A stretch of DNA of 64,000 nt from positions 1,670 to 65,669 of IMG/VR virus record IMGVR_UViG_3300035670_000189; one strand, 5' to 3'. The stretch's first letter is position 1. Each line of letters opens with the position of its first letter. The notes beneath the pieces are model-generated. The model worked only from the letters and a program-made list of their open reading frames with translations. It searched no databases and was not told where the DNA came from. The position numbers were made by a program, and so were the translations under genes. Source of the stretch: a virus (Duplodnaviria > Caudoviricetes). This document shows positions 1-64,000 of this stretch, in pieces.

Positions 1-2
1 TT

Positions 3-779
3 CCGGCCATCCTGACGGTGGGCGAGCCGCCGGTCGAGAAGCCCCTGTGGCCTGAGTTCTTTGACATGGACGCGCTGTACCGGACGAAGGCATCCATGCC
101 TGTGTTCCAGTGGAACGCCCAGTACCAGCAGAACCCCACGTCGGAAGAAGCGTCGGTCATCAAGCGCGAGTGGTGGAACGAGTGGACAAAGGACGAGCCG
201 CCCTCGTGCGAGTACATCATCATGACGCTGGACGCCGCAGCCGAGACCCACAACCGTGCCGACTTCACGGCAATCACCACATGGGGCGTGTTCTTCAACG
301 AGGAGCGCGAAGGCCCGGGGGCAAACGCCTACAACATCATCCTGCTCAACTCAATCAAGAAGCGCATGGAGTTCCACGAACTCAAGGAGTTGGCCATGGA
401 GGAGTACCGGGAGTGGGAGCCCGACAGCTTCATCGTGGAAAAGAAGTCCAGCGGGACGGCTCTCTATCAAGAATTGCGACGAACCGGCATCCCTGTGGGC
501 GAATACACACCACATAGAGGTAGCGGCGACAAGTTAGCACGGTTAAACTCTGTTTCTGACATCGTGCGTTCTGGGCTGTGCTGGGTTCCGCAGACTCGCT
601 GGGCAGAAGAAGTGGTCGAGGAGATTGCAGGATTCCCGTTCATGGCGCACGATGACTTGGTTGATACCACGGTGATGGCACTTATGCGGTTCCGCCAAGG
701 CGGCTTCATCCGGTTGCCGTCGGACGAGCCTGATGAGGTCAGGTACTTCAAATCCCGCCGACATGGTGGGTACTACTGA
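3..779 (+). CDS. terL: Terminase large subunit, C-terminal nuclease domain (5'-truncated by window edge)
   Basis: Frame is open from the window edge. Motifs WNAQYQQNP, TLDAA..ADFTAITTWG, IVEKKSSG and FP...HDDLVD are typical of the TerL RNase H-like domain. Lies directly upstream of portal. Confidence 0.92.
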   Translation, partial: PAILTVGEPPVEKPLWPEFFDMDALYRTKASMPVFQWNAQYQQNPTSEEASVIKREWWNEWTKDEPPSCEYIIMTLDAAAETHNRADFTAITTWGVFFNEEREGPGANAYNIILLNSIKKRMEFHELKELAMEEYREWEPDSFIVEKKSSGTALYQELRRTGIPVGEYTPHRGSGDKLARLNSVSDIVRSGLCWVPQTRWAEEVVEEIAGFPFMAHDDLVDTTVMALMRFRQGGFIRLPSDEPDEVRYFKSRRHGGYY

Positions 780-790
780 AAGGAACGAGC

Positions 791-3274
791 ATGGCGACGA
801 GCGGCATGGACAAAGGGTTATATCAAGCTCCAGTGGGCCTCACCGAGGACGACGAGGACGAGGGTGTAGCTGTCGAGATTGAAGGTGTGGCCCCGGCGGG
901 CGAGATCGAGATCGTTGAACTGCCTGACGGCACTGTCGAGGTCAACCTCGAAGGTGGCGATGAGGACGACGGCGAGGGTGAGTTTGGCGATAACTTGGCA
1001 GAGTACATCGACGAAGGTGTGCTTGGTCAGTTGTCAGGAGAACTCACTGAGCTTGTAGACGCTGACATCACATCACGTAAAGAGTGGGCTGACACATTCG
1101 TCAAGGGTCTGGAAGTACTTGGCTTCAAGTACGAGGAGCGCACCGAGCCATGGGACGGCGCGTCTGGCGTGTTCTCCACGGTGCTCGCTGAAGCGGCAAT
1201 CCGGTTCCAAGCCGAGACCATGAGCGAGACATTCCCCGCCGCTGGCCCTGTCAAGGCAAAGATTCTTGGCAAGATCACCAAGGAGAAGGAAGAAGCCGCC
1301 GAGCGCGTCAAGGATGACATGAACTATCAGGTCACCGAGCGCATGGTCGAGTACCGCAGCGAGCACGAGCGCATGCTCTACTCTCTGGGTCTGGCAGGCT
1401 CCGCGTTCAAGAAGGTCTACTACGACCCCAACATTGGCCGTCAGGTCTCTATCTACCTGTCTGCGGAAGACGTGATCGTGCCATACGGCACCAGCCACAT
1501 CGAGACCGCCGAGCGCGTCACCCACGTGATGCGTAAGACAAAGAACGAGATCGACAAGCTCATGGCCAGCGGGTTCTACAAGGAGTGCGAGCTTGGTGAG
1601 CCGGTGGCGTTCCACACGGACATCGAGAAGAAAAAGGCCGAGGAGGGTGGCTACACCCTGCAAGATGACGATCGCTACACGCTGCTCGAAGTGCACGCAA
1701 ACCTGTGCATCGAGGGTGTGGACGATGAGGAGAACGACCTCGCCAAGCCATACGTGGTCACAATCGACAAGGGCACCGGCAAGGTGCTGGCCGTGCGCCG
1801 TAACTGGGATGAGGAAGACCCCCTCATGCTCAAGCGCAACCACTTCGTGCACTACATCTACGTGCCGGGTTTTGGCTTCTACGGCCTTGGCCTGATCCAC
1901 ATCATCGGTGGCTACGCCCGCGCTGGCACGAGCATCATCCGTCAGTTGATCGACGCTGGCACTCTGTCGAATCTGCCGGGCGGCTTGAAGTCCCGTGGTC
2001 TGCGCATCAAGGGTGACGACACGCCGATCAACCCGGGCGAGTTCCGCGACGTTGACGTGCCCTCGGGCTCCGTCAAAGACAACATCATGATGTTGCCGTA
2101 CAAGGAGCCAAGCCAGACTCTGCTTGCGTTGTTACAGCGCGTGACGGAAGAAGGCCGACGCCTCGGGGCAATCTCTGACATGAACGTCAGTGACATGTCA
2201 GCACAAGCTCCTGTGGGCACGACACTGGCCCTGCTGGAGCGCACGCTCAAGCCCATGGCCGCTGTCCAGAGCCGCGTGCACTTCGCCATGAAGCAGGAGT
2301 TCAAGCTCCTCAAGTCAATCATCGCCGAGTACGCCCCCGAGGACTACGCCTACGAGCCAGAGACCGGCTGGGTCAAGGCACGCCGCAGCGACTACTCGCT
2401 GGTGGACGTGATTCCTGTGAGCGATCCGAACGCCAGCACGATGGCTCAGCGCGTGGTGCAGTACCAAGCTGTGTTCCAGATGGCCCAGAGCGCACCGCAG
2501 ATTTATGACCTGCCGTACCTGCACCGCCAGATGATCGAGACGCTGGGCGTCAAGAACGCTGACAAGATCGTGCCGACAAGCGACGATGCCAAGCCAAAAG
2601 ACCCCGTGTCCGAGAACATGGCCGTGCTGGTGGGCAAGCCCGTCAAGGCGTTCATCTACCAAGATCAGGAAGCGCACATCGCCGCGCACCAAGCGTTCAT
2701 GCAAGACCCGATGATCATGGCCAGCGTGGGTCAGAACCCGATGGGCCAGCAGATCATGGCGGCGCTGCAAGCGCACATCGCCGAGCACATGGCGTTTCAG
2801 TACCGCAAGCAGATCGAGGAGCGTCTGGGTGTTGCACTGCCCCCGCCCGACGAGGAGTTGCCAGAGGACATCGAGGTGCAGTTGGCCAAGCTCATCGCCG
2901 ACGCTGGCAAGCAGCTTACCCAAGCTCACCAGCAGCAAGCCGCGCAGCAGCAAGCCCAGCAGCAAGCAGCCGACCCGCTGTTCCAGCTTGAGCAGGCCAA
3001 GGTGCAGGTCAAGCAGACCGAGGCACAAGCCAAGGCTCAGAAGATGCAGGCCGACACCGCCCTCGCACAGCAGAAGGCCATGACGCAAGCCCAGCTTGAC
3101 GCCGCACGCCTGAAGTTGGAGCGCGATCGCGTGGCCATCGAGGCTATGAAAGAACGCAGCCGCCTTGAGTCGCAGGAGAAGCAGAACACGCAACGCCTGA
3201 AGCTCGATGCACTGAAGACCTTGGCTACGCCCAAGGCTCAACCCAAGCCGCCAGCCAGCGGAAAGAAGGAGTAA
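791..3274 (+). CDS. Portal protein
   Basis: 827 aa, follows terL. GSAFKKVYYDP and PGFGFYGLGLIH motifs; Q-rich coiled-coil C-terminus as in P22-like portals. Confidence 0.88.
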   Translation: MATSGMDKGLYQAPVGLTEDDEDEGVAVEIEGVAPAGEIEIVELPDGTVEVNLEGGDEDDGEGEFGDNLAEYIDEGVLGQLSGELTELVDADITSRKEWADTFVKGLEVLGFKYEERTEPWDGASGVFSTVLAEAAIRFQAETMSETFPAAGPVKAKILGKITKEKEEAAERVKDDMNYQVTERMVEYRSEHERMLYSLGLAGSAFKKVYYDPNIGRQVSIYLSAEDVIVPYGTSHIETAERVTHVMRKTKNEIDKLMASGFYKECELGEPVAFHTDIEKKKAEEGGYTLQDDDRYTLLEVHANLCIEGVDDEENDLAKPYVVTIDKGTGKVLAVRRNWDEEDPLMLKRNHFVHYIYVPGFGFYGLGLIHIIGGYARAGTSIIRQLIDAGTLSNLPGGLKSRGLRIKGDDTPINPGEFRDVDVPSGSVKDNIMMLPYKEPSQTLLALLQRVTEEGRRLGAISDMNVSDMSAQAPVGTTLALLERTLKPMAAVQSRVHFAMKQEFKLLKSIIAEYAPEDYAYEPETGWVKARRSDYSLVDVIPVSDPNASTMAQRVVQYQAVFQMAQSAPQIYDLPYLHRQMIETLGVKNADKIVPTSDDAKPKDPVSENMAVLVGKPVKAFIYQDQEAHIAAHQAFMQDPMIMASVGQNPMGQQIMAALQAHIAEHMAFQYRKQIEERLGVALPPPDEELPEDIEVQLAKLIADAGKQLTQAHQQQAAQQQAQQQAADPLFQLEQAKVQVKQTEAQAKAQKMQADTALAQQKAMTQAQLDAARLKLERDRVAIEAMKERSRLESQEKQNTQRLKLDALKTLATPKAQPKPPASGKKE

Positions 3275-3277
3275 TCC

Positions 3278-3475
3278 ATGGCCAAAACCGTCTTTGACGT
3301 GCTGATCGAAAAGTTCGAGGAGGACATCTCCTCCTCGTCACAGTTCTTGGTAGGCGGAGGGGCTAAGAGCTTCGACGAATACAAAGAAGTGGTAGGCAGG
3401 ATTCGAGGTCTCCAGCTTGCCATGCAAACAACCAAAGACCTTTCGCGTTCTCAAATGGAAGAAGATGATGACTGA
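3278..3475 (+). CDS. Small hypothetical head-module protein
   Basis: 65 aa with AAGGAG RBS, tightly packed after portal. Confidence 0.75.
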   Translation: MAKTVFDVLIEKFEEDISSSSQFLVGGGAKSFDEYKEVVGRIRGLQLAMQTTKDLSRSQMEEDDD

Positions 3476-3842
3476 AGAAACTACCGCCGTGACCGAAGCA
3501 GAAGTTGAGGCTCAAATGCCGAAACCTGTCGGGTATCGGTTGCTGATCGCACTGCCGCAGATTGAAGAAACCTTCAACAATCTTGGCATCGTGAAAGCTG
3601 AACGAACACTGTACGAGGAGCAGTTGATGACTGTGACTGGTGTGGTGCTCGATATGGGCGACCAAGCCTATTCCGACAAGGATCGTTTTCCCAACGGCCC
3701 TTGGTGCAAAGTGGGTGACTTCGTGGTGTTCCGCGCCAACTCTGGCACGCGCATCCGGGTCAATGGCGTGGAATACCGCCTGATGAACGACGACTCCATC
3801 GAAGCAGTCGTGGCTGATCCGCGTGGCATCACGCGTGCGTAA
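3465..3842 (+). CDS. GroES/Cpn10-like co-chaperonin
   Basis: KPVGYRLLI...GIV...TGVVLDMG...CKVGDFVVF..NSGTRI...EYRLMNDDSIEAVV matches the Cpn10 fold pattern. Start is ATG 3465 or 3468. Confidence 0.85.
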   Translation: MMTEETTAVTEAEVEAQMPKPVGYRLLIALPQIEETFNNLGIVKAERTLYEEQLMTVTGVVLDMGDQAYSDKDRFPNGPWCKVGDFVVFRANSGTRIRVNGVEYRLMNDDSIEAVVADPRGITRA

Positions 3843-3852
3843 GGAGGCTCTG

Positions 3853-4092
3853 ATGAACTTCGGAGATGCAATCGCCGCCTTGAAGGCTGGCAAAAAAGTG
3901 GCCCGTGAGGGTTGGAATGGTAAAGGTATGTGGATTGGTATCCACACGGAAAGTGGTACGTTCACACGTGAGGAGTGTGGAACCGAGCTTACTTACCGTG
4001 ATTACATCACCATGAAGACTGTGGACAACCAATTGGTTCCATGGACGGCCAGCCAAACCGACGTGTTGGCTGAAGACTGGACGGAGGTGTAA
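3853..4092 (+). CDS. tad2: DUF2829 / Tad2-like anti-Thoeris signal-sequestering (sponge) protein
   Basis: MNFGDAIAALKAGKKVAREGWNGKGM...MKTVDNQLVPWTASQTDVLAEDW carries both DUF2829/Tad2 hallmark motifs. AAGGAGG RBS at 3841-3847. Confidence 0.85.
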   Translation: MNFGDAIAALKAGKKVAREGWNGKGMWIGIHTESGTFTREECGTELTYRDYITMKTVDNQLVPWTASQTDVLAEDWTEV

Positions 4093-4094
4093 TC

Positions 4095-5144
4095 ATGCCT
4101 ATGGAAAAAGTTGAGTTCTCGTTCCCCGATCCTGATCGGGACGCGAGCAAAGATGTCAAGATGAAAGAGGACGGCTCTGCCGAAATCGTCATCGACGGAC
4201 GTCGTGACCCCTTTGAAGACGTCCCTGACCGGGACGACAAGCCTGCTGCCAAGGCGAAAGCCAAGGACGATGACGAGGACGACCTCGACATTGAGGTGGT
4301 TGACGACACACCCAAAAAGGATCGCGGCAAGAAGCCGTCCGCTCCCCCAGACGAACTGACCGATGACGAGTTGGAGTCCTACTCTGAGAAGGTCAAGAAG
4401 CGCCTCCAGCACTTCAGCAAGGGTTACCACGACCAGCGCCGCGCTGCCGAACAGGCGGCACGCGAGAAGGCCGAACTGGAAGCCATGGCTGCACGCCTCG
4501 TCGAGGAGAACAAGAAGCTCAAGGGCACTGTTGGCCAGAACCAACAAGCCATGCTGGAGCAGGCCAAGAAGATGGCCGAGCGTGAGCTTGAGGAGGCCAA
4601 GGCCAAATTCAAGGCTGCCTATGATGCAGGCGAGTCAGATGCTGTTGTTGCAGCGCAAGATGAACTGACCAATGCCAAACTGAAAGCAGAGCGTGTAAAC
4701 AATATCAAACTACCCGCTTTACAATCAGACGAAACTGAGGTACAAACTCAAACATCCGCCCCAGCAGTTGTTGATGGTCGGGCTCAGGAGTGGCAAGCTG
4801 CCAATCCTTGGTTCGGGCAAGATGACGAAATGACCAGCTTTGCGTTGGGGTTGCATCAGAAGCTGGTTAAACAGGGTGTGAACCCACGCTCTGACGACTA
4901 CTACGAGAAGATCAACTCTCGTATGCGCCAAGTCTTCCCAGATCAGTTCGCTGACGGGGATGACGAACCAGAGGAAACGAAGCCTCGTCGCAAGACGAAC
5001 GTCGTGGCACCCGCAACTCGCAGCACTGCGCCCAAAAAGATCGTGCTGACACAGACGCAGGTGGCATTGGCCAAACGGCTTGGTGTGCCGCTGGAAGAAT
5101 ACGCCAAACAGGTTGCTATGGAAATGAGGAAACAAAATGGCTGA
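4095..5144 (+). CDS. Putative capsid scaffolding protein
   Basis: Acidic N-terminus, long coiled coil, W...NPWFG motif and C-terminal AKRLGVPLEEYAKQ. Located between portal and capsid genes. Confidence 0.7.
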   Translation: MPMEKVEFSFPDPDRDASKDVKMKEDGSAEIVIDGRRDPFEDVPDRDDKPAAKAKAKDDDEDDLDIEVVDDTPKKDRGKKPSAPPDELTDDELESYSEKVKKRLQHFSKGYHDQRRAAEQAAREKAELEAMAARLVEENKKLKGTVGQNQQAMLEQAKKMAERELEEAKAKFKAAYDAGESDAVVAAQDELTNAKLKAERVNNIKLPALQSDETEVQTQTSAPAVVDGRAQEWQAANPWFGQDDEMTSFALGLHQKLVKQGVNPRSDDYYEKINSRMRQVFPDQFADGDDEPEETKPRRKTNVVAPATRSTAPKKIVLTQTQVALAKRLGVPLEEYAKQVAMEMRKQNG

Positions 5145-5586
5145 GAACAGACTGAACCGTGAACTTGAGACCCGCGAAAAAACGGCCCGCAAACGCGCTT
5201 GGGTACGTGCAGACACCCTGCCCAACCCCACGCCCGAAGACGGCTATGAATTTCACTGGGTTCGTGTGAGCACTCGTGGCGAAGTTGACCCCATGAACGT
5301 GTCCCTCAAACTCCGCGAAGGCTGGGAGCCTGTCAAAGCATCTGATCACCCAGAAATCTTTGTGGCTGGCGTCGAAAACGAACGCTTCAAAGACAACATT
5401 CTGATTGGTGGCCTGCTGCTGTGCAAAGCCCCCGTTGAAATGGTGCAGGATCGTAACGAGTTCTTTATGGGCGAATCTACGAACCAAATCCGTTCCGTCG
5501 ATAACAATCTCATGCGCGAGAATGATCCTCGTATGCCGCTTTTCAATGAGCGCAAAACGAAGGTCACTTTCGGAAAAGGAACCTAA
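5137..5586 (+). CDS. Hypothetical head-module protein
   Basis: 149 aa, overlaps the upstream stop; REGWEPVK and GGLLLCK motifs. Confidence 0.75.
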   Translation: MAENRLNRELETREKTARKRAWVRADTLPNPTPEDGYEFHWVRVSTRGEVDPMNVSLKLREGWEPVKASDHPEIFVAGVENERFKDNILIGGLLLCKAPVEMVQDRNEFFMGESTNQIRSVDNNLMRENDPRMPLFNERKTKVTFGKGT

Positions 5587-5605
5587 CTTTTTTGGAGTCT
5601 GAAAA

Positions 5606-6199
5606 ATGGCATACCCCACCGTTTCTGCTCCCTATGGCCTAAAGCCTGTCAATCGTATTGATGGCATGCCGTACGCTGGTGCTACCCGTCAAATGGGTAT
5701 CGCTTCTGGCTACGCAAGCAACATCTTCTACGGCGACATGGTGACTGTGGTCACAGGCGGCGTTGTTGAAAAATTCTCCGGCACTACTTCTGGTGCTATG
5801 GTTGGCGTGTTCGTCGGCTGTCAGTACACTGACCCGTCTTCCAAGCAGCCCCGTTGGAGCCAATACTGGCCCACTGGCACTGTTGCTTCGGACGCAGTTG
5901 CTTACGTGGTCGATGACCCGATGGCTCTGTTCCAAGTGGCCGTGACCAACTCGTCCAGCGAAGTTGTGGATTCCACGACCATCGCCGCGATTGGCGCTAA
6001 CATGTCCGTCATTCAAGGTACCGGCAGCACCACCACTGGTGATTCCGCTGTGTCCGTGTTGGCTGGCTCGGAAGCTACCACCGCTACCCTCCCGATCCGT
6101 GTGATCGCCGTGGTTCCTGCCACGAAGACCTCTACGGGCTATCCTGAACTTCTGGTGAAGCTGAACACTCATCAGTACAACTCGACCACTGGCGTCTAA
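5606..6199 (+). CDS. Putative capsid-associated (decoration/cement) protein
   Basis: 197 aa, G/T/S/V-rich, immediately upstream of the major capsid gene, with high-expression-like codon usage. Confidence 0.65.
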   Translation: MAYPTVSAPYGLKPVNRIDGMPYAGATRQMGIASGYASNIFYGDMVTVVTGGVVEKFSGTTSGAMVGVFVGCQYTDPSSKQPRWSQYWPTGTVASDAVAYVVDDPMALFQVAVTNSSSEVVDSTTIAAIGANMSVIQGTGSTTTGDSAVSVLAGSEATTATLPIRVIAVVPATKTSTGYPELLVKLNTHQYNSTTGV

Positions 6200-6210
6200 G
6201 GAGTTGAATC

Positions 6211-7119
6211 ATGGCAATTTCTCGTGCCCAACTACTGAAAGAACTCTTGCCCGGTCTGAACGCCTTGTTTGGTCTGGAGTACAAGAAGTACGGTGAAGAA
6301 CACAAAGAGATTTTCGAGACCGAAACCTCTGAGCGTTCTTTTGAAGAAGAAACCAAGCTGTCTGGCTTCTCCGCCGCTCCGGTGAAGAACGAAGGCAGCG
6401 CAATGGCCTACGACAACGCCCAAGAAGCATGGACTGCACGTTACGTGCACGAGACCATCGCTATGGGTTTCTCGCTGACTGAAGAAGCCATCGAGGACAA
6501 CCTGTACGACTCTCTGTCCAGCCGCTACACCAAGGCATTGGCTCGCGCCATGGCTTACACCAAGCAGGTCAAAGCTGCTTCGATCCTGAACCAAGCCTTC
6601 TCCGGCGGCCCCACCTACGGTGACGGTCAGGTTCTGTGCTCGACCGCTCACCCCCTGATCTCTGGTGGCACCAACAGCAACCGCCCCACCGTCGCTGCCG
6701 ACCTGAACGAGACTTCTCTGGAAGCCGCCGTTATTCAGATCGCTGGTTGGACGGATGAACGCGGCCTGCTGATCGCTGCCAAGCCTCGCAAGCTGGTCGT
6801 TCCCCCAGCACTGCAATTCGTTGCTGAGCGTCTGTTGAAGACCGAACTGCGCGTTGCTACCGCTGACAACGACATCAACGCCATCAAGTCGATGGGTTCC
6901 ATCCCCGAAGGTTACACGGTCAACCACTACCTGACCGACACCAACGCTTGGTTCCTGATGACTGACGTGCCTAACGGCCTGAAGCACTTTGTCCGCACCC
7001 CCATGCAAACTGGCATGGATGCTGACTTTGACACCGGGAACTCCCGCTACAAGGCCCGTGAACGCTACTCCTTCGGGGTCAGCGATCCTCTGGGCATCTA
7101 CGGTAGCCCCGGCGCGTAA
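6211..7119 (+). CDS. Major capsid protein (HK97 fold)
   Basis: 302 aa, MAISRAQLLKELLPGLNALFGLEY...RYKARERYSFG..DP. Strong AAGGAG RBS and followed by a terminator. Confidence 0.9.
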   Translation: MAISRAQLLKELLPGLNALFGLEYKKYGEEHKEIFETETSERSFEEETKLSGFSAAPVKNEGSAMAYDNAQEAWTARYVHETIAMGFSLTEEAIEDNLYDSLSSRYTKALARAMAYTKQVKAASILNQAFSGGPTYGDGQVLCSTAHPLISGGTNSNRPTVAADLNETSLEAAVIQIAGWTDERGLLIAAKPRKLVVPPALQFVAERLLKTELRVATADNDINAIKSMGSIPEGYTVNHYLTDTNAWFLMTDVPNGLKHFVRTPMQTGMDADFDTGNSRYKARERYSFGVSDPLGIYGSPGA

Positions 7120-7147
7120 CACAAAACCGCAAGGTTTGACACAAAAG

Positions 7148-7176
7148 AACGGCCCTTCGGGGCCGTTTTTCTTTTT
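7148..7176 (+). terminator. Rho-independent terminator after major capsid gene
   Basis: AACGGCCC-TTCG-GGGCCGTT followed by TTTCTTTTT. Confidence 0.9.
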
Positions 7177-7223
7177 CCGTTGTCCTGTGGTACATTACCC
7201 GTGTCAAACCACAGGAGTTACAG

Positions 7224-7850
7224 ATGGACGTTTCAAACCTCCCCAAAACCCGTGCTGAAGCCAAAGCTACCGGGGCCAAGTATTACTTCACGGGAGAGCC
7301 GTGCAAGCATGGGCACGTTGCACCCCGCAAAACAAAAGGGGCGTGTGTTGATTGCCTCAAAGAAGAATGGCGTAAAGGGGCAGAAACCCGGGCCGAGTAC
7401 TTTCGCACATACAACCAATCAGCCGCAGGTAAGGCGGCAAAAGAGCGGTACTACGAGGCCAACAAAGCAGACGTGATTGCGAAGGCTAGAGCCACACCAA
7501 ACGAACTGAAGAACGCATATAGGAAGGCGTGGGCGGATAACAATCTGCTGTCCATACGGGCGAATACAAAAGCTCGACGCCGTAAGCATCGACAAGCTAC
7601 CCCGCCATGGTTGACAAGAGCCCAGAAGTCCGAGATTCGTGCGCTGTACCAAGCTGCTATCTTGTCCTCCCAGACCACTGGGGAGCGTTACGTCGTAGAC
7701 CACATCTACCCGCTCCGATCCGAGGTCGTGTGTGGACTGCATGTTCCATGGAACTTACGGATTACCACTCAGGAGGAGAACCTGAAAAAATCAAACAATT
7801 TGCCAGACGACTCAATGGCGCTTGCGTTTCCGCCACGCACAGTGACATAA
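7224..7850 (+). CDS. Free-standing HNH homing endonuclease (1)
   Basis: N-terminal YFTGEPCKHGH..C..C; C-terminal VDHIYPL...VCGLHVPWNL...EN..KSN. Confidence 0.88.
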   Translation: MDVSNLPKTRAEAKATGAKYYFTGEPCKHGHVAPRKTKGACVDCLKEEWRKGAETRAEYFRTYNQSAAGKAAKERYYEANKADVIAKARATPNELKNAYRKAWADNNLLSIRANTKARRRKHRQATPPWLTRAQKSEIRALYQAAILSSQTTGERYVVDHIYPLRSEVVCGLHVPWNLRITTQEENLKKSNNLPDDSMALAFPPRTVT

Positions 7851-7851
7851 T
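7822..7851 (+). promoter_or_regulatory. Putative sigma70-type promoter
   Basis: TTGCGT-N18-CATAAT with an extended -10 TG at 7843-7844, sited just ahead of the structured leader. Confidence 0.5.
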
Positions 7852-7859
7852 GCTACAAA

Positions 7860-7931
7860 CCGGGGTCATCCGGTGTTCTGACAGTCCCGGCTGGCGTCAT
7901 GCAGACAGAACACCATAACTCGCATGAGAGG
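7860..7931 (+). ncRNA. Putative structured cis-regulatory RNA (double-pseudoknot leader)
   Basis: Interleaved complementary segments: 7860-7865/7885-7890, 7872-7880/7906-7914, 7882-7884/7891-7893 and 7897-7902/7922-7927. The last overlaps the RBS. Confidence 0.65.
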
Positions 7932-7939
7932 AAACTCAA

Positions 7940-8248
7940 ATGGCTAATACCACCTTCAACGGGCCAGTTCGATCGGAGAACGGCTTTCAGTCCATCACCA
8001 AAAACGCCACCACTGGTGCAGTCACTGTCGATGCCACCTTTGGCACCGCGACCAGCGTAGACAGCGTTACCGTCGCTGACTTCTTGGCCCTGACCCCCAT
8101 CACAACCGCAGAACTGCCCGCCGCTGCCGCTGGCAACGAAGGTCAAGTCCGCTTGATCAACGACAACGGCGCTGGCGATGATGAGTACTGCTTGGTGATC
8201 AGCACCGGCTCTGCTTGGGTTACTGCTGTTGGCGCTGCTCTGAGCTAA
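7940..8248 (+). CDS. Putative virion structural protein
   Basis: 102 aa starting MANTTFNGPVRSENGF, A/T-rich composition, GAGAGG RBS. Confidence 0.75.
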   Translation: MANTTFNGPVRSENGFQSITKNATTGAVTVDATFGTATSVDSVTVADFLALTPITTAELPAAAAGNEGQVRLINDNGAGDDEYCLVISTGSAWVTAVGAALS

Positions 8249-8260
8249 TAGGAGCACGCT

Positions 8261-8533
8261 ATGTCAACTGACATTTCAGCGGCGCAAGTAGACGAGACAG
8301 GCACAGCTTATGGCGCACGCACCCGCGTGCGTGGTTTGCTGGTCATGCCCACGGCGTCTGCTGGCTCCGTAGCTCTCAAGGACGGCGGCTCAAGCGGCAC
8401 AAGCATGATGACCATCACAACGGCAGCGAACGGTGAACCCTTCAGCGTCGTGATCCCCGCAGATGGCATCTTGTTTGAGACCGACGTGTACGCCACGGTG
8501 TCGAACGCAACTGCTCTGGTGTTCTATGGCTAA
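8261..8533 (+). CDS. Putative virion structural protein
   Basis: 90 aa with AGGAG RBS; beta-rich composition. Confidence 0.75.
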   Translation: MSTDISAAQVDETGTAYGARTRVRGLLVMPTASAGSVALKDGGSSGTSMMTITTAANGEPFSVVIPADGILFETDVYATVSNATALVFYG

Positions 8534-8786
8534 ATCACCCGCATGGACTCGCAAGGAAGGCAAAGACCCCAAGGGGGGTCTCAACGCCAAGGGCCGCGCC
8601 TCTGCCAAAAAGCAGGGCATGAACCTCAAACCCCCTGCACCCAACCCCAAGACCAAGGCAGACGCAGGACGCCGTGCGTCCTTCTGCGCCCGCATGGAGG
8701 GGATGAAGTCCAAGCTGACCGGTGAGAAAGCCAAGAAAGACCCGAACAGTCGAATCAACAAAAGCCTGCGGGCTTGGAACTGCTGA
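8526..8786 (+). CDS. Small basic hypothetical protein
   Basis: MAKSPAWTRKEGK..KGGLNAKGRAS...RRASFCARM...WNC, K/R-rich. ATG 8526 overlaps the upstream gene. Confidence 0.75.
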   Translation: MAKSPAWTRKEGKDPKGGLNAKGRASAKKQGMNLKPPAPNPKTKADAGRRASFCARMEGMKSKLTGEKAKKDPNSRINKSLRAWNC

Positions 8787-8796
8787 AGGTTAGCAG

Positions 8797-9045
8797 ATGG
8801 AACTGATGCTCTGGAACGTGGCCCTGTCGTTCATCTCCGCATTGATCCTCATGTGGATCAAGTCAACGGTGGACGAACTCAAGCGAGTGCAAATCCTGTT
8901 GAACCGTACCCGGGAAGAAATCGCCAAGGAGTACATCACCAAGACGGACGTGCACAGCGATATCAACCGCGTGCTTCAACGACTCGACCGATTGGATGAG
9001 AAGTTGGACGCGTACATGAAGGAGCAACGCAGTGCCATCAACTAG
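8797..9045 (+). CDS. Hypothetical membrane-anchored coiled-coil protein
   Basis: Hydrophobic N-terminal 21 aa followed by a coiled coil. Confidence 0.7.
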   Translation: MELMLWNVALSFISALILMWIKSTVDELKRVQILLNRTREEIAKEYITKTDVHSDINRVLQRLDRLDEKLDAYMKEQRSAIN

Positions 9046-9364
9046 CAAGAAGCAACATAATTTCATGGCAGCGGTGGCCAACAATCCGTCGTTTGCCAAG
9101 AAAGCAGGGGTTCCACAGTCCGTGGGGCAAGAGTTCACAAAGGCCGACAAGGGCCGTAAATTTGCGAAAGGTGGTAGCACTATGGCAACCAAAGACATGA
9201 AGAAGGCTCTGGCAGCGCATGCTGCCAAACCCGCATCCAAAGCCCACGCAGGTCTGAAGACCGGCGGTGCGGTGTTCCGCAAGTCCGCTGACGGTATTGC
9301 CAAAAAAGGCAAGACCAAAGGCACCGAGATCGTCATGAAGGCAAAAGGTGGGATGTGCAAATGA
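9032..9364 (+). CDS. Small basic protein with AxGG motifs
   Basis: K-rich; contains FAKGG, LKTGG, ADGIAKKGKT. Confidence 0.7.
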   Translation: MPSTSKKQHNFMAAVANNPSFAKKAGVPQSVGQEFTKADKGRKFAKGGSTMATKDMKKALAAHAAKPASKAHAGLKTGGAVFRKSADGIAKKGKTKGTEIVMKAKGGMCK

Positions 9365-9621
9365 AAAAGAAATACGCTGATGGCGGTATCTACACCGCCG
9401 ACATGGGTCAACCCCCTCAAGACATCGACGGCGCGTCTGCCGCCCCCAAGCGCCCCATGCCTGCCGAAGGCCGCATGATGGAGCGCGAAGGTCGTGGCAT
9501 GGCCAAGGCTGACATGCAGAAGAAGATGATGGCTCCCAAAGGCTATGCCAAGGGTGGCTCTGTCTCTGCACGCGCTGACGGTATCGCCAAGCGTGGCAAG
9601 ACTCACTGCAAGATGGTGTGA
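9361..9621 (+). CDS. Small basic protein with AxGG motifs
   Basis: ATGA overlap with upstream gene; contains YADGG, YAKGG, RADGIAKRGKT. Confidence 0.7.
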   Translation: MKKKYADGGIYTADMGQPPQDIDGASAAPKRPMPAEGRMMEREGRGMAKADMQKKMMAPKGYAKGGSVSARADGIAKRGKTHCKMV

Positions 9622-9956
9622 CCATGATGGCCAGCCGAGGCATGGGTGCAATCCGCAAGGACAAGATTCCGGGCGGCAAAACCATGCGCCGCAAAGACGG
9701 TGACAAGTTTAACGACAACGGTGTCGAAAAGCGCCGTAAGGACGGGGACGAGTTCACTCTCTTTGCGGAAGGCGGTAACGTAAAGTCCAAGGTCAACGCC
9801 GCTGGAAACTACACCAAGCCGGGTATGCGCAAGTCGCTTTTTGAGAAAATCAAGGGGCAGGCCGTGCAGGGCACTGGGGCAGGGCAATGGAGCGCCCGTA
9901 AGGCGCAGTTGTTGGCCAAGGAATACAAACGCAAAGGCGGGGGGTACAGAGATTGA
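9618..9956 (+). CDS. Small basic protein
   Basis: GTGA overlap; contains FAEGG, NYTKPGMRK and GQWSARKAQLLA..Y...GGGY. Confidence 0.7.
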   Translation: MTMMASRGMGAIRKDKIPGGKTMRRKDGDKFNDNGVEKRRKDGDEFTLFAEGGNVKSKVNAAGNYTKPGMRKSLFEKIKGQAVQGTGAGQWSARKAQLLAKEYKRKGGGYRD

Positions 9957-10186
9957 AGGCACCGCAAAAATCGCTCAAGGACTGGACTGACCAAAAATGG
10001 CGTACCAAGTCTGGCAAGCCGTCGAACAAGACGGGGGAGCGGTATTTGCCCGAAGCAGCAATCAAGTCTCTGACTCCGGCTGAGTATGCAGCCACAACTC
10101 GTGCAAAACGTGCGGGTAAGGCCAAGGGCAAACAGTTTGTTGCCCAGCCAAAGGCTATCGCCAAGAAAACAGCGGGGTTTCGGTAA
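9953..10186 (+). CDS. Small basic protein
   Basis: 77 aa, very K/R-rich, coupled to its neighbours. Confidence 0.7.
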   Translation: MKAPQKSLKDWTDQKWRTKSGKPSNKTGERYLPEAAIKSLTPAEYAATTRAKRAGKAKGKQFVAQPKAIAKKTAGFR

Positions 10187-10897
10187 ATGACAACTTCAGG
10201 CACATCCGACTTCAACCTCGAATTTACCGAGATCGCTGAAGAAGCGTGGGAGCGTGCTGGCCGCGAGATGCGCACGGGCTATGACCTGCGCACGGCTCGT
10301 CGTTCCATGAACCTCATGACGATCGAGTGGCAGAACCGTGGTATCAACATGTGGACGATCGACGAAGGCGTCGTGAACCTCGTCCAAGGGCAGGCCGAGT
10401 ATGACCTGCCAGCCGATACCATCGACTTGCTGGAGCACGTGATCCGTACGGGCGCAGGCAATGTGTCTACGCAGTCTGATCTGTCAATCACGCGTATCAG
10501 CGTGTCCACGTACGCCACGATCCCAAACAAGTTACAGCAGGCCCGCCCCATTCAGGTGTGGGTACGCCGCTTGCGTGACAACCCCAAGATCGTCGTCTGG
10601 CCGGTTCCTGATCAGGGCACTGAGGAAGACCCCTACTACATCTTCAAGTACTGGCGCATGCGCCGTATTGAGGACGCTGGCGCGGGTGTCCAGACGGCAG
10701 ATGCCAACTTCCGATTCCTACCCGCGTTGACCGCAGGGCTGGCGTACCACATCGCTATGAAGGTGCCAGAACTGTCCGACCGTCTCCCGATGCTCAAGGC
10801 AGCATACGACGAGCAGTTTGATCTGGCAGCGGGTGAAGACCGCGAAAAAGCTGCGGTGCGGTTTGTGCCGCGTCGCTCCTACATTGGGGGTGGCTGA
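10187..10897 (+). CDS. Putative head-tail adaptor/connector protein
   Basis: 236 aa, MTTSGT..FNL....EEAWER...ARRSMNL...EW.NRGIN.W. Called from position in the morphogenesis operon. Confidence 0.6.
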   Translation: MTTSGTSDFNLEFTEIAEEAWERAGREMRTGYDLRTARRSMNLMTIEWQNRGINMWTIDEGVVNLVQGQAEYDLPADTIDLLEHVIRTGAGNVSTQSDLSITRISVSTYATIPNKLQQARPIQVWVRRLRDNPKIVVWPVPDQGTEEDPYYIFKYWRMRRIEDAGAGVQTADANFRFLPALTAGLAYHIAMKVPELSDRLPMLKAAYDEQFDLAAGEDREKAAVRFVPRRSYIGGG

Positions 10898-11286
10898 TGG
10901 GTAATCGGTACGCGTCAGAACGTATAGCCATTGCGATCTGTGATCGCTGTGGCTTTCAATTTCGTCTGCGCGAGCTTCGCACCCTGATCATCAAGACCAA
11001 AGAGGTCAACCTGCGCGTCTGCAAAGAGTGCTGGGAACCTGATCAGCCGCAGTTGCAGTTGGGTATGTACCCTGTGGATGACCCGCAGGCACTGCGCAAT
11101 CCACGCAGGGATAATACGTACTATCAGTCAGGACAACTGGCCGACGGTTCGATTGGCGAAGGTAGCCGAAACATCCAGTGGGGTTGGAACCCCGTTGGCA
11201 TGGCCCGAGGCTTTGATAGTGAGTTGACACCAAACAACTTGGTCGGAGCAGGACAAGTTGGTACAGTGTCTGTTGTGACAACGTAA
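10897..11286 (+). CDS. Hypothetical protein with two CxxC motifs
   Basis: CDRC...CKEC...DPQALRNPR. Confidence 0.75.
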   Translation: MGNRYASERIAIAICDRCGFQFRLRELRTLIIKTKEVNLRVCKECWEPDQPQLQLGMYPVDDPQALRNPRRDNTYYQSGQLADGSIGEGSRNIQWGWNPVGMARGFDSELTPNNLVGAGQVGTVSVVTT

Positions 11287-11293
11287 GGAGTCA

Positions 11294-11485
11294 ATGATGG
11301 CAACCAAAAAACCCAATATGCCCAAGGTGGGCGAAGAATCTCAGCAACGCGACTTCGAGAAGCTGAGCGTGTCTGCGGGCAACATGCGCACGAGCGACTA
11401 CCCCAAGACCAAAACCAGCGGCATCAAGATGCGCGGCGCTGGTGCGGCCACCAAGGGTACGATGTGCCGTGGCCCCATGGCATAA
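11294..11485 (+). CDS. Small basic protein
   Basis: AAGGAG RBS; RGAGAATKG motif. Confidence 0.7.
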   Translation: MMATKKPNMPKVGEESQQRDFEKLSVSAGNMRTSDYPKTKTSGIKMRGAGAATKGTMCRGPMA

Positions 11486-11495
11486 GGAGTAGTTC

Positions 11496-12131
11496 ATGAA
11501 CTACACCGAGTTGTGCGCAAACATCGAAAACATCTGCGAAAACGAGTTTTCGGCGGATGAACTCGCCATGTTCACTGAGCAGGCTGAGCAGAAGATTTAC
11601 AACACGGTGCAGATTCCCGCCCTCCGCAAAAACGTGACGGGTTCCATGTCTATCGGCAATCAGTACTTGCAAATCCCCTCGGACTTCTTGTACTGCTACT
11701 CGTTGGCTGTGATTGACGCTGACGGTGAGTATCACTACCTCCTGAACAAGGACGTGAACTTTATCCGTGAGGCGTACCCCAAGAACAACTTGGCATCACG
11801 CGGACGCCCCAAGCATTACGCCAACTTCGATGACTCTGCGTTCATCCTTGGCCCGACGCCGGATATTGCGTACAGCGCGGAACTGCACTACGGGTACTAT
11901 CCTGAGTCCATCGTGACTGCGGGTACCACGTGGTTGGGCGATGAGTTTGATTCCGCACTGCTCAACGGTGCTCTGGTTGAAGCGATCCGCTTCATGAAGG
12001 GCGAGCAGGACATGATTACTCTGTACGAGAAACTGTATGTGCAGGCCATCGGCCTGTTGAAGCAACTGGGCGACGGCAAGCTGCGACAGGATGCGTACCG
12101 CTCTGGACAAGTTCGTATCCCTGTCAGTTAA
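11496..12131 (+). CDS. Putative tail/adaptor structural protein
   Basis: 211 aa, MNY.EL...AEQKI...G.PKHYA...GPTPD..Y..EL.Y; AAGGAG RBS. Confidence 0.6.
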   Translation: MNYTELCANIENICENEFSADELAMFTEQAEQKIYNTVQIPALRKNVTGSMSIGNQYLQIPSDFLYCYSLAVIDADGEYHYLLNKDVNFIREAYPKNNLASRGRPKHYANFDDSAFILGPTPDIAYSAELHYGYYPESIVTAGTTWLGDEFDSALLNGALVEAIRFMKGEQDMITLYEKLYVQAIGLLKQLGDGKLRQDAYRSGQVRIPVS

Positions 12132-12143
12132 TAGGAGGCCAAT

Positions 12144-12578
12144 ATGGCAATTTCTCAAAGCATGTGCACCTCATTCAAAGTTGGCATTTTGGCCGCAGAC
12201 TTTGATTTTGGGTCGGGCACTTCTCAAACATTCAAGATCGCCCTGTACACGTCGTCTGCGACGCTGGGCGCAAGCACCACGGCTTACTCCGCTTCCAACG
12301 AGGTCAGCGGCACGGGCTATTCTGCTGGCGGTCAGGCGCTGACGATCAGTCAGGTGCCCACATCGAGTGGCACCACGGCTTATCTGGACTTCGATGACGT
12401 CACATGGACTACCGCTACGATCACTGCTCGTGGCGCTCTGATCTATTTGGCCAACGGCACGACCAACCCTGCGGTTGCTGTGTTGGACTTCGGCGGCGAT
12501 AAGACTTCAACTGCTGGCGACTTCACCATCCAGTTCCCCACCGCAGACGCTTCCAGCGCCATTCTGCGTATTGCTTGA
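12144..12578 (+). CDS. Putative virion structural protein
   Basis: 144 aa, FKIALYTSSATL...ITARGALIY...VLDFG.DK; AGGAGG RBS. Confidence 0.7.
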   Translation: MAISQSMCTSFKVGILAADFDFGSGTSQTFKIALYTSSATLGASTTAYSASNEVSGTGYSAGGQALTISQVPTSSGTTAYLDFDDVTWTTATITARGALIYLANGTTNPAVAVLDFGGDKTSTAGDFTIQFPTADASSAILRIA

Positions 12579-12588
12579 TGGTGAGTAG

Positions 12589-13557
12589 GTGGCTGATGCA
12601 AAGGTAGCCTTTGAAGGATGGGGTGCCTCGGGCGTTGCTTGGGGCTCCCAAGGCTGGGGTGTCGGTCACTCAGATGTCACGGGTACAGGCGCGGTCGGAA
12701 CCGTCGCCGTCACTGCTGACGCAAACGTCTACCCCTCGGGCTTAGAGGCCACGGGGGCCGTAGGCACAGTCGCTGTCGCCGCAGCGGCCAATGTATTCCC
12801 CACAGGGGTTGAAGCCACAGGTGCCGTGGGCACCGTCGTGGTTGTTGCAACCGCCGTTGTCTACCCCACTGGAGTAGAAGCCACTGGGGAGTTGGGTACC
12901 ACCACCGTTACCGGCGACGCCAATGTGTACCCTTCCGGGCTGGAAGCCACGGGCCAAGTCGGTACGGTGGTTGTACAAGCCAATGCGCTCGTGGAAGTCA
13001 CGGGCGTCACGGGTACCACACAGCTTGGTACTGTCACAGTCACCGCAGACGCCAACGCCCCGGTTTCCGGGCTCGCAGCCACAGGCGCAGTTGGCACCGT
13101 CACCATCGTTGCTGAAGCCGTCGTTTACCCCACCGGGGTCTCGGCTACCGGTGCGATTGGTACTGCGGTTGTCACCGGCACAGCCAACGTCTTCCCCTCG
13201 GGGGTCGAAGCTACTGGGGCAGTGGGCGACGTGTCGTTTGCCCTCTCGATCGTCGTTTATCCGACCGGTGTGTCGGGTACGATGTCACTTGGTAGCGTCG
13301 TAGCCACCGGTGGCGCAACAGCCTTGCCATCTGGTGTGGTTGGAACGGGTATAGTGGGACAAGTTAATGTTTGGGGCCAGATTGATGACAATCAGGACGC
13401 AGACTGGGGCGGCATAAATGACGGGCAGAGTGCTTTGTGGTCACAAGTTAATGACACACAGGGCGCAAACTGGCAAAATATCAACGATACCCAATCGCCG
13501 ACATGGGCGACAGTGGGTGATACGCAAATCGCGGACTGGCAAGAGATTGCCGCATGA
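12589..13557 (+). CDS. Repetitive beta-rich virion protein (fibre/spike-like)
   Basis: About 11 tandem ~21-aa repeats (VYPSGLEATGAVGTVxV) and C-terminal 11-aa W-x-x-I-N-D-x-Q repeats. Confidence 0.7.
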   Translation: MADAKVAFEGWGASGVAWGSQGWGVGHSDVTGTGAVGTVAVTADANVYPSGLEATGAVGTVAVAAAANVFPTGVEATGAVGTVVVVATAVVYPTGVEATGELGTTTVTGDANVYPSGLEATGQVGTVVVQANALVEVTGVTGTTQLGTVTVTADANAPVSGLAATGAVGTVTIVAEAVVYPTGVSATGAIGTAVVTGTANVFPSGVEATGAVGDVSFALSIVVYPTGVSGTMSLGSVVATGGATALPSGVVGTGIVGQVNVWGQIDDNQDADWGGINDGQSALWSQVNDTQGANWQNINDTQSPTWATVGDTQIADWQEIAA

Positions 13558-13570
13558 CAAGGGGAACTGA

Positions 13571-16500
13571 ATGACCACCCAATACACGCCGATTCTTAAA
13601 CTGGCTCTCCCTGTCACGGGCGAGCTTTCTGGTTCGTGGGGCGATGTCGTCAACGACAACATCACTTCGATGGTGGAGCAGGCCATTGCTGGTCTGGCCA
13701 CAATCAGCACATGGACTGCCAATGCGCACACGTTGACCACTGCCAACGGCACGACTGATGAGTCACGCTGCGCCATGCTGGTCGCTGAAGACGGCGCTGG
13801 CCTTGCCGCCGCAGGTGAGATCATCTGCCCGGCATCCTCCAAGCTGTACGTGCTCAAGAATGACACGTCGTACGCCATCACCCTGAAGACTTCGGGTGGC
13901 TCTGGCGTGGCTGTGGCCTCTGGCGAGACTGCTTTCTTGTTCTGTGATGGCACCAACGTCAACGCTTGCGTGACGACCATCATCGACGGCCACATCACCG
14001 GCAACCTGACCGTGGACGGCAACGCCACGATCAACGGCAACACCACGCTGGGCAACGCCACTTCGGACACCATCACTGCCACTGCGCGGTTCGCCTCCGG
14101 CCTGACCCCCTCCGCAGACAACACCTACGATCTGGGCTCGTCTGGCAACTCGTGGAAAGATGTTTACATCGACGGTACCGCGTACGTTGCCTTGGTGGAC
14201 ATCAATGGTGGCACCATCGACGGCGTGTCGATTGGCGCTACAACCCCTGCGACTTTCCTCGCGGTGGACAACCTGAGCCTCAACGGCAACACGATTGCTT
14301 CGACTGACACCAACGGCAACGTGGTGATCGCCCCCAACGGGACTGGCGATGTGCAACTGGACGCTGACACGGTGCGTGTGGGCGACTCTGCCGCTGCTGT
14401 GACCCTGACTTCCAACGGTGCTGGTGCGCTGACCGTGACGACTGGCGGCGCGGCTGATCTGACCCTCTCGACCAACTCTGGTACGACCTCGGGCACGATC
14501 ACGATCGCCAACGGCGCGAATGGCAACATCACGCTGACTCCTGACGGTACGGGCGACGTTCGCCTGCTGGCCGACACCACGGTGCTGGGTGACTCCAACA
14601 CTGATACCTACCTGACCACCAACGGTACGGGTAACCTGAACCTGACGACCAACGGCGGCACCAACAGTGGTGTCATTCAGATTGCTCAGGGCGCAAACGG
14701 CAACATCACGCTGACCCCCAACGGCACCGGCTCTGTCTCGGTGCCCAAGCTCGTTGTGTCTACTGGTACTGCAACTCGCGTGCCTTACATCACGACCGGT
14801 GGTCTGATCACCGACTCTGCCAACCTGACTTTCAACGGCACTGACCTGACGGTCTCTGGCGCAGTCAACGCTGGCTCTATCAACGCTACCACGCTCGACC
14901 TAACAAACCTCGAAGTCACCAACATCAAGGCCAAGGACGGTACAGCCGGGATGCAGATTGCTGACTCCACTGGCGTGGTGTCTTTTACAGCCAACCCCAC
15001 TCTGTCTGGCGGCACAGCCAACGGCGTGGCCTACCTCAACGGCTCCAAAGTTCTCACCACAGGCAGTGCGCTGACGTTTGATGGTTCTACGCTGGCCACA
15101 ACCGGCGCTCTGACTGTTGATGGCAACGCCACGCTTGGTAATGCCTCGGGCGATGTAGTGACGATCAGCGGCAAACTTGGGTTTGGCTCGGCTCCTGCTA
15201 CAAACACAGGCATCTACTATCGTTCTACTGGGTCTCAAATCACTGGATCAACGAGCGCCTACGGCATCTACATGGATGTGCCTTTTGCCAGCGATGTAAC
15301 AACCCTTGCTGACGCTGCCCGTTTCCGAGTGAACACGGCGGCTGCGGCGTATACGCTCTCCAATGCCATTGGGCTTCGCCTTGTTGATGCCGTAAAAGGC
15401 TCCGGCTCCACCATCACCACCTTGCATGGCCTCTACGTTGCTGACCAGACTCAGGGCGCAACTAACTACGGTATTCGTTCGCTTGTCACTTCCGGCTCGA
15501 ACAAGTGGAACCTCTACGTTGATGGTACAGCGGATAACTACTTTGCTGGGGACGTGGGGATTAACACTGATACTCCCGATTTTCCATTGGATGTGAACGG
15601 AGAGGCCCGTATCACCACTTCTGCTGGGTACAACCTCATATATCAGACTTCCAACAGCCGCTATCGTCTGAATTTTGTCAATGATGCTGGCAGTGCAAAC
15701 GTAGACGCAACACTCAGAGCAACAAGTTTCTTGTTTCTGGACAGCGCTGGCAGCACGACCATGAGCCTTGATTCATCCGGTGTGCTCTATGTCGGTAACC
15801 GCACCAGCTCCGTTACTGGATCAAAACTAACCGTTTACGGTGATGACAGCGATACAGCAGCCACAGTAGCTGCGTTTGGCCAGTACAACGCTGCAGGAAC
15901 AGATCGCGCATATCTTGCGATAAAGGCTGATCCAGTTGGAAACGGGATTACGCTTGACTCAACGGGCACGGGGGCTGGATATTTAGCTATTGCCGAAGGC
16001 GGTACCGAAACTATCCGCTTTACCACATCGAATACCATTGGGATTGGCAATAATGGGTCTAACTCCGTTACCGTCTACAACGGAAAGGACATTACAGGAT
16101 CAACAACCGCATACGGCTTCTATCTGACGGGCACGGTGCAGTCCGATGTTACGTCCACCGCAATCGGGTACAGATCAAGTATGGGCACTGAGGCTGCGTC
16201 GTTTACGGTCACAGCCATGATGCAGTTCTACGCGAGTCAAGCCACCTTTGGTGCAGGCTCTGCCGTAACAAGCCAGCATGGGTTCTATGCCAGCTCAACC
16301 CTCAGTGACGCCACAAATAACTATGGCTTCACGGGGGCACTCGCTGCGGCCTCAAACACCTACAACCTGTATATGCCGGGTTCAGCGCAGAACTATTTTG
16401 CTGGGAATCTGGGGCTCGGCGTCGCAGTTCCTCTGGCACAGCTCCACATCGTTGGCTCTGACACCACAAACCAAGTCATTATTGAGAACACAGATGCGGC

Positions 16501-17215
16501 GAGCACTTCCGCACCTGACTTGCAACTGTATCGCAACTCTTCAAGCCCTGCCGCTGCTGACACATTGGGCGTCCTTTATTTCGCGGGGAATAACGCCGAT
16601 ATTAACGACCTTAACTATGCGTATGTTGCGGGGAGGATCACTAGCACAACATCTGGTTCCGAAGACGGGCAACTTTATTTTGGAGTAGCGCAAAACGGCG
16701 TATCCACTGAAGTAGCCACCATTGATTATCAGGGCCATTTGATCGTCCCTGCTGGCATCACACTCGGCACATCCACTGCTACATACGCCGCAGCCAACAC
16801 CCTCGACGACTACGAAGAAGGCACTTGGACGCCTGTGATTGCTGATGCTACAACTGGCGGTAATACTGGGTCTGCGACAATCAGCTATGCCAACTACACC
16901 AAGATTGGTCGTCAGGTTACTCTTTCCGCGCAGCTTGCTAACGTCGTCACTACTGGAATGACAGCCGGAAATATTTTGTATGTTCGCGGGCTACCGTTTA
17001 CTTCTTCAGCGACAAACTCTGCTACAGGCGCAGTGACAGCAGACACCCTTGCATACGCAGCGTCAAGAACCAACGTAGTGGCTTATATTGCCCAGTCAGA
17101 CTCATGGTTGTATTTTCCCACCAGCGGAAGCGGACAAGCAGATTCTAATACGCTTGTATCTTATGTAACCTCTGGAACAACGGATATTTGGTTCACCGTC
17201 ACCTACATCGTTTAA
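13571..17215 (+). CDS. Tail fibre / receptor-binding protein
   Basis: 1214 aa, T/G/A/N-rich, with GNITLTPNGTG repeats and a C-terminal LDDYEEGTWTP...YTKIGRQV module. Confidence 0.85.
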   Translation: MTTQYTPILKLALPVTGELSGSWGDVVNDNITSMVEQAIAGLATISTWTANAHTLTTANGTTDESRCAMLVAEDGAGLAAAGEIICPASSKLYVLKNDTSYAITLKTSGGSGVAVASGETAFLFCDGTNVNACVTTIIDGHITGNLTVDGNATINGNTTLGNATSDTITATARFASGLTPSADNTYDLGSSGNSWKDVYIDGTAYVALVDINGGTIDGVSIGATTPATFLAVDNLSLNGNTIASTDTNGNVVIAPNGTGDVQLDADTVRVGDSAAAVTLTSNGAGALTVTTGGAADLTLSTNSGTTSGTITIANGANGNITLTPDGTGDVRLLADTTVLGDSNTDTYLTTNGTGNLNLTTNGGTNSGVIQIAQGANGNITLTPNGTGSVSVPKLVVSTGTATRVPYITTGGLITDSANLTFNGTDLTVSGAVNAGSINATTLDLTNLEVTNIKAKDGTAGMQIADSTGVVSFTANPTLSGGTANGVAYLNGSKVLTTGSALTFDGSTLATTGALTVDGNATLGNASGDVVTISGKLGFGSAPATNTGIYYRSTGSQITGSTSAYGIYMDVPFASDVTTLADAARFRVNTAAAAYTLSNAIGLRLVDAVKGSGSTITTLHGLYVADQTQGATNYGIRSLVTSGSNKWNLYVDGTADNYFAGDVGINTDTPDFPLDVNGEARITTSAGYNLIYQTSNSRYRLNFVNDAGSANVDATLRATSFLFLDSAGSTTMSLDSSGVLYVGNRTSSVTGSKLTVYGDDSDTAATVAAFGQYNAAGTDRAYLAIKADPVGNGITLDSTGTGAGYLAIAEGGTETIRFTTSNTIGIGNNGSNSVTVYNGKDITGSTTAYGFYLTGTVQSDVTSTAIGYRSSMGTEAASFTVTAMMQFYASQATFGAGSAVTSQHGFYASSTLSDATNNYGFTGALAAASNTYNLYMPGSAQNYFAGNLGLGVAVPLAQLHIVGSDTTNQVIIENTDAASTSAPDLQLYRNSSSPAAADTLGVLYFAGNNADINDLNYAYVAGRITSTTSGSEDGQLYFGVAQNGVSTEVATIDYQGHLIVPAGITLGTSTATYAAANTLDDYEEGTWTPVIADATTGGNTGSATISYANYTKIGRQVTLSAQLANVVTTGMTAGNILYVRGLPFTSSATNSATGAVTADTLAYAASRTNVVAYIAQSDSWLYFPTSGSGQADSNTLVSYVTSGTTDIWFTVTYIV

Positions 17216-17265
17216 CCCCAATACCCCGGCTGGACTGTCGGGGCTGACCTTGAAAGGAAACTAAA

Positions 17266-17559
17266 ATGGCTCTCGAAAAACAAACCTCTGTGGACAAGAT
17301 TGAAGTGCTCGAACAAGGGCAAGTTCAAGTCCGTACAGCAACACGCATTGTGGAAGACGGCAAAGTCATCTCCTCAAACTTCCACCGTCATGTGGTTGTG
17401 CCCGGTGATGATTACAGCCAAGAGGACGCGCGCGTTCAGGCCATCTGCGCCGCCACTCACACTGCTGAAGTTGTCGCTGCTTATCAAGCGGCACAAACCC
17501 CTGTGCAGGTCGCACCCGATGTGGCAAACTCTGCTGCAACAGAAGAACCCGTAGCCTGA
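17266..17559 (+). CDS. Putative tail-fibre-associated protein/chaperone
   Basis: 97 aa directly after the fibre gene; DKIEV...VQVR....EDG..IS..FHRHV. Confidence 0.65.
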   Translation: MALEKQTSVDKIEVLEQGQVQVRTATRIVEDGKVISSNFHRHVVVPGDDYSQEDARVQAICAATHTAEVVAAYQAAQTPVQVAPDVANSAATEEPVA

Positions 17560-17576
17560 CGGTCTCAGGCGTTTTT
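17554..17576 (+). terminator. Possible weak terminator
   Basis: GCCTGA-CGGTC-TCAGGC followed by GTTTTT. Confidence 0.4.
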
Positions 17577-17590
17577 AGAAGGAAACTGAA

Positions 17591-17827
17591 ATGGCAAATA
17601 CAAAAACCCCCATTTCCATCGACGGTACTGAGTACCAATTTGAAGACCTGAGCCAGCAACAGCAGGCCATGGTCAACCATGTGGCTGATCTGGATCGCAA
17701 GCTGGCCTCGGCCCGCTTCAACGTGGATCAACTCCAAGTTGGCCGCGACGCGTTCTTCGCTATGCTCAAGCAGTCGTTGGCTCAAGAGGTCAAAGATGAA
17801 GCTGCACAACCCGCCGAAAACGCTTGA
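17591..17827 (+). CDS. Hypothetical protein
   Basis: 78 aa, ISIDGTEY.FEDL followed by a coiled coil; GAAGGA RBS. Confidence 0.75.
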   Translation: MANTKTPISIDGTEYQFEDLSQQQQAMVNHVADLDRKLASARFNVDQLQVGRDAFFAMLKQSLAQEVKDEAAQPAENA

Positions 17828-18008
17828 TGACGGCACGGTAGAGCCTGCTCACACGGTGCATGCCGTGTGTGCGGCTTGTGGCTACGACTTGGATGAGGCC
17901 GAACTGGCCGCAGACACTTGCTCGGATTGCGGGGCACCCCTCAATCTCAAGCAGTCGGTGTCCATCCAAGTCACCACACTGCCCCCGCTGTTTGGCACTA
18001 CGCTGTAA
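17796..18008 (+). CDS. Small Zn-ribbon protein
   Basis: GAGG RBS before ATG 17796; CAAC...CSDC. Confidence 0.65.
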   Translation: MKLHNPPKTLDDGTVEPAHTVHAVCAACGYDLDEAELAADTCSDCGAPLNLKQSVSIQVTTLPPLFGTTL

Positions 18009-18017
18009 GGAACTGCG

Positions 18018-18545
18018 ATGCCGATTCCCGCGTTTCTCGCCCCGCTTCTTGGCCAAGGTCTCAACCTGCTGGCCAATGCCGCCATGGCAAAGGGCAAGGA
18101 ATGGGTGGAAGAAAAAACCGGCGTAAAACTGGAGCCCAACATGTCCGACAAAGACTTGTTGGCGCTTCGCCAATACGAGATGGATCACGAGGAAGAACTC
18201 CTGCGCATTCGTCTGGAGAACAACAAACTTGACTTGCAGGCGTTTGAACTGGAAGTCAAAGACCGCGACAGCGCCCGTGAGCGCGATGCGTGGTACGTGA
18301 GGATGGGCCAGCACAACTACCGTGCGGACTTGATGTTCCTGCTGGCCGTGTGCATGATTGCCGCCCTCGTCTACATCGTGTGGCAAGACCCCGCGATCAA
18401 TGAGTACGTCAAAGGCATCTTCACGTTGGTCTTGGGCCGATTCCTTGGCTACCTCGACAACATCTACAACTTCGAGTTCGGGACGACCCGTGGCTCCAAG
18501 AACAAGGATGAGACCATCAAGAATCTGAGCGGAGGTGGGCAATGA
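18018..18545 (+). CDS. Putative holin
   Basis: Two hydrophobic segments near the C-terminus and an FEFGTTRGS.NKD motif; immediately upstream of the endolysin. Confidence 0.6.
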   Translation: MPIPAFLAPLLGQGLNLLANAAMAKGKEWVEEKTGVKLEPNMSDKDLLALRQYEMDHEEELLRIRLENNKLDLQAFELEVKDRDSARERDAWYVRMGQHNYRADLMFLLAVCMIAALVYIVWQDPAINEYVKGIFTLVLGRFLGYLDNIYNFEFGTTRGSKNKDETIKNLSGGGQ

Positions 18546-18880
18546 GTCTCGTCGCCGAACAGTGGGCTTTCCTGCAAGACGTATGCAAGCTGGTCGAGAA
18601 GGCCAAGGAGCTTGGCTTTGTGGTGACCGGTGGCGAGTTGTTTCGTACCGTCGAGCAGCAGCGTATCCACTTCAACGCCGGACGGTCTAAGACCATGAAC
18701 TCGGTGCACATGAAACGGTGCGCGATCGACTTCAACTTCTTCAAGGATGGCAAGCTGATCTGGGACAAGGCCACGCTGGCCCCGCTGGGCGAGTACTGGG
18801 AGTCCCTGCATGAGAAAAACCGCTGGGGTGGTAACTTCCGCTCGTTGGTCGATGTGCCCCACTTTGAACGGAACGTATAA
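18542..18880 (+). CDS. Endolysin, M15-family Zn peptidase
   Basis: R..EQQ...S.H....AID...WGGNF....D.PHFE motifs. Confidence 0.85.
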   Translation: MSLVAEQWAFLQDVCKLVEKAKELGFVVTGGELFRTVEQQRIHFNAGRSKTMNSVHMKRCAIDFNFFKDGKLIWDKATLAPLGEYWESLHEKNRWGGNFRSLVDVPHFERNV

Positions 18881-18882
18881 CC

Positions 18883-20985
18883 ATGCCACTCAAGAAAATC
18901 GTACTCAAGCCCGGTGTCAACCGCGAGAACACCCGCTACACGAACGAGGGTGGCTGGTATGAGAGCGACAAGGTGCGCTTTCGTCAAGGCACGCCCGAGA
19001 AGATCGGCGGCTGGCAGCGCATCTCTGCAAACACGTTTTTGGGTGTCTGCCGAAGCCTGTGGAACTGGGTGACTCTGGGCTCCATCAACTTGGTTGGTGT
19101 GGGCACCAACCTCAAGTTCTATCTGGAAAATGGCGGTGCGTACTACGACATCACACCGTTCCGTGATCAGGTCACGCTGACCAACCCCTTCGAGACTTTC
19201 AACGGCTCCCCGATCGTGGAAGTGACTGACGCCAACGGTGGCTACATCGACGGCGACTTTGTGACGTTCTACGGTGGCTCCGCAGTGGGTGGGCTGACCA
19301 TCCGAGGCACATACGAGATCACGGTCACGGGCACCAACACCTACACGATCGACGTGGGCACTGCGGCTTCATCCGACGCCACGGGTGGCGGTACGGTCTA
19401 TGCGCTGTACCAGATCAACGTCGGCCCTGCATACGTGCAGCCGCTGACTGGCTGGGGCGCAAGCACATGGGGTTCTGGCACGTGGGGTATTGGCGCATCT
19501 TCGACCGACGCGCTGCGCCTGTGGAGCCAACAAAACTTTGGCGAAGACTTGGTGTTCGGCCCTCGCGGGGGCGAAATCTACTACTGGGACGCCACTACCG
19601 GACTCACGGCGCTGTCGTTCTCCGCTACGGTGGCCAACCCCACAGTCATCACCGCTGCCGCTGCATACCCTGACGGCACACCAATCCGGTTCGCTCCTGA
19701 TTCTGGGGCCACGCTGCCCCTTGGTATCGAGCCGGGCAAGATGTATTTTGTCGAGAACGCCTCGGGCACCTCGTTCAACATCTCGGAAACCTATGGTGGG
19801 GCGCTGGTTGAAGTCACGGGGGCCGGGACGGGTATCAGCCGAATCCTGCCAAATGCGTACGCCCTGAGCGATTTTGGTGGCTCCTCTGACGTGCCGACAC
19901 ATCAGAACTACCTGCTGGTGTCGGACATCAGCCGCTTTGTGTTTGCCTTCGGTTGTAACGACTACGGCTCAGCTACGGTTGACCCGATGCTCATTCGCTG
20001 GTGCGATCAGGAAGACCCCTACAACTGGACACCTGCATCAACCAACCAAGCGGGTTTCCTGCGCCTGTCCCGTGGCTCTGAGATCATCACGGCCACCCAG
20101 TCTCGTCAGGAAATCTTGGTGTGGACGGACGCCGCTGTGTATTCGCTCCAGTACGTCGGTGCCCCGATCGTGTGGTCTGGACAGTTGGTGGGCGAGAACA
20201 TCTCCATTGCTGGCCAGAACGCAGTGGCGTACGCCAACGGCGTGTCTTACTGGATGGGCAAGGACAAGTTCTACAAGTACGACGGTCGCACCCAACCGCT
20301 GCCTTGTGACCTGCGCCGTTACGTCTTTGAAGACATCAACACCTCCCAGTACGCACAGATCGTCGCTGGCACAAACGAGGGCTTCCACGAAATCTGGTGG
20401 TTCTACTGCTCGGCCAACTCGACTGACATCGACCGCTACGTCGTCTACAACTACTTGGAAAACGTGTGGATGTACGGCACCATGGCTCGCACCGCGTGGC
20501 TGGATTCCGGTCTGCGTGAGTACCCACTGGCCGCGACGTATGTCAACAACCTCGTCAACCATGAGCAGGGTCTGGACGACAACATGGGGGCAACCCCGCT
20601 GCCGATCGAGGCGTATATCGTCTCGTCTGAATTTGACCTCGATGACGGCCACAACTTCATGTTTGTCTGGCGCGTGCTGCCTGACATGACGTTTGCCAAT
20701 TCGACGGCTGCGGCCCCCACAGCAACGATGTACCTGCTGCCTCTGAAGAACTCGGGCTCTGGGTACTCTGTGAACACCGCGACAAACGCCAACCACTCGG
20801 TCGCCAACAGTAGCTTTGCCAGCGTCACCCGCACGGCGGTGCTGCCGGTCGAGCAGTTCACCGGGCAGATTTTTACCCGCGTGCGCGGTCGCCAGATGGC
20901 CATGAAGATCGAGTCCACTGATCTGGGCGTGACGTGGCAGTTGGGTGCACCCCGTATTGACATGCGCCCTGATGGACGTAGGTGA
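18883..20985 (+). CDS. Putative tail nozzle / DNA-stabilisation protein
   Basis: 700 aa beta-rich protein, KPGVNRE.T.Y..EGGW...DKVRFR.G.PEKIGGW; C-terminal R.RGRQ...W.LG..R.D..PDGRR. Confidence 0.65.
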   Translation: MPLKKIVLKPGVNRENTRYTNEGGWYESDKVRFRQGTPEKIGGWQRISANTFLGVCRSLWNWVTLGSINLVGVGTNLKFYLENGGAYYDITPFRDQVTLTNPFETFNGSPIVEVTDANGGYIDGDFVTFYGGSAVGGLTIRGTYEITVTGTNTYTIDVGTAASSDATGGGTVYALYQINVGPAYVQPLTGWGASTWGSGTWGIGASSTDALRLWSQQNFGEDLVFGPRGGEIYYWDATTGLTALSFSATVANPTVITAAAAYPDGTPIRFAPDSGATLPLGIEPGKMYFVENASGTSFNISETYGGALVEVTGAGTGISRILPNAYALSDFGGSSDVPTHQNYLLVSDISRFVFAFGCNDYGSATVDPMLIRWCDQEDPYNWTPASTNQAGFLRLSRGSEIITATQSRQEILVWTDAAVYSLQYVGAPIVWSGQLVGENISIAGQNAVAYANGVSYWMGKDKFYKYDGRTQPLPCDLRRYVFEDINTSQYAQIVAGTNEGFHEIWWFYCSANSTDIDRYVVYNYLENVWMYGTMARTAWLDSGLREYPLAATYVNNLVNHEQGLDDNMGATPLPIEAYIVSSEFDLDDGHNFMFVWRVLPDMTFANSTAAAPTATMYLLPLKNSGSGYSVNTATNANHSVANSSFASVTRTAVLPVEQFTGQIFTRVRGRQMAMKIESTDLGVTWQLGAPRIDMRPDGRR

Positions 20986-21045
20986 CATGTATACCGATCG
21001 CAAAGTTACGTGTATGCTTGAACGCCTGCACTGGGGGATTACGTA

Positions 21046-21693
21046 ATGTCAGGGAACCTCGGACAAGTCGAACCCCCAGCACTCCCGCTGGGGCCAGAAC
21101 AGTACAACCGGCCTTACCAAGACCAGTTGAACAACGTGCACCGCCTGTTCTACAACCGTCTGACCAACGCGTTCAATGCCATCCTCGGCACCAACGGTGG
21201 CAAGTACATCGACTGCCCCAACGGGCTGTTTTTCAACACCGCCGACCAGACGTTCGCTCTTGCAAACACAGCGTACCCGATCGTCTACAACCAGACGTAT
21301 TTGAACAACGCCGTGGCTATCCAGTCGGGTAGCACGAGCAGAATTGAAGTCACCGTCGGGGGCATCTACAACTTCCAGTACACCGGGCAGCTTGAAAGCA
21401 CAAACAGCAGTTCAAAAGACTTCTTTGTGTGGATTCGCCGTGACGGGGTGGACATTGGGTACTCCACTCGTGCGTACAGCATTTCTGGCAGCGGCACGTA
21501 CCGCCCAGTTTCATACTCGTTTGACATTGACGTTCAGGCGGGGCAGTACATCGAACTGATGGTGTCCGCTTCGGACACATCGCTTAATCTTGGCGCATCT
21601 TCGGCGGTCAGCCCCCACCCCGGAATCCCGTCGTCTGTGATGACGGTGAACTTCATTGCGCCGCTGCCAGCCACGTTGCCTACCCCGCCGTAA
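21046..21693 (+). CDS. Putative tail structural protein
   Basis: 215 aa: N-terminal PALP..P..Y helix followed by a beta-sandwich-like domain. Confidence 0.65.
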   Translation: MSGNLGQVEPPALPLGPEQYNRPYQDQLNNVHRLFYNRLTNAFNAILGTNGGKYIDCPNGLFFNTADQTFALANTAYPIVYNQTYLNNAVAIQSGSTSRIEVTVGGIYNFQYTGQLESTNSSSKDFFVWIRRDGVDIGYSTRAYSISGSGTYRPVSYSFDIDVQAGQYIELMVSASDTSLNLGASSAVSPHPGIPSSVMTVNFIAPLPATLPTPP

Positions 21694-21758
21694 TAACAGG
21701 ACTGTACTCCCGTGCAGGATGGCGGTAAACTACACGGGCCCTTACTAAACACACCGCC

Positions 21759-22220
21759 ATGAAACTTGTTGACAGCCGCACTAAGCAGTTGGATTACGCG
21801 CAAATTTTGCACGCGTACCATAGCAACGAGGCCAAAAGCGGTAAGTTGAAAGATTTTAAGGTGTGGATGCTGGCAACCGCCGCCGCTATTTCCAAGTTGA
21901 ACGCTGATGGCGCAATCATTGGGAACACGTTTTTTATGGCCAAACGTGGCGCGGGTAGCAACAGCAACAAAGCTATGGTCTGGGCGATGAACGCCGACAC
22001 TCTGCAAAACATGGTGGACAACGTAGCGGAAGGGCTCACCCGATTGGTAAACGACGGCGTGCAAGAAGTAGTGGCCATGTACAGAAGTCCTGCCATAAGT
22101 CGTGTACTTAAACAGGCGTTCAACAAGATTAAAACTGGCGACGACACCATTACTTTTACCAAGACTGCCAAGGGCATGATCATCATGCAGATGAAACTTG
22201 ATGGGGGCGACAATGTGTGA
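21759..22220 (+). CDS. Hypothetical protein preceding internal virion genes
   Basis: 153 aa ORF that fills the gap and overlaps the next start. Confidence 0.7.
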   Translation: MKLVDSRTKQLDYAQILHAYHSNEAKSGKLKDFKVWMLATAAAISKLNADGAIIGNTFFMAKRGAGSNSNKAMVWAMNADTLQNMVDNVAEGLTRLVNDGVQEVVAMYRSPAISRVLKQAFNKIKTGDDTITFTKTAKGMIIMQMKLDGGDNV

Positions 22221-25200
22221 TCCAGTCCAAGAACTCGAAAACGCGTTTGACGCAGTTGGTGATTTTGTAGAAGACGTAGTAGACGCGGTTGGAGACGCAG
22301 TTGACTGGGTTGTCGATGAAATCATTGACCCCGTGATGACCACGGTGGGTAATGTGATCGAGGCTGCGCTGGACGACCCGGTAAAAGCTATTGCTCAGGT
22401 CGCTGCGATTGCAACAGGTAACGCATGGGCACTCCCCCTGATCGAAGGCGCAGACGTAGCCATTGCCGGAGGTGACCTCGGCGATGTACTCGAAGCTACT
22501 GCCAAAGCCTATGTGGCCCAGCAGGTTGGCTCCTACGTAGGCAAAACTGTCGGCAGTGCAGTGTCCAACGCGGGAACCGCTGCCGAATATGGCGTCAAAG
22601 CGGGGTCTCAGCAAGCAGCGATGCTGGCGGCGCAAGAAGCCGGTATGCAGACTGCATCCCAGATCGCCGGGCAGATCGTCGGTGCTGGAGCAGCGTCCTC
22701 CGCTGTTGCTGTCGTCACTGGGCAAGACCCAGTAAAGGCGTTCATCACTGGGGGTGTGGGTGCGGCAGTTCCTGCGGCTTTGGGCCAAGTGCCCGGTTTC
22801 ACCAAGCTGCCTCCTTCTGCGCAGCAGGTCATCAAACAGGCAGTAGCAACTCAGCTTGCAGGTGGTAATGTCACCACAGCCGTTATCGGCTCCGCGATTC
22901 AAGCCTCGGGCATCGTCACTGACATCATCAACAGCTTCGACCCCAAAGGAACCAAGCTGACCGATGCACAACGTGCTATTGCTACTGACGTGCTCATGGG
23001 GTCAACAACTGCGGCTTTGTCCGGCGGCAAAGTGTCTGCGGCGGTGCAAGCTGCCCTGATGAAGAACGGCTCCAAAGCCCTCGGCGACATGATTACCGAC
23101 GGGTTCAAGAAAGCTGTCGATGGGGTGTCAACCAAGTATGACGCTGCCGAAAAGGCTGCTGCCAAGGTAGACGCCAACATCGCTGCGCAGGAAAAAACTG
23201 CTGCCGCGTATAACAAGGTTGTCAACGAACTCAATGGGCGTGTGGCTGAGCAGGACAAGCTCAAAGCCGCGTACGACAAAGCGGTTACGGCGCAGAAAGC
23301 CAATCCGACACAGGCAACGACGGATGCTGCAAACGCTGCCGCCAAAAAGTACAACGACTACGTGTCGAAGCTCAACACGGACTACGCCAACACATACAAA
23401 CCACAGATCGACAAGTATGCTGGGGAGTTGGCTGCAATCCAGAAGGAGTATGGCAATCTGGAGGAGGTCTACTCCAACGCCATGAAAGCTGTTGGCACCG
23501 CGACTGACGCGGTGAAAACCCAACTCGACTCCACGGTGGACACCAGCAACAAGGCGTTTGTCGAAGCACTCGACCCCAGCTTCAATGCTGACCAATACCG
23601 CAAGCTCAACGGGCTGGGTGCAGGTGTGGATGTGTACGACCACTGGCTGTCCAAGGGTCAGTTTGAAGGGCTCAAGACCAACAACACTGCGGCCCAAGCC
23701 GATTTCACCGCACAGAAGGTGCGCCTCATTGACGAGTTGGCCAACGCCAAAGGTATCAGCCTGTCGCAGATCAGTGACGTGGACGCCAAGAACTTCTTTG
23801 CCAACGTCGATTCCAAGTACGGTGGTGACCTGAACGCACTCAAGGGTGCGTCGATTCAGGACTTCCTGACTGGCAACACCAAAACTTATGACGACCTGCT
23901 CAAGGACTCCAAGTCCGACGGGTTCAAGGTTGAGATCAACGGTCAAGCCTACGGTGATTGGAACAAGAGCCAACTGAGCGGGTACACCCCTCCGGCGGGC
24001 ACCCGGCTGGCCACGCAAGACGAGTTCGAGAACAACACCGCTGTCTTGTCGTACACCAACGACGGCAAGCCCGTGTGGATCGCACAAGATCAGGGCGTGC
24101 GAGTCTGGGACTCCAAGCTCGGCGATTACGTCTACCAGATGCCCGAAGTCATCGTCACGGCTCCCAAGCTCGAAGACCTGCAAGCCAACGACCCAGAAGC
24201 ATGGCTCGTCATGGCCGGGAGCATCCCGGGCGACGGTAAAGGTGGCATCGACGACTTCCTGTACAACTTCGCCAAATCCACGATGGAGTTGGCCAAGACC
24301 ACGGGTAACTCGACCATCATCAACGGTGCGGGTAACGCGCTCAAGGCGGGTGGTGGCATCCTCCAAGCGTTCAACGGCCTCGTCACTCTGGCTGGTATCA
24401 ACCCCAACAACACGGCTGTCGGCAAGTTTGCCGAGAAGCTGACCAACCTCGGCAAGGCCACAACCACTGCGGAGTACCAAGCCGCTGTTGCTGACATCAA
24501 CAAGACAATCGGTGAAGCCAAGGGTGTCATGGGCACCGCCAAGGCGATCTGGGGCGCAGCCACCCAGTACCCTGCTGAGTTCTTGGCCGAGATCGTTGGT
24601 GTGGAAGGCATGCAGGAAGTTGTGCCACTGCTCATCGGTGGTGGTGCGGCAACCGCAGCCAAAGGCTTGGCCCTTGCACGGGGTATGGGTACGAAGCTGG
24701 CCGCTGAATGGGGCGCAAAGGCGGGTATCACCGCCGCTGCCGCGTCTGACATCGCCGAGAGTACTGGCGGTGCGGCGCAAAGCGCGTTCACTGAAGCCTA
24801 CAACGTAGCCCGATCCAAGGGTATGTCCGAGGCTGATGCGACCAAGACTGCGCTGGAGATTGCCAGTCGTACTGGCCTGACCGCAGGTGTGATTACTGCA
24901 ACTACTCTGGGCATCGGTGGCGCTGCTCTGGAGAAAGCCATCCTTGGCAAAGCCGGTACCGGCGAGTTGGCCAGCGTCATCGACGCGCTCGGCAAACGGG
25001 TCAAAGAAGGTGGCACCATCACCATCAAGGAAGGCGTCGTTGAGGGTATCGAAGAAGGTCTGACTCAGGGCTACCTCGAAGGTCAGTTGTACCAGCTTGA
25101 CCCAACCCGTGACATCGCAGGCAACATCACGTCGTCCTCGATCCTCGGTGCCATTGCCGGGGGTGGTGTTTCTGGCGGTGCATACGGCGCGGCCAAGACT

Positions 25201-27519
25201 GGTGATGTGGTGTCCAACCTACTCATGTCGTCCAACCCGACGGTGGCCAGCACGGTGCAGAACTCTGCAAACGCTGCTGCTGCAACCACGGCGCTGAACA
25301 ATCTGGGCATCACGGATGCCAAACTGCAAGCCAACCTGCTCGACACCAAGTACGACTCCGCATACACCAGCGCCGCCGAGGCCCGCGCCGCACTGAGCGA
25401 CCGCTCCGACTTTGCTGCATCTGAGGCAGACATCAACGCACTGGTGGGCGCAACTTCGGACGTCAACCTTGCTGGCGCAGTCGAGAAGTACGTCGATCCA
25501 AGGGTCGTGGACATCGCTGAAATTCAAGCCGCAGCCAAGGCTGAAGGCTACACACTCAGTGATGCAGAAGCCGCCAAGCTCGTCGGTCAAAAGGACGAGG
25601 CCACGGCAATCGCCGCTGCTAAGAAACAGTTTGACCCGCTGGCCACCACATACGATGAGGCCAAGCAGTTCTTCGCGTCGCAGGGGTACACCCCCAGCGC
25701 AGCCGAGATCAATCAATTTGTCGCCAGCAAGGCTGAAGCTGATCAAACCAAAGCAGTTGCTGCCTATGTGAACCCCCGTCAAGTGACGGAGACCGAGGCA
25801 CGCAAGTACCTGACCGATCTGGGGTACAAGCCCACGGACGCAGAGGTCAAGAAGTTTGTTGGCCAAGTCAATGAAGCCGAGCAAGCTACCAAGATTGGTG
25901 CCTATGTCGATCCGCGCATGGTGGATGCAGGTGAAGTCACGGCTGCATACGAAGCACTGGGCCTCAAGCGCCCAACACAGGATGACATCCAAAAGCTCAT
26001 TGGTCAGTACGCCGAAACCGATCTGACGGGTAAGGCTACCGAGTACCTACCCACTGCACGGTACAACTCCGTGCTGGAGCAACTTGACGCACTGGCCGCA
26101 TTGAGTGGCCAAGACCAAGAGATTCTGGATGCCATCGAGTTGGTGAAGTCTGACTTCTCCAACCAAGTCAAAGACCTTGGCTTCAAGATTGACGATCAGA
26201 CTGGCAAGCTCACCGACCAGATCACCACAACCGAGAAGAACATTCTCGACAAGGTGGCTGAGTATGAGAAGGCCGGTATCACCCGCGACGAGGCAATCAC
26301 AAAGGCCGTCGATGATGTCGCTGCCGATTTGGGCACCACACGAGACGACCTGCTCAGCCGAATCGACACCACAGAGGAAAACCTCACCAAGTCGATTGAC
26401 ACCCTGTCCAAAGATGTCAGTGCGCTCAGCACCAAGGTCGGTGACGTCGAGACCAATATCTTGGCCAAGATGGCCGAGTACGAGAAGACCGGCATTGCAC
26501 GTGATGAGGCACTGTCCAAGGCGATTGACGACGTAGCCACCAACCTCGGCACCACCCGCGAAGACCTGCTCAAGCAAATCGGCACAACCGAGGAGACTCT
26601 GGCCAAGCAGGTGACCGATGTTGAGACCAGCCTCGGCACCAAGATCACGGACTCGCAGGAAGCCATCCTCAAGGAACTGGGTCTCACCAAGACCGCGCTG
26701 TCCGAAGAAATCACGGGGGTGCAGGAATCCCTCGAAGGTACGATTGCTGAAGTAGAAGCCAACGTGCTCGACCGTATGGCCGAGTATGAGAAGGCAGGCA
26801 TCGGTCGTGATGAAGCCTTGGGTCGGGCAATCGACGATGTGGCCACTCAGCTTGGTACCACACGCGATGACATCCTCACACAGATTGGCCAGACCGAGGC
26901 TGCACTGACAACCAAGCTCGGTGAGACTGAGCAACGTCTTGGCACCCAGATCACTGACGTACAGACAACTCTGGGCCGTCAAGGTGCGCAAGCCACGCAG
27001 GGCGATCTGGACGCGATCATCAACATCTTGGAAAGCCAAGGTGCGTACGACGCGAACTACGACTACAACGCCGACCAGAAGATTGACCAAGCCGACAAGG
27101 ATGCGATCCAGCAGTACCTCCTGAGCCAAGAGCCCGGGTACACACCGGACACGGACACCCCGTTTGCTTTCAATCCTGCCACCGGCTCGAAGTGGGCACC
27201 CACAGGGGTGTTTTCTACTATTGCTGATGAGGCCGAACGCACCCGCCAAGCGCAGGCTGCCGCTGCGCTGAAGACACAGCGCATGGGCAACGTCAACACC
27301 ATGATGGGCATGCTCATGCAGTCGCCTGATCTTGGAGGTCAACAGGTTAGTGTAAAAACCCCCGATCCGGCAAAGATTGGGTACATTTATGACTGGAGCA
27401 GCATTTTTGCTAATCCGTCGCAGGAAAAGATGTTTGCATCTCCTTATGCCAAGGGTGGTGCAGTCCGCAGCGATCTGGATGATGTCAACGATGAACTGCT
27501 GAAGATGCTGAGAGGGTAA
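22213..27519 (+). CDS. Large internal virion / ejection protein
   Basis: About 1768 aa, A/G-rich hydrophobic stretches, coiled coils, internal repeats and a C-terminal YAKGG. Confidence 0.7.
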   Translation: MCDPVQELENAFDAVGDFVEDVVDAVGDAVDWVVDEIIDPVMTTVGNVIEAALDDPVKAIAQVAAIATGNAWALPLIEGADVAIAGGDLGDVLEATAKAYVAQQVGSYVGKTVGSAVSNAGTAAEYGVKAGSQQAAMLAAQEAGMQTASQIAGQIVGAGAASSAVAVVTGQDPVKAFITGGVGAAVPAALGQVPGFTKLPPSAQQVIKQAVATQLAGGNVTTAVIGSAIQASGIVTDIINSFDPKGTKLTDAQRAIATDVLMGSTTAALSGGKVSAAVQAALMKNGSKALGDMITDGFKKAVDGVSTKYDAAEKAAAKVDANIAAQEKTAAAYNKVVNELNGRVAEQDKLKAAYDKAVTAQKANPTQATTDAANAAAKKYNDYVSKLNTDYANTYKPQIDKYAGELAAIQKEYGNLEEVYSNAMKAVGTATDAVKTQLDSTVDTSNKAFVEALDPSFNADQYRKLNGLGAGVDVYDHWLSKGQFEGLKTNNTAAQADFTAQKVRLIDELANAKGISLSQISDVDAKNFFANVDSKYGGDLNALKGASIQDFLTGNTKTYDDLLKDSKSDGFKVEINGQAYGDWNKSQLSGYTPPAGTRLATQDEFENNTAVLSYTNDGKPVWIAQDQGVRVWDSKLGDYVYQMPEVIVTAPKLEDLQANDPEAWLVMAGSIPGDGKGGIDDFLYNFAKSTMELAKTTGNSTIINGAGNALKAGGGILQAFNGLVTLAGINPNNTAVGKFAEKLTNLGKATTTAEYQAAVADINKTIGEAKGVMGTAKAIWGAATQYPAEFLAEIVGVEGMQEVVPLLIGGGAATAAKGLALARGMGTKLAAEWGAKAGITAAAASDIAESTGGAAQSAFTEAYNVARSKGMSEADATKTALEIASRTGLTAGVITATTLGIGGAALEKAILGKAGTGELASVIDALGKRVKEGGTITIKEGVVEGIEEGLTQGYLEGQLYQLDPTRDIAGNITSSSILGAIAGGGVSGGAYGAAKTGDVVSNLLMSSNPTVASTVQNSANAAAATTALNNLGITDAKLQANLLDTKYDSAYTSAAEARAALSDRSDFAASEADINALVGATSDVNLAGAVEKYVDPRVVDIAEIQAAAKAEGYTLSDAEAAKLVGQKDEATAIAAAKKQFDPLATTYDEAKQFFASQGYTPSAAEINQFVASKAEADQTKAVAAYVNPRQVTETEARKYLTDLGYKPTDAEVKKFVGQVNEAEQATKIGAYVDPRMVDAGEVTAAYEALGLKRPTQDDIQKLIGQYAETDLTGKATEYLPTARYNSVLEQLDALAALSGQDQEILDAIELVKSDFSNQVKDLGFKIDDQTGKLTDQITTTEKNILDKVAEYEKAGITRDEAITKAVDDVAADLGTTRDDLLSRIDTTEENLTKSIDTLSKDVSALSTKVGDVETNILAKMAEYEKTGIARDEALSKAIDDVATNLGTTREDLLKQIGTTEETLAKQVTDVETSLGTKITDSQEAILKELGLTKTALSEEITGVQESLEGTIAEVEANVLDRMAEYEKAGIGRDEALGRAIDDVATQLGTTRDDILTQIGQTEAALTTKLGETEQRLGTQITDVQTTLGRQGAQATQGDLDAIINILESQGAYDANYDYNADQKIDQADKDAIQQYLLSQEPGYTPDTDTPFAFNPATGSKWAPTGVFSTIADEAERTRQAQAAAALKTQRMGNVNTMMGMLMQSPDLGGQQVSVKTPDPAKIGYIYDWSSIFANPSQEKMFASPYAKGGAVRSDLDDVNDELLKMLRG

Positions 27520-27521
27520 TC

Positions 27522-28451
27522 ATGGACGAAACGTACGAAATTGACGTTGGCGAAATTCTGCCGGGAGACCCGGGGTATGGATGGACGTACTACTCGGATG
27601 GCACTGCTATTTCCCCAGAGGGTGTCTACTACTACGAAGGCGAAGAAGTCTATGACCCTTCCTCGCAGGGTGGTGACATCTGGAATTGGCTGTCCAACGC
27701 AGGTGGTAGCTTGGCCTCTGGGCTGAAAACCGCGTTCACTGACCCCAAAACCGGCGGGGTAAACACCCGGGCGTTGGCAGGAGTTGCAGGTGGTCTGTAC
27801 GGCCTGTACCAAGCCAACCAGCCGCAGGAAAAGACGGGCTACCAAGGGGGCATCCCCAAGTACGACGCCATCCGTGAAGGGGTGCAAGGTAGCCAGTACG
27901 ACCCGAACCGTCGCCCCGGCAGTGGTGGCCAGCGGTATTTCTCTGATGTCCGCTACGCCAAGGAAGGCGAAGGCGAAGCCGCACGCGCTGCGGCAAAAGA
28001 GGAAGCTGCCGGTCTGGAAGCCCTCAACCGTGCAAACCTCGCACGGGAGGAGCGCCGCAGCCCCACGGCTGAAGCTGTGGCCAAGGCCGAAGAATCTGCC
28101 AAGGTCAATGAAGGCACCGACGCCTCCAAGGTGGTTGAGACCGTGCCGGTTCCAAAGTATGCCCATGGGGGCATCACCACTCTCGCAAAGGGTGGCGCAC
28201 CACGATATTTATCTGGCGCAACAGATGGCATGGCTGATAAAATTCCAGCACAGATTGATGGAAAACAGGAGGCCCGGTTGAGCCACGGCGAGTTTGTCGT
28301 TAGTGCTGATGTGGTTAGCGCCCTCGGCGGGGGTAACTCTGAGGCTGGGGCGCAGAGGCTGTATGAAATGATGGATCGTATCCGCACTGCTGCACACGGC
28401 AAAAAACAACAGATGCGCCCTGTAAACCCCGCAAAGGTGTTACCAAAATGA
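27522..28451 (+). CDS. Putative internal virion protein
   Basis: 309 aa; C-terminal G..DGM.D.IPA..DG...ARLS.GEFV..ADVVS.LG.G domain. Confidence 0.7.
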   Translation: MDETYEIDVGEILPGDPGYGWTYYSDGTAISPEGVYYYEGEEVYDPSSQGGDIWNWLSNAGGSLASGLKTAFTDPKTGGVNTRALAGVAGGLYGLYQANQPQEKTGYQGGIPKYDAIREGVQGSQYDPNRRPGSGGQRYFSDVRYAKEGEGEAARAAAKEEAAGLEALNRANLAREERRSPTAEAVAKAEESAKVNEGTDASKVVETVPVPKYAHGGITTLAKGGAPRYLSGATDGMADKIPAQIDGKQEARLSHGEFVVSADVVSALGGGNSEAGAQRLYEMMDRIRTAAHGKKQQMRPVNPAKVLPK

Positions 28452-29008
28452 CCGCAAGGGGGCCGCGTTTTATCGCACAACAGCAAGGGTTACGTACGTA
28501 CACCACGGGTATTCCCTGTAAGCGTGGGCACGTTGCCGAGCGTGAAACGCGCTCGGGGCAGTGTTTGCTCTGTAAGTGCCAGTGTGAAGCTGAACGTATT
28601 GCGCTAAACCGCGAAGCGTACAACACCCGTAAACAGCGGGAACGTGCGCACAGGCTAACAGAAATCGCCGCTCGCGCACGGAACACTCGTGCAACAGAAA
28701 CTCCAGAGAAACGTGCTGTTCGGCTTAGTCGGGCAAAGGCAAAAGCCAAGCTCTGGAGAGCCGCAAACCCAAAGCACCATTTGGCGTTGACTAACGCCCA
28801 CAAGCGTGCGATTAAGCTACGTACGCCAGCATGGGCTGATATGGGTGCGATTGTGCAAGTGTATAAGGGTTGTCCAGTAGGTCATCAGGTTGATCACGTT
28901 ATCCCATTACGCGGCGAACTTGTATCTGGGCTCCATGTAGCGGACAATCTCCAGTATTTACCCTCGGCTGAAAACCGGGCTAAATCAAACAAATTTTTGC
29001 CAACGTGA
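28448..29008 (+). CDS. Free-standing HNH homing endonuclease (2)
   Basis: Y.TG.PCKRGH..C..C and VDHVIPL...VSGLHV..NL...EN..KSN; paralogue of 7224-7850. Confidence 0.88.
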   Translation: MTARGPRFIAQQQGLRTYTTGIPCKRGHVAERETRSGQCLLCKCQCEAERIALNREAYNTRKQRERAHRLTEIAARARNTRATETPEKRAVRLSRAKAKAKLWRAANPKHHLALTNAHKRAIKLRTPAWADMGAIVQVYKGCPVGHQVDHVIPLRGELVSGLHVADNLQYLPSAENRAKSNKFLPT

Positions 29009-29016
29009 GGTAAACA

Positions 29017-29940
29017 ATGGCCACGGCACCTACTACCACTCCAACGACTACCTCGACGACGGCTGCAACTACCGGCGTTGGGCAGCAAACCGGCACCGAG
29101 TCATCCCTTTCCAACTGGGTTGGCCCGTACGTCACTGAGATGCTTGGCAAAGGTCAAGCGCTCTCCAACCAGCCTTACCAAGCCTACACCGGCCCCCTGA
29201 CAGCGGGTGCATCGGGTGCGCAAGAAGCAGCGTTCCAAGGTATCGCTGGTCTGACCATCCCGACTGAGCAGATGCAGGCGTTCACTCCTACGCAGTTCAC
29301 TGCCGAAGATGCACAGCGTCTGATGAACCCCTACCTGCAATCTGCGCTCGATCCGCAGATTGCCGAAGCTCAGCGCCAAGCCCAGATTCAAAATCTGGCC
29401 AACCGCACTGCACTGACCAAGGCGGGTGCCTTTGGTGGTGGTCGCGGCGCTCTGATGGAGTCCGAGAGCCAGCGTAATTTGCTGTCGAATCTGGCCAACA
29501 TCACCGGCACCGGCTACAAGACGGCCTACGATCAGGCCATGGCTCAGTTCAATCGTGAGCAGGAACAAGGCCAGCAGGCCACAACCGCTGCACAGAACTA
29601 CGGCCTCGCCGCCCTACAAAAGCAAGCCGAACTCGGCGGGCTTGAGCGCGGTATCGAGCAAGAAGGCATCGCCGCTGACATTGCACAGTTCAAGGAAGAA
29701 CGTGACTTCCCGTACAAGCAGGTGCAGTACCAGCAGTCGCTGCTCCAAGGTCTGCCTCTGGCAGCACAGTCCTACACGTACTCGCAACCCAGCGCCCTGT
29801 CGCAGATTCTGTCTCAGTCTGGTGGCCTCATGAGCCTCTATGACCAACTGTTTGGTGGTAGCGGCAACACGCCGACGAGCACTGCCAATGGTACGACCGC
29901 AGCGGGTACGAGTTCTTCTACTACCACGACCGGGGGTTAA
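29017..29940 (+). CDS. Putative DNA ejection/pilot protein
   Basis: Q/A-rich, with MNPY.Q and AGAFGG.R motifs seen in podophage ejection proteins. Confidence 0.65.
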   Translation: MATAPTTTPTTTSTTAATTGVGQQTGTESSLSNWVGPYVTEMLGKGQALSNQPYQAYTGPLTAGASGAQEAAFQGIAGLTIPTEQMQAFTPTQFTAEDAQRLMNPYLQSALDPQIAEAQRQAQIQNLANRTALTKAGAFGGGRGALMESESQRNLLSNLANITGTGYKTAYDQAMAQFNREQEQGQQATTAAQNYGLAALQKQAELGGLERGIEQEGIAADIAQFKEERDFPYKQVQYQQSLLQGLPLAAQSYTYSQPSALSQILSQSGGLMSLYDQLFGGSGNTPTSTANGTTAAGTSSSTTTTGG

Positions 29941-29943
29941 TCC

Positions 29944-31824
29944 ATGCAAGCACCTAACGCACAAGGACTTATGGGGCTTGCAGCCCAAGGTCGCGCACCG
30001 CAGGGCGCTCCGCAGCAACAACCGGCACCGAATCCGATGAAGGCCAGCCCGATGGCTGGTTTGGGTTCTGTGGAAGATCGCGTGGCCGCATACCGTGGCA
30101 ACCCTGCACCCCTGCAACAGCGTTACACCATGAGCCAAGACCTGCTCGACCTGCTTGCTCTCCAAAAGATCAAGTCCGAAAAGGAAGCTGCCGCTCGTGA
30201 CATGCAGTTGAAGATGTCACAGCAAGCTGCGGCACAGGGCGCAGAAACTCCGACGGTTGCCGCGCAGCGCGAGAAAGAGGTCATGGAGTTGACCAAGAAC
30301 GAACTCGCCCAACAGCGTGGCGAGACTGCCAATCAGCAAGTCGCACAGCAACAAGGCATGATGCAGAAGCTGATGGGTGGTATCGCTGCCGCCCCCGGCG
30401 CACAGGCCGCTGCCCAGCCGAAAATGATGGCCACTGGCGGCATCGTGGCGTTTGCTGAAGGTGGCTCCTCTGACAAAGAGGAGACCGATGAGGAAAAAGA
30501 GCGCAAGCAGCGCGAAGGTGATCGTGCCGCTATGGCCAACACCCTGCGCAAGCTCAAAGCCGCTGGCATGGACGTGCTGACACTTCCCGGGCGTGGTCTG
30601 GCAGGTGCGGCTGAGTCCGTTATCACTCGACCCTTGCGTGCCATGGGCGTGGATGTGCCGTACCTCCCCAAGGAGTTCTACGGTGGCGATGCCTCCAGCA
30701 TGACCCCCTACATGGACAAGCTGCGCCGTGAAGAAGCTGAGCAAGCTGCCCCGGCCCCCGTACAGGCTGGCACCCCACCCATGCCCGGTGCTGCTCCCGC
30801 TGCTCCGGCTTCGGCTGCTCCCGCTCCTGCTGCCCCGCGTCCTCCCGCTCCGGCTGGCTTGGCTGGTATGCCCGGTGCCCAAGGCGCTCCGTCTACCGCT
30901 GGCCGTCCCACTGCCCCCGGTGCTGCTCCCGCTGCCCCCGGCACTCCGTCGGATGGCCTTGGCTCTTTGCTTCGCACCGAAGCCGAGAAGTCCATGCAGA
31001 TCGACCCCGAGGCAGTCGAGCGCAAGCGCCGTGAAGAAATCACCAAGCTCATGGAGTTCCCAGAAGAGCGTGCACGCCGCCAGAAATACATCGAGGATCA
31101 GCGCCGCATGATGGGTGAGGAGTTCGACCCTGAGAAGCAGCGCCGTCGCCAGATGGCCGAAGCCCTGATGGGTGCCGGTGGTCGCCGTTATGGTGAGTTT
31201 GCTGGCGCAGCCAAGGCTGGTCTGTCCTACGAAGATGCACAGCGTGCTGCCAAGCGTGAGCGCCTGAAGGGTATCGAGGACTCCGAGCAGGGTCTGTTTG
31301 GCTTGCAGAAAGCTGCGGTCGAGAAGGGTATCGCTGGCGGTGAGAAGGGCTACGAGCAGTCGAGCATCCTCAAGCGTCAAGGTATGGAGACTGGCCGTGG
31401 TGTTTACGGCACCGACGTGCAGTCCCGCGACGCCGCGCTCAACCGTGAGATCGACCGGATGAAGGTCGCCGCAAGCAACGAAGCCAACCGTATCCAGCGT
31501 GAGGGTCTGAACCTCAGCCGTGCACAGACGCTGTACTCGACCACGATGAACCGACTACAACAGTTGGAGCGGAATCTGGACGAAGACTTCGCCGGGGCCA
31601 ACGGAATGTTGATCATGGCCGAGCAAAGTGGCAAGATTGACCCTGCACAAAAGAAGCAGCTTGATATTGCACGGCTTGAGTTGCAGCGCCAGAAAGCCCA
31701 GATTCGCAAAGAAATGGAGCCGGTGCTGGCACCGATCCGTAAGCAACTGGGCGCGTCGTCATCCGCTGGTATGTCAACACAAGATCAAGCACTGGTGGAC
31801 AAGTATCTGAACAAGGGCAAGTAA
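29944..31824 (+). CDS. Putative internal virion protein
   Basis: 626 aa with a Q/A-rich region, a P/A linker and MATGGIVAFAEGG. Confidence 0.65.
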   Translation: MQAPNAQGLMGLAAQGRAPQGAPQQQPAPNPMKASPMAGLGSVEDRVAAYRGNPAPLQQRYTMSQDLLDLLALQKIKSEKEAAARDMQLKMSQQAAAQGAETPTVAAQREKEVMELTKNELAQQRGETANQQVAQQQGMMQKLMGGIAAAPGAQAAAQPKMMATGGIVAFAEGGSSDKEETDEEKERKQREGDRAAMANTLRKLKAAGMDVLTLPGRGLAGAAESVITRPLRAMGVDVPYLPKEFYGGDASSMTPYMDKLRREEAEQAAPAPVQAGTPPMPGAAPAAPASAAPAPAAPRPPAPAGLAGMPGAQGAPSTAGRPTAPGAAPAAPGTPSDGLGSLLRTEAEKSMQIDPEAVERKRREEITKLMEFPEERARRQKYIEDQRRMMGEEFDPEKQRRRQMAEALMGAGGRRYGEFAGAAKAGLSYEDAQRAAKRERLKGIEDSEQGLFGLQKAAVEKGIAGGEKGYEQSSILKRQGMETGRGVYGTDVQSRDAALNREIDRMKVAASNEANRIQREGLNLSRAQTLYSTTMNRLQQLERNLDEDFAGANGMLIMAEQSGKIDPAQKKQLDIARLELQRQKAQIRKEMEPVLAPIRKQLGASSSAGMSTQDQALVDKYLNKGK

Positions 31825-31825
31825 C

Positions 31826-34800
31826 ATGACTCTCCAAGAAGTGCTGACCGCGCTACGCAACGCAGACGCAGCCGGTGATGTCGAAGCAGCGAGACGGTTG
31901 GCACAGATTGCGGAGTCAATGCAGTCACAGGCCAGCCAGTACGACGTCCAGACACAGGATATCGACCGCCGCTTAGCCGAGCTACGCGCTCAAAAGATCA
32001 AGCCGGAAACGACGTTTGGCGGCGAAGTCAAGGAAGCGTTCAAGGGCGTGGTGCCCGGTGCCATTGGCCTGCTTGAAACAGCAGGAACTGGTATCAGCGC
32101 ACTGCTGCCTGACGAGACTGAGAAGTCCGCACGCGAGAAGATCAAAGAGATCGCCGGTATCGCCAAGAAGCCGTTTGAAGCGGCTGAAGGCTACGAGGAT
32201 TCTGTCGGTCGCCGACTCGGTGAAGGTCTGGGTTCGACCCTGCCGTTCTTTGCCGCTGGCCCACTGGGTCTGGCCGGGCGCGTCGGTGCCGCTGGTCTGG
32301 GTGTGTCTGCTGGTGCAGGCGAAGCCCGGCAGCGTGCCGAAGCCGAAGGAGCCACAGGCGAAGCCCGTGCAACCGCAACCCTGATGGGCGCACCTACTGG
32401 CCTGCTCGACTTGCTGGCCCCCAACATCGGCCCACTCAAGAACATCATCACCACGGCATTGGCCCGTGGCGGTATCGAAGGCGCAACCGAAGCTGCCCAG
32501 CAAGTTGCCCAGAACCTGATTGCCAAGGGCTTGTACAAGCCTGAGCAGGCAGTCGTCGAGGGCGCAGGCGAAGAAGGTGCGTACGGTGCTGGTGTCGGTG
32601 CCATTGCCAGTGTGATTCTGGACTTGACCCTTGGACGCAAGGCACGTGGCCGAGCCACCCCGGGTGAAACAGAGGATACCCGTACTGAGGGTACCCCTCC
32701 GGCGGGGCCGACGGCTGAGCGCCCACAGGGTGAGTTGTTCCCCAGTGAATTGGAAACCGCGCAGCGCGAGCTTGAGTCCGTCATGGGGCCGACAAAGCCC
32801 GTGGCCGAGGAGCCTGCACCTGCCGAGCGTACCGCTGCCGAAGCTGGCCAGATGTCCTTGTTCGAGGGCGAAGCTGGCCCGAGCGAACTCGAAACCACGC
32901 AGCCTGATCTGTTTGGTGAGATCGTGCCCACACGGGAAGAAGCTACCACGGAAGCCGTCAAAGAACCGACAGCCGAACGTGACACGCAAACCCGGGACAT
33001 GATCGACGAGTTGGAAACGGCCCAGATCGAAGAACTCGAAGCTGAGGAGCAATCGGCCCGGCTGCGCAAGGAACTCGAAACCCAAAAGGCCGAGGCCAAG
33101 CAAGAACGACTCAAGATGGAGTCGGACATCGCCGAACTGGATGGGCGCATCAAGGCCAAGGAGCAAAAGACAACTGAGGACAAGCGCCTCGGTTTGCTGC
33201 TGCCAATCATCGAGTCCGAAGTCAAGAACATCCCCAAGGCGTTCGTGCAGTCCCTCAAGCGTGAGGGGTTCACCAATGCCAACCTGACCGACCGTGAGCG
33301 TCAACTGATCAACCGTGCGTATGACGTGCGGCTGGCAGAAGAACCGGTGCCGGTGGAAGAACCCACGATTGCACAGCCCAAGGGCCAAGTTGAGGCGCTG
33401 GAAGCGCAGGTGCCTGAGAAGAAGGCACGGCGTGAGCCTGAGCAGATGAGTTTTCCCGGCATGGGCAAACCCAAGGGTGCCAAAGCCGAGCCTGTTGTTG
33501 AGGAAGAAGTTGCGGTCGAGGAGAAGCCGTTTGCCACGGTGCTGTCTGCCGACGTGCTGGCACAGACGGGCCTGCCCAAGCAGTCTGGTTTCTACAAGCA
33601 ACTGATCGACATGGATATGGCCGACCCGGCGCAGCAGCCAGTGGTGGCCAACATCTTTGCCAAGGTGCGCACGAACCCCAACGTCAAGCCTGCAACCAAA
33701 GATGCCATCGAGAACATGGCGATGCAAGCATTTGGCGGGCTGGCCAAGCAACAGGAACTGTTCCCCACGAAGGGTGCAAAACCTGCCAAAGCAAAGAAGG
33801 AGGCACCGAGTGAAAAGTCAGGAACTGACGCAGAGCCAACTGGAACTCGCGCTGGTGATCGTGAACCAAGCGTATCAAAACCAGCAGCCGCTGAGCGCCC
33901 TGCTGCTCCCAAGCGAACTGAGGCACCTAAGCCCAGTGGACTGGGAGATACTGGACAACCTGTACGTGACGCTGGAAAGCGAGAAAGCGTGGAGCCGGGT
34001 GCACTGAAGAAGGAAGCACCGAAAGCGGAAGCCAAGGCTGAGCCCAAAGCCGAAGCCAAGGCTGAAGCTAAGCCTACTCGCACCAAGGAAACATCGCAGG
34101 GTAAAGGACTCCCACTTGGGGACAACGCATACCAAGCTGCCAAAGAGGCTGGTGAAGTTGACCACGCCATCCGAACTCTTGCCGCTGATGCGTACCTGAA
34201 CACTGCTGAGGATTACAGCGTCAAGAAGGCACAGCAGATGATTGCTGCGCTGGAAGAAGGCAACGTGCCTGAACTGAAGTTCGGCACCAACAACTCCAAC
34301 GGCCCGGGCACAGGCGGCAAGTTTGCCAAGGAGTTCTACGCCTCGCTGGACAAGGACGAGCAAGCTAAATTCCGCAAGGAGTTGCAAGACTTCCTGTATT
34401 CGGAGATCAAGTCCAAAAACTTCATGGACGCACATAACCGTCAGCAGGCTGCTACCCGTGAGGAAGCCGCCGCGTACGACGAGAACTCTCCGCTGTACAA
34501 AGACATCAAGGGTGCAGCCACAGCGTTGCACCCCATGGTCGTGCGCATGCTCAAGGACAACAACCTCGTGGGAGCCCTGCGCTTCATCGGGCAGCAGCAA
34601 CTTGGCCGTGCGTCTACCGTGGCGTCTCAACTGGCCGACGTGCTCGGCGGGGTCAACGTCGAAATCTCTGACTTCAGCAAGCCGAGTGGCAAGTACGAGA
34701 AGCTGCTCAAGCAGTACCCGGAAGCCGCTGGTTCGTCTGGCGCGTACATCACCACCAAGGGTGGCGAGCGCACGATCTTGTTGGACTCCAAGACGGGCAT

Positions 34801-37800
34801 GGACGTGTGGTCACTCTTGCACGAGGCCACCCACGGTGCAGTCAACCAGACCCTGAACAACACCAACAGCCCCCTGACCAAACAACTCACGCAGTTGTTC
34901 AACGACGTGAAGGACTCGCTCGATACCGCCTACGGTGCCAGCGATGTCAAGGAGTTCGCCGCCGAAGCCTTCAGCAATCCAGCCTTCCAACAGAAGCTGG
35001 CCGCGATCAACCCCAAGGGGGAGAAGATCACTGCATGGCAACGCTTTGTGCACGCGGTCAAGAACTACCTGCGCAACATGATCGGCCTGCCGACCAAGGG
35101 TATGGGCACCGCGCTGGATTCTGCCGACCACATGATCGAGGCTATCGTCAACGGTCACCCCGGCACCAGCAACTCCCTGCAAACTGTGTCCCTGCTCAAC
35201 AAGGGCGCAGAGTTCTTCACCGCCATGGGCAAACGTGCTGAGTCACTGCCCGGCCTGAACGCCGAGCGTGTTGGTCGCATCCATGAGATGTTCAGCGGCA
35301 CCCTGCCGAATACCGTGAAGAACGTGATTCGCCAAGCCCTGCCCCTGAACGCCCTCGTCGAGGTGGCGCAGAAGTACATCCCCATGGCCCCCAAGCTGGA
35401 CGTGATGGTGGGTGAGCGTGCTGGCGCAGAGAACCGCCGCAACCAAGCGATTGAGCCGGTCATTGACCGCGTGAACGCATGGGCTAAGGCCAACCCCGCG
35501 CTGGTGGACAAGCTCAACAACGTCATCTACCGCAGCACGCTCGACCAAGTTGACCCCGGCAAGCCTCGTGCAGAGTACGCAGGCAAGATGGACGACAGCG
35601 GCAACCGCAAGGACGAGGCATGGGATGCCATGCAAGCTGACTGGAAAGCCCTCGGTGCATCCGGCCAGACGACCTACAAGCTGATGCGCGATACGTACAA
35701 GAAGATGTACGACGATGTTCGCCGTGTGCTGGACACCCGCATTGACGACGCACTGGAGGATGCCGACACCCGCAAGAAGGTGAAGGCTGAAATCTACCAG
35801 CGTCTGTTTGCATCCGGCCACATCGAGCCGTACTTCCCCCTGACCCGTAGCGGTAAGTACTGGCTGTCCTACACGTTGGGCAACGAGTTCTTCGTTGAAG
35901 CGTTTGAGACCAACTACCAGCGTGACCAAGCTGTAAAAGAACTTAGGACAGAAGGTGCTACCGACGTGCAGCGGTTCGCCAATCTGAATCAGGTCAACTA
36001 CCGCAAGGCACCGGCCACATCCTTCGTGAACAACGTGCTGCGCACGCTCGAAGCCAACAAGGTCAACGCCAACGTGACTGAAGAAGTTATGCGGTTGTTC
36101 CTCAACACCCTGCCCGAGACATCGTTCGCACAGTCGTTCCGCAAGCGTAAAGGCACGCTGGGTTTCCAACGTGACGCTGTGGGCGCACTGCGCATGAAGG
36201 CGTTTAACCTGTCTCGCCAACTCTCCAACATGGAGTACGGTGCCAAGCTGGAAAAGCTACGCGCCGACATGAAAGAGTACGTGCGCAGCCAAGGCAACCC
36301 GGATGAGGCAGTGGAGATGATGAACGAGCTTGACGCTCGTATCGACTACGCCATCAGCCCACAGGTTCCCCAGTGGTCAAAGCTGGCCACGTCGTTCGGC
36401 TTCAACATGACACTGGGTTTCAACGTGTCCTCCGCACTGGTGAACTTGTCCCAGATTCCGCTGGTCGTGATGCCTTACCTTGGTGGTAAGTACGGCTACT
36501 CTGAGACGAGCAAGGCACTCGGTCGCGCCTCCCGCTACTTCGCTGGCTCGGGATTCAAGCGTGAAGTTGAGATGCTGGTGCCCACCGATAAGGGCGAGAA
36601 GACGATGAAGGTGCGTGCCTTCCCGTCGCTGGACAACTACGACTTCGATGCCAAGGATGCACCAAAACATCTGAAGGTGTTGTCTGAAGTTGCTGGCGCT
36701 CGCGGGCAGCTTAACCGCTCACAGGTGTACGACATTCTGGACGTGGATGAGAGCCAGAGCGTGATGACCAAGATCAACGCAGCTTCCGGTTTCGTGTTCC
36801 ACCACGGTGAACGCATGAACCGCCAAGTCGCCATGATCGCCGCGTACGAGTTGGAGCTTCAGCGACTGGTGGGTGCAGGTAAAGACCTTACCAGTGCATC
36901 CGAGAAACAGATGCGCCAAGCCGCCGACTACGCTGTGTACGTGACCGAATTGACCAACGGTGGCACCGCTGCCGCCGCTGCGCCGCGTCTTGCGCAAAGC
37001 GCGATCGGCAAGGTTGTGTTCATGTACAAACGCTATGGCGCGTCGATGTACTACATGCTGTTCAAGACGGCACGTGAGGCGCTGAAGTCTGCTGATCCAG
37101 AAGTTCGCAAAGCCGCCAAGCGCCAGATCGCTGGTATCTACGCATCGTCCGCACTGATGGCTGGCGTGCAGGGTATCCCGATGTTCGGTATGGCCGCGAT
37201 GATCTACAACCTGATCTTCAAAGACGATGACGACGATGACTTCGACACCGCCGCACGCAAGTATCTGGGTGAAGGCATTTATAGCGGTGCACTCAACGCA
37301 CTGACTGGGCTCGAAATCTCTGGCCGTATCGGTCTGTCCGACCTGCTGTTCCGTGACACCAACACCCGCCCAAGCGACAGCGTGATGCTCAGCTTGATGG
37401 AAGTTGCTGGTGGCCCAGTGATCGGTGTGGCAAGCCGAGTCGAGCGTGGACTGAAGCTGATTGGTGAAGGTCACATCGAGCGTGGTGTGGAGCAGATTCT
37501 GCCCAGCGCCATTGGCAACGGACTCAAGGCGGTGCGGTTTGCAACGGAGGGTGCCAACACCCTGCGCGGTGACCCGATCGCCGGAGAGATCGGCCCGTGG
37601 AACTCCTTTGCTCAGTTCTTCGGGTTCGCACCCGCCGAGTACACCCGCCAGCTTGAGATCAACTCTGCGCTCAAGAACATCGAGCGCACCGCGCTGGAAG
37701 ATCGCACCAAGTTGTTGCGTAACTACTATGTGGCCATGCGCATGGGCGACACACAGGAAGCGGCAAACATTGCCGCCGAGATGCTGAAGTACAACCGCAA

Positions 37801-37969
37801 GCACCCCGGTGCCGCGATCACGGCAGACACTGTGAAGAAGTCCATGGCGCAACACATGAAAACAACCAAGGACATGTACCACGGCATCACGCTGAGCAAG
37901 TCCCTGCGTCCACAACTCCTGATGAACGCCGCCGAATACGACGACGGTATCAAGCTGATCGAGGAATAA
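31826..37969 (+). CDS. Large polyvalent-type internal virion protein with zincin-like metallopeptidase and PLxRFG-like region
   Basis: 2047 aa; LLHEATH...EFAAEAFSNP.FQ (HExxH) and PYFPLTRSGKYW. Last gene of the + arm. Confidence 0.72.
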   Translation: MTLQEVLTALRNADAAGDVEAARRLAQIAESMQSQASQYDVQTQDIDRRLAELRAQKIKPETTFGGEVKEAFKGVVPGAIGLLETAGTGISALLPDETEKSAREKIKEIAGIAKKPFEAAEGYEDSVGRRLGEGLGSTLPFFAAGPLGLAGRVGAAGLGVSAGAGEARQRAEAEGATGEARATATLMGAPTGLLDLLAPNIGPLKNIITTALARGGIEGATEAAQQVAQNLIAKGLYKPEQAVVEGAGEEGAYGAGVGAIASVILDLTLGRKARGRATPGETEDTRTEGTPPAGPTAERPQGELFPSELETAQRELESVMGPTKPVAEEPAPAERTAAEAGQMSLFEGEAGPSELETTQPDLFGEIVPTREEATTEAVKEPTAERDTQTRDMIDELETAQIEELEAEEQSARLRKELETQKAEAKQERLKMESDIAELDGRIKAKEQKTTEDKRLGLLLPIIESEVKNIPKAFVQSLKREGFTNANLTDRERQLINRAYDVRLAEEPVPVEEPTIAQPKGQVEALEAQVPEKKARREPEQMSFPGMGKPKGAKAEPVVEEEVAVEEKPFATVLSADVLAQTGLPKQSGFYKQLIDMDMADPAQQPVVANIFAKVRTNPNVKPATKDAIENMAMQAFGGLAKQQELFPTKGAKPAKAKKEAPSEKSGTDAEPTGTRAGDREPSVSKPAAAERPAAPKRTEAPKPSGLGDTGQPVRDAGKRESVEPGALKKEAPKAEAKAEPKAEAKAEAKPTRTKETSQGKGLPLGDNAYQAAKEAGEVDHAIRTLAADAYLNTAEDYSVKKAQQMIAALEEGNVPELKFGTNNSNGPGTGGKFAKEFYASLDKDEQAKFRKELQDFLYSEIKSKNFMDAHNRQQAATREEAAAYDENSPLYKDIKGAATALHPMVVRMLKDNNLVGALRFIGQQQLGRASTVASQLADVLGGVNVEISDFSKPSGKYEKLLKQYPEAAGSSGAYITTKGGERTILLDSKTGMDVWSLLHEATHGAVNQTLNNTNSPLTKQLTQLFNDVKDSLDTAYGASDVKEFAAEAFSNPAFQQKLAAINPKGEKITAWQRFVHAVKNYLRNMIGLPTKGMGTALDSADHMIEAIVNGHPGTSNSLQTVSLLNKGAEFFTAMGKRAESLPGLNAERVGRIHEMFSGTLPNTVKNVIRQALPLNALVEVAQKYIPMAPKLDVMVGERAGAENRRNQAIEPVIDRVNAWAKANPALVDKLNNVIYRSTLDQVDPGKPRAEYAGKMDDSGNRKDEAWDAMQADWKALGASGQTTYKLMRDTYKKMYDDVRRVLDTRIDDALEDADTRKKVKAEIYQRLFASGHIEPYFPLTRSGKYWLSYTLGNEFFVEAFETNYQRDQAVKELRTEGATDVQRFANLNQVNYRKAPATSFVNNVLRTLEANKVNANVTEEVMRLFLNTLPETSFAQSFRKRKGTLGFQRDAVGALRMKAFNLSRQLSNMEYGAKLEKLRADMKEYVRSQGNPDEAVEMMNELDARIDYAISPQVPQWSKLATSFGFNMTLGFNVSSALVNLSQIPLVVMPYLGGKYGYSETSKALGRASRYFAGSGFKREVEMLVPTDKGEKTMKVRAFPSLDNYDFDAKDAPKHLKVLSEVAGARGQLNRSQVYDILDVDESQSVMTKINAASGFVFHHGERMNRQVAMIAAYELELQRLVGAGKDLTSASEKQMRQAADYAVYVTELTNGGTAAAAAPRLAQSAIGKVVFMYKRYGASMYYMLFKTAREALKSADPEVRKAAKRQIAGIYASSALMAGVQGIPMFGMAAMIYNLIFKDDDDDDFDTAARKYLGEGIYSGALNALTGLEISGRIGLSDLLFRDTNTRPSDSVMLSLMEVAGGPVIGVASRVERGLKLIGEGHIERGVEQILPSAIGNGLKAVRFATEGANTLRGDPIAGEIGPWNSFAQFFGFAPAEYTRQLEINSALKNIERTALEDRTKLLRNYYVAMRMGDTQEAANIAAEMLKYNRKHPGAAITADTVKKSMAQHMKTTKDMYHGITLSKSLRPQLLMNAAEYDDGIKLIEE
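33810..34007 (+). CDS. Candidate overprinted small protein (65 aa) in an alternative frame
   Basis: AAGGAGG (33797-33803) lies 6 nt before GTG 33810. Product is L/Q/E-rich and helical-looking. Confidence 0.5.
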   Translation: MKSQELTQSQLELALVIVNQAYQNQQPLSALLLPSELRHLSPVDWEILDNLYVTLESEKAWSRVH

Positions 37970-37998
37970 AAAATCCCCCGGGGGTTAGCCGGGGGATT
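37968..37998 (-). terminator. Terminator at the convergence of the two genome arms
   Basis: AATCCCCCGG-N7-CCGGGGGATT with an A6 tract on the left (U tract on the - strand). Confidence 0.85.
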
Positions 37999-38056
37999 CC
38001 CACTTTTCACTAGGAGAGACGAGATAGCGGTGGAGAAGCCGCTGGGGTGGATACTA

Positions 38057-38320
38057 TCACAGGACGCGCCAAACGCGAACCCCCCACCTGCCGCCCTCAA
38101 TCGCTGTGCGAATGTCCAGCGTCCAGTCGTAGAAGGTGCCGATCTCGTAAATCTGACGCACGCACTCCAGTGTGTTCACGCACGGTACAAAGATAGATGA
38201 CCCCGGGACAAACTTGTCCCACGCAACCCGGATGGGAACTCCATCCGGTGCGAGGTCGCCCATCTTAATTCTGTGCTTGAAAGAGAGCGGCGGTAGTCGC
38301 CATAGTTTGCTCAGCTTCAT
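38057..38320 (-). CDS. Hypothetical protein
   Basis: W..F..G.S.FVPC.N...GVRVWR. Overlaps the primase 3' end; start is 38320 or 38263. Confidence 0.65.
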   Translation of the reverse strand: MKLSKLWRLPPLSFKHRIKMGDLAPDGVPIRVAWDKFVPGSSIFVPCVNTLECVRQIYEIGTFYDWTLDIRTAIEGGRWGVRVWRVL

Positions 38321-41135
38321 CGTCCAAGAATCCAGAGCAGTCGAGAACAAGAACATCAACGGGTGGCAAGTTCATGTGGGTACCCTTGGACAACCGCACC
38401 TTGGCTTTGATCGCTTTGGTACGGCTGGTCTTGAGTCCTTCCACAAACCCAGCGTAGTTGATCTGCTGTTTGCCGCACCATTCCTTGAGGGGCTTGGGAA
38501 GCAGGTACAGCTTCTTGATGTCGAACTCGTAACGAGCCACAAAGTTGTTACCCCGTGGTGAAGCCTCGGGAAGAATCAGATGGTCAAGCCCAACTGGCTG
38601 GCTACGTGCGTCGTCTGTTGACTTGATACGCAGCATGCTGTTGTAGTGCTCGGCCAAGTAATCCGTGAGGATGGCTTCAACGTCGGTGTTCATCTCTTGC
38701 ACGGTGTTCTGTGCACGGCGCATGACCTCGATGACCCACTTCACGATCGGCTCGATCTTCCAGTCGATGAGTCCAGCTTTCTTGGCGATCATCAAACCTG
38801 CGATGTCACGAGACACCAGCACAGACCAGAAACGATTTTCAGCGGTCAACCCGGCTTCGCGGTCGAGCTTTTGCTGGACAGCATTGGCCAGAGTCTTGCA
38901 GGCTTCGAGGTTGTTCATCACGTACTGGATGTACACGATACCCGCGTGCCCGAAGTTCTCCTTGATCTCCAAAGCAAACTGGTCGGTCTCATGCTTGGTG
39001 GCAAACTGCACTCGCTCGACTCGGTGTTCCAGCACCCGCTGGGCCTCGGCCTTGGGGAGTGCCTTGTACAGAGAGATGCGTTCGAGCATTGAGGTGTTAC
39101 CCGTCGTGCCGAACAGAGTCTTCCACGGCTTGCCACGTGCACGCTCGGTGTTGGCCTTCGGCCCCATGCGGTTGCGTTGCAGACCACTGGGCATCTGGTA
39201 CAGCCAGTCTGACAAGTCCTGCGGCTTGGTGTTGGTCATCTCGTCCATGTACACGGCGTAGTTCTTGTAGACCTCCGCACGGTTCATCTTCGAGTTGAAC
39301 GTGTCACGCTCTTGGAGCATCAGCAGATCAGGGTCACCCCAGATCGACGCACCTGCCAGCATACCGGTTGTCTTGCCAAGGCCCGACTCCTTGCTGTACA
39401 TGTGGAACGCGGCGGCGTTGATCGACTGGAACTCCATGAGTTGTGCACCGAACTGCAAGCCCACCATGAATTGATGCGCCTCCATGCCCGGGCGGTTGTA
39501 GAACTCCATGGTCTTCTTCCACCCCTCCATCGTGCCCTTGGGCTGGAAGTAAGGGAACAAGCCGACCGTTGCGCCGGACGGTGCGTTGACCTCGATGCGG
39601 TCTTTGTAGATCAGCATGTTGCCAGCGGCAAAGCATGTGCCAGTATCGTCAAGCCACCCAAACTGTCGCTGAGCTTCTTCGGCTTCAGCTTTGAACTGCA
39701 AGTCGTTTACCCATTTCATTGTGTACTCCATTAGCTCTGTCACATTGAGCACAGCTACGCCGTGCATGGCCAGATATTTTCTGAACTCGTCCTTGGAACC
39801 TACCGCCGCAAGCGGCACTGTGAACTCCCGCACTCCGTCCTTGGGCAGGTGCAGTCGCACCACCAAGGCTTCGCCTAGCTCGGGGTCACGCAACCGACGC
39901 ACGATGTACATGTCGTTGAAGTAGACCAGCACATCTTTGGGGTTGCCTTCCTCGTCCTTGCCGTGCTTGAACACGCCACCGGACTTGCCCCGGAAGTAGG
40001 GGTGTGGGTATTTGGGTATGACGTATTGGAGTGGAACTGCATCGGGAATACCAATGGGCGCTTGCACCACGATGTTGTCGTTGGGGTCAGCCTCCTCAAC
40101 TTCGCGGCCCAGCGATATGGGGGACTTTATCTTGCCCCAGTGCTTGCAGTCAGGGCAGACACCCGGACGGTATTCGTCGAAGCGTGCACACAGGTACGGC
40201 CCTCTGATCAGGCCAGCCTTTGCCTCGGTCGCCTCCGCTGAGTAGTCTGGGTGCTTGTTGGAGATGCGGTGGATGGCCTTGCCACCATCAACGCAGAACT
40301 TCGCAATGGACAATCCCGCACGCCACATGGGCTCGGTCAGGTTCTCTTGGTTCTGCACCACCTCGCCAAGCTGGGCACAGCCTGAGCCGTCCAGTGTCTT
40401 GATCATGATGGTCTTGAACCGGCTGATGTAGCTACCCGAGAGGGCTTGCATCACAGCATCTTGTTCTCGCGGCACGTACTTGGACGATGCGTTGAAAACC
40501 GAATCGGCTTCATCGGCGGTGCCGAGAAGATTCGAGAACGTGACAAACTCGACTGGCTCACCGGGTGAGCCTACGATCTCCACCGCAGTGGCGGGGTCGT
40601 CTTTGTGGTTGTGGGTGCCCGGAACACGCAACACCCGGGCCGCGTCAGCGGTCACCACGGGGTCAGCGTTAAGCCCATGCCGTCGGCACAGTGCCTTCAA
40701 CCGTTCCGCAAAGGGGAGCCATGTTTCACGTGAAACCGGCGCAGTGAGTGGCCAGTACACATGGACGCCCCGGCCCGAGTTGACAAGCGTCGGGCGCGGT
40801 AGGTTGAGTTGTTTACAGAACGCTCTCAGTGCTTTGACTGCACTGGACTGATCTGCGTAATCTTTTGTTGGCCCACAGTCGAGGTCAAGAAAGAAAGCCC
40901 TGAGTTGTTTTACATTGGCCGCATCCCGAGACCCAGCCTCGTTAAACGTGCCCATTGCGAAATACGCATCGTAGCCTTCATCATCCAAATTGTGGGCAGC
41001 ATGGATAACAGCGTCGAGGTCGCCGTAGAACTTCTGCACCTTGCGCTTGTCGGAAATCCGATTCGCCCATACGCAGTAGGTTCCTTCGTCCCCTAACACC
41101 GTCTCCAGAAATGTTTTTGTGTCCATAGCCGCCAT
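38265..41135 (-). CDS. DNA primase-helicase (AEP/RepB-like primase plus DUF927 helicase)
   Basis: FFLDLD, NSGRGVHVYW and ARVLRVPGT primase motifs; CxxC; Walker A SGLGKT; YMDE Walker B. Confidence 0.85.
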   Translation of the reverse strand: MAAMDTKTFLETVLGDEGTYCVWANRISDKRKVQKFYGDLDAVIHAAHNLDDEGYDAYFAMGTFNEAGSRDAANVKQLRAFFLDLDCGPTKDYADQSSAVKALRAFCKQLNLPRPTLVNSGRGVHVYWPLTAPVSRETWLPFAERLKALCRRHGLNADPVVTADAARVLRVPGTHNHKDDPATAVEIVGSPGEPVEFVTFSNLLGTADEADSVFNASSKYVPREQDAVMQALSGSYISRFKTIMIKTLDGSGCAQLGEVVQNQENLTEPMWRAGLSIAKFCVDGGKAIHRISNKHPDYSAEATEAKAGLIRGPYLCARFDEYRPGVCPDCKHWGKIKSPISLGREVEEADPNDNIVVQAPIGIPDAVPLQYVIPKYPHPYFRGKSGGVFKHGKDEEGNPKDVLVYFNDMYIVRRLRDPELGEALVVRLHLPKDGVREFTVPLAAVGSKDEFRKYLAMHGVAVLNVTELMEYTMKWVNDLQFKAEAEEAQRQFGWLDDTGTCFAAGNMLIYKDRIEVNAPSGATVGLFPYFQPKGTMEGWKKTMEFYNRPGMEAHQFMVGLQFGAQLMEFQSINAAAFHMYSKESGLGKTTGMLAGASIWGDPDLLMLQERDTFNSKMNRAEVYKNYAVYMDEMTNTKPQDLSDWLYQMPSGLQRNRMGPKANTERARGKPWKTLFGTTGNTSMLERISLYKALPKAEAQRVLEHRVERVQFATKHETDQFALEIKENFGHAGIVYIQYVMNNLEACKTLANAVQQKLDREAGLTAENRFWSVLVSRDIAGLMIAKKAGLIDWKIEPIVKWVIEVMRRAQNTVQEMNTDVEAILTDYLAEHYNSMLRIKSTDDARSQPVGLDHLILPEASPRGNNFVARYEFDIKKLYLLPKPLKEWCGKQQINYAGFVEGLKTSRTKAIKAKVRLSKGTHMNLPPVDVLVLDCSGFLDDEAEQTMATTAALFQAQN
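40722..40737. promoter_or_regulatory. parS-like site (15/16 match to TGTTTCACGTGAAACA)
   Basis: TGTTTCACGTGAAACC within the primase CDS (encodes VSRET). Confidence 0.5.
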
Positions 41136-41159
41136 TCGTAGGTGTGAGAGGGAAAACTG

Positions 41160-41189
41160 AAAAAGAGGGGTAGGGAGCGACCCTACCCC
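41160..41189 (-). terminator. Rho-independent terminator
   Basis: GGGGTAGGG-AGCGA-CCCTACCCC with an A-tract on the left. Confidence 0.8.
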
Positions 41190-41199
41190 GAACTAACTA

Positions 41200-42135
41200 T
41201 CAGTCGTCCCAATCACCCACGATGTCGGACAGGTCGGCCTTCTCAGCGGGTTCAGCCGCAGGGGTAGCCTTCTTGACGACCTTCTTGGGTTCTTCCACTT
41301 CCTCAGCCTCAGCCTTGGGAGTCTCAACTTTCACAGCGGCAACCTCGGCCTTGGCCGCAGGGGGTGCCACCATCGGTGCAGGTGCACTGACTTCGGTATC
41401 GCTCGTGTCCATCTGGCTCACGGTCATCGTGATGGCCTTCTGGGTATCGGGGTGATCGCGCAGTGCCAAGACCTGACGCAGTTCGCCTTCGGTCAACGCA
41501 CGAATCGGCTTGAACACCAGCTTCATCTGGCCAGCAGAGTCGAACTTCATCTCGGTGACCACGCTGATGACGTGCGTGTTGTGTGCCTTGAGGTAGCGAC
41601 CGTAGGCTTGCAGTGGCATCTTCTGGCCGTCAGCGTCACCGAACACAGAGGTAGCAGGCAGGCTGATCTGGTAGATGTTGTCATCCACACCGTTGTCACC
41701 GGCCAGAGCGACAGCGAGGCGCTGGCTGAAGCGGCATGCACGGCCATCACCTTGGGCGGCAGAGCCCTTGATGTTCTGCTTGCAGTCTTTGCAGAAGTTG
41801 GCTTGGCGTTGGTCAGCAGGCACGGCGGGGTCGGGCGACTGGGTGTCGGCAGACCAGCAGGTCGGCTTCATCTTCTGGCCTTTGACGTAGGTGCCAGCGT
41901 AGTAGGTGCGGCCAACAGCGGCGGCGCTGATGATCACCACTTGCATGGCGCGGTCGTCAGACACACGAACTTCTTTACCGCCAATGATCTCGCGGAACAC
42001 GTTGCCTTCGATGCTGATGCGGCGGTTGACACCACCGGAGCCAGCAATCTTGCTGGTCAGGTCATCTTCGAGCCCTTGCAACAGGGCAAGTGCGGAATTG
42101 GATTGGTTACCAAACAGGGTCATTTCGTTGCTCAT
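41200..42135 (-). CDS. Putative ssDNA-binding/annealing protein
   Basis: 311 aa in the replication module; CWS.D...C..C.QN..GS...ACR motifs and acidic tail ending WDD. Confidence 0.55.
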   Translation of the reverse strand: MSNEMTLFGNQSNSALALLQGLEDDLTSKIAGSGGVNRRISIEGNVFREIIGGKEVRVSDDRAMQVVIISAAAVGRTYYAGTYVKGQKMKPTCWSADTQSPDPAVPADQRQANFCKDCKQNIKGSAAQGDGRACRFSQRLAVALAGDNGVDDNIYQISLPATSVFGDADGQKMPLQAYGRYLKAHNTHVISVVTEMKFDSAGQMKLVFKPIRALTEGELRQVLALRDHPDTQKAITMTVSQMDTSDTEVSAPAPMVAPPAAKAEVAAVKVETPKAEAEEVEEPKKVVKKATPAAEPAEKADLSDIVGDWDD

Positions 42136-42152
42136 TTCGTTTCTCCAGTGGG

Positions 42153-42434
42153 TTAAGCGTCTTCGTCAGGGTTGTTGAAATCCAGTTCAAGCTGGACGGG
42201 GGTATCGTCCTCGGCAGGTGCCTCGGTCGGTGTTTCTTGCACGGGTTCTGGTGCGGCGGCAGGTGCAGTCAAAGCCTCAACCACCTTCGACACGCAGAAT
42301 CGGTAGGTGTTGCCTACCTTGACATACGTGTGCTTGGGGATAAGGTCTTGGCGCACCCATGCACGCACCGTAGAAACCGAGACAGTGAAGTGCTTGGCCA
42401 AGTCTTCGATTGGCACAAAGGGTTCAGTGCTCAT
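42153..42434 (-). CDS. Excisionase/MerR-like HTH DNA-binding protein
   Basis: IEDLAKHFTVSVSTVRAWVRQDLIP....KVG..YRF. Confidence 0.8.
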   Translation of the reverse strand: MSTEPFVPIEDLAKHFTVSVSTVRAWVRQDLIPKHTYVKVGNTYRFCVSKVVEALTAPAAAPEPVQETPTEAPAEDDTPVQLELDFNNPDEDA

Positions 42435-42838
42435 TTTTTCCTCACGGTGATGGTGTATTCGCTGTCCACATTCAGGCCCGGGGGCAGCGTGTCCGGGTGT
42501 TCTTCGAGAAACTGCTTCATGTTGCCTTGGTGTAGGCGCTTCTCAAGCAGTTCGGGTGCGTTGTGTTCAACCACAAAGCGGCCCATCTCCTCCCAGTTGT
42601 TCGTCCAGTAGCGTGTCTTCACACCACGGTAGAACAGACCTTCACCGGTTCGCACCGACTCTACGTTCTGTTCCTTGCAGTATGCCAACAGCGCCGACTT
42701 GACCTTGGCCATCTGGTCGCTCAGTTGCTTCTCCTCCGCCTCGTATGCCGCCTTCATCTCGCTGAGCTTGGCGTTCATCTTGAGGTAGACCTTGACCAGC
42801 TTCTCCACTGGTACATCAGGCTTTGTTTCTTCCGTCAT
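42431..42838 (-). CDS. Hypothetical replication-module protein
   Basis: 135 aa with an N-terminal coiled coil; AAGGAG RBS and its own promoter. Confidence 0.75.
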   Translation of the reverse strand: MTEETKPDVPVEKLVKVYLKMNAKLSEMKAAYEAEEKQLSDQMAKVKSALLAYCKEQNVESVRTGEGLFYRGVKTRYWTNNWEEMGRFVVEHNAPELLEKRLHQGNMKQFLEEHPDTLPPGLNVDSEYTITVRKK

Positions 42839-42867
42839 CTCGTTCTCCTTTGGTTAGTGGGAAATGT

Positions 42868-42896
42868 AGTATAGCGAAGTTTTCTCCTTTATTCAA
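42868..42896 (-). promoter_or_regulatory. Sigma70-type promoter
   Basis: On the - strand, TTGAAT-N17-TATACT. Confidence 0.65.
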
Positions 42897-44427
42897 GCAA
42901 ATCTTTGTAAAGATCAACAACTTTTGAGTGAACGTCGATTTTGTTATCCAATAAGTTGTAAACGTGTCTTTCTACACCAGAGCCCGCAAGCTGAACCACT
43001 GTCGATGGGTGGCGCTGGCCGCTTCGATGCACCCGGGCGTTGGCCTGTGCGTAAATCTCCAGACTGGACGTTGGCCCCCACCAGACCACTGTGTTGGCGG
43101 CTGTCAGGGTCACACCGTGCGCGGCGGCTTGGGGCTGGATGACCAGCACTCTCGGCTCGGGGTCGTTCTGGAACGCACGGAAGATTTCAGCACGCTTGCC
43201 AGCAGAGACATCCCCGCTGATTACCTCGTTGGTGTAGCCGTCCTCGGTCAGCTTCTGGGACAGGATTCCGATCACGTGCTTGAACGGCACAAAGATCAGC
43301 ACCTTCTGGCTGGCCTCGTCGATCACCTCGGTGAGCACGTTGTACCGCTTACTGATGTCGAACTCCAGCGTCTCGCCCGTGTCGGAGTACACCGCACCAC
43401 AGGAAATTTGCAGGAGCTTGGACATGTTGACGGCGGCGTTGACGGCTGTGATCTCCTCGCCAGCGGCTTGGACGGTCATGCGTTTCTTGAGCAGGTCGTA
43501 GTACTTCTGCTGTTGCTTGGTCAATTCGACGTTGCGTTTGACGTAGGTCATTTCGGGCAGGTCAAGGCACTCGTCCTTGGTGAACCGGATGGCCGGTTGC
43601 AGTGCGTTGAACACCGTCTGGGTGGCTGTCTCCTTGGCGACCCATTTGAAGTTGGTCAGCTTGACCATCACCATGTCGCGGAACGACGTGAAGTAACGTG
43701 GCACCCCGCTCGGGTTCACGAGCTTGGCCAGACCGTAGGCATCCAGCGGCGACTGGGCGGCAGGGGTGCCGGTCATCATCCACAGCCATGTCTCGGGCTT
43801 GATCAGGGAGTTGAGGGTCTTCCAGCGTTTCGTCTGGGCGTTCTTGTAGGCGTTGGCTTCGTCCACCACGATCAGATCAAAGCCGCCCCGTGCGATGTCA
43901 TCGGCCACGAGTTCAACCCCGTCGTAGTTGATGATGACAATCTCGGCAGGGCCGTTGATCACGGCGCGGCGTTTCTCCTTGGCACCGTAGGCAATGTCCA
44001 CTTGGCGGTGCATTGCAAACTTGAAGCAGTCCGCACGCCATGCCGAATCCATAATCGACAGGGGGCAGATCACCAGCACGCGGCGCACCTGCTTGGCTTT
44101 CATCAGGTAGTCAGCGGCCCAGATCACCGAGCCAGTCTTGCCAGTGCCCTGCTCATTGAGGCAGAAGGCACGGCGGTTCATGGTCAGAAACCCAGCGGTG
44201 GTGCGCTGGTGGTCAAAGGGTCGGTGCAGTCCCGGCCAGTCGTAGCGGCCAAGGATGGGGGAGGGTACGTTCTTCACCCGCATGTTGCGGAGCACTTGGG
44301 CTTCTTCCAAGCCCCAGTGAACGACGACACGATTCCCCGGCAACTCCTTGCTCTTGGGAATAACGGTCGTAATCTGCTGAGGGTTACGCACCTTCAGCAG
44401 TAATGCTTTGTTCTCGATGATCTCCAT
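42889..44427 (-). CDS. SNF2-family (SF2) helicase
   Basis: EQGTGKT, VVDEA, TGTP and QANARVHRSGQ motifs. Confidence 0.9.
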   Translation of the reverse strand: MEIIENKALLLKVRNPQQITTVIPKSKELPGNRVVVHWGLEEAQVLRNMRVKNVPSPILGRYDWPGLHRPFDHQRTTAGFLTMNRRAFCLNEQGTGKTGSVIWAADYLMKAKQVRRVLVICPLSIMDSAWRADCFKFAMHRQVDIAYGAKEKRRAVINGPAEIVIINYDGVELVADDIARGGFDLIVVDEANAYKNAQTKRWKTLNSLIKPETWLWMMTGTPAAQSPLDAYGLAKLVNPSGVPRYFTSFRDMVMVKLTNFKWVAKETATQTVFNALQPAIRFTKDECLDLPEMTYVKRNVELTKQQQKYYDLLKKRMTVQAAGEEITAVNAAVNMSKLLQISCGAVYSDTGETLEFDISKRYNVLTEVIDEASQKVLIFVPFKHVIGILSQKLTEDGYTNEVISGDVSAGKRAEIFRAFQNDPEPRVLVIQPQAAAHGVTLTAANTVVWWGPTSSLEIYAQANARVHRSGQRHPSTVVQLAGSGVERHVYNLLDNKIDVHSKVVDLYKDLLE

Positions 44428-44520
44428 GTGCTCTCCGCAGACGACATTGCGGAGCGAAGTGGGTCTCCACTCGCTCTCGCCGTCGTCGAATTTTTAATGT
44501 ACCGCTATCAGCGGTGTCGG

Positions 44521-44817
44521 TCAAGAGGGTTTTTTACCACCCGGTTCGCGCACACTATGACCATTGCGTGCACGGTTCTTGGCAGGGGACTGGAGGCGCA
44601 GGCCGGTCTTGTTTGACCCACCCTTTGATAACATCTTCACATGGTCGATGTCCTTACCTTCGCGCTTGTCAGCTTTGCCGTTGCCGTTCTTGTCGGCACC
44701 CGTCTTGTCCATGGCGCGTCGCGCTCGTTGGCGTTCCATGCGATCGGCATGTTCGCCGCGCTCCTTCTGCTTTTGGTACTCGGCCTTGTAAGGCCGTGGT
44801 GATTTGGTGTAGGGCAT
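44521..44817 (-). CDS. Small HNH-like protein
   Basis: DIDHVKMLSKGGSN...L......NR.RN. Confidence 0.6.
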   Translation of the reverse strand: MPYTKSPRPYKAEYQKQKERGEHADRMERQRARRAMDKTGADKNGNGKADKREGKDIDHVKMLSKGGSNKTGLRLQSPAKNRARNGHSVREPGGKKPS

Positions 44818-44825
44818 GACAACTC

Positions 44826-45098
44826 CTAGTAGGTGCGTTGCAGAGATTCACCAATTTTAGACCGGATGGTGTGCATCAGGGAACCATCTGACATGATGGC
44901 TTCGATCAGCAGGGAACGCATCAGACTTTGAATTTGCCCAAGGTTCTGGGCGTCATAAGCCTGCTCAATCTCCTTCTCGCGCCAGTGGCCAGCGGTAGGG
45001 GTAAGCATCCGGTGCAGTGCCAGTGCAATCCGTTTGTCCACCTCGATGTGCATCATCAGGTTCAGGGTGGCGTGGTCTTGTGTAACTTCTTCCATCAC
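44826..45098 (-). CDS. Hypothetical protein
   Basis: 90 aa, coupled to its neighbours. Confidence 0.6.
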   Translation of the reverse strand: MMEEVTQDHATLNLMMHIEVDKRIALALHRMLTPTAGHWREKEIEQAYDAQNLGQIQSLMRSLLIEAIMSDGSLMHTIRSKIGESLQRTY

Positions 45099-45772
45099 GA
45101 TCTCCCGTTATGTGGGCACGACAGCACCACGCAGTGTTTCTTGCAGAGCCCCGATGTCTTGGGGTTCCAGACGTTGTTCTCGTAGGCACGCTTCATCTTG
45201 CCGTAGTCGGCCAGCCACTTGCCCCACATGATTGATTCCTGCTGGCGGTCATAGGTCGCCTTGGGGAACGCACGTGCGATGACAAACAACAGCCCAGCCT
45301 TGACGCGCTTGACCTCGGGGAAGTGCTTGAACACAGCCAGCGCCATCAACTCAAGCTGTCCGGTGTCGGCATACTTGGCGCTCTTTCCGGTCTTGTAGTC
45401 CACGACTCGGGCGGTGCCGTCATCCTCGATGATGATCAAGTCAGCGATACCACGCCACCACACGTTCGGGTCTTTGAATCCGCACGGCTCAAGGTTGGCT
45501 GTCAGGCCCATCTCGTACTCGCACAGCTTTTGGCCCGGCCTGTGCTTGAGGTTGTCCAGTGCGCTCTTGGCAAAGTGGAACTCGGGCGGCAGGGGTGTGT
45601 CGTCGCGGATGTAGAACTCAGCGGCCTCGTGGAACTTGGTGCCGTAGGTCAGGTGCTCAACGTTCTGATCTTCCTGAAAGTCCTTGGCCACCTTGAGGTG
45701 GTAGTACTTCTTCGGGCACTGCTCGAACGTCTTGATGGACGAGAACGACCATGCGGGGATTTTGACTGTCAT
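45095..45772 (-). CDS. PD-(D/E)XK (Cas4/RecB-like) exonuclease
   Basis: WSFSSI..FEQCP, G..FH, RGIADL...VVDYKTG, QL, and C-terminal C..C...C. Confidence 0.85.
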   Translation of the reverse strand: MTVKIPAWSFSSIKTFEQCPKKYYHLKVAKDFQEDQNVEHLTYGTKFHEAAEFYIRDDTPLPPEFHFAKSALDNLKHRPGQKLCEYEMGLTANLEPCGFKDPNVWWRGIADLIIIEDDGTARVVDYKTGKSAKYADTGQLELMALAVFKHFPEVKRVKAGLLFVIARAFPKATYDRQQESIMWGKWLADYGKMKRAYENNVWNPKTSGLCKKHCVVLSCPHNGRS

Positions 45773-46341
45773 GGGGTACTTCCTTCAGGTGCGAGTGCAC
45801 TCAACAGGCTACCGGCAAGGGCTTCCTTCGTAGCCGACATGGACTTGGCGAGGTTGGTTGCGTACTGCCCAGCGATAGACTGCGACCCGTCGTACTCCTT
45901 CTTCCGAGCTTGCACTCGGTGCATGCAGGTGAGGATCGCAACCTTCTCCTCCTCGGAGTACAACTCCCCGGAGCTTTCCTCCAGCAGGTCGTCCATGACT
46001 TGTTGCAGTACCTCGCGCTTGTCCTTGTCACGCAGGTCGTTCCATTGGTTGCGGCACCACTCGGTGAACACCTTACCGGCTTCGTTGGCGTTGCCCTCGA
46101 ACTCCATGGTGCCCTTGCTGAAGTCAAACCGACCCACCTCTTTACCTCCGGGGCCGTGGAAGACGATGGTGTTGTTTGGTGCAGTGTTAGAAATCTGGAG
46201 CCCAGATGTGTTTGTCGCCGCGTACGTGTACGTGTTGGCATCGTATGAGGAGCCGACAACCCCCGTGTTGGCCACCGCACCGGGAATCACGGTGCCAACT
46301 TCTTGCGCGTTGAATCCGTAAGCTGTGTTCTCGTAGTTCAT
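45769..46341 (-). CDS. Hypothetical protein
   Basis: ATGA-coupled ORF; shares a Y(S/T)EEE(K/R)xAILT motif with the adjacent gene. Confidence 0.65.
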   Translation of the reverse strand: MNYENTAYGFNAQEVGTVIPGAVANTGVVGSSYDANTYTYAATNTSGLQISNTAPNNTIVFHGPGGKEVGRFDFSKGTMEFEGNANEAGKVFTEWCRNQWNDLRDKDKREVLQQVMDDLLEESSGELYSEEEKVAILTCMHRVQARKKEYDGSQSIAGQYATNLAKSMSATKEALAGSLLSALAPEGSTP

Positions 46342-46805
46342 TTCATCCACTCCTTTGGGTTAACAATGTTGCTCCAGCGCACCTCCTGCGCCGCTTCGTC
46401 GAACGTGATGTGTGTGGCGGTGAGGCCGCGAATTGCGGCCTGCTCAAACTCCATAGCCTTCGCGTCCATCATGGATCGGTACAGTGCGGACTGATACTGC
46501 TTATGCTGAATCTGCCGCTTCTCGGCTTCCATCGCGTCACGTGCAGTCACACGTTCCTTGCGCATCTCCTTCAGCCGCTCCGTGGCGGTCAGGATGGCGA
46601 TGCGTTCTTCCTCGGTGTAGGTCGGCACGTTGGCTTCTTCCATGCACTCGACGATGCACCGCTCAAGGATGCGTGCCTCGACCTCAGCAGTCACGGTGCG
46701 AAGGCGAACCGCCACGTCGTAGTGGCTCTCCTCGCGCTCCTTCATCAGTTGCTTGCGCAGACTTTCAATCTCGCGGTGCAGGTGGTTGGTGTTGTGGTTT
46801 GCCAT
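46338..46805 (-). CDS. Hypothetical protein
   Basis: Coiled-coil-rich coupled ORF. Confidence 0.65.
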   Translation of the reverse strand: MANHNTNHLHREIESLRKQLMKEREESHYDVAVRLRTVTAEVEARILERCIVECMEEANVPTYTEEERIAILTATERLKEMRKERVTARDAMEAEKRQIQHKQYQSALYRSMMDAKAMEFEQAAIRGLTATHITFDEAAQEVRWSNIVNPKEWMK

Positions 46806-47110
46806 CACTTCTTCTCCGGCGCGGCCTTGATGATGGCGTTCAGGTACTTGGCGTCACGGTTGTAGCTGTACGTATCGCCCTCACCGCCCCACGCCTTCGC
46901 GGCACTGCGCCCGAACTTCCCCCACTCGTCGGAAGATGCGATCGTCTTGGCGATGATTTGCACCACGGCGTAAATTGCGCCGCCAATAACCAGCCCGTTG
47001 AGCAGTGCGAACCCATACTTTGCGGCGAAGTACCAGATCGCCACGGCCTTGGCATCACCCGACACAGCGGCAACAGTTTCCAGAACAAGTTTCAATTCAT
47101 TGATGTCCAT
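46805..47110 (-). CDS. Hypothetical membrane protein
   Basis: Central hydrophobic segment. Confidence 0.65.
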   Translation of the reverse strand: MDINELKLVLETVAAVSGDAKAVAIWYFAAKYGFALLNGLVIGGAIYAVVQIIAKTIASSDEWGKFGRSAAKAWGGEGDTYSYNRDAKYLNAIIKAAPEKK

Positions 47111-47111
47111 A

Positions 47112-48938
47112 TCAGCAGTCTCCATAAGATTTACCCATGCCCGACTCGCAGTTCACTGGCAGTCCAGCGGCCCACTCGGGTACCCAGCGCATGCACTCCT
47201 CGACGTACTTCTGCGCATCCTCAGCGTCACACTCACGCACGCACACAGCGATGGCGTCATGCACGGTCAGCACAACCTTGTACCGCTTGGCGATCTTGAC
47301 CATCTGCTCGGCGATGATGCAACGGGCAATCGCTTGGCACACGTTCTCCACCACCTTGCCGCCGTAGATACGGGTGCGCCCCTTGCGGGTCTGGTAGTGA
47401 AACTCCACACCCTTCTCGGTCTGGTCAAAGCGCAGGTCGTCGTAGCGCATCAGCAAGCCAGAGGGCAGACGGATGGCGCGTTCCTTGGGCACAACCTCAA
47501 GCACACCGGCACGGCCCAGCGGAGCAGAGTCACCACGTGACAAGTTCACCAGCATGTTCTGAGCTTGACGCCACAGACGCGAGATCGCGTCGTTGGTGCG
47601 ACGGTAAATGTCGATGATGCGTCGGGCTTCTTCCAAGTCCACCTCAACACCAAAGGTCTTCAACTGTGCTTGGAACTTCACAGCCCCCATGCCGTAGCCT
47701 GCACCGAGAATTGTGGTCTTGCCCACGAACCGCTCGTCCTTGGTGATTGCCTCGATGTCCTTGGCGTAGATGGCCGATGCCATCTTCTTGTACACGTCCC
47801 GGCCCAGCGTGAAGTCCTCGACCAGATCGTTCTGCTCGGCCAGCCATGCCAGCACACGGGCTTCAATCTGTGCAGAGTCAGCGTCAATGATGACGTAACC
47901 CTTGGGCGCGATGATGGCCTTCTTGAGTTGGTTGGCGTTCTTCCCACGGCTGGGCAGGTTTTGCAGGTTGATCTTGTCGTCACCACCGAACCGGCCAGTG
48001 TGCGCAGCGTAGTAGCGAATCGGCACAGGCAGGTTGCCACGCGATGCAATCTCGATGAACCGCTGGGTGCGGGTCTCCTCCAGCGTTGACTTGTTACCCA
48101 GTCGTGCGTTGACGATAGTCTGCACCCGAGCATCTTCGTGTTCAGCCAGAGCCTTGAACTCCTCGTCGTTCTTGGCGAACGCATAGGCCAGCTTGCCCGT
48201 GGTCGGGCTGATCTTCATCGGAGGCGAGACGCCGAACGATTCGAGCAGACGTGCGAACTTCTCATTGGACATGAGTTCAGACTTGTCCACGCCAGCGGCA
48301 GTAAGCAAGTCCTCCTTCATCATCTGCACCGTGCGCAGGTGACCTTCCAACAACTCCGTGTCCAACTCCAGAATCGGCTCGATGAACATACGCAGGGTCA
48401 GGTCAATGATCTTGAGTTCCTGCTTGGGAAACCCACGCGCCATCTTGTTGAACAGCTTGTACGTCAACTCGACATCGTTTACACAGTAGTCCCCGTATCT
48501 TGCGAGGTCGGCTTCGCTGAAATGGTGTCGGCGTTTTCCGATGGCGTTGAGGACTTCGGTTCCCTTCTGTCCGATGGCATACCGCTCAGCCAGAGCTTTA
48601 AGCGAACCGCCAACTTCCACACCGTGAAGGGCACGGCCCATACACAGAGTGTCAAGCCAACCCCGAGGACTAATACCGAAGCGCCAACCAAGGATAGCCC
48701 CGTCAAAAAGGGTGTTGTGCGCCAAGACCATAGAGTCCGACCACTTAAACGACTTCTGAAGCCATTGCTTGAGTTCTTCATGTGTTCCACTTGCCCACTC
48801 CGTTTCTCCGTTGTTGACCTTCACACCAATGCCGATGACCTCAAACTGAGGGCTCCGCACGTATTCTTCGGTCGTGATTTTAGAAAGACTGAAATCCCTA
48901 TCATAATAGGTCTCCATGTCAATTGTAATTAAATCCAT
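47112..48938 (-). CDS. polA: DNA polymerase, family A (3'-5' exonuclease plus polymerase)
   Basis: IDMET, AHN..FD, HTGR, NLQNLP, motif A DSAQIEAR, motif B RFVGKTTILGAGYG, motif C VHD. Confidence 0.92.
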   Translation of the reverse strand: MDLITIDMETYYDRDFSLSKITTEEYVRSPQFEVIGIGVKVNNGETEWASGTHEELKQWLQKSFKWSDSMVLAHNTLFDGAILGWRFGISPRGWLDTLCMGRALHGVEVGGSLKALAERYAIGQKGTEVLNAIGKRRHHFSEADLARYGDYCVNDVELTYKLFNKMARGFPKQELKIIDLTLRMFIEPILELDTELLEGHLRTVQMMKEDLLTAAGVDKSELMSNEKFARLLESFGVSPPMKISPTTGKLAYAFAKNDEEFKALAEHEDARVQTIVNARLGNKSTLEETRTQRFIEIASRGNLPVPIRYYAAHTGRFGGDDKINLQNLPSRGKNANQLKKAIIAPKGYVIIDADSAQIEARVLAWLAEQNDLVEDFTLGRDVYKKMASAIYAKDIEAITKDERFVGKTTILGAGYGMGAVKFQAQLKTFGVEVDLEEARRIIDIYRRTNDAISRLWRQAQNMLVNLSRGDSAPLGRAGVLEVVPKERAIRLPSGLLMRYDDLRFDQTEKGVEFHYQTRKGRTRIYGGKVVENVCQAIARCIIAEQMVKIAKRYKVVLTVHDAIAVCVRECDAEDAQKYVEECMRWVPEWAAGLPVNCESGMGKSYGDC

Positions 48939-48939
48939 G

Positions 48940-49443
48940 TCAAATGTCCTTGTAAGTTTCTCGTCGTACGACGAGGCTGATGACTCGTTGGCTTACACCA
49001 AACTCGTTGGCTAGGGGGACTTGCTTCGCCTCCCCAGCGTCGTACCTTCGACGAATTTCCCGCACCTGCTCAGGGGTTAGCTTCGCGTTGGTGTGTTCGC
49101 TCTGTGGTTGTCGCTTCCGCCCCTTTGCATAAGCGTCAAGCTGGTTGGTTCGCATCGACCCTAAGAACAAATGCTCTGGGTTACAGCACAGTCGGTTGTC
49201 GCACTTGTGTAGGACAAACCGCTTGTACGTCTTGGCTTTCCCCTCGTGGCGAAATCCTGTCTCAAGACCGATGCCCCCGTGCGTGAGGAAGTACGCCACC
49301 CGATGCGCTTGTACACGTAGGCCGTGCCACGACAAGTTACCGTACCCGGCGCTTGTCGTTGACCCTTGCCACTCCCAGCAATCTGTTGGGTGCTTTCGAC
49401 GTACTTTGGCCCAGAAGTTTTCAGGTGTGTTTTTTGCGCTCAT
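48940..49443 (-). CDS. HNH homing endonuclease (3) with C-terminal HTH
   Basis: FW.KV....CWEW.G....GYG...AHRVAY...VLHKCDNRLCCNPEHLFLG...N..D, then AKLT..QVREIR. Confidence 0.9.
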   Translation of the reverse strand: MSAKNTPENFWAKVRRKHPTDCWEWQGSTTSAGYGNLSWHGLRVQAHRVAYFLTHGGIGLETGFRHEGKAKTYKRFVLHKCDNRLCCNPEHLFLGSMRTNQLDAYAKGRKRQPQSEHTNAKLTPEQVREIRRRYDAGEAKQVPLANEFGVSQRVISLVVRRETYKDI

Positions 49444-49476
49444 GTGGGTATTGTACACAGTCTACGTGACGTTGTG

Positions 49477-49794
49477 TCAAATCCAAGTCTCTCCGCCCGT
49501 CAACTCATTGAGCTTTTGTTTGTAGTGGAAGTACTTGCCAGCATCGGGGCTGTCCTTCTTGCCTTGGCGCATGGCGTACTTGATCATGTTGCCCTTGAGG
49601 TAGCCGCGAAACTCCTCCGGGGTCAGCAGTGCTTGCATCACATCCCACGGTTGTGGTGACATGTCTTTGTAGTGGGTGCCACCCACCTGCACATCGTCGG
49701 CTTTCTGTACTTCGGTCATTTCTACTCCATCAGTGTCAAATCGGGAGTCATAGCATGCGCACCCCCGTTCAGCGCATCCACGATCGGCAATCAA
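49477..49794 (-). CDS. DUF3310 protein
   Basis: QVGG.HYK....QPWD....GYLKGN.IKY..R.GKK. Confidence 0.8.
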   Translation of the reverse strand: MIADRGCAERGCACYDSRFDTDGVEMTEVQKADDVQVGGTHYKDMSPQPWDVMQALLTPEEFRGYLKGNMIKYAMRQGKKDSPDAGKYFHYKQKLNELTGGETWI

Positions 49795-49982
49795 AACAAT
49801 GCCTCCTCGCAGTCGTCAATCGTTGTGCTCTTTGGCGCGTGCTTTCGGCCCCACTTCTTCAGTTCTTTTGGGCACACCGTTCCAAAGGGCCACACGGGAT
49901 ACTTCAAGGATGCGTGCCAATGCGTCTTGGAGTCCATCTCTGTCTGCTTGGATTGCGTTGAGTTCTTTTTCAAGTCGTTCAT
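49791..49982 (-). CDS. Small hypothetical protein overlapping 49816-50163
   Basis: Its stop is ATGA-coupled to the DUF3310 start; start uncertain. Confidence 0.45.
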   Translation of the reverse strand: MNDLKKNSTQSKQTEMDSKTHWHASLKYPVWPFGTVCPKELKKWGRKHAPKSTTIDDCEEALF

Positions 49983-50163
49983 TTCTTGCTCTCATCATTC
50001 GGTTTTCTGTCTCTAGTTCTGCGACCAATAGGTCAAGTTCTCTGTCGTCCATACTGTCTCCTTCCGGTCGTTGGATTACGTCGTGCCCCGATTGCTTGTA
50101 AGCCTCGGCTCTCCACAGCGCGGCGCGGTACCTGTTGCGTTCACATAAGGGGCACGTGTGCAT
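49816..50163 (-). CDS. Hypothetical coiled-coil protein
   Basis: CPLC N-terminus, ELETENRMMRARNERLE; coupled to the upstream stop. Confidence 0.6.
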   Translation of the reverse strand: MHTCPLCERNRYRAALWRAEAYKQSGHDVIQRPEGDSMDDRELDLLVAELETENRMMRARNERLEKELNAIQADRDGLQDALARILEVSRVALWNGVPKRTEEVGPKARAKEHND

Positions 50164-50591
50164 CAGTACAGCCCCTTCAGATCAGGTGGTGCGTAGTTCG
50201 GCCCCTTCGTGATCTTGCCGTTGGCATCGAAGATGGGCTTGCCCTCGTGGTCATACTTGCTCCAGTTGGAGCGGTTGACTCGGTAGATTGCTTCGGTCGG
50301 CTTCATCTTGGCGCAGTGGCCCACACCAACCGCTGTTACCACTTGGTCAGCCAGCGAGTCGAGCAGTGGCTCAGGGTCAATCATGGCGATCTCGATCGTG
50401 CCGCGCTTCAAGCCCTCGGACAACTCAATGAGCTTGTCCATCAGCGGCGTGAGGCCAAAGCCTTCGAGTGCAATACTCTCCAACATCTCCGTGAACTCCT
50501 CGACGTGACAGCCCAACTGCACGTTCAGGTCTTTGTCTGTCGGGTTCGGGCGTGCACGCTGGTGCCACATTTCAATCAGGTCAGTGCTCAT
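50163..50591 (-). CDS. MazG-like / all-alpha NTP pyrophosphohydrolase
   Basis: EEF.E...LLDSLADQ.V...G...V..SN.SK......GKI.KGPNY..PDL. Confidence 0.8.
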   Translation of the reverse strand: MSTDLIEMWHQRARPNPTDKDLNVQLGCHVEEFTEMLESIALEGFGLTPLMDKLIELSEGLKRGTIEIAMIDPEPLLDSLADQVVTAVGVGHCAKMKPTEAIYRVNRSNWSKYDHEGKPIFDANGKITKGPNYAPPDLKGLY

Positions 50592-50803
50592 GAGGTAATT
50601 CCTTTTGCGATGCGTCGATACTGTGCGATGTTGTTCTTGAGTGAACGTGGGTCGCACGCGTTCTTGGTTACTATTTGAGGCTGATCGAACTCAGCGAACT
50701 TGAGCAGGAAGTGACTACCACTTCGCGGCTCCACATCAACGACGTGGAAGCCAGCCTTCTCGTATGCCTTGACCTGCTCACGCAGGACTCTTGGTACGTT
50801 CAT
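50588..50803 (-). CDS. Small protein, possibly HicA-like fold
   Basis: AGF.V....R.GSHF.......IVT....DPR.LKN. Confidence 0.55.
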   Translation of the reverse strand: MNVPRVLREQVKAYEKAGFHVVDVEPRSGSHFLLKFAEFDQPQIVTKNACDPRSLKNNIAQYRRIAKGITS

Positions 50804-51272
50804 CTTTCTTCTCCACTATGGGCACCATCTTGTGTGACCGGTACTCTTGGTCAACAAGTTTCAGCGCGTTCTCCATGTCTTTGATTGTTGCCACGTCCAT
50901 CTGGGCGTCGTGCAACTCGACCAGCGTGTTGAGGGCTGACATCTCAGCCGCACGCAGAATGAATCGGTGGGACTCAGCCCCACGTCGTGCCGTATCTCGC
51001 AGTGCATTGAGCCCGGCCTTTACTTCGTTGCCGTACTCTGCGCCAAAGCCGAGGCGGTACAGTGCTTCAGTGACGTTGCCCATGGTGATGAGCACATCTA
51101 TGTCAGCACGTGTTGCCATGCCAGTGGTCAACGCAGTCAACGCCGCATGGTTCTTGATTTTGAGGTCAAGCAGATACGAGTTGTGCGCGGCCAGCGGTGA
51201 CATGCTCTCCAGCACGTAGCCCAGCGGGTTCAGTAGAACCCCCTTGGGCCTGTACTTACTGCGCTTGCGCAT
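50778..51272 (-). CDS. Hypothetical protein
   Basis: MRKRSKYRPK start; LHDAQ motif; coupled ORF. Confidence 0.7.
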   Translation of the reverse strand: MRKRSKYRPKGVLLNPLGYVLESMSPLAAHNSYLLDLKIKNHAALTALTTGMATRADIDVLITMGNVTEALYRLGFGAEYGNEVKAGLNALRDTARRGAESHRFILRAAEMSALNTLVELHDAQMDVATIKDMENALKLVDQEYRSHKMVPIVEKKDERTKSPA

Positions 51273-51447
51273 CAAGTCCTCGCTTGGCTAAGTCGATCAA
51301 CCTGCACAGTTCATCGGCACGGAGCCCGACACTCCATGAGCCCACGTCGTACGTCTTGTTGTGCAGGTGGTCGTCAATCTCACAGCCCGACAGCATCCTG
51401 TAAGTCACAAGGGTCTCAAGGCGCTCAATCAACTCTTGATCATCCAT
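51256..51447 (-). CDS. Hypothetical protein
   Basis: 63 aa from ATG 51447, fills the gap. Confidence 0.6.
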   Translation of the reverse strand: MDDQELIERLETLVTYRMLSGCEIDDHLHNKTYDVGSWSVGLRADELCRLIDLAKRGLDAQAQ

Positions 51448-51448
51448 G

Positions 51449-51625
51449 TCACACCCCAAACATTCTGCGCCACACGCGCTCGTACCACGGGGTATGGATG
51501 CCAAGCAACGCACGTTGTAGCAACTCAGCGTGCACACCCATGTCCACTACGCGGCGGGGCGGCGTGTACATACAGCCGATCTTGATCTTGCCCGTGTCGT
51601 ACGGGATCACAGTGTTGTGAGCCAT
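51449..51625 (-). CDS. Small hypothetical protein (58 aa, absent from the ORF track)
   Basis: Manually translated: MAHNTVIPYDTGKIKIGCMYTPPRRVVDMGVHAELLQRALLGIHTPWYERVWRRMFGV. AAGGAG RBS upstream. Confidence 0.65.
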   Translation of the reverse strand: MAHNTVIPYDTGKIKIGCMYTPPRRVVDMGVHAELLQRALLGIHTPWYERVWRRMFGV

Positions 51626-51897
51626 GATGTCACTCCTTCCATGTTGTCTTCGTTAACGACCCACACCGCGCCGCCCTGCGCGGCGATGGAGTCGATGTTC
51701 TTCTGTTGTAGGGCGGTGGGTTTGTTCTTACCAGCCTTGCACTCGATGGCAAAGAACTTACCCTTGTAGCAACCCACGATGTCAGGCACACCACTGCCGC
51801 CGTACCCGCCAGTGACGGGGTAGAAAAAGTACGCACCCAACAACTTGAGTTGTGCCACGACCTTCTTCTTGACTTTGACTTCTGGGGTGTCGGCCAT
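51607..51897 (-). CDS. VRR-NUC domain nuclease (Holliday resolvase-like)
   Basis: TPE..VK...GVPDI......F.AIECKA....PT.LQ. Confidence 0.85.
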   Translation of the reverse strand: MADTPEVKVKKKVVAQLKLLGAYFFYPVTGGYGGSGVPDIVGCYKGKFFAIECKAGKNKPTALQQKNIDSIAAQGGAVWVVNEDNMEGVTSWLTTL

Positions 51898-52331
51898 TAC
51901 GACCTCCCACCCAGTGCACGCACGAGGTTGCGGAAGCGTTCACGCACTTTGTCGAACACGGTTGGCTCGGGCTCGATCATGGTGATGGCAAACGGTGGTT
52001 TGTCCAAGAACTCGGGGTGGTGGCGCAGGGTCTCTTTGACCAATGCGCGTTGTTGCTCAGGACTCAGCGCAGATTTTTGTTTGCGTTCGGCCTCGATAAT
52101 TGATGCCAGTTCCTTGGGTCTGACTTTGCGCTTCGGGGGTGCGCCTATGCCCTCGGCAGGTTTCGGCGCAGGTTTGCCGATCGAGCCAAGGCCACGCTCT
52201 TTGTTGATTTGGTAGCGCAGGTTGTAGACGACTTGGGGTTTGACGCCCAGCTTCTCGATGATCACCTTGTTGGTGTACCCGCGATCAATCATCTCACGCA
52301 CGCGTTGAGACATACTCTTTTGCTTTGCCAT
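51897..52331 (-). CDS. HTH-containing hypothetical protein
   Basis: RVREMIDRGYTNKVIIEKLGVKPQVVYNLR. Confidence 0.65.
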   Translation of the reverse strand: MAKQKSMSQRVREMIDRGYTNKVIIEKLGVKPQVVYNLRYQINKERGLGSIGKPAPKPAEGIGAPPKRKVRPKELASIIEAERKQKSALSPEQQRALVKETLRHHPEFLDKPPFAITMIEPEPTVFDKVRERFRNLVRALGGRS

Positions 52332-52374
52332 TTCTTCTCTCCATTGCCACCCCGTAGGGTGGACTTCACACACG

Positions 52375-52962
52375 TCAAGCGGACGTGGACGCAACTGATG
52401 CAGTGGTAGGGGCATACACCCAGAACACTGACTCAGATATTCGACGACCTACACCAGCCAACTCTCCAGTAGGCGGGGTGCTATCCAGCACCATCAACAC
52501 GGCAAGACGTTCCTTAACCCAGTCGGGTAGATCGTCCACTCGATCATAGTGTCCCTCCAGTGCCGAGTCAACACTTTCGAGACCGAAACAGACCACATCA
52601 ATACCCTCGGCGTAAACACGCACCCGGTATGTCTTGTCATCTGGCACTGTGCCCCCTTGCGACGTGCCCCCTTCGGGCGTGGTCGATACCATGTACAAGT
52701 ACCCACCCGAGGCGATGTACAAGTCCTTGCGCTTGACGTGCTCCACTGCCTTACCACGCTCGGCCCAATCACGACCGCTCAGCAGGACACGTCGGGCTGT
52801 CCTGTCAGCAGGCTCGTTCGGGTACCACTTCTCAGGGTCAGCATGATGTGCCATTGCAAGGTAGGCGTCAGCGTGGTGATCTGTTATGGGTACGCCCTTG
52901 TCGATCATCATCTGTACCATGCGTAGCTCGGTCAGTCCGACCTGAAACTTGCGCCCACTCAT
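52375..52962 (-). CDS. Hypothetical protein
   Basis: 195 aa; C-terminal DLPDWVKERLAVL....GVGRRIS..VFWV resembles the C-terminus of the adjacent gene. Confidence 0.65.
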   Translation of the reverse strand: MSGRKFQVGLTELRMVQMMIDKGVPITDHHADAYLAMAHHADPEKWYPNEPADRTARRVLLSGRDWAERGKAVEHVKRKDLYIASGGYLYMVSTTPEGGTSQGGTVPDDKTYRVRVYAEGIDVVCFGLESVDSALEGHYDRVDDLPDWVKERLAVLMVLDSTPPTGELAGVGRRISESVFWVYAPTTASVASTSA

Positions 52963-53927
52963 TGCAACACCCAGTAGGATGTTGGCGACACGCGCATGCC
53001 CAGACCTTCGACGAACGCCTCGCCCTCCAGCATAGACAGCGCGGCGATCTTGTGCCCAATGTCCTCGGGCAACTCCTCGGGGGTGTATGCCTTGATCTCG
53101 CCCAAGTTGCGGACAGTCGCACGCTTCATGTCCAGTACCTCAGCCACGTCAAACATCTGACCACCTGCGAAGTCGCGCACCAGCACGTACCACCCGTGGT
53201 GGGCTTGGTTCTGCCGCTCCACTGACTCCTTGTACTTGGCAATCAGGTCACGTGCAACGTCACCCAGCACAGGGTTGTTGAACTGATACCCCGAGTTGAT
53301 GATCGCTTCCAACTCCATCTCGAACGACAGGTTGTTGACGAAACTCTCCTTGGCACTCCGATGCTCAGACGATGCTGTCCACATAGCGGATGACAACTTA
53401 TGCTGAAAGTCAGACAGAGACATCATGGCCACCTCGGGTGTACCGTAGCGGCGCAGATACTTCTTGGCGTTCTTGACTGCCTTGGTCACGTCCACACTCA
53501 TCGCCATGTAGTACTGATCATGATCTTCACCGAACTTCTCGTTCTTGATACCACGTGCATACACCGCGAACTTGTCATCACCCGTGCCCGACACAGCAAA
53601 ATCGGCGTAGCCCACCAGACCCAGCGCGTACTCGTCGCCGGGGTAGTACGCCCACAGGGTTTGCAGAACCACGTTGCTACCCTTCCACACGGTCTTGGCA
53701 CCACTGCGGCTGTACCCGAACTTGATACCGCGCAACTCTTTGCGCAGTGCTTCACAGAACGTCGCTGTCTGCACGTCCACACCATGCACCCCATCTACGT
53801 TTCGGGTCACCATGGCGTAGTACCGCTCGTCCGACTCGTTGGTTGTGCGCACCTCGGACTTGGCTTTGTCGATGTACTTCTGGGTCTCCGACTCCAGTCG
53901 GGACACTTTCAAATGGTTGAAACTCAT
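52959..53927 (-). CDS. Hypothetical early protein
   Basis: About 322 aa; C-terminal ELPEDI..KIAALSM....VEGLG.RVS...YWV. Confidence 0.7.
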   Translation of the reverse strand: MSFNHLKVSRLESETQKYIDKAKSEVRTTNESDERYYAMVTRNVDGVHGVDVQTATFCEALRKELRGIKFGYSRSGAKTVWKGSNVVLQTLWAYYPGDEYALGLVGYADFAVSGTGDDKFAVYARGIKNEKFGEDHDQYYMAMSVDVTKAVKNAKKYLRRYGTPEVAMMSLSDFQHKLSSAMWTASSEHRSAKESFVNNLSFEMELEAIINSGYQFNNPVLGDVARDLIAKYKESVERQNQAHHGWYVLVRDFAGGQMFDVAEVLDMKRATVRNLGEIKAYTPEELPEDIGHKIAALSMLEGEAFVEGLGMRVSPTSYWVLQ

Positions 53928-53928
53928 G

Positions 53929-54876
53929 TCACACCTTCTCAATCTTGTAGAAGCCAAGGGCTTGGTTCATCACGCGGTTGTATGCCGCCTTGATACTGCG
54001 GATGTCATCTTGCGATTCAATCGCACGCTTGCCACCGATGTCGGCGATCACCATTGCGGCCACGGCTACACGCAGTGGATGTTCTTCCTGTGTGACGATC
54101 TCACGCACCAGTTCAGTCGGCATGTGCTTGACACTGCGAACCCACGGGTTATCAATACGCCCCCCTGCGGGTAACTGCGCGATGCGCCATTCCCTGATCA
54201 GCGTTGCATACTCTTGCTGACCACCCCATGTGGTGTCAATCATTGGTGCGATCGCCGCACAGTACGTGTAGAAGCTGTCCACACGTTCACGCCATTGCTT
54301 CTTGAGTTCTTTGTCCACGCGCTTCACCTCTACTTCAAGTTCTTCCCCTACACGGGTAAACGTACCGTCACCGTTCACACGGAACATGAGGTACACGTTG
54401 TCGTCTGTAAACTTCTTCGTGCCGTGATCAAACCGCACGTCACACTTGGGCAAGCGGAACTCCGCATACCCTGTCGGTGTCTTGGCACGCACCCAGTGCT
54501 GGCCCTGCTGGTTGTAGTGAAACCGCATGTCCATTGGCAGGTGCCAGTGCAAGAAGTTATAGCGAGTCACACTGACGTTGCGTCTGGTGTGGTTGCGTAT
54601 ACGGATGAAATCGCCGTCCTCGCGCCGCATCCACGTGATCGCCGCCATGGTGTTCTCCCACGCATGTTGCTCGGGATGGATCGAGCCCCAGATGGTGTTG
54701 CCATAGTTGCCGTCGAGCAGTGCGTAGGTGTTCTCGTCGATCTTCTTGATGCGCTCCCACTTGCGGCCACGGTCACCGATAGGACGCACGTCGTGCTCCT
54801 TCGTGTGATGCTTGCTGATCATGGGCTTGGTGCGTTCGTACCACGACACCACTTGTTCAAACTTGTCGAATCTCAT
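53929..54876 (-). CDS. Hypothetical early protein
   Basis: 315 aa; D.RPIGDR.RKWERI.K. Confidence 0.7.
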   Translation of the reverse strand: MRFDKFEQVVSWYERTKPMISKHHTKEHDVRPIGDRGRKWERIKKIDENTYALLDGNYGNTIWGSIHPEQHAWENTMAAITWMRREDGDFIRIRNHTRRNVSVTRYNFLHWHLPMDMRFHYNQQGQHWVRAKTPTGYAEFRLPKCDVRFDHGTKKFTDDNVYLMFRVNGDGTFTRVGEELEVEVKRVDKELKKQWRERVDSFYTYCAAIAPMIDTTWGGQQEYATLIREWRIAQLPAGGRIDNPWVRSVKHMPTELVREIVTQEEHPLRVAVAAMVIADIGGKRAIESQDDIRSIKAAYNRVMNQALGFYKIEKV

Positions 54877-55100
54877 TTCTCGTCCCTCGCTTTGATCATG
54901 GCATCGGCCACAGCATAGGAGGCGAATGCGTAGGTTGAGTCACTGCTTGCGCCAAAGGTCGTGCCGTTCGGGGCCGAGCGAATGAGTGATTGCATCGCCT
55001 TGGCCGCAAAGTAGTCGCGCAGGGTCATGCCTTGCAGATTGCGAATCAATGCTCCTTCGTCAACGGGAAACGCTGGCCCGCCTGTGTTTGTATTGTTCAT
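54873..55100 (-). CDS. Conserved small phage protein (GGPAFP...GMTLRDYFAAKAM family)
   Basis: Recognisable motif plus AY..ADAMI.AR. Confidence 0.8.
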   Translation of the reverse strand: MNNTNTGGPAFPVDEGALIRNLQGMTLRDYFAAKAMQSLIRSAPNGTTFGASSDSTYAFASYAVADAMIKARDEK

Positions 55101-55113
55101 GTTGGTTACTCCG

Positions 55114-55383
55114 TTACTTAGTTACTTCGCGCATCGAAAAATGTTTGACTTGATCGGCACGGATGCACAACGTGTCGCTGTCATTCCACAGGGTCAGATA
55201 CCCGGTGTTCTTCATTTCCTTCACAAGGTGTGGCACCACACTGGGTGACGCCTTCACCATGAACTCATGCTTGGTGCCATCCATGAACACAATCTCAGCG
55301 ATTGAGTAGGCATCACGGTATTCCGGTTCGGCTTCTTGATCCCAGTGTGGGACACGTCGTGGTTGCTGTGTATAGATAGCCAT
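55114..55383 (-). CDS. Hypothetical protein
   Basis: GGAGG RBS before ATG 55383. Confidence 0.65.
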   Translation of the reverse strand: MAIYTQQPRRVPHWDQEAEPEYRDAYSIAEIVFMDGTKHEFMVKASPSVVPHLVKEMKNTGYLTLWNDSDTLCIRADQVKHFSMREVTK

Positions 55384-55384
55384 G

Positions 55385-55609
55385 TCAGTCCTCCATGCCG
55401 AACTTGAGTTCAGCCTCTTTCTTGTCCTTGAGAATGGCACGCAACTCATCACGCATGTGATCGTCCTCGATCAACTTCTTCGTGAAGATAGACGCACCCA
55501 TGAGTAACTTCTCACGGTGCTTGGCAATGCCGTAGTAGTGGCCAGCCGCCGCACTCGCACCCGCCGCCCAGATGAGCAGGATGGCTTCCAGTGTTGTGAT
55601 CTCAATCAT
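55385..55609 (-). CDS. Hypothetical membrane-anchored protein
   Basis: AAGGAG RBS; hydrophobic N-terminus. Confidence 0.65.
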   Translation of the reverse strand: MIEITTLEAILLIWAAGASAAAGHYYGIAKHREKLLMGASIFTKKLIEDDHMRDELRAILKDKKEAELKFGMED

Positions 55610-55869
55610 TTCGTTGCTCCTTCGCATTGTTTACGTAGCGCACTCAGCGTCTCCTCACAGGTACGCCCGTTTGCAATCTCGATGAACTCATCAGGCTCAC
55701 CATCCACTGTGTTGCCCGTGTCGGCGTAGACAACAATCGTGTCACCGATGTCTTCCATACTTACCTTCACGTTGTGTTCGACGAACCACTGCTCATCTTC
55801 TGGCAGTACGTTGCGCACGTCGATCACTTCGGTGCGCCCATCAGGGCGCTTGTAAAGCGTCACATTCAT
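55606..55869 (-). CDS. Hypothetical protein
   Basis: AAGGAG RBS; ATGA coupling. Confidence 0.7.
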   Translation of the reverse strand: MNVTLYKRPDGRTEVIDVRNVLPEDEQWFVEHNVKVSMEDIGDTIVVYADTGNTVDGEPDEFIEIANGRTCEETLSALRKQCEGATK

Positions 55870-56342
55870 TTCGTTGCTCCTTGCTTGGGCCAGCCGAGCT
55901 TGCTCAGGTCAGCCATCACGTTTGCCAGTGCTGGCAGGTTCTTGGTCGGTTCCATCTCAGTGGGGTAGTACTTCTTGAACTCAGGGAACGTGGTCATAGC
56001 TTGCTTGAGCGTGTTGATGCCACTGAACGCATGCGTCAGCTTGCGGTGCATGTCGCTACGTTCTTGCTCCTCTTGCTTGTACGGCGCAGTGATTTCTTTG
56101 ATGACGTCGTTGCTCACGTCACCCACGATGACATCGTGCCAGTTGAAGTACTGGTTGGTGTAGGCCACACTCGTGCGGCGCAGTGCATCGGGCTTAGTCT
56201 TGTACAGCTTGCGCACCTCGGGCGACATGGCTTTGACGATCTTGGCGATGATGTCCTCGGCGCGTTTCACCTTGTCGATAGGTGGGGTGTCCTGCATGAT
56301 GGCGCGGACGATAGCTTCTTTGTGCAGTTTGGTCAGTTTCAT
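55866..56342 (-). CDS. Nmad5-like (nucleotide-modification-associated domain 5) protein
   Basis: MKLT....EAIVRAIM.D...NTLKQ....FPEF.KY.P...NLPA. Confidence 0.65.
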   Translation of the reverse strand: MKLTKLHKEAIVRAIMQDTPPIDKVKRAEDIIAKIVKAMSPEVRKLYKTKPDALRRTSVAYTNQYFNWHDVIVGDVSNDVIKEITAPYKQEEQERSDMHRKLTHAFSGINTLKQAMTTFPEFKKYYPTEMEPTKNLPALANVMADLSKLGWPKQGATK

Positions 56343-56355
56343 TTCGTTTCTCCAG

Positions 56356-57585
56356 TTAGTCTTCAATGTGAATAGTCTTGCCGATGTCAGCCACGGCATG
56401 CTTGTTACCTTGGATGCACCACAGCACGGGTACAGTCCATGTGCCCCAGCTACCGCCGAGGTATCCGTCAGTCAGCACCACCACCGCTTGCGGCTTAATG
56501 GCTTGCTCTGTCATGTACTCAGGCACACACTCGACCATGGTGCCGCCACCACCAGCAGGCTTGGTACTGCTCGTGATGTTCTCGACCTCGGTGCCCACGT
56601 ACTTCTCATCGGCGCACACCGCCGTGTCCCAGTACAGCAGACGCACGCAGTCTGGCTTGACCTGATCACAGATGCCCTTGACCTCGCCGAGGAACTGCGC
56701 CAACTCACGGCCACCGATGGAGCCCGATGTGTCGATTGCGATGACAAGTTCGCCCACCTGTTCACTTACCCCGGAGGGTAAGTAGTAACCGCTACTGACA
56801 AATCGCCTGTTCGGGCGCTTCCACGTTGAGTAGTCATTGCCTGCACACGTTGTGCTGATGAACTCACGCAGTGCTTCGCGCCAGTCGATCTTGGTCTGCA
56901 ACAAGTCATCGAACATGCGGTCACCGCCTGTGCCCAACTTGCCAGCCATGAGCGCACCCTGACGGATGGCCTCATCGAGGTCACGTTCAAGCGACTTGCG
57001 TTCTTCGACAGTCATGTCCTGCGCACCTTCCCAGTCGTGGGTATCGAGCCCAGAGCCGGGCGAGGAGATGCCAGTTCCCGAGCCGCCGCCCGAGCCATCG
57101 CCACCACCGCCGCCTTGTGGGGGGTTCTCCTTCTTCAGGATGTTGTACACCTGCGCGGAGTCCATGCCACGGAAGCGCACGTCGAGTGCACCCACGGCCT
57201 TGCCCCCCTTGGATGGCATGACTGCGAACCCGTCCTTGTTGTCGTCGGTGATCTTGATGTTGATCACGTAGTCACACGCCACGTTGGCCAGAGGTGCGCA
57301 CTCATCGTAGAGGTGACGCCACGTGGTCAGGTGTTTGTACAACTTGTGATAGCACTCGTGCAGGACAAGGAAGCGCAACTCAGCGTCGTTGAGTCCTTCA
57401 ACAAAGGCGCGTCCATACATCTCATCACGTCCGTTCGTACACGCTGTAGGAATGGCATCGTTGATCTCACGCTTGCCCACCATGAGCACCCCTGCGAGGG
57501 CGACATACTTGGGGCTTGCCATGATGTCCACGACTGCCTTGGTCAGCCGCTGTTCAGCGGTCAGTTGTTTACCGATCATCAGCAT
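56356..57585 (-). CDS. DUF2201-type metallopeptidase plus vWA domain protein
   Basis: TACTNG, LHECYH (HExxH), N.ACDY.IN; MIDAS DTSGS, GGGGT, LTDG. Confidence 0.88.
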   Translation of the reverse strand: MLMIGKQLTAEQRLTKAVVDIMASPKYVALAGVLMVGKREINDAIPTACTNGRDEMYGRAFVEGLNDAELRFLVLHECYHKLYKHLTTWRHLYDECAPLANVACDYVINIKITDDNKDGFAVMPSKGGKAVGALDVRFRGMDSAQVYNILKKENPPQGGGGGDGSGGGSGTGISSPGSGLDTHDWEGAQDMTVEERKSLERDLDEAIRQGALMAGKLGTGGDRMFDDLLQTKIDWREALREFISTTCAGNDYSTWKRPNRRFVSSGYYLPSGVSEQVGELVIAIDTSGSIGGRELAQFLGEVKGICDQVKPDCVRLLYWDTAVCADEKYVGTEVENITSSTKPAGGGGTMVECVPEYMTEQAIKPQAVVVLTDGYLGGSWGTWTVPVLWCIQGNKHAVADIGKTIHIED

Positions 57586-57586
57586 T

Positions 57587-57700
57587 TCACACTCCAATCC
57601 ATCTCACGGCAAAAAAGCCGATACTGGTACACACCATCGCGATGGCGACCTCGCGCAACACCATACGGCGTACTTGCTTCTTCTGTTCATTGGTCAACAT
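57587..57700 (-). CDS. Small membrane protein (37 aa, absent from the ORF track)
   Basis: MLTNEQKKQVRRMVLREVAIAMVCTSIGFFAVRWIGV; GAGGA RBS; fills the gap between the ATPase and vWA genes. Confidence 0.6.
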   Translation of the reverse strand: MLTNEQKKQVRRMVLREVAIAMVCTSIGFFAVRWIGV

Positions 57701-57708
57701 GGTTGTCC

Positions 57709-58803
57709 TCACTTCTTATCAGCCGCGAACATGTAGTTGTTGGCCATGGCCCACTGTGTGAACTTCTTGTTGGTCATCACGAGGGCTTGCTTGTTGTACT
57801 TCGGGTTGCGCACGCCATTGGCGAACAGACCCTGCGCTTCTTTGTCAAGACGCGCCATGTAGTCCATCCACGCATCCATCCAGTCACGGTCGATCGTGGA
57901 CAGCGTGCGGTACACCACCATGCACACAGCCGCATCGCTCTCGGGCACCTTGGCTTGCATCGGGTCTTTCTTGATCGAGTCAAGGCTCGGCAGTTGGTCG
58001 CTCAGCTTGACGAACGCCATCAAGTCCATGGCCGCACGCTCACCGATCGTGCCCATCAGCATCGCAGTCAGGCTCTGGTCGTCCATGCCATCACGGACTT
58101 TCAGCCAGTCGCTTGCCGCTTCGAGTGAACGCGGTGTCACGAACGCAGTACGTGGTGCCTTCGGGTGGAAGATGTACGGGTTCTGGTCGGGGTCTTTCAC
58201 GTCCTCGAACGAGTGGAACAGTTGCGGGTTGTCTTTGCACCAGCCCAGCAGGGTGTGATCGACGCCGTTGTTGATGCCCCATTCAATCCATTCCATGTTG
58301 GTCGGCTTGCGTGACGTGACCACGGTGATGCGGTTGCGTGCATGTGGTGGCAGGATGTCACCCACGCCCTCGGCACCGAGGTTGGTCGTGGCAAACACTA
58401 ACGAGTCAGGGTGCAACTCGTAACTACCCATCTTGCGCTCAAGCAACAGACGGAGCATGGCGTTCTTGACTGCGGGGTTGGCCTTGCCGTACTCGTCAAC
58501 CATCAGGATGATCGGCTTGTTCAGGTGCAGACCCAACTCCTCGTTGGTGACGTAGCGCACGAACCCCTCGTCGTCGATCGCTTGCAACTGCGGGATGGTG
58601 ATGTCACCGAGGTCTTTGGTCGTGCAGTCGAAGTAACACGCCGTGTGCGTTGGCAGGGTGGACTTGAGTGCCTTGAGCAGGGAGGACTTGCCTGTACCCA
58701 TGTGACCTTGCACGAGCATGGTGCGCTTCTTGCCCCCGAGTCGGATGGCAGTCTCGATCTGGTCGAGGCCCAGTGCGTACATGGCGATTGCTTGATTAGA
58801 CAT
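57709..58803 (-). CDS. MoxR/dynein-related AAA+ ATPase
   Basis: GHMGTGKS, LMVDE, ATTN, NR and TPRS motifs; adjacent to a vWA partner. Confidence 0.88.
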   Translation of the reverse strand: MSNQAIAMYALGLDQIETAIRLGGKKRTMLVQGHMGTGKSSLLKALKSTLPTHTACYFDCTTKDLGDITIPQLQAIDDEGFVRYVTNEELGLHLNKPIILMVDEYGKANPAVKNAMLRLLLERKMGSYELHPDSLVFATTNLGAEGVGDILPPHARNRITVVTSRKPTNMEWIEWGINNGVDHTLLGWCKDNPQLFHSFEDVKDPDQNPYIFHPKAPRTAFVTPRSLEAASDWLKVRDGMDDQSLTAMLMGTIGERAAMDLMAFVKLSDQLPSLDSIKKDPMQAKVPESDAAVCMVVYRTLSTIDRDWMDAWMDYMARLDKEAQGLFANGVRNPKYNKQALVMTNKKFTQWAMANNYMFAADKK

Positions 58804-58898
58804 GATGTTTCCTTAGTTTCAGTTGAGTTTGATTACGGGTGACTTACGTCTTTACCCGCTTGATTGGTTTGTAGTAACTTGTTAGTCGGCGACTAACA

Positions 58899-59789
58899 TC
58901 ACATTCCCAGTCCGGGCAGGTTGTCGATGATCTTCTTGACCTCATCCACTTGCCGCTTGGTCTGGGCACGCAGGTATGCGTCCTCACGCAGGGCGTCAGG
59001 GGTCACACCACGCAGTGCTTGGTCGAGCTTGCGCTGGGCTTCGCTCATCACGGGGTCGCCTGTCACGTTGCACGCATCGAGCAGGTCGATGATGTCGGTG
59101 ACGTTGGACACCAGCGAGTCACGAAACACCTTCTTTGTCTGGCTGTCGGCGTAGTCGAGGCGTTCGCTCATCTTACTCAGCGCATCGTGGGCACGAGTCC
59201 ACACGTCGTTCATGGCCTTGGTCAACTGCTCACCGTAGAACTTCTCATACTGCTCACGCATGGACTGGGCCGCCTCGTTCTCGATGTCGAGCCGCCAGTC
59301 GCCAGCGTCAGGCATGGGCACAGCCACGTAGCGGAACCGGAACTTGTCAGTCAGCGCCTCGCGTGACGGGTACTCGTCGGGGTTGAACAGTGCACCGAGC
59401 TTGAGTTGGGCGTTCTGAATCTCCCAGTCGTACGCATCGAGGAACACGGTCACCAGTCGGGTGAACTCGGTTTGCAGGGCGGTCATGCTCTCGTGGTACT
59501 TGAAGTACTGCTTCGTGGGGCACAGCCGCATGCCAAGGTCTGACCACGGCATTGTCATGGCGTAGTGTGCGTTGCGTGCATTGGCCGCGAACTTCTGCAC
59601 TGCATCCAATTCGGCGCAGTCGCCGAGCAACTTCTTGGACACGTTGGCCACGCCGGTGGCGGCGTTGTTCTGTGTGGTGACATCCTTGGATGCACGCTTG
59701 TCGAGCTTGCGGCCCGTCCATGTACTGATGGACAGATCAATGAGCACTGCACTGGAGGCGATGCTCGGGGCTGAAATGTTTGGGTTCAT
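58899..59789 (-). CDS. DUF3150-like hypothetical protein
   Basis: LSIS.WTGRK.D, T.PWSD.G.RL and LGALFN..EYPS motifs; AGGAG RBS. Confidence 0.6.
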   Translation of the reverse strand: MNPNISAPSIASSAVLIDLSISTWTGRKLDKRASKDVTTQNNAATGVANVSKKLLGDCAELDAVQKFAANARNAHYAMTMPWSDLGMRLCPTKQYFKYHESMTALQTEFTRLVTVFLDAYDWEIQNAQLKLGALFNPDEYPSREALTDKFRFRYVAVPMPDAGDWRLDIENEAAQSMREQYEKFYGEQLTKAMNDVWTRAHDALSKMSERLDYADSQTKKVFRDSLVSNVTDIIDLLDACNVTGDPVMSEAQRKLDQALRGVTPDALREDAYLRAQTKRQVDEVKKIIDNLPGLGM

Positions 59790-59898
59790 TTCTTTCTCCT
59801 GAAAGGTTGGTTGGTTCGTGCACCGTGAGGTGCTTCGTTCTGTTAGTCGGCGGCTAACACTGGGTTGGTTATCACTGGACGCCGTATCCAGTATTTGT

Positions 59899-59927
59899 AT
59901 TATGCCACACTTGCCTATCTAAGTCAA
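59899..59927 (-). promoter_or_regulatory. Strong early sigma70 promoter, copy 1
   Basis: On the - strand, TTGACT-N17-CATAAT with extended -10 TG. Confidence 0.8.
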
Positions 59928-59945
59928 GTGTTTCGTGATGTTTTG

Positions 59946-60128
59946 TTAGCGTTCGTGGTGTTTTATGAGGATACATTCGCTGTTCTTGGCGACGGCACGC
60001 ACTGCACCTTTCGAGTCGATGTATGTCTGCCCACACCCGGCGGTGTAGTCCAGCAGGGCCACGAGCGTGAACCCCATGAGCACCAGCCCGATGATGGCTT
60101 GCACCAGCCACGTGATGAACGCTCTCAT
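59946..60128 (-). CDS. Small membrane protein
   Basis: GGAGG RBS; hydrophobic N-terminal helix followed by AGCG. Confidence 0.65.
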   Translation of the reverse strand: MRAFITWLVQAIIGLVLMGFTLVALLDYTAGCGQTYIDSKGAVRAVAKNSECILIKHHER

Positions 60129-60331
60129 TTGCTTTCCTCCCAGCCGAAGGCTGTCACGTTTGATGGTTGGCTCTGCTCGGTGTAGCGGTACATCTGCAAC
60201 GCCTTGGTTTTGCTCAGCCCACGCCACTCGGTCGTCGCACCGTCTGCTGTCCTGACGTAGAACATGTAACGGTGCTTGGCCGGTGCGCTCCCAAACATGT
60301 CAATGGTTGCGTTGTCTTCAGGCTGTTTCAT
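60125..60331 (-). CDS. Hypothetical protein
   Basis: 68 aa; AGGAG RBS. Confidence 0.65.
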   Translation of the reverse strand: MKQPEDNATIDMFGSAPAKHRYMFYVRTADGATTEWRGLSKTKALQMYRYTEQSQPSNVTAFGWEESK

Positions 60332-60566
60332 CTTTGCTCTCCTGTTCTTTCTTCACGAGTGCGCCAGCGGCGGCGCTGAACGCTTGGCTCACGTTGAGCA
60401 GGTCTGCGAGTTCCCTCTGCACCTGTTTCAGCACATTGGCGGCGATCACTTTGCTCATGCCCTCCATGAGGGCGGTGGCGATCTGCGGCTTGCGCCGCAT
60501 GGCCTTGCGCAGGATGTCGAGGGCGTTCTTCTCCTCATATGTCAGCGTGGCGCGTGCTTCAGTCAT
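60318..60566 (-). CDS. Hypothetical protein
   Basis: 82 aa; AAGGA RBS. Confidence 0.65.
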   Translation of the reverse strand: MTEARATLTYEEKNALDILRKAMRRKPQIATALMEGMSKVIAANVLKQVQRELADLLNVSQAFSAAAGALVKKEQESKDETA

Positions 60567-60801
60567 TTGCTTTCCTTTCGAGCATCTGGTTGTAGGTGTG
60601 GTTGTCGGTCGGCTTGCCGTTGCACATCATGTTGTAGGCGTGGCGCACGTCGCGTGCTTCGTCCTTGGTATCGCACCGTGCGATCTCAATGCGTGTGTCC
60701 AGTCGTTGCCCCTCGAACTGATTGCCCGGCCTGTCCCACCGTTCGGCAGTTGCCCACCGAAACCACCCATCGTGGTCTTTGTAAACCACAAACCCGCTCA
60801 T
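60559..60801 (-). CDS. Hypothetical protein
   Basis: 80 aa, coupled; F.VYKD..G.FRW motif. Confidence 0.65.
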   Translation of the reverse strand: MSGFVVYKDHDGWFRWATAERWDRPGNQFEGQRLDTRIEIARCDTKDEARDVRHAYNMMCNGKPTDNHTYNQMLERKAND

Positions 60802-61145
60802 CCTCGGCTCCCCGCCGCCACGCCTGCGATGCCATCACGCACGAGTGCTTGCAACATGGCCGTGGTCATCGGCATGAGCTTGACGTACGACGGGCGTGCT
60901 TGGCTTTGGTGGCGGGTTGTGCTCTGGCTGTACTTGCCCTCGTTCTCGTACCAGTGCACCTCACCGTTGTCGCCCACCTCGGCGACATAGATCGGGAAGT
61001 GTGGCCCGTAGCTGTACACCACGTAGATGTCAGTGTGCCCGTGGCTTGCCGTGCGCCGCTCGGCGTACAGGTTGCTCCCCTTGAACGGTTGGCGTGCTTC
61101 GACGAACTTGCGTGCGTTCTTGTTGGCTATCAGGTGAGTTGTCAT
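60798..61145 (-). CDS. Hypothetical early protein
   Basis: PFKGSNL...YVVYSYG.HFP....WY.N..KYS.ST.RHQ. Confidence 0.75.
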   Translation of the reverse strand: MTTHLIANKNARKFVEARQPFKGSNLYAERRTASHGHTDIYVVYSYGPHFPIYVAEVGDNGEVHWYENEGKYSQSTTRHQSQARPSYVKLMPMTTAMLQALVRDGIAGVAAGSRG

Positions 61146-61324
61146 GGCGTTCCCTTTCGTTGGTTGGTGGTGGCTGAATTGAAAACTTCTCGTGCGAGTT
61201 CATGCACCTTCCTCAGCACGTCCTCGGGCGTTTGCATGTTGCCGATTGGTGGACGAGTCCAGTTGCGTATTACCCAAAGGGCGTGGAGCGCGGGGTCTGT
61301 TGGCGGCTTGAATTCGGTGTTCAT
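61142..61324 (-). CDS. Hypothetical protein
   Basis: 60 aa with ATGA coupling at both ends. Confidence 0.6.
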   Translation of the reverse strand: MNTEFKPPTDPALHALWVIRNWTRPPIGNMQTPEDVLRKVHELAREVFNSATTNQRKGTP

Positions 61325-61545
61325 GTTGTCCTCTTGGGGTTGAGTTGTTTAAGAAGTTCTGTATCGGCGATGTAAAAGTAATTACTTTTATTCATCGGGG
61401 CGATAGTGTGCTTGACGCGCTGGGCGGCTGTCTCGCCGCATGACAGGCACGTGCGGTAGCCGAGCCGGGCTCGGGCCGGAGGCACACGCTCTGCATAGCA
61501 CTCGGTGCAGATGAGTTGGTGATAGTGGTGGGTGGAGTCAGGCAT
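61321..61545 (-). CDS. C4 zinc-finger protein (DksA/TraR-like spacing)
   Basis: CTEC....V...R..LGY.TCLSCGE; GAGG RBS. Confidence 0.65.
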   Translation of the reverse strand: MPDSTHHYHQLICTECYAERVPPARARLGYRTCLSCGETAAQRVKHTIAPMNKSNYFYIADTELLKQLNPKRTT

Positions 61546-61756
61546 GTGCCACCTCGAAGTTGCCAATCTCAAGGCAGTTGAGCAGATAACCCCGCTCGGT
61601 GTGGTCGAGGCGGGATGCACGGATGATGTGCTGTGCACGGGTTGCGGCGTCGGTGGGTTGCACCTCACCTTTGAACTCCACGGTGTAGCGTGCTTGGGTT
61701 GAACCGTCCGGCTGGCGGAACGGCGCGATGGATATTGCTGTGCGTTGAGTTGTCAT
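61538..61756 (-). CDS. Hypothetical protein
   Basis: AAGGAG RBS; first gene after promoter copy 2. Confidence 0.65.
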   Translation of the reverse strand: MTTQRTAISIAPFRQPDGSTQARYTVEFKGEVQPTDAATRAQHIIRASRLDHTERGYLLNCLEIGNFEVAHA

Positions 61757-61835
61757 GCTGTGGCTCCTTGTTAGCCGCCGACTAACACGATGTCAGTCTG
61801 TGCGGCGTTGGGCCGTTCATCGACCCAACACCTAT

Positions 61836-61864
61836 ATTATGCCACAGTATCTTATCTAAGTCAA
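61836..61864 (-). promoter_or_regulatory. Strong early sigma70 promoter, copy 2
   Basis: TTGACT-N17-CATAAT; near-duplicate of 59899-59927. Confidence 0.8.
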
Positions 61865-61899
61865 GTAAATGGTGATGTTTTGTAGTGTTTTGTTATGTT

Positions 61900-62322
61900 T
61901 CATTCATCCAATAACTCGGGGCGGATTCCAAGCTCCTCGCGCTGTGCTTCACTCAGATATGGGATGAACTCACGTGGCACCAGCACACCATGGTCGGCTT
62001 CAACGAGCACCCGACGGCCAGCCCAGCGGCGGTTGTCCTTGGCGGCAACGAGGTTGTCGATCAGGATGTTGGATTGGTCTTCGTCGCGGCTCAAGATGTA
62101 CTTGGGCAGGGTTGCGGGTTCGCCGTTGAACTGTCGGCGGCACAGGACATAGACGATCACCTTGGGTGTCAGTACCTTGGTGCCAACGCGCACGGTGGTG
62201 ATGGGTTTGATGGGCCGAGCGGCTTTGGTGTCCCAGAGCGGGGTGCCGTATTCATGCACGAGGTCGGGGTCGTAGCGGTAGCGGCTGTGAATCAGCAAGA
62301 CTTGGGCGGCGGTCAACTTCAT
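61900..62322 (-). CDS. Degenerate HNH-like protein
   Basis: YRYDPD..G N-terminus and ILSRDEDQSNILIDNL, which aligns to the HNH core IDHxDGDxxNNxxxNL but lacks the His. AAGGAG RBS. Confidence 0.55.
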   Translation of the reverse strand: MKLTAAQVLLIHSRYRYDPDLVHEYGTPLWDTKAARPIKPITTVRVGTKVLTPKVIVYVLCRRQFNGEPATLPKYILSRDEDQSNILIDNLVAAKDNRRWAGRRVLVEADHGVLVPREFIPYLSEAQREELGIRPELLDE

Positions 62323-62355
62323 GGCGGCTCCTTTTGTAGTTGAGTGTAGAAGCGT

Positions 62356-62385
62356 ATTGTAGCGAAGTGTAGAAGCGATAGTCAA
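62356..62385 (-). promoter_or_regulatory. Sigma70-type promoter
   Basis: TTGACT-N18-TACAAT on the - strand. Confidence 0.65.
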
Positions 62386-62406
62386 GCCAATGTGATTCCT
62401 AGCGTA

Positions 62407-62915
62407 AATGTTCTGAAGTGTACATGTGAGAAGTTATTTATGTTCGTGTAGTGTAGCGACGTAAGTCCTTGATGTACCTGAATGTTCATTATTTCGGGCG
62501 AAAAAAGACACACTCCCTCCCCCGAGATCACATCTACACTTTTTGAACACGTGGTAAGTGATTATGGTGTGTTGTAGATATGATTCTGGGGAAGGGGGGT
62601 GTGTTTTCTGAAAAAAGAACATTAGGAAGATTATTAAGTTTAGATAAGGATGTGCAAGTTCTGATAGGCATGAACTGTCACTGCGCACCACGCTACTGCG
62701 GGAACTGGCATCAAACTATAATGTTCCATAGCACGAGAACATTAGCAGAACATTGCGCGAACATTAGGCAATTTCGTGCCAAAAAACGAACATTGCAAGG
62801 TTACAAAAAACAAGTTAGCCATTTGTTAAAAACGAACAAAGCAAAAACATAAAAAACGAACAGACGAACAGAAGAAAACGCGAACATTGTTAGCCTCCGA
62901 CTAACAGAACAGAAC
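62407..62915. repeat. AT-rich non-coding region with GAACATT/AATGTTC heptamer cluster (possible origin)
   Basis: GAACATT at 62617, 62737, 62748, 62759, 62788, 62882; inverted copies at 62407, 62481, 62720. Confidence 0.6.
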
Positions 62916-63049
62916 GCATCTACACCACGCTACTGTTGGAACTGGTATCAAGATGTTAGCCGGTGGCTACCAAGCTCACGGCGCAGGCTCACGGTCGGCG
63001 GGTGCAAAGTTACCGCGTCACGCCACGCTACTCTTGGAACTGGTATCAA
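62688..63049 (+). repeat. Three 27-bp direct repeats CCACGCTACTnnnGGAACTGGyATCAA
   Basis: Copies at 62688-62714, 62925-62951 and 63023-63049. Confidence 0.9.
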
Positions 63050-63086
63050 CACCCCGTAGGGTGTTAGCCGGTGAAAACGACAGACG

Positions 63087-63114
63087 AAAAAAAGCCCCCG
63101 ATTTCTCGGGGGCT
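63087..63114 (-). terminator. Rho-independent terminator
   Basis: AGCCCCCGA-TTTC-TCGGGGGCT with an A7 tract on the left. Confidence 0.9.
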
Positions 63115-63120
63115 CAGTGA

Positions 63121-63624
63121 TTACTTGATCAAGGCGCTGGCGTTGCGCAGATGTTCGAGCATCTTGGTTGCGCTGAACGTCACCGCCTCAGCCTTTTCCA
63201 CTTTCTCGATCCACTTGGTCAGGTCACGCTTGAGACGCGTTTCCATGCTGGCCACGGCGCGAGCGCCGCGCTCATCGTCATCCATCGCTTCCTCATCCTC
63301 AGCACGTTTGACGTGCTGGATGACCTTGTTCAAGCGTGACCCGAGTTGCTGTTGCACCCAGCGTTTGCTGACCTTTTCCTCATCGCTGAGGGCTGTTGCT
63401 GGCTTTGCCATTATTGCTTGCTCAGTCTTGGTGAACGACAGCAGAACCACGTCACGCTTGAACGCGTCACGGTATTCTTTGTCATTGCCCAAGGTCTCAG
63501 ACGTCACGCCCTCAGCCCTCAGCATGTCAGCGGCTTTCACCCAGCGTTTTTGCACACCGGCTTCAGCCTTCAGGGTTTCAACCACAGTGGACACGCACTC
63601 AGCGGTCAGATTCAGTTTGCTCAT
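63121..63624 (-). CDS. Stand-alone early hypothetical protein
   Basis: 167 aa, helical; GGAG RBS, own promoter and own terminator. Confidence 0.75.
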   Translation of the reverse strand: MSKLNLTAECVSTVVETLKAEAGVQKRWVKAADMLRAEGVTSETLGNDKEYRDAFKRDVVLLSFTKTEQAIMAKPATALSDEEKVSKRWVQQQLGSRLNKVIQHVKRAEDEEAMDDDERGARAVASMETRLKRDLTKWIEKVEKAEAVTFSATKMLEHLRNASALIK

Positions 63625-63679
63625 ATCAATCTCCAATGTATCGGCACACAGTCAACACGCCGTGTGAACCGATGACTGA

Positions 63680-63708
63680 ACTATAACAAAGAACCACGTA
63701 TTCCACAA
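63680..63708 (-). promoter_or_regulatory. Putative sigma70-type promoter
   Basis: TTGTGG-N17-TATAGT on the - strand. Confidence 0.5.
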
Positions 63709-64000
63709 GGAAAACGCACAATCTGGCATGATTCGATAGGCTGGCGCTGTTAGTCGGCGGCTAACATAGGGGGGCCGTGACCCCTACCCGTACGGGGGAG
63801 CCCCATATAGCTTAGGAGTCCCGTGGCGGCTCTAGGTCTACTATTACACTCAAACGATCCCCAACTCCCTACGTTCGGCCATATGTTAGTTGACACTAAC
63901 CCCGTTTATCACACGTGTGTTGTTATCTGAGTAGTGTGACATCACACAGCATAAGAAGTTACCCCCTACCCCCCGCCTCCGGGGCGAGGGGTGTTTAGGT

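Follow-up and report, generated by a model that had tools for sequence, protein, structure and literature searches.

Among the RNAs described so far, Mu-gpT-DE (RF03012) comes closest to the leader analyzed here. Its name presumably denotes a place downstream of the Mu gpT-like major head gene, and in Rfam it carries the type label Gene; sRNA. In the Mu-gpT-DE consensus, the 3′ strand of the outer helix (CAGG) continues into the GGAG ahead of the AUG. No function for this RNA was found in the literature searched: the CaCoFold paper has it only as a list entry, and the main text of Weinberg 2017, whose supplement may describe the motif, does not mention it. A search for a leader like the present one found nothing among the titles listed.

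The locus studied here lies in a 64,000-nt stretch of tailed-phage DNA (the window), directly upstream of the gene whose ATG start codon is at 7940. A first-pass annotation had proposed a compact double-pseudoknot RNA between a promoter and this start codon. Our results agree as to the place, and all helices it listed were found in the sequence at the positions it gave, but it had missed one hairpin, P3, which takes part of the Shine-Dalgarno sequence into its stem. With P3 included (Table 1), the leader is probably a compact 5′ untranslated RNA of five helices (7860-7930) in the mRNA of the gene at 7940, and would serve as a cis-acting device for translational control that docks on the translation initiation region.

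Table 1. Positions of the leader's parts and of the neighboring genes and signals in the window.
Feature	Position	Strand	Details
Major capsid protein gene, Mu gpT-like / HK97-type	6211-7119	+	Pfam PF25209, E 1.7e-14; PF10124 Mu-like_gpT, E 6.7e-09; PHROG 371 major head protein
Intrinsic terminator after capsid gene	7145-7170	+	11-bp stem with 6 G-C pairs, then T run
HNH/endonuclease VII-like ORF	7224-7850	+	PHROG 1035 endonuclease VII, E 9.1e-18; PHROG 26577, E 7.9e-25
Promoter-like site	7822-7851	+	-35 TTGCGT 7822-7827; 18-nt spacer; TG 7843-7844; -10 CATAAT 7846-7851; 8/12
PK1, 5′ strand CCGGGG	7860-7865	+	Pairs with hairpin loop TCCCGG 7885-7890
X′ box CCGG	7870-7873	+	Possible alternative partner of 7860-7863
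P2, 5′ strand GGTGTTCTG (= GGUGUUCUG)	7872-7880	+	Pairs with 7906-7914
Bulged A between P2 and inner hairpin	7881	+	A in 46/47 distinct leaders; also in Mu-gpT-DE consensus
Inner hairpin CAG 7882-7884 / CUG 7891-7893	7882-7893	+	Closes 6-nt loop UCCCGG 7885-7890 (PK1 3′ strand)
Junction strand J GCGUCAUGCAGA	7894-7905	+	Contains PK2 5′ strand 7897-7902
PK2, TCATGC / GCATGA	7897-7902 / 7922-7927	+	Read from sequence
P2, 3′ strand CAGAACACC	7906-7914	+	Pairs with 7872-7880
P3 hairpin CUC 7919-7921 / GAG 7928-7930	7919-7930	+	Closes loop GCAUGA 7922-7927 (PK2 3′ strand)
Shine-Dalgarno GAGG	7928-7931	+	First three bases are P3 3′ strand; 8 nt to ATG
102-aa gene (MANTTFNGPVRSENGF...)	7940-8248	+	ORF; syntenic genes in relatives annotated cement or minor capsid protein

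R1, a covariance model constructed for this study, matched the window once, at 7852-7942 (72.1 bits); a second candidate copy at 35634-35717 reached only 12.9 bits (E 0.47) and was taken as chance. By itself, the fold of the window is thermodynamically unremarkable, with a nested minimum free energy of -23.7 kcal/mol (z = -0.12) that 81 of 200 shuffles equaled or surpassed, so that the case for more than chance rests on relatives. The diverse alignment comprised 47 distinct homologous leaders, in which P2, the inner hairpin, and PK2 were 94.1% paired compared to 68.6% in shuffles, and 17 of their 19 pairs had changed on both sides. The covariation score for these helices was 0.689 versus 0.220 for shuffled alignments, and none of 500 shuffles reached the observed value; sliding the 3′ partners gave a score of at most 0.168. 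Two counts over all helices gave 86.6% paired with a score of 0.528 (shuffled 0.208) and 95.6% paired with a score of 0.226 (shuffled 0.105), again with 0/500 shuffles reaching either score. P2 had all nine pairs changed on both sides among relatives (95.9% of cells paired), and RNAalifold found both P2 and the inner hairpin, 11 of 13 pairs being compensated. The central hexamer of J varies with compensation: its PK2 complementarity was 6/6 in 42 of the 47 leaders and 5/6 in the other five, realized by 10 different hexamers, while the probability of 6/6 for shuffled tails was 0.027. Covariation among homologous leaders, which the first-pass annotation had named as a check together with an Rfam scan, thus confirmed its interleaved double-pseudoknot topology and the preservation of its helices through compensatory changes. 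On this comparative sequence evidence, the leader is a real, evolutionarily conserved double-pseudoknot RNA, predicted to fold around the ribosome-binding site.

The two remaining helices were assessed separately. PK1, which in the window consists of five G-C pairs and one G·U, reaches five or more contiguous pairs in 107 of the 114 unique leaders, whereas the probability of this is 0.139 when tails are shuffled. These counts come from a register-free search picking the best match; in fixed alignment columns it is only 63.8% paired. It occurs as CCGGG/CCCGG, CCCGGA/UCCGGG, UCGGG/CCCGA, CUGGG/CCCAG, CUAGG/CCUAG, AAGGGC/GCCCUU, and CAGGGC/GCCCUG, and as CCUAG/CUAGG in phage HTVC023P. When tails were swapped, a leader's own tail averaged 5.58 bp versus 4.30 bp for tails of other loop types, a modest margin. 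At least three contiguous flanking pairs of P3 were found in 103 of 112 unique tails, and its fixed columns had 92.0% and 97.3% of cells paired in the two all-helix counts. The pair closing the P3 loop varies (C-G 57, U-A 38, U·G 11, G-C 3), and two of the three P3 pairs hardly do. A stand-alone conserved hairpin hiding the start codon was also considered and rejected, since the tail between P2 and +15 gave weak, inconsistent folds (-1.4 to -8.5 kcal/mol). The strand signal from wobble pairs was weak (G·U 23 vs A·C 14).

At the junction, the outer pairs of the inner hairpin, C-G and G-C, are invariant in all 47 leaders, and its middle pair is A-U in 32, G-C in 7, U-A in 5, and C-G in 3. Positions J2 (C), J11 (G), and J12 (A) are likewise the same in 47/47, and J1 is A in 46/47, unlike the G of the window. 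Invariant junction bases, together with helix pairs that never covary, suggest that something is specifically recognized there.

With regards to Mu-gpT-DE, sister leaders in front of the same gene family match RF03012. Its gathering score of 49 bits was exceeded by the positive controls L036 (75.4 bits) and CRP-901 (72.3 bits), and L007 (41.1 bits) stayed below it. The window falls short of this score; RF03012 had no match in 7000-8400 or 7845-7950 at E up to 10, and a scan of the whole window against Rfam gave nothing at gathering score. At E up to 10, the matches of the leader were opposite-strand and at chance level (mir-3017, 15.8 bits; v-snoRNA-1, 11.7 bits) and were discarded. The first-pass annotation could not assign the element to a named RNA family; the window indeed matches none, but the sister leaders point to a named relative. 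R1, for its part, did not match Mu-gpT-DE loci.

Both types lie after a Mu gpT-like capsid gene, with the HNH ORF inserted between in the window, and directly before the M..TTF.GP family. In both, a promoter-like -10 stands just upstream and J pairs with the translation initiation region. The common junction signature CUG-A-CAG..CUG-AC..GA-CAG reads UCUG-A-CAG..CUG-GC..GA-CAG in the window. They differ in the outer helix, which in Mu-gpT-DE has 4 bp and a CAGG overlapping the Shine-Dalgarno sequence, whereas the window type has 9-10 bp free of it; in the window itself, this helix comprises 9 bp, and 13 nt lie between its end and the Shine-Dalgarno, which sits in P3 instead. Furthermore, the inner hairpin of the window type is reduced to 3 bp, with a loop paired to the 5′ tail (PK1), unlike in Mu-gpT-DE, and the partner of J is the loop of the extra hairpin P3 rather than the start-codon region. 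The window type is also longer, approximately 70 nt compared to 53. Of 67 unique Mu-gpT-DE leaders, 57 combine G at a J base with C at a codon-2 base and 10 have the reverse combination (C and G), with no discordant case, and a scan limited to non-G at that J base found ACCCA with AUGGGU in 76 of 80 loci; this start-codon covariation could be a single evolutionary event. Because position and junction signature are shared, although neither model matches the other type, the window element appears to be a larger, double-pseudoknotted, undescribed relative of Mu-gpT-DE.

The variant is common among viral contigs. At least 120 of them contain its exact 18-mer core, the full element ending at the ATG was present in 80 of 80 contigs among the 18-mer matches listed, and R1 matched in 55 of 83 sources. 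All 135 R1 matches lie directly before one gene family, which argues for action in cis, as the first-pass annotation had assumed. Of these, 131 end at an ATG opening a M..TTF.GP-type ORF, and a homologue of the major capsid protein is encoded upstream in 126. Searches with the capsid gene led to two cultured phages, the Pelagibacter phage HTVC023P, which has the variant, and the roseophage CRP-901, which has the classic Mu-gpT-DE form. The element was also found in DSL-LC04, listed under Gammaproteobacteria. Searches of the phage collection with a typical leader (blastn) and with the 102-aa protein (tblastn) gave no match. An 18-mer scan of genome contigs returned 10 matches, of which five, all on MAG contigs, were real by R1; those in two isolate genomes were R1-negative and taken as chance.

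The genomic setting bears on where the transcript begins. Of 115 unique relatives, 91 have a terminator-like hairpin with a T run in the 200 nt preceding the element, compared to 26 of 400 control windows; on the minus strand of the window, terminator-like sites were found at 7148-7167 and 7574-7592. The HNH ORF, which separates the capsid terminator from the leader promoter, is optional: 10 of 135 loci have it inserted, invariably at this position, and Pag-Yong1 and DSL-LC04 lack it. Its stop codon (7848-7850) falls inside the -10 hexamer. Other HNH-bearing loci do not share the hairpin seen in the leader of this ORF (CCUGUGGU/ACCACAGG, about 7183-7218), which was therefore dropped. The promoter assigned to this place in the first pass was not called by a sigma-70 scan at its thresholds, but among 112 unique relatives, 73 have a promoter-like site equally far from the element, compared to 136 of 3000 control windows. 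In those 73, the end of the -10 and P2 are 18-29 nt apart (in most cases 20-23); the -35 is poor in many relatives. The predicted transcript start is at about 7857-7859. Since the promoter-like sites keep a fixed distance and a terminator usually precedes them, we infer that the 5′ end of the mRNA lies at the element.

The downstream gene was called a virion gene in the first pass, a view that its position and the annotation of relatives favor but that fold and sequence searches did not back with a confident match. At least 587 relatives of its product were found, of which 80 were used here, and only about 17 N-terminal residues are common across products of 57-237 aa. Neither the 102-aa protein nor the capsid protein had a PDB sequence match. 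An AlphaFold model of the 102-aa protein (pLDDT 73.2, pTM 0.41) found nothing in the PDB with Foldseek at E ≤ 0.001; in BFVD, it retrieved one uncharacterized protein at 3.9e-04 and weak fiber/tailspike-type rows, which were not used as evidence.

The 3′ strand of PK2 directly adjoins the Shine-Dalgarno sequence and the P3 stem takes in its first bases, so the contact with the ribosome-binding site postulated earlier is borne out. In the mechanism that we propose, the 5′ end of the transcript would pair with the six-nucleotide loop of the inner hairpin (PK1), and P2 and the 3-bp inner hairpin would meet at a junction with invariant nucleotides. J would dock on the six-nucleotide loop of P3 (PK2), the 3′ strand of which provides the first three Shine-Dalgarno bases. 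In the folded RNA, the ribosome-binding site would be held against the core; with PK2 undocked, the 3-bp P3 would be unable to stand alone and the site would be free. The conserved fold would then be the low-translation state, stabilized by an effector recognizing the invariant junction. P3 masks only three Shine-Dalgarno bases with its 3-bp stem. As the effector, we tentatively suggest a phage protein, for example the decoration protein itself or the capsid protein. That there is no effector and the leader tunes translation constitutively seems rather doubtful to us, and a small molecule as the effector is unlikely.

A small molecule would make the leader a metabolite riboswitch, in which the bulged A, the AC and GA of J, and the fixed C-G and G-C pairs form the pocket, and the ligand locks PK2 and P3, turning translation off, or on via an alternative 5′ hairpin. 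The leader does present a covariation-supported, conserved aptamer-like fold in a 5′ untranslated region: it is compact and pseudoknotted, it has invariant unpaired bases beside freely covarying helices, and it draws the Shine-Dalgarno into the fold. Its occurrence in phages of very different hosts (HTVC023P, DSL-LC04) would fit a universal ligand. The alternative hairpin (7860-7863/7870-7873), which would compete with PK1 and the outer P2 pairs, can form with at least four pairs in 105 of 114 unique leaders, mostly of the CCGG clade; it is missing in the CUAGG and GGGU clades and thus not universal. Moreover, only about seven unpaired positions are conserved, no riboswitch family in Rfam matches the leader at E up to 10 or the whole window at gathering score, the controlled gene is structural, without a metabolic link, and the gene context yields no ligand candidate. 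Overall, a riboswitch is improbable.

We think equally little of a purely protective role, in which PK1 blocks 5′-end-dependent decay or 5′-3′ exonucleases and the outcome is a long-lived mRNA for an abundant structural protein, without regulation. PK1 engages the bases that immediately follow the predicted start, and the element opens a transcription unit after a terminator. The topology, in which pseudoknots around a junction capture both the 5′ and the 3′ tail, is reminiscent of exonuclease-resistant RNAs. However, a simple 5′ hairpin would suffice for protection, the contact of PK2/P3 with the Shine-Dalgarno, or of J with the start codon in Mu-gpT-DE, would be needless for stability, and the invariant junction bases point to specific recognition.

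A self-cleaving ribozyme processing read-through transcripts from the capsid gene is very improbable. Small ribozymes do include double-pseudoknot folds whose junction bases are invariant, and read-through would leave a removable 5′ extension. However, at E up to 10 the leader matched no ribozyme model, be it hammerhead, twister, twister-sister, pistol, hatchet, HDV-like, or another, and its helices follow a strand order unlike that of the HDV topology. Moreover, with a promoter-like site immediately ahead of the element, there would be little for it to remove, and the link to the ribosome-binding site would go unexplained. An independent small RNA acting in trans, as the type label of RF03012 might imply, is scarcely credible, given that no intrinsic terminator or attenuator (a G+C-rich hairpin followed by a U run) was found within 7850-7942 and hence none between element and ATG, that both the R1 and RF03012 models run to the start codon, and that the element always directly precedes the same gene family.

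Returning to translational control in cis, Mu-gpT-DE and its larger variant would together be 5′ leaders that engage the ribosome-binding site or the start codon of one phage structural gene family. This reading, drawn from sequence comparison, gives a concrete, testable mechanism for an RNA typed as an sRNA gene in Rfam, and the cultured carriers HTVC023P and CRP-901 make experiments possible. Should there be an effector, tailed phages would here offer a rare example of virion protein stoichiometry being controlled post-transcriptionally by an RNA. A speculative extension is that the junction shared with Mu-gpT-DE is a sensor pocket for a factor (perhaps a metabolite, or decoration or capsid protein in its free form) reporting the state of infection or of capsid assembly; its binding would lock the loop-docking pseudoknots onto the ribosome-binding site. 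If true, this would be a new class of effector-responsive translational switch, by which abundant aquatic podophages, among them the pelagiphage HTVC023P, set how much head decoration protein they make.

Two groups of known leaders invite comparison. In the SAM-II/SAM-V and preQ1-II riboswitches, the Shine-Dalgarno sequence is held in a pseudoknot. The window element would resemble them as a small pseudoknotted 5′ untranslated fold whose 3′ segment docks by or including the Shine-Dalgarno to give the off state, but it has no sequence or model match to them and controls a structural rather than a metabolic gene. The T4 gene 32 leader, the S4 site of the E. coli alpha operon, and the S15 site of rpsO are autoregulatory leader pseudoknots bound by proteins. 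Sequence similarity to these is lacking, and the downstream proteins here all share only a 17-residue N-terminus. What they have in common with the present element is a leader pseudoknot, nested or double in the S4 site, at or close to the place where translation of an abundant structural or nucleic-acid-binding protein is initiated, which would fit feedback by the encoded protein.

The window covers nearly the whole of a complete 65.7-kb IMG/VR virus record, and its capsid region is similar to those of Synechococcus phage MinM2, Planktothrix phage Pag-Yong1, phage DSL-LC04, Pelagibacter phage HTVC023P, and the Roseobacter phages CRP-901/902. P2, the inner hairpin, PK1, and PK2, all listed by the first-pass annotation, were found in the window at the coordinates compiled in the Table. 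The single-sequence nested minimum free energy structure was thermodynamically ordinary (z = −0.12), and an Rfam scan of the entire window returned nothing at the gathering score.

Table. Coordinates of the leader RNA, its helices, and neighboring features in the window.
Feature	Position	Remark
Major capsid gene	6211-7119	Pfam Phage_capsid_4 and Mu-like gpT matches
Intrinsic terminator	7145-7170	strong
HNH/endonuclease VII-like ORF	7224-7850	
Intergenic leader	7851-7939	89 nt
PK1	7860-7865/7885-7890	
P2	7872-7880/7906-7914	
Inner hairpin	7882-7884/7891-7893	CAG/CUG
J (J1-J12)	7894-7905	junction strand
PK2	7897-7902/7922-7927	
P3	7919-7921/7928-7930	CUC/GAG
102-aa gene	starts 7940	product begins MANTTFNGPVRS...
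Four small ORFs in a run	9032-10186	110, 88, 112, 77 aa; ends overlapping

A search of viral contigs with the 102-aa protein yielded at least 587 relatives, and 80 loci from among these were kept; the regions upstream of these loci were alike in architecture, with each helix differing in sequence. An alignment of 45 distinct leaders was folded with RNAalifold, which returned P2 and the inner hairpin and showed compensation in 11 of 13 pairs; the covariance model R1 was built. R1 matched 55 of 83 sources, namely the window, DSL-LC04 (43.3 bits), and 53 of the 80 kept loci. An independent scan with a DNA-only 18-mer core found at least 120 contigs, with a full-length R1 match in 80/80 loci returned. 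In the window, the element scored 72.1 bits and was the only credible copy; a weak match at 35634-35717 (12.9 bits, E 0.47), sharing GACGAC and a P2-like helix with the element, is probably due to chance. HTVC023P carries an R1 match directly upstream of gp41 (42.2 bits, E 6.5e-10), and reading its sequence showed that each helix is maintained there by new compensatory changes (PK1, CCUAG/CUAGG; P2, UUUUGUAG/CUACAAAA; PK2, GUAUAG/CUAUAC).

Covariation in homologous leaders, proposed earlier as a check, was found. Across a diverse set of 47 distinct sequences, P2, the inner hairpin, and PK2 were 94.1% paired, 17 of 19 pairs had changed on both sides, and the covariation score was 0.689 versus 0.220 for shuffled alignments, a value reached by 0/500 shuffles and by no slid partners (≤0.168). 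For PK2, the J hexamer was fully (6/6) complementary to a tail segment in 42/47 leaders and 5/6 complementary in the remaining five (P = 0.027 for 6/6 by shuffled tails), and ten kinds of hexamer occurred (ACAUGC, ACAUAC, ACAUGU, UCAUGC, AUGCAC, UUGCAC, AUGCAG, ACUUGC, ACAAGC, UAGUAG). The corresponding swap test (6/6 in 44/423) was weaker than the shuffle control, since the hexamers resemble one another and wobble pairing was permitted. PK1 formed at least five contiguous pairs in 41/47 leaders (shuffled tails, 0.139) and in 107/114 unique leaders of both sets, with about ten pair types. As its register shifts, pairing in fixed alignment columns ranged from 63.8% to 87.5%, and own tails averaged 5.58 bp versus 4.30 bp for foreign tails; PK1 is therefore the helix with the least rigorous support. 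An alternative 5' hairpin (7860-7863/7870-7873) is possible in 105/114 leaders but lacking in several clades, and hence not required. Counts of G.U versus A.C (23 vs 14) did not settle the strand, which was taken from the gene, the Shine-Dalgarno sequence, and the promoter-like site.

A further helix, P3, had been missed by the first-pass annotation: the three nucleotides flanking the 3' strand of PK2 on either side pair with each other, and the 3' strand of P3 coincides with the leading GAG of the Shine-Dalgarno GAGG. At least three contiguous pairs were present in 103/112 unique tails, where the loop-closing pair was C-G in 57, U-A in 38, U.G in 11, and G-C in 3, as also checked in fixed columns. 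Because its 3' strand makes up the P3 loop, PK2 amounts to J docking into a small hairpin with a 6-nt loop. PK1 and PK2 are built alike: in each, a 3-bp hairpin has its 6-nt loop fully paired to a single strand. Kissing complexes are known to contain 6-nt loops paired throughout. Near-invariant junction positions adjoin freely covarying pairs: a bulged A was present in 46/47 leaders, J1 was A in 46/47 (G in the window), and J2 C, J11 G, J12 A, and the inner hairpin's two outer pairs were found in 47/47 each.

The earlier proposal of a structured cis-regulatory RNA gains a conserved, covarying fold that stands before one ORF family: 131 of 135 R1 matches end at an ATG opening an ORF with an M..TTF.GP-type N-terminus, while three others are N-terminus variants and one is cut by the contig end. 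Upstream of the element, 126/135 have a capsid homologue. Terminator-like hairpins occurred within 200 nt upstream in 91/115 loci versus 26/400 controls, and the terminator scan found none between element and ATG. Promoter-like sites (at least 8 of 12 matches) preceded the element in 73/112 unique loci versus 136/3000 control windows, their −10 mostly ending 20-23 nt before P2. The promoter previously placed at the element's 5' edge (TTGCGT-18-CATAAT with an upstream TG) occupies that same position, but falls below the promoter scan's thresholds; the position of the transcript start is one that we infer. An HNH ORF separates capsid gene and leader in 10/135 matches, including the window, where this optional cassette lies between capsid terminator and leader promoter and its stop codon falls within the −10 hexamer. 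HNH-bearing loci have their own common leader (TACATTACCYGT...CAGGAG) with a −10-like TACATT/TACAAT. Pag-Yong1 and DSL-LC04 lack the HNH ORF; in both, the next gene, 100-130 nt past the capsid gene, carries a minor capsid or cement protein annotation. Judging from relatives' annotation and position, the 102-aa product may be a decoration or cement protein; structure and sequence searches with it gave no informative match. Products of the downstream gene are 57-237 aa long and have only about 17 N-terminal residues in common (MA.TTFSGPV.S.NGF, then unrelated or repeat-rich C-terminal parts), a pattern suggestive of a conserved anchor peptide bearing exchangeable outer domains. Further downstream, the products of the four small ORFs are very basic and Lys/Gly/Ala-rich with similar KGG/KKG-type stretches, and may be located inside the virion or bind DNA.

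As a 3-bp P3 should be unable to be stable alone, masking of the Shine-Dalgarno sequence would hinge on docking of J into the P3 loop. Translational off-switches and protein-bound autoregulatory leaders work by docking-dependent masking of this kind, and on this ground we infer that the element controls translation in cis, its conserved fold being the low-translation state. A phage protein is a possible effector, if a tentative one; constitutive tuning without any effector appears slightly more doubtful, and a metabolite is an unlikely effector. As rivals of this control-element reading, a leader protecting the 5' end, a self-cleaving RNA, and a trans-acting sRNA were given lower odds.

The 27 kept loci without an R1 match comprised type 2 (16), type 3 (9), and a fourth type (2: L012, L040). 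The type-3 leader (..UUGACCUCGGACACGAGAGGAG..; L042, L044, L047, L051, L061, L063, L066, L068, L070) precedes the same gene family, has an extra upstream hairpin, and was matched by neither R1 nor RF03012 (Mu-gpT-DE); by eye, its CCUC appears to pair with the Shine-Dalgarno GAGG. The earlier statement that the leader could not be assigned to a named RNA family holds for the window leader, unmatched in Rfam at E up to 10, but not for sister leaders: of two type-2 loci scanned, L036 matched RF03012 at 75.4 bits and L007 at 41.1 bits (E 4.1e-06, under the 49-bit gathering score), and the roseophage CRP-901 gp56 leader reached 72.3 bits. The RF03012 consensus is C-CCUG-A-CAGcc..ggCUG-ACAcUAGCCAcGA-CAGG-AGAUuaACAUG. 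The window element likewise has an outer helix ending in CUG, a bulged A, and a CAG...CUG hairpin, and in the type-1 (R1-matching) consensus J starts with AC (window J1 = G) and ends with GA before CAG. RF03012 did not match the window leader (E up to 10) and R1 matched no Mu-gpT-DE locus among the 83 sources; the window element is therefore no RF03012 member by model, and was filed as a variant of Mu-gpT-DE. In both versions of the CaCoFold paper, Mu-gpT-DE is only a list entry; the main text of Weinberg 2017 does not name it, and any description would be in the supplement. Broader literature searching, at the level of listings, turned up no paper on a leader of this kind.

The CAGG 3' strand of the Mu-gpT-DE outer helix continues into GGAG ahead of AUG; we take this GGAG to be the Shine-Dalgarno sequence. 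The J segment AGCCA complements AUGGCU, which contains the start codon. An unbiased pattern scan covered 80 loci with 67 unique leaders, one of them lacking an identified start. The J base was G together with C in the middle of codon 2 in 57 leaders and C together with G in 10; no leader was discordant. A scan limited to non-G at that J base gave ACCCA with AUGGGU in 76/80 loci; AUGGCU to AUGGGU swaps residue 2 from Ala to Gly along with the J change. This covariation may be a single evolutionary event. Rfam Mu-gpT-DE appears to have an unannotated pseudoknot between J and the start codon (e.g., L036 1951-2003; L335 2280-2332). In both forms, the conserved junction would offer J to the translation initiation region: in Mu-gpT-DE, J would meet the start codon, whereas in the window's long form it would meet the loop of the Shine-Dalgarno-bearing hairpin.
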